64,000 bases of DNA. Source: Octopus vulgaris (lineage: Eukaryota). The notes beneath the pieces are model-generated. The model ran no database searches. It had not been told where the DNA came from and was given only the letters and a program-made list of their open reading frames with translations. Positions within the stretch are counted from its first letter, which is position 1. The number at the start of each line of letters is the position of its first letter. The translations under genes were made by a program, and so were the position numbers. Positions 1 through 64,000 of this stretch are shown piece by piece. Where the stretch lies: positions 121,396,001 to 121,460,000 of the forward strand of contig OX597814.1 in assembly GCA_951406725.2 (NCBI GenBank). Direction: 5' to 3'.

Positions 1-61
1 AATTTTATCTTTTTGGTTTCAGATTGCGTCTAACCACCCTTATACATTTATGTATGTATGC

Positions 62-365
<304 letters not shown>

Positions 366-368
366 ATT

Positions 369-422
<54 letters not shown>

Positions 423-1538
423 AATTAAGAAAAATATGATTAAAAACGAAAATGGCAACAACAATTGCAACAATGTGCTTTCCTATTAGTATGCACTGAT
501 CACATATTCAGAGGACAGAATTGTAGATGAAATAGTAGAGAATATTAAAAATTATATTTTTGTTATCTTTAAAATATTCCCTATAAGTTATCTATGTAAA
601 GCTAATCCCTGGCCCCTTCTGCTTTTCAGCAATAATTTACCAGGATGTTCTATCTTGTGCATAAATAGAAAAAAATCTCACCTAACGAGAAAAATTTCAT
701 ACTACAATAAAATATTTCATTTTAACCTTTGCTTGCGGATATTAAAACGGGTAAACATATAATTAAAAATAATTTGAAGCATGCGATTTACACAAAGATC
801 TTTCGTTCCAAATAATAAATTTTTTCACTGCAGTAAACGGCAAAATGTTGATTTTCTTTCAAAACCAAATTACAATTTTGCTATTCCTATTCACAACCTT
901 GAATCTAAAAGAAATTATATGAGTTCCATTTTTATGTATTATCATTTTTAATAAAAGAAAAACACTAAATGCTTATATTCAGAGAGGTTTTCTAGCAACA
1001 ATACGTGCTTTAATTTGCAGTTTTGCAGTTGGTTTTTAAACTATTTCTCTGTTTAGTATTTGACATTCGAAATGCAAAACTAAAATTGAACAAGAAATGA
1101 AATGAAAAAAATTATTACATATAATATTTTATTTAAATATAACAGTAGTATAAAGGAAAATCGAAGACAAATGAAAAATAGTAAAGAAATTTGATTTTTA
1201 CAATATGTGAGAAAATAGGAATACAAACAAATATGATTTTTACGAATTTATTTATCAACATTTTAATTTTTTTTCACTTTTTGTGATTTCTTGTATCTTT
1301 GGATTCATTTAATAACTACGAAGTCCGAAGGTAAAACGTGCAAAAAATAAAAGCCACTTTGATTTATACAGTGCTTAAATTAAGGAAGAAAAACATAAAG
1401 GACCACTATCCCCTATGGAAAGTTAAAAAAAAAAATATGCAACATTCATAAACAAAACTTTTGTGTCAAAGACATCATATTCTCTCAGTATATATGTATA
1501 TAGTTACCTCAACATAGATAAACGTGTTTATATGTATG

Positions 1539-1608
<70 letters not shown>

Positions 1609-1766
1609 TATATGTATACATATATATATGTATACATAAATGTATATATTTATATATATATATGCATACATATATGCAAATATGTATGATTATATACATA
1701 TATATGTGTGTCTATATGTATGTATATATACATAGATATATACAATCATCAGCATCCATATACATG

Positions 1767-1816
<50 letters not shown>

Positions 1817-2267
1817 TCTTTAAAGCAAATATCCTTCTGCGCTCAGTAGTGTGTCTATGTGTGTTTATAACAAGTATATATCACATATAGAGCAACATAC
1901 CTTACGTTCCCAAGAGGTGGAAAATTGGAATATTTCGGATACAGCATTCGTGGCTATCTACAATTTTAGCAATTGTGACTGGTGATGAATGTGTTTTTAC
2001 TTTGTGTCTTATTTTCATTACGGTTTAACGTTCAGATACTTGGATTTTAAACACCAGCAGAATTACGAACTTTGAAACTCCAATTCAGAAATGCAGATAA
2101 GCACGGGTAAGGGTTGAGTGGCTAGATTGGAAATATTCCGATTTTCTACCAGGATCAGGACATTCAGATATAGACGCACAAATGTAAACACACACGTATA
2201 TATGTATACATGTGTATATATATATAATATATGCATATATATACATATATTTATATATATATATATG

Positions 2268-2311
<44 letters not shown>

Positions 2312-3212
2312 ATCTAGCTATGTATATATATATATATATACATAAATATATATACATATATACAAATATATATATATATATTAATATATATGTATATATC
2401 GTCGTAAATTCAAATGCATACACGTGTGTGTATATCTCAGTGAATATGTATAAACACGTATTTGTCTACATTCGTATATATAGATATAATGGAATATGTA
2501 TTGCACTTTGAGGTATTTGATAACAATTGTTTGCGTTCAGTAATGAAAAATTGTTATAAATTTCCGATAAAATGCAATGGATGTCTAAGACGATTTAAAC
2601 AACACGATTCTACCGAAAAAAAAATATTTTACTGTTCTGCACTCGCTCATATTTTTTCACAAACGCTCTGAGTTTACCACTCCGTCTTTCGGTCTTTCTC
2701 TCTTATTGACGCTTTCATTCACTAAGAGATAATTTCAAATTATCTCAGGCAAAATAAATTACCAAAAGTTATTTTACATTAAATTAAGTTTTGGTTATTT
2801 TTTTTTGTTGCTTTAATAAAAATTTTTAGCAATATTATTGTTTGTCTGTGGGATAATTGTTATATTTAAGATTATATTAGGGTTTGTTGTTTTTTTGCTT
2901 TTTTTTTTTTGCTTTTTATAATATTTTAATTCATATAAAGGTTGTTGTCAAGAGAAATAAAATTCATAATTATTTTTAATTATTAATTAATTTTTCATAT
3001 AATTCTAAAGTGAATTTAGTCATATCATTATATATTCCTAAAGTTAGTCATGTGGTTGTCTTTAAAATTAACTGTTTGTAACAATTGTAATTTTATTAAT
3101 GTATTAAATATGTGTAAATGCATCAATTATGGATTAAGCGTCATTCAAGTTACAAAACAAATTTTACACACGTTAATATTTGAGAAGTATTTATTTTCAT
3201 GGTTATACTTTA

Positions 3213-3335
<123 letters not shown>

Positions 3336-3484
3336 GTATACATATACAGATAGATACATATATATGTATACATGTATATATATGTGTGTGTATATATAAA
3401 CATATATATATACATATATATATATATACTTATACATATATATATATATAAGCATATATATACACAGATAAATACATATATATA

Positions 3485-3556
<72 letters not shown>

Positions 3557-3656
3557 TTTTACTAACTTTTATACAGATGAAGTGAGACGTAGTAGTGACA
3601 CTCGTAGACTTTCACCATCAAATACTTGTTCAAACACATATATTAATCTTTAATAG

Positions 3657-3710
<54 letters not shown>

Positions 3711-3846
3711 TTGTGTGGGTGTGTGTGTGCAGTTTTAAGCTTGTAGATGCAAACGATAGACAACAAAGAAAATGATAAGAGGAAATAGAGAATGGGAATA
3801 TATTTCACTCAATGCATATGTAGTGAGAACGATAAAGTATCAAATT

Positions 3847-3877
<31 letters not shown>

Positions 3878-5250
3878 CATGACTATATACTTACATATGT
3901 ATATATATATATGTACATCTACATATACATACGTATACATATATACATACATATATATATGTATTTATGTATACATTGTCACATAGAAACGTTTTACGTC
4001 CTTGCGTGTAATTCTGTATGTGTTCATGTGAATATATGCCTTTCATGCATTAAAGTAAGTATATTTTTCTTTATGTGTGTGAATGATTGTGTGTGTGTAC
4101 CTGTATGTGTGTCTTTGAGTGTGTGTGAATGTGTGTTTGCATCTGTCAGAATATGTGGTATGTATCTACATAATTCTTAGAATACCGTTGTGCAAATAAA
4201 TTGATATATAAATGCTTGCTTTAATATACATGGACTCAACATTTTTAGTTTCTGTCAATAATACCTCTCAACTAGGTTTGGGATTGTGGACGTGTCGCTG
4301 TTCATGTAACGTTGAATCTTTGTCGCATGTATCCTGCATCCTTTACATCACATTATATATAATTATTTGCTTGCAATACGAAAAAAAAATATTTACACCC
4401 GACATTAACAATTGTGTTTATATCTGTTCTGCACCTCTACATATATATATATATATATTAAGTATTTTTGTATTAAACCGCTGTGTGCGTATAACATTAT
4501 GCTATAACCAGTATACCTAATATTACAGACAACAATGTGTATGAATACAAATGTGAACATCATAATCATAATGATGTTTGATGCGTATTTCTGATGCATT
4601 GTCATGTCAATATTGAACACAAGAGGGCATATCCCTGCAGCAACATATCTCCAAGCCAAAAGTTATTTCAAACTCGAAGTATTATTTTTCCTTCTGAATG
4701 AAAAACAGAAAAAAATAACAAATTTTATTGTGTATCCAAATGCTGATGTCTAACTTTTTCAATACGGATTCTCTGCGATATAGTAGACTACGTATTCAAA
4801 TATTTTAAGTTAAATCTTCTCGGAAATAATGATGTGCAGATGTCAAATTCAAAAGCGACCAGAAAAAAGAGATTTTTTTTTTTTTTGGTGGCCTTTGTTT
4901 CTGCGAATATTAGCGATATAAATTAAAGAAAATGTACAACAACTGTAATATACACAGCATTGCAGCCGCGGCACACCTTCGTATCTACATTGTGGTTCTC
5001 GCAGAATGTAGCTATGATTCCGTAAAGGATTACAGAAGAAATATTGTATGTATCTAAATAGATAAGTGATATTTATTCTTACTTTTACCCTTCTCTTAAT
5101 TAACAATAGTTCCGTTATTATAACAGGTGTAAAAAGGTTAAGTGAAGGTATATATGTTGTATGCTATGAGTGTGTAGAAAAAAATATATATATACATATA
5201 TATATATTATATATATACATATATATATAGATATATATATGTATATATGC

Positions 5251-5338
<88 letters not shown>

Positions 5339-5456
5339 ATAAACATGTATAAATATCTATATACTGATATATGTATTTATGTATATGTATATATATACAT
5401 TCATATTCATCTACACATATATACTTGTATATATGTATATGCATATATAAACATCT

Positions 5457-5515
<59 letters not shown>

Positions 5516-6193
5516 TATGTTTGTATGGCAAAATCATGATAGCTACATCGTGAGTTAATTTAAAGATAAGTATTTATGATGGCTCAGGTATCATTCGTGC
5601 CAAGTGTCGATGGAAGAGTAAAGCTTATTGACATTAAAGAGTAATTAATCATATTATAAGTCTGACCTTCACTTTCATTATGGACTTAAAGACTAGAGCG
5701 TTGTTGATCGCCCAGGTATATACTAATTGAATCATTGAAGTATATCTGTAATGGAAATGTGTACTGTTTTTATTGTCAGGGTAATGTTACTATATATCAT
5801 GCCTTCTATTCATGAAAACCTTGAGAAAATATTTTTTATTAAAACATCAGAAGCGCTGGTTGACACTTGACATTTCTTTGTATTTGCTGCTTGTTTATTT
5901 CATTTTGTTTCTTTTGGGGTTTTATTTTATTTTCTGATTTTAAAGTTCGACATTTTTGGCTTAACAATTGGAAAGCCCACATATAATAAGAAAAAAATCC
6001 GCATGAAGATTTTCATGTAGGAACATTTATACACACAACACTCATATACGTGTATACATATCCATTTCTAATGGAGTTAAATTTTAAATTCAAAATTTAT
6101 AGATTCAGACATGCTCTCACCGTCACAAACATATATACAGACAACCATGATGTATGATGTATACATAGAATATATTCTTATAAATACACGCAT

Positions 6194-6245
<52 letters not shown>

Positions 6246-8041
6246 ACGTATATATATCTATGTATATATATATATGTATATATATATATATGTATGTATG
6301 TATATGAATATATATATATATACATATGTGCGTGACAATATATGAATATATATATGTTTGCATGCATACATGTATGTATGGATATGTATTTATATTGTAA
6401 TATTTATATGTATACATGCATGCAAAGTTTAATCCGAACGCATGTAAACATTCATTGAAGTATATCCTTTCTAATAATGACCACTAAATCTTCTAGAAGA
6501 ATCTGTTCTATTGTCTAGTACAACTATTGTTATGAAGGGTTTGAGTTTGGTAATTTGAATTTTTAAAAGGTTTTAATATCTTCTTTTTTTCATTGTAAAA
6601 ATCTCCATTTAGAATATGAAAAAGAGTCTCAGAAATATTAAACACTGTTAACTTTTTTTTCCAATAGCATTCATTCAAATATGATTCATTAAATGATCGT
6701 AAATATCACGTGATTGTAGCAAGATTATATTGATTTTTTTTAAAGAGGCATAAAGCCTGTTTTGGGAGGGAGGGATTATAGTCGATTCAATCAACGCAAT
6801 GTATATATTAGTTATCCCTAGAGCATCGACCACGGAAGAACAAAAACATAATGTCGACCTCATCACAGTATTATATTATACCAGAACAATAAGATACCTA
6901 TTCTTATATCACATAAAGTATCAAATTGCCTTTCCATAATCATCAGCTAATGACCTTACCCTCATTCGAAGAGAATATTATTTTCAGATATACATTTCAT
7001 GCAGTATGTCTTATATATTCTTTCTTTATGTGTTATATATATTTTAAGAGACATCTAAAAGACGGAAGTATTAGTGTGCATGGGTTTTTGCTTTTATTTC
7101 CGAAGATTTTACATGATACATTGTATAAGACAGGAAATATGTTTAAATGAATTTCTCCAAACCTATTATGAATATAACTTTATACTTCTGTACAATTATA
7201 AAAAAATAAGAGAATAATCTACATGTCTCCCATCCCTGCAATGATCATGAATATTTGGAGATAGATACTATTGAAATAATATTAAATACCATCAATTAAT
7301 TCGGATGGTATGTAGATAAAAATATAAAATATTAAGAAGAGAAAATGGAAAAAGGTCTAAATAGTATAGGTAATGTGAGTGCGCTAAGGATGTCCTTTTT
7401 GCTGTTGCTGCTGAAATGTTTAAATGAAATTGTAATAACTATTGGTGTTGTCATCTCTCGTATTTTGTGTTGGCTGAATAGGTGAATGTGGTAGTGGTGG
7501 TCATATTGGATTTTTCGAGCAGACTACAGCGGTTTTTTAAAAATATTTTTACTTTATTGATTTTTTTCCAATGATTTTGTCAAGAAGAAGGGAGTGTCCC
7601 ATGGCCTTCGAGGACTCACAGATATTGCTGAGATCGGTGGCATTCTCTGATATTTGTGTTTGGTACCTCGATCTCCAATTTTATCATCGTTTTGCAAAGG
7701 AAATTGTTAGCCAAATAACGATATATATATATATATATATATTATCTCTATACCATGAATAAGTTCAGGTATTTTTCATTTGGCCAACCATAGTATTTCT
7801 GTATCCGGATAGCGAGATAAATAAATTTAGAATTTATTTTATCGGCATCTGTGAGATAAATAAATCACGACCAACTCGCCAGGTTTTCTATCACCCTCAT
7901 GTAAGATACGGTTAAATATCTATTTTTGTTCTGTTATTTCCACCAACACAAATTTCTAGGCATTTGGTAGAATGGAATGTGTTGAATACGTAGACGCTGG
8001 TGATTTATGCATACCAAACAAAATTAGTAGGAAAAAGATAT

Positions 8042-8148
8042 TAGTAACTAGTAGTAGCAACATCAGCGGCTAAAGTAATGGTAATAAAAACAACATTAAT
8101 AGCAGCGGCAGCAACAGCAGCAGTAGCAGTAGCAGCAGCAGCAGTAGC

Positions 8149-8185
<37 letters not shown>

Positions 8186-8538
8186 AGAGTAGTAAAACAT
8201 ATAGTATTGGAGGTAGCAGCAGCAGTGGTAGTAAAAGAAGCGGTAGTAGTAGTAGTAGTAGAACAACTAATAATGGTGGTAGCAGCAGCAGTAGTAGCAG
8301 AAGAAGCGGTAGTAGTAGTAGTAGTAGTAGTAGCAGCAGCAGCAGTAGTAGTAGCAGCAGTAGCAGTAGTAGCAGCAGCAATAATAACAGCAGCAGCAGT
8401 AGTAGTAATAGTAGTAGTCGTAGAAGTAGTAGTAGTAGCAGCAGCAGCAGAAGCAGTTTTAGTTGTAGCAGCAGCAGTAGCAGTAGAAGTAGTAGTAGTA
8501 TTAGTAGTAGCAGCAGCAGCAGCTGCAGTAGAAATAGC

Positions 8539-8586
<48 letters not shown>

Positions 8587-8632
8587 TGTTGTTGTTGTAG
8601 TAGTAGTAATTGTGGTTGCTTTTGCTGCTGTT
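8042..8632. repeat. Compound (AGT)n/(AGC)n/(GTT)n microsatellite
   Basis: Directly visible; it produces the poly-Val/Ala ORF 8078-8662. Confidence 0.95.
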
Positions 8633-10299
8633 GTCCAATTATGCCTTTTGTATTTTTACTGATGCCTTAAATTATAATGTGAAACATAAATTAAGAACAT
8701 AACAAAATATTCATGGATTCGCATCTCCCTTTTGTAATTTTTATTTCTTACACAATCAAAACGCTTGCAAACTTGGGAGTCAGATATATTGCCCCAGTTT
8801 CTGAATCGTGCTCTAAGTTACTGCACCACCCCCACACACAAAGGATAAATTGCAAAATTAACCATAGCCAGATCTGAAGTCACTATATCGGATGAAATGC
8901 CACTCGGTATTTTGCCTGATTCTCTAAATATTTTGCTATATATATATCGCAAACACAGCCTTTGTCTCTCCCGAATTCAAATTTTGCTAAAGCTTACTCT
9001 GCATTTCACCCTTGCGACATCCAAAGATTAAACTACGTTTACTTTAGTCGTTCGAAATTTTATTTTAATTAGTTTAGAAGCTGCATCATTATAAGCGATA
9101 GTCTACGAAGTACAACACAGAAAATCATAACTTAAGTCTATTAATGACTAACAAGATATTGTTAACAGGTTTTATGAATTCAATAGCTCACAAAGTTTTT
9201 AGCAGGTTACAATGGATTGCATAAACCGCTTTATAATAAATTAATTTTCAATAAATATATCTGGTATATGGGAAAGACATAGTAAAATTCCGTGGCATTT
9301 GAGACCAAATAAAAGAGGGACGAAATGAAATACTGTAAGGCAGATCCCGCCCGTCCAACGTTTCTGCCAACTATCAATTTTCGTTCAACTTAAAATAAAC
9401 GTAAAGGAGCTCTAGTGCCGACAAGATTATGTGAAGACGTATAATCAATCAAAAAATTTATTGAAACTAGTTATTTTTTAATACTCTCAGGAGTATACGA
9501 ATAAAACTTATTTAAGACGATATAACATGTTATAATTCTTTCTACTATAGGCACAAGGCTTGTAACATGTTATAAGGAAAAACAGCAAGGCATTTTGTAC
9601 ACTGCATATTGTTTGTTTGATCTCTATTACTCGATTCTGCAACGAAATATTATAACTAACACTATTTATAAATAACAATAATACTGATAATCATAACAGC
9701 AACGTCAATAAGAAAAAAGAATAAAATTAATAAATGCATAGAGTCCTTAAATTCTCACACATACATTAGAGGAAAAGGGAAATTCGTGATAGAAATGCCT
9801 TTTTATGTAATGTTAGCAACGCAGTGTGAATCTCCCTCTCCATCAATCGGAAGTAGCTTTTAGATTTTATATATTCCAAAAATACCTCTAACTATACCGC
9901 TAATACATAACTAAACAAAAATATAACAAAAAGAAACATAAGTATAAATATATAAAATCCTGAACAACGATATCAGCCACATTTATTTCATACCTAGCTT
10001 AGCGTTACAAAGAACAAATGATATTAGATACTCAGTGTTTAAAACACTTTACCAATGTAGCCTGATAATGGCTGCCATTTTCCAGACATGTATGAAAAAA
10101 CAAAACGATAAAAGTACTGAATGCTCAGTTTCATAGTCGAATCCGTAATAACTACAAGTATAATGATTATAACAATTATTTCTATAGAAAAAATAGCAAC
10201 AGTTTCTAAGTTCATCACATTGCTATAAAGTAAGTGCATGGTGGAAGTGTAAGCTGATTAAATATACTCTAGTATAATAATACAACTTAAATAATTAAC

Positions 10300-15251
<4,952 letters not shown>

Positions 15252-15472
15252 TCCTTCATTAATTTCTCTAGACTGATTGAATATTATTATTGACATGGTT
15301 CACCTCCATCGTCCCCGCCACCAGTGCCATCATGGCAACATATTTTTATTGTTATTCTCATTACAAGATTTTTGTCTTCGATTTTTCAATTGGTTGTTTA
15401 TGATGACAGCGGTTGTCGTGTTATGATTCACTAACCTGTGGCATCATGTCCTTCAAACAAGCTACATTCCTT

Positions 15473-15508
<36 letters not shown>

Positions 15509-16348
15509 CATATACATATATATAAACACTTATACATGCATACACGCACACACATATATATGTGTGCATGAATGTATGTACGTATATATGTACAGATGAA
15601 GACAAAATTGATGAAAAGTTATGAATTTTCACAAAAACAAAACTAAAGAGGTAAAATTTGACGGTATTGAAGAAAAAGTTGAATAAAATATAAATTAAAC
15701 ATACATTTATGAAGATATGATAATAATGAAGGCTATGTTTGGAAACCTTTCAGTGGGATGATTATGGGTTCCACATATATGGAAGATCAACTGCATTAAA
15801 CTTATGGAGATTCATAGCCGGTAGCCCACTTCAGGTAACAAACATTAACAATGCCAATTTATGAAGGCTGATCAAATTTTTAAGAATAGGTGGGGAACAC
15901 CACAAATGCTTATTTGCACAATGTCATTAAACAGATGTCTAGCATTTCGTGGTAATATATCAACAGTTGATAATTTAGGCATTGCAGTTTTCGAATGTCA
16001 TATATTTAGAGGCTTGATTTAAGAGACTTGGACCTACAACCAGGAATGCCATATGTTTTGTAAGTATATATTCAAATATATGTATTTGTAATTGTTATGT
16101 ATATTTCTTGAAATATGTCTGTATGCAAGTTTTATTGAGATGGCCTGTTGTACACCTCACTGAGCGTAAAGCACTCACGAGAATACTGTTTACGTATACA
16201 TAGATAGGTGCAGTTAAAAATCAGAAATTTGACTAACGTGGGTGTTAGAGCAACAATTGCATATACAAAACACAAACACACACACACATACACAAACACC
16301 CATGCACATGCGCACACAAATATATGTATATGAATATATATATGTATA

Positions 16349-16386
<38 letters not shown>

Positions 16387-16403
16387 CATATGTATATATG
16401 TAT

Positions 16404-16447
<44 letters not shown>

Positions 16448-16666
16448 TTATGTATACATGTATATATGTATTTATATATAAATGTTTGTGTATGTATATG
16501 TGAATATATTCATGTATATCTACGGAAACTCTCTCTCCCTTTCTCTCTCTCTCACACACACGCACACACACACACTCACACGCATATATATATATATATG
16601 TATGTATATATATATATAGATAGAGATATAGATACGTAGATTTTATGACCATATATATATATATGA

Positions 16667-16698
<32 letters not shown>

Positions 16699-16749
16699 AG
16701 ATATGTACACAAACACACATATATGTACATATATATATATATGCATATA

Positions 16750-16802
<53 letters not shown>

Positions 16803-17040
16803 TTGTGTGCGTGTGTGTGTATATGTGTATGCATCAATAGGATTTACAATATATGGCGAATTATATCCGGCTCGATGTGCATTTTAATTCTTACTATGAA
16901 GTTACCATTAGCAAATACTTGCTTATATTTGTATACATTCATTCCCTGATCATACAGCATTGTATATTGCAGCGCAGACATTCTATACACACCATTTTCA
17001 AACATCGTCACCTTGTAGATTGATTTATAATCATCACGCA

Positions 17041-17084
<44 letters not shown>

Positions 17085-17126
17085 TACATATGTATATACA
17101 TGTATGCATATATATATATATGTATA

Positions 17127-17354
17127 TATTTCTTTACTACCCACAAGGGGCTAAACATAGAGGGGACAAACAAGGACAGTCAAAGGGATTAAGTCAATTA
17201 CATCGACCCAGTGCGAAACTGGTACTTTATTTATCGACCCCGAAAGGATGAAAGGCAAAGTCGACCTCGGCGGAATTTGAACTCAGAACGTAACGACAGA
17301 CGAAATACCGCTAAGCATTTCGCCCGGCGCGCTAACGTTTCTGCCAGCTCGCCA
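17127..17354 (-). mobile_element. tRNA-derived SINE, family A (young, full length) in (TA)n
   Basis: Minus strand: A-box-like TGGCAGAAACGTTAG, B-box GAGTTCAAATTCC, central CCGAGGTCGACTTTGCCTTTCATCCTTTCGGGGTCGAT, tail GTAAAGAAATA. Closely similar copies occur at 22048, 51732, 57113 and 61740-62320. Confidence 0.9.
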
Positions 17355-17395
17355 TTTATATATATATATATATATGCATACATACATATATATAC

Positions 17396-17483
<88 letters not shown>

Positions 17484-17932
17484 GCACAAATACATAAAAA
17501 TTCAGATATGGACACAAATACACAATTACATACATTTATACGTTTGTATATATATATATGCATGATTGCATATAGTGTCTGTGTCGATATATCTACATAC
17601 ATACGAAAAAATAAAAAAAATGAATTGCATCTAAATAAACATCATTTAAAATAAGTTTTATAAACGATTACGTGGAAAACCGCCATTTATATTTCGTGAT
17701 CGGGCCACGAAATAACTATAAAATTATTTTCCAAGATATCATCTAGGAAATCTCAAACAGTACTTTAATATCACAATGACTGTGGATATCCATTTCAAAA
17801 ATGTACAATATCACATGGAATTGTATAATTTCATACATATACATACACACATATACATGTATATATATACATATATGCATGTATTTATATATATATATGT
17901 TTATATATATATATATATACGCATATATATAC

Positions 17933-18016
<84 letters not shown>

Positions 18017-18079
18017 CTATATGTATATATATATATATGTATGTATTATGTATTTATATGTTTTCATTAGTATAACAGA

Positions 18080-20781
18080 TTATTATAACTGCGAGCAGCA
18101 TCCGAATACGTATGTCACACCTACACACACCAGACAGATTCTTATTCTTTAATTTCATTGTTTAACACAACAGTAATCTCGAAATATGAACAACATCAGC
18201 CATGTTTTTTTTTGTGAATAAGTGCAAACAATATTTGCAGTTTTAAAGTTAGTAAACAAACAGATTTGGCATGTCAATATCAAACTTATGGAATATTGTT
18301 GCATTTTCGTGCTTTGTACAATCAATATTTCAGTTTGGTCGGTTGCATGGTCGTACAATGTTCATTGCATACTGTGTTGTTACAGATTTTTTTATTCAGT
18401 GAATTACACCACATTTGATATGATTCGTATCTATATGGGTACATCCATTGTTTGGCTAATGGTATGACAGCAATATTAACAGTGCCTATTTTGCAAAGTA
18501 CTTTTTTAATATATTATTTGGTAGTAACAACACAGAAGACTATTATTATCTTATCTTAATTTACTCAATGAAAATATTTCATTAGATTTTGGAAAAATAA
18601 AATGATGAATTTATTTGCTACTGGATGTATACTGAACATTTTGATGACAATAAATAACTTTACATTGAAGTGGTTCACTAATACTGCCTGTCTTCCTAAA
18701 TAACAACTAACTTGTTGTCGAGTGTCATTTCAATTCTAATATATGATTATGTCCGGACAAACACGTCAAGACGATAAATAAAAAAAAAATCGTTGAAAAT
18801 ATTCTTAGTAAAGCACTGGATGTTGATAATTCCCTGATTTCTTGAAAACGTGAACAAGAATATATGTTTTTAATGATAGGGGAACTAATTTCACTCTCTT
18901 ATTTATGCTTCCGTTAATACTAATACGCTGTATTTTTAGGTGGATATTTCTTATCAAATAAGAACATCTATTGTATTATTCATCCCTCTCACTTAGATAA
19001 AACTGGTTTTAAAACCGTATTGTCCATCTATATTGCTTGTCCTCACATCATTTATAAATGCGTGCCATCATCCATTGAAGATTATATTTTGTAATATTCT
19101 CGTTTAATATTTCACTTGTTTGCATTGGCCAAAGTATATGCGGTAAACTTTATTCTTAAAGTTGTGTAAGCATTCCCGAAAGGAGCAGCAAACAAGATCA
19201 CTTGAAACCTAACCTTAATGAATGACTGGATATCATTTTATATTTATTTCCATTTTTGTTCCTTTTTTTTGTTTTTGATGTATGAAACATTGATTTGGCG
19301 ATACTTAACGTACTATATTTAAGGAAATTTTGAAACACATTAGCTTTAACCAGATGTCAGTAGTCCACTGTATAGTGTACTGATGTAAAGCATCAAATGT
19401 TAACTGGGTGCATTTTAATATATTTTAATGGAATAAATTGAAGAGAATGTAATTAAGGAATGTATCGTTGACGAAAATGTGCGACCACTTAAAACAGAAA
19501 AAAAAATAAAATATCCTCTTTAATAATAAAAGAAGACATCTTGCAGTAACATTTTGAAACTGGTGATGCTCTTTTATTTGTGTATGTGTGTACACAAAAA
19601 ATATAATTTAGTATTGAATTGCTTTTAAATATTAAACACAAACGATGGGAAAGCTAATATGTCTAGATTAGCGTGGCTGTATTTGTGAAATGTATTATAG
19701 TGTATCTTCGTCATTCATGTTTATGAAGCTAATTTATTTAGATAAAAGTAAGCACACATACAGATGTGAGTGTTAGAGATGATGGTAGTAAGAATTATAG
19801 ATGGGGAATAGTTTAAACAAATATTGAAATATATTTATATTAATTAAATTATTTTTTCTTATCAGTGTTTATATAACGTACTGTTTAATTATATATTCAA
19901 CTACCCTCAAAGGTGTTGTAAATGATTTTCACAGGCTTCTTGGTCTAATCATTTAGATTTGTTATGCAATACGGCTTTAGTGCATATTTTATGTCTGTGA
20001 TGCAATAGGGTAGCCTGAACACCGTCTTTCATTGGCGTTTATAACTGGTTTCCTTTCTATTATTATCCTCATTTCATTCCGGTGTTCAATACGATTGTCT
20101 CACAGGGCAGCTGTCAGCCGGAACTTACAGATTGCAACAGATGAAGAAGACTTCACCCTAATATGACAAACTAATCAACAACCACTTCATATCTTTGATA
20201 AAGATTTTGATTCTGGTTGTTTGTTACAAGATTCAGATTGATTCATCTGCTCTTTTAATAAAATATGAAAAAATATAAAAAATTTGTTGATTACTCTGGA
20301 GAAAACAATAAGATTTATAAAATAATTTAAAAATAAAACTATAAAATAAAATCAATAGTAGACTCTAGTGTTGATTTCAACCACAAAATATACACAACCA
20401 AATTGGAATTCCTTTTCAAAGTTTCCTTTTCTCACATTCACCCATCACTCGTTCAACACACGATATCTATTGAATTCTTCTTACAATCTTAAGAAAGGCT
20501 TGGAACTGATATTAGAATCATAATAAGGCTTCTAAGTCAAAACGTTCTTAATTAATCCAATTATATCTAATAATTCTTAATTATAATTTATAGCTTATAG
20601 TTAATTTTTAAAATTTATTTTATACTGAGGAAAATCCCGTATAAAAACATTTGAAGATTTGGTATAATTAAATCGATTTCAAACTTTTAATGAACACTCA
20701 TGGGGTGTTATTGTCATTAGCGTTATTATCATTATTAAAATTATATTATTATCACTATCATTCTCATTCTTAGTGTTATTA

Positions 20782-20858
<77 letters not shown>

Positions 20859-21058
20859 TTGCTCGCCATAAATCTTATTAACGTTCTTACCAGACATCAG
20901 TCTTTTATCATTCTCGTTATTGCTATTCTAAGCAACGCCATCATATTTGTAACATGCCAACATGCTCAACCTAATCAAATATATGTTCATTACATCACAG
21001 TAGGAGAACAGTGTACCGCATTATATCAAAACTTTGTAACAATTACTTTTACTTCCAG
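18080..21058 (-). other. Putative long 3' UTR of the host gene
   Basis: About 3 kb of unique AU-rich sequence without recognisable SINEs/LINEs (one TAA tract at 20780-20855), unlike its flanks. Several minus-strand AATAAA occur, e.g. 18396-18391. The end point is unknown. Confidence 0.35.
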
Positions 21059-21151
21059 CTATATTGCTGAACTCCAGTAAGGCATTTCGGGCGAATAAAA
21101 AGCCTTGTTTTCTGTTGTCGTGGGTGCTGCTTCATCCTCATCATTGGATCC
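21059..21151 (-). other. In-frame post-stop extension GSNDEDEAAPTTTENKAFYSPEMPYWSSAI* (candidate readthrough/stop-editing exon extension)
   Basis: 30 sense codons directly after the TAG, about 46% GC (41/90) versus about 31% in the next 90 nt. It ends in S-A-I and a second TAG (21061-21059). Confidence 0.5.
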
Positions 21152-21223
21152 CTAGATCTCCGTCTGGTAACCGTCTGTGTACCCATCAAAAGTTATCATC
21201 TGGTTAGGTGCTGTGTACGTGTA
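21152..21223 (-). CDS. Terminal coding exon of the same gene, YTYTAPNQMITFDGYTDGYQTEI*, ending in a class I PDZ-binding motif
   Basis: Strong acceptor ttttttgttttgttttatcttttctag| at 21224. Phase 0 gives 23 codons then TAG (21154-21152); the other two frames stop within 9 codons. The C-terminal T-E-I fits S/T-x-hydrophobic. Confidence 0.78.
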   Translation of the reverse strand, partial: YTYTAPNQMITFDGYTDGYQTEI

Positions 21224-22047
21224 CTAGAAAAGATAAAACAAAACAAAAAAGTTTATGAGTGATTTATATATCGGTTGAGCCGACGAGAGAACCTGTACGC
21301 GATCACTCGATTTGCTAGAAATAGCAACGAAATCCTTTCTCAACACTCACGGCTTAATTAAACTACAATGTCATATCAAGCTTACAAGATGTGATAGTTA
21401 CGAGTAGAATATCTTTGATTACGAGTCTAATTAACAAGGGCTAACATGTGAGTAAATTACACTACATGTTGCTTATTAGAAGCCCAATTGTTTTATTTCA
21501 GTTTTTTTTATTCTAATTAAGAATAAAATTTCAAATTTACTGAGTGTTTTTTTCAAATCATATGACGCTAGTGTGTATTTTCCAAAAGCTTTAATAGTAG
21601 TACACTAACAGGGAACTAGTATTAGAAGAATAATAATAACTTTATATATCTAAATGGTACTATTGATTTAAGATAGAAATTAAAATATTGCCTGATAGTC
21701 AGGAAAGTTATTTGGCGTCATTAAACTCAAAGGATTCTCGTATGTTAATGATAGCAATCAGCGATATGCAAATATTCGACAGTCAAGAAATAAGAACAGT
21801 TCGTACGTGAGAGAGAAACAGAAAGAGAAGTGTGGGAGGAAATACTTTGGGGTAAAAAGAATAATAAGCACGGAACTACAAACAAAGATCATTGTCTTAA
21901 AAACTAGAGTCAAGAATGAATCCTGCTTTCCGTAAAATAGTTTTGGTTGGCGAATGAGATACTAATGCGAAAAGCTATTTTCTGAACTTATTATATTATA
22001 CTAAATCTTGAAATTTTGATAACATTTCTATCATCCCAGCTATTTCT

Positions 22048-22274
22048 TATTTCTTTATTGCCCACAAGGGGCTAAACATAGTGGGAACAAACAAGGACAG
22101 ACAAAGGGATTAAGTCGATTACATCGACCCCAGTGCGTAACTGGTACTTAATTTATCGACTCCGAAAGGATGAAAGGCAAAATCGACCTCGGCAGAATTT
22201 CAACTTAGAACGTGATGGCAGACGAAATACCGCCAAGCATTTCGCCCGGCGTTTTAACGTTTCTGCCACCTCAC
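22048..22274 (-). mobile_element. tRNA-derived SINE family A with 16-bp TSD
   Basis: Same family. TSD catcccagcta(t/c)ttct at 22032-22047 and 22275-22290. Confidence 0.92.
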
Positions 22275-22484
22275 CATCCCAGCTACTTCTGTAACAATCA
22301 TAATTTCTGCTAGCGTGCGCCAAAGGACTTATGCGCAAGAAAATTAGTTGCCGTACAACAATTCATTTATTACAGAAATTTATGTAAGGACGATGTTAAC
22401 TTCGTGTATATATATATTACTAGAGAAGAGAAGTACTTTTCATATAAACTTATAAATTGTTTTATTTTATATTACAACAAAATT

Positions 22485-22640
22485 CTTAGCTGCACTGCTT
22501 CCGTCTTTTCGTACTAAGTTCAAATCCTGCCGAGCTCGATTTTGCATTTCATCCCCAGTTGAGTACTGTGGTCAATGTAATCGATTTATTCCTCCCCGGA
22601 AAATGCTAGCCTTGTGCCAAAATATTTGAAATCAATATTA
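22485..22640 (+). mobile_element. Decayed older SINE copy, inverted relative to the 22048 copy
   Basis: aagttcaaatcctgccgagctcgattttgcatttcatcc...gtaatcgatt...ccttgtgccaaaa matches the old-subfamily body. Confidence 0.65.
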
Positions 22641-23021
22641 CAACGCTCTCTCAATTCCCATGTTATTGTCTTAAATACTAAAATTACTCAGGATATTGTA
22701 TCTCTAACAAAAAGGAAGACTCCCGTGCTTGGAAAAACCTTTCATCATTCGTTTGCTCGACCGCGGCTGACTTGAGCTACCACACGAACAAATTCTTTCT
22801 TGATAAATTAACCAGGAAATGCAACAGAAAGAAAATTGCAATATTAATATGATATATACAATAACATATTATTGATATTAATTCATTAGCGAAATTTCCA
22901 AATTAATATGTATAATTTCAATTTTTGCATATAAGAATTGAATTTTATTTATCAGGCAAATAAAATTCTTGAATATTATTAATCGTTTCAATATATAATT
23001 TACATAGGAAATGCATTTGTT

Positions 23022-23295
<274 letters not shown>

Positions 23296-23329
23296 CCATA
23301 ACCTTCTTAACGACAATGTATAAAATACT

Positions 23330-24108
23330 AACATCTAACTTGACTGAATATGCCTAAATTCTTTTTAATAGAAAGTGGCAATACTTTCGTCATACCGGTC
23401 GTGACTTACAGCTTCAAAATCATTAACTCGTCAATTACTGAAATATGTAATCTCGACAGAAAAATACGAATATTGTTGACAATGCATATAATGCACCACC
23501 CTAAGGAAGATATGGAACGACTTCTTCTGCCAAGAAAAGTGAATGGCCATGGACTTTTACAACTGGAATTAACTAAGAAGATTGCCACAATTGACATAAA
23601 CACCTACCTGAAAGACTCTGATGACTGGATGTTAAAACTTTCTTAAAGCACGGAAACAAGTAAACATCATACTTAGTAACAAATCAGGCAAAGGAAAATC
23701 TAAATAAATTCTTAATACAACAAATGTCAAAACACGCACAGAAAAACGCTAAGCGTATGTAAACCCTTGCTAAAACTGCTACCTTACATATTCTTACTGA
23801 TAAATGACAAGAAAAACCTCTCAATGGCAAATACCCAAAGAGCACTAATAATACCGACGTTGACAAAGCCCTTATTCCACAATGTTTACTGTCTCCTGGC
23901 TTAAAATCATAAACAGAGGTGTTTATCATAGCAGCCCAAGATCAAAGTCAACCTACAAAGAGTTACTAGGCCAACATATTAAAGAACGGCCGTAACCCAT
24001 CATGTCGTGTATGTAAACAGCAAAAACGAAAACATTGATCATGTTGTCTCCAAGTGCAGTCATCTGGCGCCTACAGAGTATCTCAACAGGCATGATAGAG
24101 CAGTGCAT
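23330..24108 (+). mobile_element. Decayed R4/Dong-like LINE fragment (post-RT region to CCHC/RHD)
   Basis: NTFVIPVVTYSF...LDRKIR...MHHPKEDMERLLLPRKVNGHGL, then AAQDQ, CRVC and EYLNRHD. It is a diverged paralogue of 26540-27270, with stops and frameshifts. Confidence 0.85.
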
Positions 24109-24214
24109 TGATGGAATGCCATCGTCAATTTTATCAACTTTGTAATTGGCGAAAAGAAAAAGAGAGAGAAAAAGGAAAGAAAAAGGAAATAGACAAAGGA
24201 AAATATTTAATCAA

Positions 24215-24750
24215 ATAGTTTTGTGTAAATTTGATGATATTCGCCTGTCGTTTTATTCTTTCCTCCAGTGCATGATGTTAATTATCTGCAAACATTTTTC
24301 TCCTCATGCATTTTGAGTATTCAATGTGTAGGAGATTCAGTATATTTTCTGAGAATATGCACTTACAAGTCTATTTCAAAATTGTTGCCGTTTGAAGCAA
24401 AATGTTAACCAAGTTCTGTCAATCTACTGTTATTGTGCCCGACGTCATATCTGTGCCCGACGTCATATATGTGCCCATTAAATCGTTTGTTTAATTGTTG
24501 TGTTGTACAACCAACATAAATCAAGTTGTGTTTCGTGCATTCTGCCGCGTACACCAAATGAGAAGCTGTACATGGCCCACATTCTGTATAAATCATAACA
24601 TTTCTTTTATGATACCTGATGGAGTTCACTTGGCTCTTGTTGTTGCACAATGAACAGCGCTCACCTCTCTTGCGGCTGTTTTTCAAGATACAGCGTGCAG
24701 ATAATCCAACGTTAGTTTTCTTGGAGTCAGAAATAGAGTTCAATAGAGCT
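24215..24750 (-). mobile_element. Penelope-like element GIY-YIG endonuclease remnant
   Basis: ORF 24405-24743 contains CSLC...C...LVYAAECTKHNLIYVGCTTQQLNKRFNGH...ELG*HF, the GIY-YIG layout of Penelope-like elements. Confidence 0.8.
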
Positions 24751-24799
24751 TTTATAAATTATGAACTGAATTATGAACTAAATTATGAACTGAATTACA

Positions 24800-27700
24800 T
24801 ATTGACGAAATTAAACATTCGGTAAGGGATAAAGGGAACGAAGTTGCAGCTAAAGAAGATACTACAGAGGAAATAATTATAGACCAACCTACGTCCAATG
24901 AAAATGCCGTAATGATAGAAACAATCAATGTAACTGATAAGCAACGTGAAATACTCTCTGAACCTACCATAGACACCAAGGCAAATGAAAATCAAATAGA
25001 TGAAGAAAGTCAAACACAAATTTATACAACTGAACAGCATGAACTAAATAAACAAATTATGATTGAATGGTTGAAAATTAAAGAAAACAGTATGGTGACG
25101 CTCTCCCAAAAATTCACAACTCTAATTAAACCTGAAGTAATTGGTAAAATTCGCCTTGCACTTAACGATATAATTTCAGCTAATGATATTGATATTACAG
25201 ATGTCAACCACCTGTACTGTGCAGCCACGAAAATCTCAATGATTCTATGTGTTGAAAAGATTAGAAAACGACAACATTCCCACAAAATGCCTACTTGGCA
25301 AGGGCGTATCCAACATTAAATTCAGCTACTTAGGTCTGACAAAGAACGTTTTAAAAAACCTTAAGTTTGACAAGACTATCAAACCTACAAAAAAATAATT
25401 GAAAATTGAAGAAAAATATATGAAAACCATACTTGACATCGATACCTCCATAGACACTATCAAACAAAAATATGTGCTAAATCTGCTCGCATAGCACGGT
25501 ATGAAAAGCGCGTTAGATTCTTCAAGGACAACATGTTCAAAAATAACCCAAAACATTTTTACAGGATGATAGGGAAATTACCAGTTACGGTAAAATCTGA
25601 AGGGCAGTAATTTTGGAATAAAATTTGGACAGGATTAAATAAAATACATAATAAAAAAAGCCCCTTGGATTGATAGAATATCTACTGACTTAGACTTCTT
25701 AGAAGATCTAAAGTGGAGGAGTACTAAGGTAGAGGATCTAAGATCTGCTCGCAGGAAATCAAGCATATTGATGTCTCAAGAAAAGTTTCAAGAACATTTT
25801 TAACTTCTAGTTGAATGCCTTCCCAGAGAATGATGAACTGCTAAAATCACTTTACAATAATGTTTTGCAACAAGCAAGTATGATTCCCTCTTGGCTACTT
25901 AATGGTGTTTATGGTTATAAATATCAGTTACTAATCAATAAGATGATCATGGAAGATTGCCACAAACGACACAAAAACTTATCGATAGCCTGGGTAGACT
26001 AAAAAATAAAGCTCTTGATAATCTACCACATAGCTCGATTAAGAAATACCTGGAAATGTATAGAATAACACCTACTCTGGAGATGTGAGTATTTTATGTA
26101 GCATTTTCCAGGGTGACTCTCTATCACCGCTCCTCTTTTGTCTAGCCGTAACACTTCTCTGCTCGATGATGTACAATATAAATCATCTTTTTTACATGGA
26201 TGATTTCAAGCTCTTTGCAAAAAATTACCAACAGCTACAGGGCTTACTAGCAATTGTTAAATAATTCAGTGATGATATCAAGATGCAATTTGGCCCCGAT
26301 AAATGTTCAAAAGCTATCTTTATCAGAGGAAAAATGACAGAAATATCCAACGTTAATCTCGGCCAGCACAATGTTATAAAGGAGTTAGAACCAACAGAGA
26401 GCGACAAATACCTACGGGTATCAGAACGTAATGGAATCAAACATTCAATGATAAGGAAAAAGATCAGAAGAGAATATTATCGCAAGGTAAGGGCAATACT
26501 AAAGACAGAGCTGAATGCAAGAAACAGGATATAAGCAATCAATAGTTTCGTCATACCGGTCGTGACTTACAGTTTCAAAATTATTAAATCGTCAAATACT
26601 AAAATATGTAATCTCGACAGAAAAATACGAAAATTGTTGACAATGCATAGAAGTCACTACCCTAAGGAAGGTATAGAACGATTTTACCTGCCAATAAAAG
26701 AGGATGGCCGTGGATTCTTTTACAACTGGAATTAACAATAAGATTGCCACAATTGGCCTAAACATCTACCTGAAAAACTTTGATGGCTGGATGTTAAAAC
26801 TTTCTTAAGGCACGGAAACAAGAAAGCATCATACTAAGTAACAAAACAGGCAAAGGAATATCTAAATGAAATCTAAATACAACACATCGCGGAATTAGAT
26901 GTGCTGGAAACAAGCACAGGAAACGCTAAGCGTATGAACACCCGTGCTAAAATTGCTGCCTTAGATATTCTTACTGATAAATGACAAGAAAAATCTTTCA
27001 ACGGCAAATACCCTAAGAGAGCTAATAAAGGAAAGCCCTTGCCTAACAATGGTTAGTGTTTTCTAGCTTAAAATCGGAAACAGAAGTGTTTATCAAAGCA
27101 GCCCATGATCAATGTCTACCTACAAGGAACTACCAAGCCAGCATATTAAAGAACGGCAGTAGCCCAGCATGTCGTGTATGTAAACAACAAAATGAATTCA
27201 TTGATCATGTTGTCTCCATGTGCAGTCATCTTGCGCCTACAGAGTATCTCAACAGGCACGATAGAACTGCACAATATATTCACTGGGTAAACTGCAAAAG
27301 CCTGAACCTGTCCCATATTAAAGACTGTTGGGAACTCAAACCAGCTGCAGTGCTTGAAAATGATCACATCTCACTCCTCTGGAATTTCACCATTCAAACT
27401 AACAGAAAGACAGATGCGAATAGGTCAGACATTTTGTTGAAAGACTTCAGACCAAAATCATGCCTTCTCGTTGATATGACTGTGCCAGTCGACATAAATG
27501 TACGTCAAGACCAACGGAAAACTGAGCAAGTATAAAGATCTTGAAATAGAAATTAGCAAAATGTGGAACCTGAAGCCTAAAATGATACCTGTTGTCATAG
27601 GTGCCCTAGGAATGATAGCAAAAGGGACTGATTCCTACCTAGCTCAGATACAAGGAAACCCCAAAATGGCAGATATTCAAAAGATAGTTCTCATGGGAAC

Positions 27701-27930
27701 TGCCTAAGTCCTACGTAAAATACTGTCTATGTAATCTAAAATTTTAAAACAAACTTATGATTTTCTTGTTTTCTTAAACATTCTCTAGAACAATACTATG
27801 TGCAAAACCAAATATATGAATATGACACCCTAGGCATAACACCAACTTGAACTTCAAACTTGTCTCTTGAGGTTCTTAGGAGAGACTTGGTGTTAACTTG
27901 TACAAATGCAACGCAAAGGTCAAATATATA
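24800..27930 (+). mobile_element. Degenerate R4/Dong-like non-LTR retrotransposon (RT + CCHC + restriction-like endonuclease) with internal deletions
   Basis: GYKYQLLINKMI...NLSIAWVD; IFQGDSLSPLLFCLA (~26103); NH..YMDDFKLFAK (~26195); FGPDKC; CRVCKQQNEFIDHVVSMC; RHD; NRSDILLKD..LVDMTVP; KLSKYKDL; IPVVIGALG; VLRKILSM* (27733). A 3' UTR ends in a short TAA tail. Many stops and frameshifts. Confidence 0.92.
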
Positions 27931-27941
27931 ATAATAACAAT

Positions 27942-28150
27942 AGTTTCAAACTTTGGCAGAAGGCCAGCAATTTTGGGAGAGGGGCTAGACTAGATTGACC
28001 CCATTGTTCAACTGGTACTTATTATATCCACCCCGAAAGGATGAAAAGTGAAGTCGACCTCAGCGGAATTTGAACTCAGAACGTAAAAATGGATGAAATG
28101 CCTCTAAGACCTTGGTCTGGTTTACTAATTATTCTTCCAGCTCGCCACCT
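27942..28150 (-). mobile_element. Old-subfamily tRNA-SINE inserted in the LINE's TAA tail
   Basis: ggcagaaggcc...ggtacttattatatccaccccgaaaggatgaaaagtgaagtcgacctc...ccagctcgccacc followed by (AAT)n. Confidence 0.85.
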
Positions 28151-28173
28151 TAATAATAATAATAATAATAATG

Positions 28174-28222
<49 letters not shown>

Positions 28223-28224
<2 letters not shown>

Positions 28225-28342
28225 CGCAGAACACTTTCCATACAATAACCATCAGAGCATCACAACAAATCACAGCACATACCCAAGGCAGACAGAGCTG
28301 CGCTCGGTAGTGAAGTGAAAGCACGCTATAAAAATAAAACTA

Positions 28343-28345
<3 letters not shown>
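28223..28345 (+). mobile_element. Extremely 5'-truncated 3' end of a second R4/Dong-like family within (TAA)n
   Basis: Begins with codons RRTLSIQ* (compare LRKILSM* of the 24800-27930 element), followed by a ~95-nt UTR; (AAT)n lies on both sides. Confidence 0.65.
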
Positions 28346-28424
<79 letters not shown>

Positions 28425-28999
28425 TTTCTCACGGTTATAAAAGAGTAAGAGGAAAAGTTGTGACTTAAATGCCATTCAAGTTAATGTTAGCGATATGGAA
28501 GAAAAATCTCCATCTCCAGAAATCGAAATTGGTTTTATTTTATTTATTTATTTTTTACTCTATAGGGGTAATTACTACTTTCCCACACATTGTTTTGCGA
28601 TGAAACTGATTTCTCTACAACAGGGAGTTAGACATTTTTCCTAATACGATTGAGAAACTTATTCATATGCATGCTAATGTATGGAAATTACAGAGTTCAT
28701 TTGTACTTTCACAAAAATTGTTGGGAAAATAGTTTCTATTCACTATCACATCCGGTTTAAATACATTTTAATTAAACACTATTTCAAATTAATTTCCTAC
28801 ACACCGTAAGCTTTTTGTATCTTCTCTCTCTGCATGTGTGTATGTTTGTGCGCGTGTGTATGTGTGCGTTGAGTATTTATAGAAATATATTTGTGTAAAT
28901 GTCTGTAAATATATATGAGCACACACAAACACACACACACACACACACACATACACACATATATATATATATGTGAGTGTGTGTGTGTGTGCATCTATG

Positions 29000-30950
29000 T
29001 ATGTATGTACGTAGGTATGTATGGCTGTAAGAACAGGCTTAAGCCTTTGGTTGTCATTACTTCTCATTACTTGTCAGTTTCTCATTACTTCAAGGAATGT
29101 TTAGAAATTTTTAATTCACTCCCTACGCTTAATATTTATTGGGCTAGTACATTACACACTACTATTCTTGAAGATTTTTAAAAGAAATCATGCAGTTGGG
29201 CTTAATCTTGTCAATACGCTTTTGTATATCCTAGATTATGAATACTTCGTCATTCTAGTACACATTGTGTATTTCCTCTCTTATTATCTGTTGGTATTGC
29301 ATAACGCTGGAATAACTTCCAACGTACCAAAACTACGCCTCTGCCAAGTCTGTAGATTTACTATTTCTTTGTTAAGTACGTCAAGTATTTTGTCTCTTTT
29401 TGTGCATTCATGAGTATCTAGTTAGAAGGATTTGATATTGTGCTGAGTGTCAAAAACACTTCATTCCAAAGTTTTTACGCCTCTCTTCTCTGGAGTCATT
29501 AAAATTACGTTATTTTATTTCATCCATCTTTGTCTGTTTGAATACTGTTTATTTTTTTATGGTTGGGTACTACCCTTAGTTCTGCTCCTTTTATTACAGT
29601 AAGATCTAGTGTCATTTTAGTTTTAGTTTATTTATAGAGTGATTTACTTAGTTCTCCCTTCATGTGACAACAGTTATTTGGGCTATATGGTAGCCCAAAT
29701 TTTCTTTTGTTTTCATTTTGTTCATAAAAGACAACACATGGGTTTTCTTTTTGTTCATATTTTGAAGGTATCACTATTAGTTTTCTAATAACCAAATTTT
29801 TGCAGTCCAGTTTGCAGATTTATTACAATTTTCTAAAAGTATAAGGTTAATTTTTCTCTCTATTCATACTGTATATATTTTTCTCTGTCGGATTTTGGCA
29901 ATTCTTATTTTCCTAGTTTATTCTGTTGAATAAGCTAAATTCAACAGTCTGATCAGATTATTTAAACAAATAAATTCACATATAACGTGTTTAAAGTGTT
30001 TGCTTGTTATTGGGGATACAATACAGGCGAATAAGGATTCCAGGATCTATGCATACGGAACACTGACTAGAGACCTTTCGTAATTAATCTATTTCATGTT
30101 CATATTTATTTATCCTAGTCTTCGAGTAAAGATTTATTGATAAATAGATGATCTTTATATCCTTTCAACCTGTGGGAAAAGGGCATCCTTTTCAAATGTT
30201 TACTTTTTTTCTGCGACAGTACTGCAGTTTTGGTATTAAGTCTGTATGAACGCAACTTACGTTTCTGTAATTTTTAGAGTTTGCTGTATCCTTACTGCCA
30301 CGAATTAAGAGGCTTTCCCTTAAGTTATCCAGTTAATGGTTGTCACCGTGTTTTAAACACCCTCTTTCAACAACTCTTAAAACATCTTATGTGTTATTAA
30401 AAATATTTTTTAAAAACGGGTTTGGTATCATATGACTTGGGGAATACTATACAGGCAAATAAAGATTCCAGGATCTATGCATACGGAACACTGACTTGAG
30501 ACTTTTCGTAATTAATCTATTTCATGTTAAAAATATATTTTAAAAACGGGTTTGGTATCATATGACTTAGTTCTATCATTTTTTTTTATTTGCAGTCTGA
30601 GTTACACTTTGTGTATGATATCCCCTGCCGTGATAGTCTAGATGCTCTGTCCGTTGTATTGAGCAATTCACCTCCACATACATCACTTGCTGGTGACGCC
30701 GCATTGATTTCTTTATTGTTTTGAACTCATTCTTGATGAAATGTTTTTTTAGGTTAGAATAGAACTCTTTGTTTTGATCAAAGAATCGTCGACGCTTTTC
30801 AAACTATCTGATTCTTGGTATTTTAGTGAGCTTCACTTGTTTCAAGCCATCATTGATAACGGATACCTTTTCTTTTTCGTTTGTTATCTTCTGTTTCTAT
30901 AGCTTTTGATTCGTTTTCCAGTCGTGTTGTTGATATTATTAAGGATTGCG
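29000..30950 (-). mobile_element. Ancient R4/Dong-like RT remnant
   Basis: The minus strand reads WIT*GKASLI..SKDTANSKNYR..C / GYKDHLFINKSLLED / *INYERSLVSVPYA*ILESL, the decayed equivalents of NYRPITCL, GCKDQLLINK and WIDYKKAFDSVPH. Boundaries are approximate. Confidence 0.65.
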
Positions 30951-31029
30951 GAAATATTTTTTCTCTTGTCTATTTTCTTTAGACTTTGTTTTCCATGTTG
31001 TTTGCTTGGGTTTTGATATTTTTATAGTA

Positions 31030-31046
31030 TCATTATTATTATTACA

Positions 31047-31106
<60 letters not shown>

Positions 31107-31446
31107 GTTGTTGTTGTTGTTGTTCTTCTTCTTCTTCTTCTTCTTCTTCTTCTTCTTCTTCTTCTTCTTCTTCTTGTTTTTATTATTGTTGTTGGTATTA
31201 TTATTATTATTGTTGTTGTTGTTTTTGTTGTTGGTGGTGTTGTTCTTAGTGGTGTTGTTGATGGTGGTGGTGGTCGTCGTTGAGGTCGTTGTGATCGTCG
31301 TGGTTTTGTACTTGTTGGTCGTTGTAGTGGTCGCGGCGGTGGTAGTGTTGGTGGTGTTGGACGTCTTATTTTCTTATTGCTATTGTTATCATCATCATCA
31401 CCATCATCATCATCATAATCATCATCATAATCATCATCATTACCAT
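31030..31446. repeat. Compound (TTA)/(TTG)/(TTC)/(GTG)/(CAT) microsatellite
   Basis: Directly visible. Confidence 0.95.
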
Positions 31447-31989
31447 TAATATATTTTTTTATTATCAGCACTTGTATCTTATTCATGTTTCTTGCCAATT
31501 TGTCAATTTTTTCAGTAGCCGTGTTATGATAACCATCCAACTATTGTTGATACGCCATCTCTTGATCACCGATCCGAAAAACACTTAAATTAATGGCCAA
31601 GTAGTCAACACTACTATTATATCATAAAAAAAAAGTACCTACTCTGTTTGACAAATTCGTCTACTTTTGTAAGGATCATTATTTTTTTTACATAATTAGC
31701 ATTGTAGTCAAGTTAATGGGTTTAAGTCAGAATTTCTTGAGGGAACTTTTGGGAATAAGAACACATGATCCCGCGTTATGCAGTGCTATGTGATATGGAG
31801 TTCCTCCGTAGACCGGAATCATGAGGTAGTCTGCCGCTAAAACAATTACTTTCATTTGGGTAGAGAATCACTTTTTATCTGGTTCCGAAGCTGGAATTGA
31901 TTCTTGGTTGTCTTACGTGGAGATGTGTTTTTAAGCAATCAAAACCTCATTTCAGCCTGAAGAGAATTTCATCACCCTTCTGGCAAATA

Positions 31990-32135
31990 ACCCATTTTAC
32001 AAGGTCAATTGTTCATAGTTCCTCGCAAATCTCCCATTCACTCGAGATATTTTCTTGTCTGTGTGTTGCATGTTTCTTGGTCTGTTTTAGAATTTGAAGG
32101 AGTAGGTATATTGAAATTTTGTATTTTGTTTCATT
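31990..32135 (-). repeat. Dispersed repeat fragment related to 36690-36800
   Basis: tagttcctcgcaaatctcccattcactcgagatattttcttgtctgtgtgttgcatgtttcttg versus tagttcctcggaaatctcccattccctcgagatattttgtcgtctgtatgttgtacgtttcttg. Confidence 0.7.
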
Positions 32136-32417
32136 GTCAAAGCATATACTCTATCTTAATTATAATATTGCCTGCAAGTCACCCACTTATGATTTAAATA
32201 TATAAATTTCTTTAGGCTATGAATGTTTTGTATTGATTTTGTCAAATATGTCAACAACCTGGCTGATGACTGTCATAGAGGCAGAAACACATGAAGACAG
32301 CTGTTCTGTTATATCACTTCGTAAATCATCCTTTGACTTGGTTGTTCAAATTCATGCCACTGGTCGTATTTTCACTATATCTGTATGTCTGTCTGTCTGT
32401 GTTCGTGTGTGTGCGTG

Positions 32418-32450
<33 letters not shown>

Positions 32451-32819
32451 GTGTTTGAGTTTATGTGCGTCGGTGTGTGAGTGTATGTGCCTGTAAGTAT
32501 GAAGGTCTATATACGTTTTTTTCTTTTCTGTAGTTTCAGCTTAGAGCTGCGGCCATGCAGATGCATTGCTGCATATAAACAACTATTAATAGAATAACAC
32601 ACAAAAACACTGTGACACTCAGCTACCCAGTGTCTCCTGGCACGAATATTAAATTTATTTCGCCACTTTTCAACCTGACAAATTATCATATGTAAATATA
32701 GAGATTACCCCAGTGCAATGTAGAACATGTCCAATAGATCTGACTGCCAACATCATCTGTTACAGTTACAGTAAATGTAAGTAGTGAATCAATACAATAT
32801 GCTCATGCATATCTATCTC

Positions 32820-32890
<71 letters not shown>

Positions 32891-32891
32891 G

Positions 32892-33018
<127 letters not shown>

Positions 33019-35274
33019 GTTGTAATTACAATATTCACCAACACCTCTCTCCTCCGGTTATTTGACCTGAACACCCCGCTTATAAACCTAATAATATAAT
33101 AATATAAGGAGACTCAAGTTAGTCCAGGAATACGAGTTTGCATAATTGATATTGGGAGTGAAATCGGATATTAAATCACTGCTGTATTAACGTTGTTTAA
33201 TTTCGTTGCCATTGTGCATTTAAGAAAACTAACGTTGTTTCGAGGAACATAAATATTTCGTTTATATAATGTATGCATTATAATAGTTCGAAATATAACT
33301 CACCCGCTGTATTATATATGTTTGTGCCTGTATATGAATGTATGTCTGTATGTATGTTTGTCTGCGTTTTTAATATTAGAGATAGACAAAATTTTTTGAG
33401 ATCCATAACCTATATTGTTTGATGTGTCACGATAAAGACACTGATGTCTAATAATTTATATTTGCACAGCTACGTAGTGTGTTTATGTTTCACTGGTGTA
33501 AACCTTACAAGTGTTTCATTGTCATGTGTCACTAAGTTCAAAGCTAACTGAAATATTTGTGACCCATCTTCACACATCAATAAGAACTAGAGTTAAACGT
33601 CGGTCATATGGTTCACAGAGAACCATGAAATAAAGCATAGGATATCTACCACTCTCTCACTTTCTCTGTTTCTCTTTCACACTCCCCCCTCTCTCTTTCT
33701 CTATCTATATTTCTTTATCTATGTATCTATCTGTTTTGCCTTCGCAGTGTATTTGCTGCATTTCCTGTGCAAACATTGTGTGTGTTTGCAACGGGCCGCT
33801 TCCTATTTGATAATTGATATCACAAAGACTACATAAATGAATTATGAAATGATTTATTGATATTGTGTATTGAGACTAATGTTTATAACGTTGGAGCTAC
33901 TGACCTATAACTAGAAATATAACGTCTACAAAGCGATTATTGTTATTGATGACAAGTTAAATACAGTGGAGCGACAAAAGAGGAACTATCTCAAAAGTAG
34001 GAGTCTCAAGTTGTTATGACGTTTTTTCATTAAAAGCAAATGAACCTAAATTTCACCATTGTTGAGGTGAAAGGCTGATACAAAATGGTGGAAGAAAGGA
34101 ATGAATAAATGCAAATGTAGGACCACAGAAATATTTTCAGAATACATAGAATTATTGGATGCTTTTCTGCGGGCAAAAATTTAGTACAATTTGCATACAC
34201 CTTAATAATTAGTATTATTCTTGTATTGTCAAACACTTCCGTCAAAATTTTATAAAAATTTCGACTATTCTACTATCTCCTTATTTTACCTGTGTAAGAA
34301 TTCGATCTACTGTTATTGTCACAACAGAAATTAACAGAAATAAGAATTGTTCTTGAATTGAAAATACCATTCATTTTCATCTCTCTACGAACTGGAAATG
34401 CGAGCATGAAATCTGTCACGATGAGACATTCGTTGCGTGTACAAGAGTTTTGTTATTTGTGTGTAACACTGAGGAATGAATAATGGTGAAATCAAATTTT
34501 GATTTCATTCAAGAAGTAATAAAAATATCTAATTAAAATGACTGGTGTTAAAAGATTGGAGAATAACTGCAACTTCATAGTATACACAGAATATGGGATG
34601 CTTCACTTTCTGAATAGACGACCAGTCTATCCCAAGAACCGTCCTCAATTGACCTCCTGCCGGTTTTCAATTGTCGTATCAACTAAAGTCATGTAAAATA
34701 ATGTGTGATTCACAGAAACAAAATAGAAACGTTTATGTTGCAAAATATTGTTATTGTTTAACTCCATGTCAACCCCGATTAAGAAGATTTATTATCAGAG
34801 GCATGTCGGCCATGAGCAACCCATGTCTGTACATCAAGAATGACATTTTCTAATGAGTACTTTTTAAAGATGACACGCATGAGGATTTATAGATGATTTG
34901 ACTGGTAGTTTTAGTCGGTCAAAAACTTGATAGTGGCTGTATTGTGGGATCGTATATTGCAGATGTTTTGATGTCGATGTTTTCATTTATATTACCCGCT
35001 CTAAGTTTTGTGCTTTATAAGTTTACGAGAAAAGACGGGAGAATTCCCATCAATTTTGTACGTCTGTAGCCTGTACGGATGTCATTGTTGTTGTATGCGT
35101 CGAATGTCTTCAGAAATAAAGTGGACGCGATGATTTCGAATCCAAAGGCGTTGTAAACTAGCGATAGAGGATGAAATTATTGTTTAATGTATTATAACTG
35201 ATCCGGCTTAAAAAATTACGAGGAAATTACATGACGGTGAAGACAAGGTATAAGGTATCCTTAGATATCTACGG

Positions 35275-35539
35275 CGGTGGATGATGATGTTGATGAGAAT
35301 GGTGATGATGACGACGACGACGACGACGACGACAACGACGATGGTCGTGGTGGTGGTGGTGGTAGTGGATGCGGCGGCGGTGGTAACTGTGGTTGTGGTG
35401 ATGATAATGATGATGATAACGACGACCACGACCGCTACCACAACGACCATGACGATGGCGACCACGATGATGATGATGATGACGTTGATGACAATGGTGA
35501 CGATGACGATGACAACGCTGATGAATGTGATAATGAATG

Positions 35540-35598
<59 letters not shown>

Positions 35599-35637
35599 CT
35601 GATGATGATGATGATGATGATGATGACGACGATGATG
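35275..35637. repeat. Compound (GAT)/(GAC)/(GGT) microsatellite
   Basis: Directly visible; it runs into a SINE tail at 35636-35730. Confidence 0.9.
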
Positions 35638-36029
35638 GTTTCAAAATTGAGCACAAAGCGTACAATTTTAAGGCTGGGATTGAGTCGATTACATCGACAC
35701 CAGGGAAGGTTAAAATGCAGAGTTAACTTTGGTTTGACAACAACAACAGCAACAGCAACAATAACAACAACGACACCAGCACCAATAATAATAATAATAA
35801 TAATAATAATAATTATAATAATAATGTATTAGCCTAATGAAAGCTACAAAAGCATTGGCGCAAAAGAGAAAAAAAGCAATGAGGAAAAAAGGATTGAGGA
35901 AAGAAGAAAATTTTAATGGAAAAGAAAGACTTCCAAGCTGCTTGTAGAATCTTCACACAGGCATGGTCGCCATGACCACTAGGGCAGCTGCTTTCTTCCT
36001 ATCCCCTTGTCTCTATTTAGAGGTGCATA

Positions 36030-38110
36030 GTTATTCAGAGTAGGTCCGTCCATGCCTCTCTCACCTTCGTTTCACAAATTCGATGAAGGGCGGCTCTTAC
36101 TTCTCCGTATTTACTTTCTTTTTCAAGTAAATATGGAAATTGAAGTGCGCTTCGCCAAAGAAAGTCTGTCCTCAGACCTTTTAGTTTGGTTCAGAACACA
36201 ACCTCTCTCGTTAATGCCACCAGATTGGTAAATACTACCTGTCCTACCCGGCTAAAGAAGGTGGCGAGATCTACACAATGGACTCAACAGAAAGCCTGAT
36301 CCATCCTACACGCGACAGCAAATGTTCGACATAACTCCAAAAGTCCAGTGCTACAGACTTACCTTCTGGTCCAGAGAAGGTCTACATTCCCAAGACCCAG
36401 CACTTTTCGAAACAACTTAGTCTATCCGTCACCCATTATCGGCAGACTTGGAGATGCGTACACCTCGAAGCCCCAGAGATGGGTATGAACAGTTGCTCCT
36501 TGAAAATTCTGGCCTCACTGAGTAGGTGGCCAATTTCCAAGGCGATCGCAGGATACGTGCATTCACACTGCCTATTGTGAGCAGTCGTTCGACAAGAGTG
36601 AGGGAAGTGAGAAAGAAACACTTACCTTATTGCTGTGGAAGGACAGGTTTTCCATCCTTCCAGCTACTTGTGTATGTTTCCACAAGCTTCTCTTTACAGA
36701 ATCTTACATTTCTAGTTCCTCGGAAATCTCCCATTCCCTCGAGATATTTTGTCGTCTGTATGTTGTACGTTTCTTGATTTGTTTTAAAATTTGAATACCA
36801 GCAAAAATGTTATGCAGTGGTGTCATAATGATGTTGGGCATAATATTTTAATGGTAATGAATCTATTCTATTAATTCTTTATTGTATGTGTTTACGGCTC
36901 TGTAGATGATAATAACTTCCATTTGTTCGGTTTTTTTATGCAGATTTGTCTGTTGGTGTAATTTGTGTATGTTGTGGTATTTGTACTGAAGTTGGTGTTT
37001 CTATTGATGGTAGCGGCATTTGTAATACAGAGTTGGAATTGATGTAGGACTTGTTACATTTAGTTCTCTCCTGGCAGCATTTTGTATTGATTAGTTTATT
37101 TCTTATATTATTTCCCTTTCTCTTCTTACGGGAACGGCTTTCTCTTCTTCCTTCTGGTCACTTTCACCTCAAGACATATTTGTGAAATCCAAAAAGGGGA
37201 GAGCAATGTGTGATATGATATTACTATTGGGGTTGTTCTTATATTGATATTGATCTCCATCTTTGAGTTGGAGTTTTTGTAGGTTTTGTGTTCTAGTGCC
37301 ACTGAAGGTCTCGTCACTGATGTTGCATCTATTGTTGCATTTGTGTTAGGAACCTCTGCTGCTGTTATTGTTTCAGTCTCAAGGGATGTTAGTGAGTTTG
37401 TACGCTGTTGGGGCTGAATTTGTGGGTACTGAACTTCTGGCGTTGATAAAATAGGTCTTATTTCTTCCGCGTCTCGATGTTGTAAGACCTCATTGAACTG
37501 GGTTACAATTCTACAGATACAATATCTTGACTTTCTCCCCTCCGCTATCATTCAAATGTGGGTGCCATCCAGGTGGTCGATAATGTTATGTTCGTCTTCG
37601 ATTTCTTGTTTTGTTTGTGTTGTTATTCCCATTCCTATCACTAATGGGTATTTTCTTCATCTCTAGAATCAACCTTTTTATAAACCAGATGGTTATTTCT
37701 GTTGGCACGGTTATGTTTGTGGATTGGATGCTTCCATCTGCTGTTGTCTCTGATCTCACTTCGACTATGCAGCAGTTTTCCTTCGACTGACATGGGTCTT
37801 GTGTTCCCATACACGACCAAAGCTATTTTCTACTCGACGCGATTTTGCTCCGATGCACTAGTATACAACTGTGTATCTTTCTGTAGTTTCTGTAACGTAG
37901 GGGTGGTGGATTTAGGGTTACCCGTAGTCCTTTGTTTTACACTCTGTCTGATCAGTTGTAAATCTTCATGTTTTAGATGGTATTTTTGAGATTTCTTACA
38001 GCACTTTCAAAGGAAATTCCTTTTGTAGCTATTTGGCTGTATTCCTTAATGCTAGCGCCCTTACTTCTCATGGGACTGTTTGTCTTTGTTTTTCGCTTGG
38101 TAACGTAGCC
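36030..38110 (-). mobile_element. Decayed Tx1/L1-like LINE remnants (ORF1-like part and ORF2 C-terminus)
   Basis: GC-richer, coding-like minus strand: FWSYVEHLLSRVGWIRLSVESIV*ISPP and YLKKKVNTEK near 36100-36350, and LDGTHI*MIAEGRKSRYCIC near 37520-37570, resembling a decayed ORF1 knuckle. The clade assignment is tentative. Confidence 0.45.
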
Positions 38111-38635
38111 ATAACGCTAATCATGTATTATAAGAAAGAGAAGAGGCGTTAGATATGCATACCTGTATCTATTACCTGTTATTGATTGAATTCATGTCAA
38201 TGAGACAAGTGACCTTCCATCTGATGCTTTCTAATATGTTTGTCGCCCCATGACATGCAAGAATTGTACTGTATTCAATATGCATTTCCCGTAAGTTTTG
38301 ACATTTGAGCTACTTAAAATATCTACATGTCTCAAAGAGTTTAAAACCATGTGTTATTTCTTACTAAAAAAATATTAAATACAGCATTTAATGCATATCA
38401 GCAAGAATATCTAAGGCAAAAGTGAATGTTGGTGGTACAATATAGAAGGTTAGTCGCAGTGACGCTCATTGGCATATGGTGTGTGATGCGTTAGGAATCT
38501 TTCAATGAAAATGCTGAGAAACAGAAACTCATTAGCTGGTAGCTCAGCTATAACATTGACTCGGAAAAAACTGCTTCGTTGCAGTATATAGTAATATCTT
38601 TTATTCAACCTGGTAGAATAGAACAAATGTATGTA

Positions 38636-38677
<42 letters not shown>

Positions 38678-38797
38678 GTGTGTGTGTGTATATATATATA
38701 TATATTACATATATTTATATAATTATATATATATATATATGTGTGTGTGTATATATATATTACAACGTGCCGTGTTATGCATTGTACATCCGTATAA

Positions 38798-38851
<54 letters not shown>

Positions 38852-39689
38852 CATACAGAGGCATACGCGTATTAAATTATTATTCCATGTATAGTAATTT
38901 AAGTGTTCGCTTATTTGAAGAAATAAGCTTTGGATTCCAATAAGTTTACTTGCAACGGTCCAGTGCACATAACATCATGTTCATTACAATTGTGTGTGTT
39001 CCATAACACTTTCCGCTCTATCAAATCAAATATCTGCTTATTATATATATATATTGAATCAAAGCTTATTCTAGTATTGTTACTGTACATATTTGCATGT
39101 CAATAAAATACATATGAAATATATCTAAATAGTTTCAGTTTAACTATAAATGTGCTTGCCAAAAGGGCTACTTTAACATACACAATTTCCTATATATTAA
39201 ACTCCTAATACCTTTTCATACTACTCATGTACCTTCCACAATTGAAACAAGACCAGGCTGGTGTTAATATCATATACGATACAACCATGATATCAGTATT
39301 TCGTTAAGTGTTTGCATTTGCGCCTATTTCTTCTCATTAATGTTCTGTATAGCTATTGATCATGACTTTCGGCGTTTACACTGCAAACAACAGTGACAAC
39401 AACAACGTGCCGTGTTATGCATTGTACATCCGTAAGCTAGCTGTATGAATAATTAACTACTTCCTCATTGAGATTTATTCACTGATTTAATGAGACAACA
39501 ATTCAAGTGCTCTAAGGAGAATGATTTTTTTTTTCGGAAAGCTATTTAATTAACTTTTTCTACTCTTTTCTTAAGTAATTATTTTACGCTCTAGAATCAA
39601 TTGGACGCTTAACCATCATCACAGCCATCACCGGCGCCATCACCCACATCATCGTCGTGCTTCTTCTTTCATTCTCGTAATATTCATCA

Positions 39690-39842
39690 GCACCCATCAC
39701 CACCACCACAAACATCCCCCCCCACCAAAACCACCACAAACACCATCACCACCACAACCGCCGCCACTACCAATGCCATCATCATCATCATCATCAACAT
39801 TATCATCATCATCAACCTCCTCTTCATCACCTTCTTCTTCTT

Positions 39843-39873
<31 letters not shown>

Positions 39874-39882
39874 TTCTTCTTC

Positions 39883-39924
<42 letters not shown>

Positions 39925-39925
39925 T
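39690..39925. repeat. Compound (CAC)/(CAT)/(TCT)/(TAT) microsatellite
   Basis: Directly visible. Confidence 0.9.
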
Positions 39926-41042
39926 TTCAGCTCCTCCTTCGCCGTCTTTTTCGTTAACCTCGTCGTCGTCATTGTCATCGGCTCGACTCCTTCAACACCG
40001 TGGCTATCATCTTCACTGCCTCCTTGTCTATCGCCGTAATTTTACCACCCATCTCTTCCTTTACAATATATCATCGTCATCATCATCATCATCATCAGCA
40101 CCAGCAGCAGGAGCAGTAGGAACAGGAACAACATCAGCAGCTGTTCCAATAAAACACCATTATTGCTGCCACAGCTCTATAATACTTGTGTATTATTATC
40201 ATTTTCAATTAAACACTCTTCCCGGATCTGTTTGTTTCAAATAAATATTTTTATTTATATCTTGTTTCCTGTTTCATTGTAAATGTGTTTGAATGTCTGA
40301 ATGTTAGTTTGTTTTTCTGTTTCAAACCTTCGGGTCACTTTAAGCACGGCTTGTAAACATTGGTTTAGATGAAGCCACATGTCACTATCAATTACAAATA
40401 ATCAAGAAGCATTGACAATTAGTTCAGCATTTTACGGCAATATAGCAACTTAATAGACATTGATCTAAACATTATCCAAATATAAGAACATTATATAAGG
40501 AAAATAATCTGCATTCCACTTAAATTTCTTATATTTCTTTCCGAGTATGTCGTTACCAATAATAATTTCTTGAGTTAAGGAACACAAGTTTTATAGTTGA
40601 ATTATTAACCAATGTGATGTGGTGAAGTTTAATATTTCCAAAATGGACATATTGGTGTCTGTGAATTGAAATGTTTTAATGCGCAATTAAAACAGAATCA
40701 TTGATTGAGGTTAAACTCTTGGCAGCTTTTCTGTTAATTCAGATTATAAATCTTTGGAGAAAACTGCAACTGGTAATAATAGTCAACGATTGTCACTAAG
40801 TAAAAATCCTGCTTTTAATTACAATGGATTGTATTTATTATTATTTTTTGTTAGTATTTAAAATATATACGTTTTGCTTGTTTGACTCAGTCTTCTTATA
40901 AAAAAAACATTGTTTCAAATTGTTTCATAACTCGAAATCAAAAACAACGATAAAAAGTAATCGTTCTATTTAGAATACATAACATATAATAACGATTATT
41001 AAGATTTTGGCAAAACTTATTTTATTTTATACACATATACAT

Positions 41043-41125
<83 letters not shown>

Positions 41126-41161
41126 CATAGACATATATATATGTATATATATAAATATATA

Positions 41162-41214
<53 letters not shown>

Positions 41215-41215
41215 G

Positions 41216-41267
<52 letters not shown>

Positions 41268-42043
41268 TACTCTCCGTACGGAAAATGCATTTTAAAGTGT
41301 TTACTGTGCTCAGTGTTTGACAAATAAAACTGTTTAATGTAGGAGTGTTCAATTAAATATATATGTTTTGAAGAGAAATGAGTGCATGGTCCCATGTCCA
41401 AGCCAGACAAAGCCGATTAACCAAGGATCACTTCTACTTAAATACTTTTTATATACTTTACAACGTTTACAGAAAAGCGAACAGTGAAATCTCTTTCTTA
41501 CAATAAGTCCATTTGTCGGTCATGCGCTGTGGATCAAAACAAGGAATTTACATAAAAAGAAAAAACATTGTTAATGCTTATTTGGAGAATACTTATAAAA
41601 TATATAATTGTAATCCAATTGCAGTATACCAGTATTTACAGATATTCTTGTAAGAAAATCAATTTTTGCCTATTATTTGATTATTTGACATATGAATTTG
41701 TGCAGGGGACCTAGACTCTTTGGCTTCATTTCAGGAAAAAAGTTTCTTTATGTCTGAAAAATACACAGACATTAAGCTGTACGTGTAACTATTTTCTTCA
41801 TGTCGTAAAACATTGAATTCTCTGGAGCAATAATGTAAATTTCAAAAATATTATTAGATTTTTCTTAGTTAGGAATTTTGTTTTATGTTCTTCATTTTTA
41901 TATAGTTTCAAAAAAATTAGTAAAGTTTACAGTCAGTAAATTCGGTTTACATAAATACGATTATATATTTATGGGTGCTCTGTTATGTAAATGCCATCAC
42001 AGACACAAACGCAAACAAACTCTCACGCTACTATATATATATA

Positions 42044-42086
<43 letters not shown>

Positions 42087-42222
42087 AAGTTATTAAGGTA
42101 GCTATTCGCAATTTACAACCAAAAGACACATGTATAGTCGTCGACACCCTTAGTCACCTTATTGAAACACACACACTTTCTCTCTCACACTCTTTCTCTC
42201 TCTCTCTCTTTCTCTCTCTCTC

Positions 42223-42254
<32 letters not shown>

Positions 42255-42405
42255 AATTATAATTTGGGGTTCCGATGAGGTACCATCATGCCTAGAAATA
42301 GTAGTTAAAATTGACTCTAAAACCACATCATAATATGGTTTTAGAGTCAATTTTGACTGCTATTTCTGACAATGCGGTGCCTCTTTGGTACCCTCAGTTA
42401 TAATT
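42255..42405. repeat. ~150-bp imperfect inverted repeat
   Basis: agaaatagtagttaaaattgactctaaaacca / tggttttagagtcaattttgactgctatttct, extending outward to aattataa / ttataatt. Confidence 0.9.
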
Positions 42406-42499
42406 CTTCTTATATCATTATATATCAATAAGAATTATTCCCTATAAGATTTTTCCATGCTCGCCACTTGATATGGCCGTCAAGTTAAATAATGGTCTT

Positions 42500-42551
<52 letters not shown>

Positions 42552-43644
42552 TACACACACACACACACATATACAGATATATATTCATAATAGTCAAGAT
42601 GTTAAAATACATGACTACCTTCGAGTAGTGAAATCTGTTTCAGAATTATTGTGTTGCCATCCTTCACTGTATCATTTTCTTATTCTTCTTCAACCGCCAG
42701 AAAGTATTCGCAAAAATGCGCGTGATAATTTTAAAAAGACCTTAATACATCAACATTATTTGAACGTCTTTAATCATATCTGCTCCACCAGAGCTGATAC
42801 GAAGATAAATAGCACTAGCAAGTACAGCAACATCTCCAGACATCAGTGAAATATCAACAACGATCTCCCTTGTTACACATTCTGGACAATCATTAACTGA
42901 GCAACAGACCGAATCGATGATTTGGCTATCTTTCTGATTATTTTTCTTTTATTATTACAACACTATACTTGCAATGTTTTCGTCTCAATCTCTCATTAGG
43001 TGGTATGCAAATATGTATGCGTGTATGTACTACAGAAAAGATGGCTAAAACATTAATGAGATCAGCACTGCTGCAGATGATTCTCCTGTGTTGGCAGCGA
43101 GATTGATCACTGTTGATTCGGTATTCAAGGGTTAAGACGTTGCCTTGTTGTTGCTGTTAATTCTCATCTAAGTTGCGATGAATCAAATATTTAAAGATAT
43201 TCAAACCAAAACCATCACAAAGCGTAAGCCTATATTGTCAAGTGGGGCTCATTAATTTTTCTAAGACAAAAGATTGTGATGTGAGTACGATTTCGCTGCT
43301 ACATCTGGGATGCCGATTAAATCCTCAGAGGCCCCGTCATTGGCTATATTCTTATGTCTATATTCCTGTAATCAAGTATAGGCTTTATTGATTCACTACG
43401 CTTATTTATTTGTTTTATCTGCGTAGACTTCCCAATGAATTGGTTTTCTATAATGCAAAATGTATGATTTGAATCTTTCAGCCTTACGTGACATTTTCTA
43501 ATAAAATATTCTGGGGTTTATTCTTTTAAATTTCATTAGAACATAATATTAGTGACTAGGGTATAATAATTTTATTGATCATATCCATTTTCTTAGTCCT
43601 TTTACAGGTGCATGAAATGATGTGTGTGTGGTGCATATATCTAA

Positions 43645-43782
<138 letters not shown>

Positions 43783-44047
43783 TTATATGTATATATATAT
43801 GTATATATATATATATATGTACATATATGTATATATATGTTTATATATATGTAGATTAGATAAATAAATAGATAGATAGATTACATACATACATAAAAGC
43901 ATACATAAAAATTAGAAGGTCATACGTCCTGACGTGTAATCCAACCGGGACTACCAGAGGAGTTTACAGAATTCTATGAATTCATATATTATTCTACCAG
44001 TTTACATGCACACACACACACACACACACATACACAGTGACACACAT

Positions 44048-44083
<36 letters not shown>

Positions 44084-44427
44084 CTTAGAAATATGTTACA
44101 AAAAGAAAATAGAAACTACACGTGGTAATATAAGGGGAAAGAAAAATAAATCAACGAAAATGCAAATTGTAAATCAAAATAATTAAAGGCTTTTTATGAA
44201 AAGTAGCGAAATATATATACAATTAGATGAACTGAGGTAGGAATAAAAGTAATAAAAGTCATTATTGTGAATTGTTAAAGAGTGTGTGTATATATATATA
44301 TATATATATACTTGTATACACGCATGTATACGTATATATATATATACTTGTATACACGCATTTATACGTATATATATATAATCGTGTGTGGATGTATATA
44401 TGAATATATCTATATATATACATGTAT

Positions 44428-44625
44428 ACAGCAATCCTTCGCCATATCTCGGTTCACCTGTCTTGGTTCACCTATCGTGGTTATTTAAGCTTACGTCGAT
44501 TCCTCTGTGATGCTGTTTTGCAATCATAATAAAATAAATATATACAACTTATGAAAATTATATATAATAAAAGTATACAATACAGTAGTGTTTCTAATTC
44601 GCGAATTTTCACCTGGTTTTTAGGC
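44428..44625. mobile_element. Possible pogo/Tigger-like MITE remnant
   Basis: TA|CAGCAATCCTTCGCCATATCTCGGTTCACC resembles a CAGTAATCCCTCG-type TIR with internal ttcacct repeats. The second TIR was not found. Confidence 0.3.
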
Positions 44626-44688
44626 AATTAACACTCACAATAGTTGAGTGTTACAGTATATACATAATACACACATATACATACCTTC

Positions 44689-44719
<31 letters not shown>

Positions 44720-45274
44720 CATACATACATACATACATACATACATACATACATACATACATACATACATACATACATACATACATACATACATACATAC
44801 ATACATACATACATACATACATACATACATTCATACATACATACTTATATATATGCATAATATAAATATATCCATACAAAAGTTAAGGAATGGAGGTTCT
44901 GCTCGCTATGAAACATATGTACTCTGTTCGTTAGCTCTTGTATTCCTCTTCGCATACCCGCATACCCGGCAACCATGGTTGCCTACCGTGAAATATAAAG
45001 AACAGTTTTCAGTTTATTGTACATCGATGAGAAAAATAATCCACAAACTCCCGTCTCAATAAACCACAATTGTCCCTGAATTTTTTTTATATATATACTA
45101 CGGGTTGCTTGAAGCAAACCTTCTTCCCACACCTTGATCCTTGGAACTTATTTATTGATATAAATATATATTTATTTATTTCCATGAAACGAAAGGACAG
45201 GATATGAAACCAGGTATCTAAATACTGTAAAGACAAACCATAACGGTTGTTATAGGTTTGGAAATGATTCTCTT

Positions 45275-45970
45275 TCAGTACCGCTCTTCCATTGTGATTA
45301 GTGGTGCCTCGTCTCAGGGTCGTACTTGTAGACACAACTCTAGTCGGTGATGATCTTAACATGAAGGATGGAGACCATGACATACTTCGACGTGATGTTT
45401 TTTCTTATCCCTGGTCAGCAGGATGGCGACAAATTTGACAGATATGCCATATGATTTTAGGATTTCCTGCATTGACCCATATGCCAAAACAGCAACATCT
45501 GCAGTGTCGTTGATAGTCCTACGACGTTCCACATGCACAATCTGATGTATTCTCTTCACATTTCCGGGGCTGACGCTGGTGGTCGGTCTTCCAGATCACT
45601 CACCGTCTTCCAGTGAGGTTCTTTCGCTTTTAAACACCCGTGCTACTAGAAACATTGCGTTCGCCCCACTGCCTCGTCCTCGTAAGCTTTTCGAAGTATG
45701 CTCAATATTTCTATGGCAGACTTCCCATGGTTAACGCAAAATTTCCCGTTGGCTCTTCGTTCCAACTTCATTTCAACACAAAATCACAGACTACAGCATA
45801 AGCGTGATCAAAGAAACATAAATTTCATAACTTCCGAAGTAAACGCAGCGATGTCACACGGCACATTGCCTCATGAAAGTCATTGCTAGCCCTCACTGCA
45901 CAAGCAATTGTGTGCCGCTATCTGTTAGCAGGCTACATAACTAGTCCGGGAAATTTTTGACACCACCTCA
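45275..45970 (-). mobile_element. Mariner transposon 5' half, transposase pseudogene
   Basis: TA|TGAGGTGGTGTCAAAAATTTCCCGGACTAG TIR. From the ATG at 45771: MKLERRANGKFCVNHGKSAIEILSILRKAY...SLEDGE*SGRPTTS...RRRTI...ITD*SCVYKYDPET, with stops and frameshifts. No 3' half. Confidence 0.88.
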
Positions 45971-47182
45971 TATTTCATGATTTTGAAAAGGACTTTCATA
46001 AGGTTGATCATGCGATGATATGCCACAAGCTACTAAGACTCGGAATTGTCGAGATATTAAGAATAGTTTACATGACTACTTGAAAGACAGAAGCCAGGAT
46101 GAGGCATTCAATGAGGAACTTTCCAAGGAGGCATATATTGCGAGTGGAACTTGTGGCCGCTGCTGGTTACAGTAGCTTCCACGAATATACCATCAGTTAC
46201 ACAGACAGCCACACTTACTAGCTATGACGATGACACAAAAGTAGTGCAAGCAGTCAAAGAAAAGATGTTCCTCTTTTACTGAATGGTCTATATGTCGTAT
46301 ATAATTGAACCGAAGAAAATAACAGCAATTTAATGCAAGAAAATTCAACGACCTCTGCTATCAGCTAGCTTGTGCCGCAACATAGATAATTTGGATTAAA
46401 ATGAGCGGCAATTCCATGGTCAAACACAGTGCGTGATCTGTGGATTGACATGAACAACGACGCTTTGTTTCATGCACTTATCACCAACATGGTGGCTACA
46501 TGGAGGTGAATGGCCAGAGTGATTCTGAGAACTTTCAAAATAAGGGATTAGGCAACTGTGCTTGTTTTATGAAGGATATTTGTCCTCGGTCACCTGGATT
46601 ACTGCCCTCAACAGTGGTCACCCTTCACTGTTAGCAGAACATGCCGAACTACAGTGTTGCTACACCAAGAAAACTACTTCAACGGAACAGCTGAAGTATT
46701 GAGAGAGAGACTGACAGGATTACAACTCAACTCCTTCGAAGGAAGACGAGAGATATGCTGAGATATACTTATAGAAGATCCGAGAGGGTGTTGTTATACA
46801 GAACTTTGTCATTGAGAGTTCCACCAGCCCACGAACTGGATGCACTGTTCCAAACGTTCATCTACTCCCGTATAGTGATACTGAAATAGCATGGGATTCA
46901 AACGCCTACAGATATTTGATATCTTGCCAAAATATCCGAGATATTTATTTGGCTGTGGTAAAAGTTCGTGCACCGTGTTAAAATAATGATTTTCTATATA
47001 TATTTTTGGCGTATGTGTGTTGATTCAGTTCATTATTTTGACACGATACACGAACTTTTTCCTGAACCTAGTATATGGACTAGAGAAAGATGTTTTCAAG
47101 CAACAACTTGACCTCCTGTTTGTTGACCTACCGGCGATGTCCCAGCATGGCAACCGCCTAAGGCCTGAAACGCACAAAAGAT

Positions 47183-47224
<42 letters not shown>

Positions 47225-47229
<5 letters not shown>

Positions 47230-47445
47230 ATACAATATGTTACATTACTCGGTAGTCAAGATAAACTCTGAGTTTCAGATAGTGGAAATCCACAACACCA
47301 TCTCTTCGGTTATGGATTTCCACTTCGGCATCTGAAACTCAGAGTTTTATGACTACCGAGTAATGTAACATATTGTATAGATAAATTTCCTCTATTTACA
47401 TAATATTGAGGTCTCTTTCTTTCTTTTGTTATCTTACCGTTTTAT

Positions 47446-47449
<4 letters not shown>
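47225..47449. repeat. Fold-back element in (TA)n with a near-perfect hairpin at 47225-47383
   Basis: tatctatacaatatgttacattactcggtagtca..aaactctgagtttcagat..agtggaaatcca pairs with tggatttccact..atctgaaactcagagttt..tgactaccgagtaatgtaacatattgtatagata. Confidence 0.92.
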
Positions 47450-47506
<57 letters not shown>

Positions 47507-48069
47507 TGTATGTATGCAGTTAGGCAGGTAAGTATTATATACGTATGTATGCATGCATGTACGCATGTATGTATGCATGTATGTATGCATACCTTAGTAA
47601 ATCTTACTTCAGTTGGTCGGGGAGAGGGAGGCTAATCACAGATAAGATATCTGCGGAGAAGATTATTTCAAAGGTTTATTCTGGTGCTATCTTGAATGCA
47701 ACCCATTGCAAAAATGATGGACACAAAATGTTCATCATTAACACGCACAGTATTTCGTAAGCATTCTCTCTCGTGTAAGAGATATTAGCATCATCATATA
47801 GCCATGCGGTAATAAATGAATAAATATCCTGAGGGTGTCAAGTGGTCGTGATTATTATATGTACTTAATTTCTTCTACAAATTAGTTTCCATAGACTGAA
47901 GCATTATAATCCATGGAGCACTGTGTGGATATATATATAGTCATCAAATATTTTCCTTCTTAAATTAAATATGTTACAGATTAACATATTCGGTTAATAT
48001 GTTACGGTAAAACTTAACGCCTGAGAGAGCAGGACGTCAAAAATGAAAGGTAGCATTTAGAAACATGTT

Positions 48070-48366
48070 ATGGCATGGCTTAGTGGTTAGCGAATTCGGC
48101 TCACAGTCGTAAGTTCATAAGTTCGATTTCCTGCGGCGCGTTGTGTCCTTGATCAAAATATGTTATTTCACGTTGCTTCAGTTCACTCAGCTGGCACAAA
48201 AATGAGTTGTACCTGTATTTGAAAGAGGCAGCATTGTCACATTGTGTGTCACGTTGAATACACCTGAGAACTACGTGAAGGGCACATGTATCTAAGGAGT
48301 CTTAAGACACTTGCACATTAACTTTACGAGCAGGCAGTTATCACTTCGTTGTCGTGACCAACGGAG

Positions 48367-48370
<4 letters not shown>
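48070..48370 (+). mobile_element. Decayed tRNA-derived SINE (family C)
   Basis: A box TGGCTTAGTGGTTAG and B box AGTTCGATTTCC, followed by ttgtgtccttga...cagttcactcagctg; it ends at (TA)n. Confidence 0.75.
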
Positions 48371-48422
<52 letters not shown>

Positions 48423-48427
48423 ATATA

Positions 48428-48470
<43 letters not shown>

Positions 48471-48514
48471 ATATACGTATATATATATATATATGTATAT
48501 ACATATATATATAC

Positions 48515-48576
<62 letters not shown>

Positions 48577-51117
48577 ACATAGATAAATACAAATGTGTGT
48601 GTGTGTGTGCGTACGTCTGTATTTATTTATTGCGTTATTTTTATATCTAAATGTGCATGTACATATATATTTTTGCGCATATATTTTCTGAACATTTCAC
48701 AAATTTAATGTAAGTAAATGTTGTCTACCAAAATCTAGGCATGCATTACTATATTTTCTGGATGTGTTGCCGTTTATCTATAATGCCGTTACACTCTTTC
48801 TCTGTTGGAGCAGAATAGAAATAAAAAGCCATTGATACAGAAATATTGTGAACATATTAATTTTGTTTATAAATAGATAGAAAACATTTCACTACATCTT
48901 ATACTCATTAAAAGAAATAAATATTGACTACATGAATTTTCAGAGCTTTCAAGTCAAAGAAAATAAAATGAATAACTACTAAATTTAGCTTTTCTTTTAA
49001 TAACAACACCATCGATAAAAACCAATATTGCAGCAGACAAAACTGGAGCAAAAGTCTCTATTACCGGCACCAAAATGTTGAAAAAATAATGGTTATTTTC
49101 AGAATCTATCATGCATTACATTACTTCTTATAGTCGATACGACAAAAGGTCGAATCCGACATCAAGTCATTAATGAAAGCAAAGAGTGGCTTTCCCTTTA
49201 ATTAAATGTTCGATGGCTGCTTTAGAGTAGATGATTGTAATACAATGATAAGGATTTTACATAAAGAATATAATGGATAATGTATATACATCTGTAATAT
49301 ATTCCTCCCATACCGAAGTTAATAAAACTACGAGGGAGATAAATATCCATCGTATTTCCATTAATACATTTTCCAGGATAGATTTATCTTCGTTTTATCT
49401 TCGCCATTTCTGCCGTCTCTTTTCACGATATTTTTTAACCATTCTATTTCGTTATATCGATATGGTCATTCACTCATAAAGAACCAACTGTAGCATAGTG
49501 GCAACATAATTGGTTATATAATGTTCACCTGCTAATATGACCTATTGACTTCTTAATTACATATTACTATGACTTGTTAATTCCTTAATTATATAATTTT
49601 CCAGCTGTTTAAATTTACAAGCATTAATATAATCAATTAGGAAGACAGAGACCACACAAGTTGTGTGCTTTAGATATCATCATCGTCATAGTCTTTGTTA
49701 TTGTTGGAATTTTTCCTTTTTTGTTAGTATCTTTTGATGTTTTTCATTTTTTTGTTATTATTTTGTTGATGGATTTTGTTACTTTTGCAGGTGGTTTTTT
49801 CATATAGGAACAGTTCAGGTCTTTCCAAATCAAGGCCTCGAAAAATATCAGAATTGAATATTTCTTTTAGGTTGCAGAAATATATAGAACTACATTATCT
49901 AATGCAGCTTTACATCCGTAAGCATAAATGATTTCATGTGAGGAAGAATTCATGGCTATTTCTTGCATGTTTACCCACCCTGTAGCGTTATAGAGCATAA
50001 TACAGGTGACACGGTACGAACACCTAATCTTTCGTTTGGCGACCAGTATTCTATTCAATGTACCAGCTGTTCATTATCACCAAGGAATAGCTGCTGCTGC
50101 TGCTACTACTGCTGTCTACTGCTGCTGCTTCTGCTGCCACTGCTGGCTACTGCTGCTGCTGCTACTACTACTACTACTGAATTATGTATAGCAAAATACA
50201 CTACACGAGTATGCTTTCATAAACGAGACAATGGTAACACTAAATACAAAACAAACTTAAATTAAATCATAAAATTACAACCGCTCTGCCACCACCCACG
50301 CACCACATACCCTATGTGGGCGTGTGGGCGTCTATGTGGGTGGGGAATGACATGTAGGTATAGAGGATAGCATTGCAATGACAGCAGGATAAACAGAAAG
50401 GCATAAATATAAATACATGCAATAATGAACAATTCCTGTGCACAGCCATACATATCCATGCACACGCAGAGGCACCCAAACATACACACATAAAAGAACA
50501 CACAACCACACACACGCATATACTCTTACCTATTCAAAGAAAAGCAACCGGCTACATCACACACACATACAAACACACACACGCTCAAACACTCACACAC
50601 ACAGTCAAGAATGCACACACGCAAACACACACACGGATGCTTAGTTATTCATAAAGCAACAGATTACACCACACACGCGCGCGAAAATATGCTCATACCA
50701 CACAGCGGAACGTACACACAAACATAAGTAAACACTCACAATCGTCATACATACACGCATAAATACATACATACAAACATACACACATGCATACACACAT
50801 ACATACACACATACATACAAACATACCTGCATACATACGTACATACAGACACCAATAGGTATAAGACTAGTTTTCAGACGGACTGAAAGCTGACTTTCAA
50901 GAATGAGAACGTCATTGATGAGACCAAAAACAGCGACGAAAGGACTCTGATAGAGATACCTAACAGCCGTTTAATTGTTCAATCAGCACATTAAACAAAG
51001 TGTTGATATGTTAGTTGATGAAATGACGACCTGGTACCGAAAAAGTAAGTCTGATTATTTTAGTTTTTATTGGCATAACGACTCTTGCTAGTCCCAAGAA
51101 ATGAGACATTCTCTCGT

Positions 51118-51506
51118 TACTCTTTTACTCTTTTACATGTTTCAGTCATTTGACTCTGGCCATGCTGAAGCACCGCCTTTTAGTCGAGCGAATCGACTCC
51201 AGGACTTATTCTTTGTAAGCCTAGTACTTATTCTATCGGTTTCTTAAGCCGAACCACTAAGTTACGGGGGAGTAAATACACCAGCATCGGTTGTCAAGCG
51301 ATGTTGGTATGGGGGGGGTACAAACACAGACACACAAACGTATACACACACATACACATATACATATATACGACGGGCCTCTTTCAGTTTCCGTCTACCA
51401 AATCCACGCACAAGGCTTTGGTCGGCCCGAGGCTATAGTAGAAGACACTTGCCGAAGGTGCCACGCAGTGGGACTGAACCCGGAACCTTGTGGTTCGTAA
51501 GCAAGA
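51118..51506 (-). mobile_element. tRNA-derived SINE family B with internal (CA)/(TA) tract
   Basis: Minus strand: B box GGTTCAGTCCC then ACTGCGTGGCACCTTCGGCAAGTGTCTTCTACTATAGCC, with an (AAAGAGT)-type tail. A second copy lies at 62618-63003. Confidence 0.88.
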
Positions 51507-51731
51507 TAATGTTAGATGTGGACCGTTTTGACTGGAACGTCCTTAACAACGCTTCTCTTAGATTCAATTTGTCATAGGACCCTTGGCTAGCAAAATGACT
51601 CTATTTAATTAACTACCGAATTTCAGCTAAGGTCACAAATTAGTCGGCATTGAAATCAATCCTCAGGTACTCTGCATTTATTATAATATATACAACCCTC
51701 TCTCCCCCTCACCCTCTCTATCTATCTATAT

Positions 51732-51966
51732 CTTATTTCTTTATTGCCCACAAGGGACTAAACATAGAGGAGAAAAACAAGGACAAACGGAGGGATTAAA
51801 TCGATTACATCGACCCCAGTACGTAACTGTTACTTAATTTATCGACCCCGAAAAAATGAAAGGCAAAGTCAACCTAGGCGGAATTTGAACTCAGAACTTA
51901 ACGGCACACGAAATACCACTAAGCATTTTGCCCGGCGTGCTCACGTGTCTGCTTGATAGCCACCTT
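51732..51966 (-). mobile_element. tRNA-derived SINE family A
   Basis: Full match to the 17127 copy, flanked by the repeat atctatctatatct (probable TSD). Confidence 0.9.
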
Positions 51967-52449
51967 CATCTATCTATATCTATCTCTTCCGTCTGTGTGC
52001 GCGGGTGTGCGTATGTATATTTGTGTGTTTGTGTTTGTGTGTTTCCAAAGGAATTCCATTTCCCGTCACAAGATTTTTCAATCAGAAAAGTCTCGCTGAC
52101 TGTAGAGAGGTATATTTATGAACAACCAGCATTCTGTGCTTACGCTTAGAAAGATGAAAACTATTTAAAATACGTAATACACTTTAAATATGCTTTCATA
52201 TATTAGCTATTTAATACAAGTATGTGTCGATTCAACTCACAGATAAAGACTTAGCAGCTATGAAATTCTTTCATCTGGAAACCATTTTAATAAAATGTTA
52301 CAGAAGCCTCGTTCATCAGCATTTATAATTGCCACTATAGAACACTAGAGATGATATAAAGATTACTCACACACATCTATAAACATAGATAATAACTCGC
52401 AGGGCCAAGTTGACACGTAAATTATTCTGTTATACATTGGAACTAAATT

Positions 52450-52740
52450 CAGTAGTAGTGGTGGTGGTGGTGGTGGTGGTGGTGGTAGTAGTAGTAGTAG
52501 TAGTAAAAGAAGCAACAGCAGAAAAAAGGAGGAAGGGGAGAAGAGGAAAAGAAAAAGGAAGAGGAGGATGGGAAGGAGAATAATAATAATAATAAGGGAG
52601 GAGGAGGGGAAGAAGGGAGGAGGGGGGAGTGGGGAGGTGGATGGGAGGATGAAGGGAAGAAAAAGAAGAAGAAGAAGAAGAAGAAGAAGAAGAAGAAGAA
52701 GAAGAAGAAGAAGAAGAAGAAGAAGAAGAAGAAGGAGTAG
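52450..52740. repeat. Compound (GGT)/(AGT)/purine-rich/(AAG)n tract
   Basis: Directly visible. Confidence 0.9.
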
Positions 52741-53476
52741 AACAAATGCCGTTGTTCTTGTTTAACTCGAGGATAACACCGATTGAAAAGACTTATTATC
52801 AAATGCAATCCACTCCTGACCACCACAGCTTGTTTTTCGAGCAACTATACCAAAATTGCATTGCTTTTGCATAATGTGATTTCAGGAAAATTTCGCAGTT
52901 ATTTCTAAATGCTGTTCATCATGGTGATGGGGACAATAGTAGTAGTAGTAGTAGTAGTGGCAATGGTGGTGGTGATTATATATGTATATGGCATAATCTT
53001 ACTACCTGCATTTCACAAATGGTCTCATATAGACTGCTCTTTCTGCCCTAGAGGATTTTCTAGAATTTATTTCTCGAAACTCCGAGCTGGATTTGGCCGC
53101 TATTTCTAGCAATTACGGTCATCACCTAGATGCTACTTTGTTGCTTCTTGATATTTTACTATTTGTTAATTCGTATAAAAAAATACTAAGTTATGTAAAA
53201 GAGGATATTGATACTTAAAGCATCAGACTACCTGATTTACTACATTATATGTACATTGATATTCGCAATTTTATATTCTTATAGTCTATTTTGCTTTGGA
53301 AATCTTCGGAGCAAATAATGAAATTCTTGATACATAAAATATCATCTGATAACCTCCACGGATTGAGGTGAAAACTACGTAGATCTACTCCTAAGTAAGT
53401 TGAGCATATTCAGGTTACAGAAAAGATGAATTGTCGATTGAGATATTTAGATATTTAGTTTCCTTGCAATAACTTA

Positions 53477-54357
53477 CTTGGACTCATCAATAAGTATTAG
53501 GGCTGTTGCTATAGTGACGAATCGGAAGCAGGTAGAGTGAAGCTGCTAGGCACAGACTGTCCTTGAACTTTGCTGTGTATGCGCACTAAGTTTTAACGTT
53601 GAAGCTCATTTCCACTGTTTACAGCAGTGCTTGGAAGGAAGATGTGTATGGTGTGATCGTCGTATTGATTATGACAGGGAAAGCTGACCAGAGAATCTGC
53701 ATCAAATTTTGACAAAAGCTTGGTGATACCCACTCAGAGGCCTACGCAAAGTTTTGAAAAATCTTTCATTGTACTCGACACAATCAAGGGGATCTTGTGC
53801 AACTGAAACCCGAGTGGCTTTTTGCTCAGCTGAAAGCAGCTTTGGCACAAACTTGGCGAACACGCGTCTCATACATATATCTTCAGTGATAGTGGACTGA
53901 ACTGAACCGTAACGAATCTGCACATACTCTGATAACTCACGGATGGAGATTCAACGATTTTCTCCTCATAGCTGCACCCACATATGTGATATTTTTCTCA
54001 GTTCTGCTGGTTGCGGGTATCCCAGAACGTTCGTCAATATCGACATACTTTTGGCCATCTTGGAAATGAATGAACCACTTGTACACTTGTGCGCGGCTCA
54101 TACACTCCTCTCCATACTCCTTCTGCAACTGAGCATGAATCACCATGACAACTTTCTATATCATGGTCAATGCAACGATCACGCACTACACACCTTCCTT
54201 CCAATCACTGCTGTAAACAGCGGAAGAAACCTAGTACGTGAAATACCAGTGCGCCTCCACAGCAGAGTTGAAGGTTAATCTTTGCTAATTGTCCTCACTC
54301 TGTGTGCTTTAGCTTCGTTACTATAGCAACAGGCTGATACTTATTGGTTAGACCTCG
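53477..54357. mobile_element. Mariner-derived fold-back element with two 5' ends
   Basis: TA-flanked TIRs CTTGGACTCATCAATAAG and (reverse complement) CGAGGTCTAACCAATAAG. The inverted homology continues ~200 bp to the ATG. The + arm encodes MTGKADQRICIKF*QKLGD; the - arm encodes LQKEYGEECMSRAQVYKWF...DERSG...AKFVPKLLS...FFKTL. Confidence 0.88.
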
Positions 54358-55319
54358 TACAATGTTTTTTTTGTTGCTCTTGTTGTCCTTCAACCTATTA
54401 CAAATAGCCTAATCTCCATTATATGCCTCAAGGTCTGTATGCCCTTGACGTTTTCTAAACGTTTTGAAAAATACATTTTTCAGTCCTTATTACTATAGTC
54501 TATAATCAAAAATATTCCATCCACCATTGTCTCCTCTCTTTGTAAAATGTTAACTACCTTGCCAACTGCCCTGCTCCGGTTAAAATTTTGGATATTCCTT
54601 CAAGGAGTTAGGCTGGTGTTTCGAGGAAGTAATTTAAGATTTGGATAGGATCTAGTGATTGAATTTGCTTTCAACTTGTTTCAGAATTGATGAAATCGTT
54701 ATAGTGCTGCGATAGACTTCATTCATATATTTCATAAACTTCTTACACAAGGAAACTCTGTGATTACATTTATATCAATAAGTCTTTCATGTATTCGTGC
54801 GTTTAAATTAGTTATCTTTTAAGGCGAAGACAGATATGGCTATTATATTAATGGATATTAACCGCAATGTAGTTCAAACTCCTCGTCTCTTACTCTTATT
54901 TTTACAAACGTTCTCTCTTCTTTCTTTCTCTTTAAATCACAAACTGAAAGATACTACTTACTTCTCTTAGATTCCTTAATTATATCTAACATCAATTGGA
55001 TGCTTTCCAATTACGTTCACCTAGTCTTCGCAATGAGGTTTCCCTCTATATTTCTTTCTCTTTCACCACTTTACCTATCTGTGTCTCTGTATAACAAAAT
55101 CTTTGTCTCTCTTTCTTTCTTTCTTTCTCTCTTTCTCTCACACACCCTCTCTTTCTATCTCTCTCCTTCTCTCTTTCTACTTATCTTTCTTTGTCTCTGT
55201 CTCTCGTTCTTCCACTCTTCGCCCATCTCCTCTTTCCAGCCTTGCAGCTATCTCTCATTCAATCTTACATTCGTCTTATATTTATTCTCTGTCTATAACA
55301 TAGTCGAATTTGTACTTAC

Positions 55320-55409
55320 ACCTCCATTTTCAGGTTCTGCATATCCCCCGGTATATCGCATTGACGCTCTTCGAGCACGCTTTACATTTTTAGCTTTCTT
55401 CGCCATTTG
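55320..55409 (-). CDS. Internal (probably penultimate) coding exon of a minus-strand host gene, likely an AMPA-type ionotropic glutamate receptor cytoplasmic tail
   Basis: Minus strand: polypyrimidine acceptor ttttttctctattttcag|, then 90 nt open in phase 0 (QMAKKAKNVKRARRASMRYTGGYAEPENGG), then a perfect |GTAAGT donor. It is a GC-richer unique island in AT-rich DNA and joins in frame to the exon at 21223. The iGluR identity rests on my recall of molluscan GluR tails (basic post-M4 segment, YTYT motif, T-E-V/I end) and is less certain (~0.55) than the exon call. Confidence 0.8.
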
Positions 55410-55745
55410 CTGAAAATAGAGAAAAAAAGAAGATAAAAGTTTAAGTACGTCAACAAGACTTGCAAACACTCCCACCTCTCTTTACTACAATCGTACCGTA
55501 TGGTGCGTAACAATTGAGGAAACGTCCATTTCTGTACATACTCATTTTATCCCTCACTGCAGGAATTACGTTCCCGTACAGAAAACTGAACCAAATAAAA
55601 TTTTGTAAATGAATACCCAGCTGTAAGGAGGCTCCATTTTATCGGCAGCTACAACATTCGAAATGCTTGGTGAATGCTAAGAGTGAACCATACATTACCT
55701 GAGACAACATCAAATCCACTGGCTTACTTATCTGATACCATATTG

Positions 55746-56048
55746 TTTGTTCCTTCTAGAGCCACGCCTGGATCATAAGGGCCGGTTTCCCGGTTTCCTT
55801 GGCGCATAGGTTCCCCACCTGGACGGAACGCCTGTCCGTCGCAGGTGAGCTGCTAGATGCAGGAAGAAAGAGTGAGAGAAAGTTGTTGCGAAAGAGTCAG
55901 CAGAAGTTCGCCATTACCTCCTGCCGGAGCCGCGTGGAGCTTAGGTGTTTTCGCTCATAAACACACACATCACTCGGTCTGAGTTTCGAACCCGCGATCC
56001 CTCGACCGTGAGTCCGCTGCTCTAACTACTAGGACATGTGCCTCCACG
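55746..56048 (-). mobile_element. tRNA-derived SINE family D with perfect 14-bp TSD
   Basis: Minus-strand tRNA head TGTCCTAGTAGTTAGAGCAGCGGACTCACGGTCGAGGGATCGCGGGTTCGAAACTC. TSD ctgataccatattg at 55732-55745 and 56049-56062. Confidence 0.92.
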
Positions 56049-57112
56049 CTGATACCATATTGAATAAGTCTAACGTATTTTTTCGTTTAGTAGTTGATAC
56101 ACAAAAAAATAGTGATAGTTTACAAGACATTTATTGATAACAGAACAGGTGAAATTAATTTTTGCAACACAATGATGATATCACACTATGAAAGAGTTCA
56201 GAAGATACATTTGATATATTTTTACTTGATAATTGCTCTGTAGAGAGTATTTATACCACTTGTTATCGATATTTCATAATCTAAACCAATAGTTTAAATA
56301 TTAGGCAATATATTTCCTTATAAATTCTGGACAAACATTCCCTTCCAAAGATTTAAAGGATTGTATCAGAAATTACAGGAATTCATAAATAGGTAGTTTC
56401 GTTTCTCTATCAAAGTTTTAATACCTCAATCTCACAGCTCACAGCTCAATTTTCATGAAAATGTAATCTATTTTCTTATGGTTTCGAAATGACAGATATT
56501 TAAGGAAATTCCATTACATTCTTTCAAAAACTCCTACATGGATTTCATTTTACGAGTGGATATAGCAACAGCGGCATAATTTAAAACACACTACAATCTT
56601 CACGTATTATGTATCGTTTTGATTTTTCCTTCGGTCATTGGGAAGTTGTTTTGGCTATATTTGTGAGCTTTCTATTCACGTGCTATACAATAAAAGAAAT
56701 CATCCGTTACTGAACTATTAATGACGGGTAGAAATAATAGAAATCATACGCTAAGTTGGATGGTGCATCACGTAATCAAATGAGCATATGAGACTCGATA
56801 TGTAGGTGCTTGCTTATCGTTTGACAAACGAAAAGAGACAAGTGGATATGAGTAAGAGCAGGAAATAGCAACCATATGATTAAGATTTAAATGAGACTGT
56901 TAGAGCAAGTTCAAGGAGTAGAGATTTAGACAGCTTAACATATGGAAATTGATTTAATGTGAAAGAGAAAGCTCAAAAGAAGGCAACCTATGCAAGAGAA
57001 GAAAATAAGCATGAAAGCACCAACGAAGGAAGGAAGAAAAGAAGAGAATGAAAGGGAAAGCGAATAAATGAATGAACGAGGGAAGAAAAGATAGTAACAA
57101 CTAAAGAAAACA

Positions 57113-57338
57113 AGCTGGCAGAAACGTTAGCACGCCGGGCGAAATACGTAGCAATATTTCGTCTGCCGCTACGTTCTGGGTTCAAATTCTGCCGAGGTCG
57201 ACTTTGCTTTTCCACCTTTCAGAGTCAATAAATTAAGTACTAATTGCGCACCGGGTTCGATATAATCGACTTAATCCCTTTGTCTGTCATTGTTTGTCCC
57301 CTCTATTTTAGCCCCTTATGGGGTAATAAAGAAATAAG
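57113..57338 (+). mobile_element. tRNA-derived SINE family A, plus orientation
   Basis: agctggcagaaacgttagcacgccgggcg...gggttcaaattctgccgaggtcgactttg...ggtaataaagaaataag. Confidence 0.9.
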
Positions 57339-58084
57339 AAAACGGCTGAATGAGGGAAGGAAAGACAGAAAGTGGGAAGTGGAAGTTAGAGAAAGGAAAG
57401 ATCGAAAGAACGACAGAACTGAAAAAAAAACTGGCAGAAATGACCAAGAACAAAGAGAGACTGACAAAGAAAGGGATAGTAATTAATAAACAGATTTTCT
57501 TTATGTTAATGTGAGATTTGATGAATTTAATAGACGTTGATGCGGTAACCTTGTAATAGTAGTAAGAGTGATCAATAAGAGAAAAGAATTATTAATGGGG
57601 AGATAAGCAGTGCGTTTAAGATAAGCTTATATATTCCCCTTTATCTATGAATATCTACGTTTTACAGAATTTCATATCTCCTGAATTGGTTATAATTGTT
57701 TCGCTGTATCCCGATGAGATGGCAGAATCGTGACATCGTCGCTATAAATACCTTGAAGTTGTTCTTTTGGCGTTTTAACTTTTGTGTTCATATCCCTCCG
57801 AGTTCACATTTCCGTCCTCTAGGATCGATAAAATACACTACCATTCGAGTACTGGGATCAGTGGCATTAACGACAGCCGCCCAGTAAAATTTCAGGGTTT
57901 GTGCCTAAGTCAGAGAGCATGAATACGTTTTACTCAAAAGCTATTACATGCTAATTTAATTAGACGACATGTTATTCTGTGCTTTAGTAACGACAAGTCT
58001 CAAAATCTCAAAGGTTTTTCTAAGGATACTTGCAGAATATATGATGGCACATTCTGAAGGTTGACTATACGTGTCCCAATTTAA

Positions 58085-58560
58085 AATTACTTCTCCTTCT
58101 TAGGCATCAGTTTGGCTGTTGTGCCAAGGAAACGATCAGTTACCACAGGAATAATTGTCACCTATGTCCTCCAAAATCCCTGCAGGTCTTCAGCCCGGTA
58201 CTACCATTTCTCAGCATTTTTTTCGGCTACTTTGCTATTTATTTTCTATCATATAGTACTGCAAAGCCCATCATCTTATCTTTTATTTTTATTTCGATCA
58301 CCGATCATATTGAGGCTTCTAGCCTCAATAGAATGGTTTGCCTTAACGAGAAAATCCCATAAAATCATGCAATAATAATTCTTTATCATAGCCTCTGGGT
58401 CGTTTTCCAACTACTTTCCTGAAACTTTGATTCCGCACATTCGGCTTACCTTTCAAAGTACACTTCTACCACCACAGGCTTTGCATTCGTTCCCTAAGTT
58501 TTATCAGGCATTTTGCTTATTAGCCTCACTCTTATGTCTTGTTCATGAGCGGCTGTAATT
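58085..58560 (-). mobile_element. Ancient R4/Dong-like endonuclease-region remnant
   Basis: Minus strand ITAAHEQDIR...PEAMIKN...ILWDFLVKANHSIEAR...VTIIPVVT..LGT. Its 5' side lies near the (TTA)n tract at 58711-58909. Confidence 0.6.
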
Positions 58561-58726
58561 AGCGATTCAGTTTTCTTTTATATGTATTTATTTGTCTTTC
58601 GTTTTTATGTTTCTAGCTTCCAGCCATAACCAGCGTTCATTTTATTTCAACGTTCTTGACTTACGTTATATATTCTTATTCTTCGTATTATTATTCCTGT
58701 TCATAAAGAAATTATTATTATTATTA

Positions 58727-58909
<183 letters not shown>

Positions 58910-59345
58910 TAAAACGATCTTATGTCGTCTTCAGGGAAAGTTAATTTAATTTTTCTGCTTCAGAGAGAGGATTATTTTTACTATTTTCAAGTGACTGTCT
59001 ACTATATACATAAAATTTCATTGTCTCTGACTGAAACGGTGTTCTCAACATAGAAACACTTAATTTTTACTGAAGTATTATATTAAGAATGAACAGCTGG
59101 ATCTCAGAGAATGGGATCTGAGCTATTATACATGTTCTAAGAACATATGAATTACTTGAGTAGGTACTTTATACAAAAATGCGTAACAAGGAACTGTTCG
59201 AGTACGATATATTTGTGGACATTGTAGAAATTAGCTTATCCAGTGTTCTGATTGGTTCTTACTTTCTTGAGGCGCAATCTACTTTTGCAATAGTTTGGTA
59301 CAGGAGTGCTTCATTGACGAGGATTCAATGCATTTTCATCGTACA

Positions 59346-59735
59346 TTAGCAGTATCGCTCGGTGTTGCTCGGGTTTGTTTCGACCCTTTAGAATTGGAAT
59401 TTTTGAAAAGTAAAAATTTTGCATTATATAGCTTGTTATTCTCTTTAGTGAACATTTTTCTGGTTGAAATACACCGAGAAATGGCGACACAGCAGTCAAA
59501 AAATCGTAAAAAATAGGGATTTTCATAGAAAAAAAAGCACCTTTTTGATGTATATAATTTTTGGTGTTAACATAGTCCGATTTGAATTGTTTCTTCTACG
59601 GAATGAAGAGCAAGCCTTTGTCTATCATACTCAATTTTAGTCAACTTGCGCCGCAGTGTCTCGGAGGAGATAGTGTTAGTTGAAGGCAACCAAACCTGTC
59701 ATACACAGACAACTTCAGCTTTATATAGAGAGAGA
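59346..59735 (-). mobile_element. Non-autonomous Helitron
   Basis: The minus strand starts A|TCTCTCTCTATATAAAG and ends with the imperfect GC hairpin CCCGAGCAACACCGAG about 10 nt before CTAA|T. This gives 5'-TC, 3'-CTRR, an A/T insertion site and no TSD. Confidence 0.65.
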
Positions 59736-60861
59736 TTAAGTAGGATTGATCAAGAACGACGCTATAAATGAGAACGTCTAGACTCGAAAATTCAAGTCTT
59801 GATACGATACAGCACATGGGAACTATATCACATATCATAAATATATGACCGTTGTAAAACTCCTCTTTTGTTATTTTCTCCATTCCGTTATGATAGCTTA
59901 TAATAACATTCACGATTTCATTATAACATTTTGGTTGACGAATATTCGTGCAACAAACACGTGATAAATTATGTGTAATTCCATACATTATATCAATGGC
60001 AATATTCTATACACCTGAATTTTCACCATTTATTGTATATTGACAAATGAAATAGAAATTTTTGTTCTCTATTATAATATGAAAATACCTTCAAACATTG
60101 CTTTAGTATTCAACAGCTCCAAGGGGATTTGCAAATAATAAGTAAACAGTCATTAATTCAAGAAATGAATTATTTACGCACCTATTCCTAAATAAAAGCT
60201 ATTAGAGTAGATAATTGTGATTCATGTATGGCTATTGTTCACATTTCTGCGATGTTTGAATATTGCTATTGCAATATCTCTTTACATAATGGTTGGAAAA
60301 TGACTCAGGAAAATTACTTTGACCTTTCCAAATGACAAAATAAAGTGAATATATGTTACTAATTTATTGAATTATACGTCATTTAGCAGGTGGTTTTCAT
60401 AAAGAGAATCGTTAGAAACCAGTGTTACATTACATTCCTGAGAAGATGGCCTATTATCAAGAATACCGACTTTGCACTTTTAGTTCATTGCAAACAAATA
60501 CAGAGAAATATATGTAAAACATACATTATAAACGTGGTTGTTAATGATTCATATAGTCAAGGAAATGCGTAAAAGATAGAATAAGTGTTACATGGAAAGA
60601 TAATTGCGAAAGATTTTACCCAAAGTATGATGATATATCAAAACCTACTAACAGAGCAAAGTGAATATGGAACACTTATTTCTATATAGACACAAGGCCT
60701 GCAATTTTGAGAAGAGACAGTTAACTGATATCATCAACAATATCAATTGGTTGGTATTTAAAAGAAAAAAAAATAGTTCCTTCCAAAATATAAAACCACC
60801 ATTATTATTACATAGGGCTTCGTACTTGTAAATGCATTAGTGGTATTTCGTTTGTCTTTAG

Positions 60862-61235
60862 GGAGATGGCAGTATCGTTAGTACGGTGGGCAAAATGCTT
60901 AGCGGAATTTCGTTCGTTTTTGCGTTACGAGTTCAAATTCTGTGGAGGTCAACTTTGTTTTTCATTCTTTCGGGGGTCATTAAAAATAAATACTTGATGA
61001 AAATTGAAGTTGATGTAATCGACTTACTCTCTCTCTTAAAAACTTGCTCGCATTGTGCCAAACTTTGAAACAAGTATGTTCAAAATTGCTTAGCGGCATA
61101 TCGTACGTCTTTATGTACTGAGTTCAAATTCCGACAAGGATGACTCTAACTTTCGTCCTTTTCAGTTACACACTTGATTAGATGTAATAGACTAGTTGCT
61201 TCCGGCAAATTTCAAGCCGTGCCTACAGTAGGAAG
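60862..61235 (+). mobile_element. Two adjacent decayed old-subfamily SINE copies
   Basis: atggcagtatcgttagtacg...gagttcaaattctgtggaggtcaactttg (60862-61070) and gcttagcggcata...gagttcaaattccgacaagg (61085-61235). Similar decayed copies lie near 57715-57905 and 61390-61525. Confidence 0.7.
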
Positions 61236-61256
61236 TATTATTAGTAGTAGTACTAC

Positions 61257-61287
<31 letters not shown>

Positions 61288-61739
61288 ATTATTATTATTA
61301 TTATTATTAGTAGTAGTAGTAGTAGTAGTACCGCTCGCTACTACTACTACTACTACTACTATTACCACTACTACCACTGCTATTGTCCTTATTACTTTAG
61401 AACGCAGAACTGTTGTGTTTGACCTCTCCTTTCGGAACCGATACAATAAGTATTAATCAAGTACTGGAGTCGATATAATGGACTTGCCTCTTTCTTTTAA
61501 AATTGCTGGCCTCGTGCCAACATTAGTAAAATTTATTATCTTTATTATTTTATTTCTTGCCTAAATAATACGTGTAAAGTAAAAAGTCTGCTTCCTTTTA
61601 TCGCGGAACAAATATTTTAAATGTAGCTGTAAATTTGACTTAAGCCTTAGTAATAATTTGGAGCTGCAAATAAACTACTATTATATATTCTGTGTGTCGG
61701 CCGAGACAATATCGATAAGTGTCAATATAGGGTGATATT

Positions 61740-62320
61740 TATTTCTTTATTGCCCACAAGGGTCTAATTATAGAGGGAGACAAACAAAGACACAAAGAGA
61801 CCCCAGTGCGTAAATAGTACTTAATTTATCGACCCCGAAATGATGAAAGATAAAGTAAACCTCGGCGATATTTGAACTCAGAACGTAGCGGCAGACGAAA
61901 TACTTATTTCTTTACTACCCATAAGGGGCTAAACACAGAGAGGACAAACAAGGTCTGACAAACGGAGTAAGTCGATTATATCGACCCCAGTGCGTAACTG
62001 GTACTTATTTAATCGACCCCGAAAGGATGAAAGGCAAAGTCGACCTCGGCGGAATTTGAACTCAGAACGTGGCGGCAGACGAAATACCTATTTCTTTACT
62101 ACCCACAAGGGGCTAAACACAGAGAGGACAAACAAGGACTGACAAACGAATTAAGTCGATTATATCGACCCCAGTGCATAACTAGTACTTATTTAATCGA
62201 CCCCGAAAGGATGAAAGGCAAAGACGACCTCAGCGGAATTTGAACTCAGAACGTAACGGCAGACGAAATACTGCTAAACATTTCGCCCGGCGTGCTAACG
62301 TTTCTGCCAGCTCGCCACCT
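61740..62320 (-). mobile_element. Tandem trimer of SINE family A
   Basis: Units start at 61740, 61905 and 62089 (184-bp period for the last two). Only the 62089-62320 unit keeps the A-box head. Confidence 0.92.
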
Positions 62321-62617
62321 TATTGATAGTGATACGTATTGAACACATCTTATTGATTACATACTTATTGATTACATAGGGTGATAATTATTGAACACAT
62401 CTACTTCGGGAAAGAAAGAGCGTTGGAAAAATGTTTACGATGGTAATATTGTGTGAGAAACGATATGGATGATGAGAAGAGATTATCCATGTGGCAAACA
62501 GAGCTTGCAAATTAAGAATAACAGGGCATGCACGGAGTATATAGTGCACGTTGATTTTTTATGTTTGAGATTAAGAATGCACTTTCATATACGTAACTCG
62601 CATCGCCACATACTTTT

Positions 62618-62821
62618 ACTTACATTTACATTTTATTGTTTCAATCATGTGACTGTGGCCATGCTGGAGCACCGCCTTTTTTAGTCGAGCAAATCGACCC
62701 CAGAACTTATTCTTTGTAAGCCTAGTACTTATTCTATCGGTCTCTTTTGCAGAATCGCTAAGTTACGGGGACGTAAACACACAGGCATCGTTTGTCAAGC
62801 GACGTTGGGGGATAAACGCAG

Positions 62822-62868
<47 letters not shown>

Positions 62869-63003
62869 CATACATACAACGGGCTTCTTTCAGTTTCCGT
62901 CTACGAAATCCACTCATAAGGTTTGGTCGGCTCGAGTCTATAGTAGAAGACACTTCCCCAAGGTGTCACGCAGTGGGACCGAACCCGCAACCAAGTGGTT
63001 GGG
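62618..63003 (-). mobile_element. tRNA-derived SINE family B
   Basis: Colinear with 51118-51506. Confidence 0.88.
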
Positions 63004-64000
63004 ATTAATTCAGAAATAGGCCCAGATACTATATACTTTATAGGTGATCAGCTGTTCTATTCTTCAAATGTGCAAGAGACTCTGGTACAAGAAGTACTTG
63101 GGAAGAATATTCTCAAATTTTCCTGCAGTTATTAGCACAATCAATATAAATTATATGATTCATTGTTCTCTTACTGTTTTAAAGTCTAGCTCAATAATGG
63201 ACGCTGCTATTTTGGAGATAAGTCAAAATATATTTGTAAGATTAACACTCTTATCGCTTGTCATTTATCTAATTGTCAAAATGACAATACGATAGTTGAT
63301 TATATTAATAATTGTGAATGATACTATTCACAACTTATTTCAGTTATAATTAGAAATTGTTACTTACACAATGACAGTAATACACCTAGATCAAGATATG
63401 AGAAAAATATTACATTTCAAGTGCAAAATGTTGCTAAAAGTGTTACGGCCCTTATACTTTTCAGCAAAGTTCTTGAAATCTACAATTAATGATGATGCAT
63501 CCAAATAAAGGAAATTACTTGTCATTGAAGAACATATACATTGATAACGAATGTAGCAGGAGAGATAACCAAACTGAAGATTGTTTACCAGGTTCAAAGA
63601 TATGGTGTCTTAGAGAGATGGTTCATTTAATCTGAAAACAATTGCTATTGTGACTGAGTTTATATTTAAATCTTTAAATTCACAAAAATGCCTCGCCAAT
63701 AATACACAGCATACCAATGTATATATCTATTAGTCTATCTTTATGCATTTGTGTGTGTTGATTTATATGTCTCACAATAATGTTTTTTTTTTGTTTGATG
63801 TGGACGACATCAAAGCTGATTCCTTTCTATAAAGTAGTAAAGGTCACTTAAAGTTTGATTGATGAAACGCGATACATGATCTCGACTGTCAGAAATATAA
63901 TCCATGAATCACAAGAAATGCTTTGAGTAAAGAAGTTAAAGAACGTTTATATAAACGTGTGTATGTCTGTATGTGTGTGTATGTTTGTATGTGCGTGTGT

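What the first reader, a model, noticed from the sequence alone, without database searches (positions are those of the whole stretch)
21059..21223. Two PDZ ligands in tandem across a UAG: candidate stop-codon switch in a glutamate-receptor-like tail
Seen: the terminal exon ends ...YQTEI-TAG, then continues in frame for 30 codons (GSNDEDEAAPTTTENKAFYSPEMPYWSSAI) to a second TAG. GC stays coding-like (~46%) and falls to ~31% afterwards. Both ends are class I PDZ motifs (T-E-I, S-A-I). Established: UAG is the preferred ADAR triplet, UAG-to-UIG is read as Trp, and coleoids recode neural mRNAs extensively by A-to-I editing. Inference: the receptor has two C-termini and swaps its scaffold-binding ligand. 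Possible mechanisms are (a) stop-loss editing, (b) ribosomal readthrough, or (c) use of the stop's AG as an alternative in-frame acceptor (ENGG|GSND...), which looks less likely because it lacks a pyrimidine tract. A 30-codon open stretch alone could be chance; the GC step plus the terminal motif is what makes it notable.
Basis: partly seen in the sequence, partly recalled or inferred. Interest (0 to 1): 0.85.

Follow-up and report, generated by a model that had tools for sequence, protein, structure and literature searches.

The report
Edited stop codon extends glutamate receptor
An octopus glutamate receptor gene keeps a 30-amino-acid spare tail behind its stop codon, and a distant relative has a transcript that reads tryptophan at that stop, so RNA editing likely lets these animals swap the receptor's predicted scaffold-binding tip.

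Summary
The exon at 21223-21152 (minus strand) is a last exon of an Octopus AMPA-like glutamate receptor; annotated proteins end YQTEI. Within this genome alone the 30-codon extension is weak (GC step p about 0.08; open frame plus motif 0.2-0.6% per stop). But an unnamed relative (protein 80% identical, sister to Octopus plus Argonauta) keeps it: 25 of 30 residues, no indel, same second stop, same YWSSAI end. One spliced contig of that relative (P0134) reads W at the stop; a near-identical one (P0129) and a genomic-type ORF (P0174) end at YQTEI. All 6 other residues that vary among its transcripts fit A-to-G changes from the Octopus residue. This points to stop-to-Trp A-to-I editing, as at the hepatitis delta amber/W site. 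Against: W is seen in one contig only; contigs of 3 of 3 Octopus runs laid read TAG; no double-stranded partner was found; a squid proteomics preprint reports no stop-to-Trp recoding. Editing in Octopus, translation of the tail and PDZ binding are untested. The alternative-acceptor idea is unsupported. I found no paper on this site.

The parts
55320..55409 (-). Penultimate coding exon of the glutamate receptor tail (QMAKK...ENGG), phase-0 donor GTAAGT
   Evidence: sequence; matches P0125 and P0127; spliced to 21223 in contigs of X1, X2, X7
21224..21248 (-). Polypyrimidine tract and AG acceptor of the last exon
   Evidence: 14 of 16 pyrimidines at -5 to -20; junction in contigs
21155..21223 (-). 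Coding part of the alternative last exon, 23 residues, ending in class I PDZ-type motif T-E-I
   Evidence: 100% match to the ends of P0125 and P0127; 20 of 23 identical in the relative
21152..21154 (-). First stop, TAG; its A (21153) is the candidate editing site (UAG to UIG, read as Trp)
   Evidence: W at this position in P0134, end of protein in P0129 and P0174; unedited in contigs of 3 of 3 Octopus RNA-guess runs
21062..21151 (-). 30-codon in-frame extension, acidic start, ending in class I PDZ-type motif S-A-I
   Evidence: 25 of 30 identical to P0134, no indel; present in spliced contigs
21059..21061 (-). Second stop, TAG; P0134 ends at the same residue

Best explanation
This last exon of an AMPA-like glutamate receptor carries a stop codon followed by a conserved 30-codon extension, and ADAR editing likely turns that UAG into a tryptophan codon in part of the transcripts, which would lengthen the tail by 31 residues and replace one predicted PDZ-binding end with another. 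Shown: the exon, its splicing, the two stops, conservation of the extension in a relative, and a relative's spliced sequence with W at the stop beside one that ends there. Inferred: that the W comes from A-to-I editing and not from a DNA allele; that Octopus edits the same site, in under about half of transcripts in the runs laid; that the long form is translated and stable; that Y-Q-T-E-I and W-S-S-A-I bind PDZ scaffolds with different preference. In the long form T-E-I would lose its free carboxyl end, and an acidic linker would carry S-A-I 31 residues further out, tuning anchoring or trafficking by tissue or condition.
For: (1) P0134 (976 aa, 1 Logan contig) ends YQTEI-W-GSSEEEEAAPTTTEDKAFYSQEMPYWSSAI; P0129 (945 aa, 2 contigs) ends YQTEI; they differ at only 4 of 945 aligned residues, all A-to-G compatible. 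(2) Among the 6 Logan members 6 residues vary in the shared part (Q315R, T695A, I868M, M888V, K894R, K897R); in 6 of 6 the Octopus residue is the A form and the variant the G form (K897 read from the pairwise alignment, since the multiple alignment is one column off there). Rough chance 4e-5 to 8e-5. So these look like one species whose transcripts are edited. (3) P0174, an ORF on a 90,669-base ENA contig, runs from intron-like sequence into an exon identical to the relative's and ends at YQTEI: a stop in DNA of that lineage. (4) Extension 25 of 30 identical (83%), against 20 of 23 in the exon before it, 20 of 29 in the penultimate exon and 284 of 395 in the amino-terminal domain; differences N-S, D-E, D-E, N-D, P-Q are more conservative than random base changes (P 0.015; 0.06 after dropping the two that may themselves be edits). 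(5) U-A-G matches ADAR neighbour preference (5' A or U, 3' G; passage in PMC10590747). (6) UAG-to-UGG stop-loss editing occurs in coleoid editomes as a class (methods passage, PMC8382921).
Against: W is seen in 1 of the 3 contigs of the relative that carry this exon, and only as a protein translation; I could not see its DNA or the codon of the genomic stop, nor show that P0174 is the same species. In Octopus, contigs of 3 of 3 RNA-guess runs laid (3 of 14 listed holders) read TAG with no other letter, and the one DNA run laid did not cover the site. No exact W-form of the Octopus tail is in the protein collection. No duplex partner beyond shuffles: local fold z 0.06; best duplex -43.4 kcal/mol against -38.0 to -46.3 for 20 shuffles over 15000-27000; longest inverted match in the window 12-14 bases, E 0.48 or worse. 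A squid proteomics preprint calls stop-to-Trp editing 'non-existent' in its ranking (section 5 of 10.64898/2025.12.15.694494); whether its search database held such extensions I did not see. The conservation rests on two lineages only.
Confidence: 0.65

Rival explanations
1. The stop is edited as a bystander inside a stretch conserved for RNA-level reasons (editing structure or a 3' UTR element); the long protein is noise or is degraded, and the second PDZ-like end is chance.
For: The relative's transcript is edited at many places; much coleoid recoding is argued to be non-adaptive (abstract in listing and passages of PMC6881472); fungal stop-loss editing is argued to be mostly error (whole text of PMC13684035); no stop-to-Trp peptides in squid proteomics. 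I have no DNA alignment to test synonymous bias.
Against: No indel or stop over 30 codons, conservative replacements (P 0.015, or 0.06 on the stricter count), two D-to-E changes at third positions, an invariant YWSSAI end, and no strong RNA structure found.
Confidence: 0.13
2. The extension is reached mainly by ribosomal readthrough of the unedited UAG, at least in Octopus; editing in the relative is a second route to the same tail.
For: Octopus contigs read TAG in 3 of 3 runs although the extension is conserved.
Against: Readthrough cannot put W into a cDNA translation (P0134). The context UAG-GGA is not the usual leaky one (UGA-CUAG; recalled), and no stimulating structure was found.
Confidence: 0.1
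3. The W in P0134 is a DNA allele, a species difference or an assembly error, not editing; the stop is polymorphic or the extension a relic of a once longer tail.
For: One contig only; no matched DNA; species of P0134, P0129 and P0174 unknown.
Against: 6 of 6 other variable residues are A-to-G in the expected direction; P0174 ends at the stop; abalone and oyster receptors end at the matching place (NQTEI, KNTEL), so the short end looks old, though their orthology is only weakly supported.
Confidence: 0.08
4. The AG of the stop is an alternative acceptor (ENGG joined to GSND), as with NMDA receptor GluN1 C2/C2' (recalled).
For: The join would be in frame (phase 0 donor at 55320), and this gene uses several alternative tails.
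Against: No such junction in contigs of 3 of 3 runs; 6 of 16 pyrimidines; none of the 9 annotated octopod cluster members has that tail; P0134 keeps the whole exon before the extension.
Confidence: 0.04

Closest known systems
Hepatitis delta virus amber/W site (ADAR1; small to large delta antigen)
   Same: ADAR turns a UAG stop into a Trp codon and adds a short C-terminal piece (19-20 residues) with a distinct role (passage in PMC10590747).
   Different: Here a cellular neural gene, 31 residues, a predicted PDZ-ligand swap; no defined duplex found; function untested.
Fungal stop-loss A-to-I editing (Fusarium Dbf2, PUK1)
   Same: UAG to UIG stop loss giving a C-terminal extension in a cellular mRNA (passages of PMC13123824; abstract start of PMC4817773 in listing).
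   Different: ADAR-independent and tied to the sexual stage; the Dbf2 extension acts as a destabilising tag, whereas this one is conserved in sequence and ends in a binding-type motif.
Coleoid recoding editome, including stop-to-W events as a class
   Same: A-to-G recoding of neural mRNAs; stop-loss events are handled in the pipeline of PMC8382921 (methods passage); ionotropic glutamate receptors are among heavily recoded squid genes (PMC4384741 passage and supplement rows).
   Different: No passage or held supplement that I searched names this site, a conserved extension or a PDZ change.
Alternative C-termini of vertebrate glutamate receptors (GluA2 and GluA4 long and short; GluN1 C2/C2')
   Same: One receptor gene, several tails, different PDZ ligands; a single residue after the motif blocks binding in GluA4 (passages of PMC2806832).
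   Different: Those tails arise by splicing (GluN1 recalled); known AMPA receptor edits (Q/R, R/G; recalled) change sense codons, not the stop.

Membership tests
AMPA-like ionotropic glutamate receptor | Amino-terminal domain, ligand-binding domain and channel domain in one chain that includes these exons | tested here: met
   P0127 carries PF01094, PF10613, PF00060 over cut-off; best solved relatives are GluA4 and GluA2; its isoform P0123 maps exon by exon on G000:C1 minus strand upstream of and into the window; tail exons match the window.
ADAR stop-loss (amber/W) editing | UAG or UGA stop in DNA | tested here: met
   TAG at 21154-21152 in this genome; in the relative's lineage P0174 ends at the same residue, codon not seen.
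ADAR stop-loss (amber/W) editing | G in RNA where DNA of the same organism has A | tested here: inconclusive
   W in P0134 against stop in P0129 and P0174, unmatched samples; 0 of 3 Octopus RNA-guess runs show it as contigs.
ADAR stop-loss (amber/W) editing | Double-stranded RNA around the site | tested here: inconclusive
   No fold or duplex beyond shuffles; imperfect or long-range duplexes and the spliced context were not covered.
ADAR stop-loss (amber/W) editing | Dependence on ADAR and a translated long product | not testable with these tools
   Needs ADAR loss, ribosome profiling or mass spectrometry.
Class I PDZ ligand | Thr/Ser-X-large aliphatic residue at the free C-terminus | tested here: met
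   T-E-I and S-A-I, both kept in the relative; definition in PMC2806832.
Class I PDZ ligand | Binding to a PDZ domain | not tested
   No binding prediction or assay was run.
Programmed ribosomal readthrough | Leaky context or 3' structure, with unchanged mRNA | tested here: inconclusive
   Context UAG-GGA, no significant structure; mRNA contigs unchanged in Octopus but changed in P0134.
Alternative 3' splice site tail (GluN1 C2' type) | Junction into the second acceptor and a pyrimidine tract | tested here: not met
   No junction in 3 of 3 runs' contigs; 6 of 16 pyrimidines.

The most novel reading that the evidence does not exclude
Coleoid cephalopods have kept, since before octopods split from their sister lineage, an ADAR-operated stop-codon switch in an AMPA-like receptor that exchanges one PDZ ligand for another, so that editing level sets how the receptor is anchored at synapses: a cellular, neural counterpart of the hepatitis delta amber/W switch and a clean test case of adaptive, diversifying editing.
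Probability: 0.4. Interest if true: 0.88.

Novelty: new variant of a known kind. Interest (0 to 1): 0.72.

Why it matters
Whether coleoid recoding is adaptive is disputed, and stop-loss editing is argued to be mostly error. Here neither a fixed stop nor a fixed Trp appears to have won: both the stop and a 30-residue tail behind it are kept in two distant lineages, which is what one expects if both products are useful. The site gives an all-or-none protein readout (31 extra residues, a new last residue), so it is easier to test than most recoding sites, and it sits on the part of AMPA-type receptors that controls anchoring and trafficking.

Tried and rejected
Word-index protein searches with the W-read tail found nothing at 96-2000 or 29-95 residues; these blanks are weak, since HMMER later found P0174 (70 aa), which shares many words. 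P0173 is a repeat protein matching by chance; dropped. No RNA holder was on record as RNA in the run search; the 14 'RNA?' holders are guesses, though the three laid show the splice junction. DNA run X17 did not cover the exon: no verdict. Metagenome scans by protein and by pattern found no relative's DNA. Exact look-ups of four window-derived tail forms: 0 of 4 in the collection. RNA structure searches gave nothing beyond controls. The GC step was rejected as evidence on its own. The tree is the quick version; the careful run did not finish; abalone and oyster placements are weakly supported. Earlier scan notes: three look-ups, nothing. No structure or complex prediction was run: the tail is short, and a PDZ-peptide pair would tend to pass by likeness to solved structures. 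Literature: ten searches found no paper on this site; the five-term search PDZ, stop codon, RNA editing, C-terminal extension, glutamate receptor gave 0 papers. Held supplements of PMC4384741, PMC8382921 and PMC9068888 had no 'stop' rows, but they do not appear to include the full editome tables; one 2023 Cell paper was not held, the 2017 Cell editome paper (seen only as a reference line) was not read, and preprint supplements are closed, so the site may already be a row in a published editing table.

Full report
Observation. On the minus strand, 21223-21059 reads YTYTAPNQMITFDGYTDGYQTEI, TAG, 30 open codons (GSNDEDEAAPTTTENKAFYSPEMPYWSSAI), TAG. GC is 45.8% before the first stop, 45.2% in the extension and 32-34% after it; that step is not significant alone (p 0.075-0.086). 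Thirty open codons arise by chance after 7-18% of stops, and with a class I PDZ-type end after 0.2-0.6%. From this genome alone the feature is suggestive, no more.

The gene. The genome (2.8 Gb) has ligand-gated channel exons on the same strand about 255 kb upstream of the window. One of them is 100% identical to Octopus proteins named glutamate receptor 2. Isoforms X1 of O. bimaculoides (P0125) and O. sinensis (P0127) end with the exon at 55409-55320 followed by this exon, stopping at YQTEI. Isoform P0123 maps exon by exon from C1:122.05 Mb down into the window. Domains and closest solved structures are those of AMPA receptors. Contigs of three RNA-guess runs (X1, X2, X7) join 55320 to 21223 and run through both stops. 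The gene has several tails by splicing, one from an exon about 106 kb further downstream, so this is an alternative last exon.

The relative. A second cluster holds 6 Logan proteins and one ENA fragment. Its full-length members are 79-80% identical to P0127, against 93% for Argonauta, and form the sister branch of Octopus plus Argonauta (support 100, quick tree). Two members carry this exon. P0129 (2 contigs) ends at YQTEI. P0134 (1 contig) continues W-GSSEEEEAAPTTTEDKAFYSQEMPYWSSAI. A 976-residue frame on a 3,258-base contig must be spliced RNA, given the gene's span in Octopus. The extension matches at 25 of 30 residues, without a gap, to the same last residue. That is as conserved as the coding exon before it (20 of 23) and more than the penultimate exon (20 of 29) or the amino-terminal domain (284 of 395). 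The five differences are more conservative than random base changes (P 0.015), or P 0.06 if N-S and N-D, which may be edits, are dropped.

Why editing. P0129 and P0134 differ at 4 of 945 residues, all reachable by A-to-G. Over all six Logan members, 6 residues vary in the shared part, and in 6 of 6 the Octopus residue is the A form (K897); a rough chance is 4e-5 to 8e-5, with the caveat that the rate comes from small samples. Stop-to-W is a seventh change of the same kind. P0174, from a 90,669-base ENA contig, reads from intron-like sequence into an exon identical to the relative's and ends at YQTEI, which places a stop in DNA of that lineage. U-A-G fits ADAR neighbour preference (PMC10590747 passage), and coleoid editomes contain UAG-to-UGG events as a class (PMC8382921 methods passage).

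What speaks against. W rests on one contig, seen only as protein. In Octopus, 0 of 3 RNA-guess runs laid show another letter at 21153 (3 of 14 listed holders were laid); contigs drop minority variants, so this bounds editing below about half in those samples and no more. I found no duplex partner beyond shuffled controls. A squid proteomics preprint reports stop-to-Trp editing as non-existent in its ranking (10.64898/2025.12.15.694494, section 5 read); I did not see whether its database allowed for extensions. I had no DNA of the relative (empty), so no dN/dS.

Rivals. The alternative acceptor has no junction support and a poor tract (6 of 16 pyrimidines against 14 of 16), and P0134 keeps the whole exon. 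Readthrough cannot write W into cDNA but could add to the long form in Octopus. A DNA allele is made unlikely by the pattern of the other six changes. Bystander editing in RNA-conserved sequence is the strongest rival, given arguments that coleoid recoding and fungal stop-loss editing are largely non-adaptive (PMC6881472, abstract start and passages; PMC13684035, whole text).

Mechanism. Unedited mRNA gives a tail ending Y-Q-T-E-I. Edited mRNA would give W plus 30 residues ending W-S-S-A-I. Both fit Thr/Ser-X-aliphatic, and both have an aromatic residue four places before the end. In GluA4 one extra residue after the motif blocks PDZ binding (PMC2806832 passages), so the first motif would be silenced in the long form and a second offered at the end of an acidic linker. 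Abalone and oyster receptors end at the matching place (NQTEI, KNTEL), which suggests the short end is old and the extension an addition, so the edit would diversify and not repair; their orthology is weakly supported and their downstream DNA was not seen. Binding, translation and regulation are inferred.

Comparison and novelty. It works like the hepatitis delta amber/W switch and fungal stop-loss editing (PMC13123824 passages), and achieves by editing what vertebrate receptors do by splicing. Ten literature searches found no account of this site; passages of PMC4384741, PMC9068888, PMC9282427 and PMC5558901 and three held supplements do not name it. Full editome tables were not visible, so it may be listed there without comment. 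Verdict: a real, conserved hidden tail, likely opened by stop-codon editing; new variant of a known kind; interest 0.72.

Noticed in passing
L003 1533-1483 minus (G000:C1:121311184 downward): A further alternative last exon (FQTLDAAAQRYSLYKT, then TAG) about 106 kb past the window's exon, with its own acceptor; 19 open codons follow its stop.
   Followed up: partly
P0126, P0007, P0130, P0131, P0133; P0124, P0128; P0121 (exons not in the window): Three more tails leave the gene right after the last membrane helix; one (…W(Q/H)E(N/S)IYKRW) is conserved in both lineages.
   Followed up: partly
P0129 residue 695; P0134 residues 315, 868, 897; P0007 residues 888, 894: Likely recoding sites in the relative, among them T to A at the end of the SYTANLAAFLT gating stretch and I to M in the last membrane helix (5 of 6 members); the Q/R-site stretch reads MQQG in all members aligned.
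   Followed up: partly
window 21061-21026 minus: The second stop is also UAG in a U-A-G context, followed by 10 open codons (LEVKVIVTKF) and TGA; P0134 ends at this stop.
   Followed up: no
window 21151-21131 minus: The extension starts with a serine followed by an acidic run in both lineages (GSNDEDE, GSSEEEE), like a casein kinase 2 site (pattern recalled).
   Followed up: no
window 23344-27535: Broken open frames that look like pieces of a non-LTR retrotransposon (resemblance recalled, seen).
   Followed up: no
window about 22290-22040 and 62320-61750, minus: Several copies of a short interspersed repeat in the introns, and many AT, AAT and AGT microsatellites across the window.
   Followed up: no
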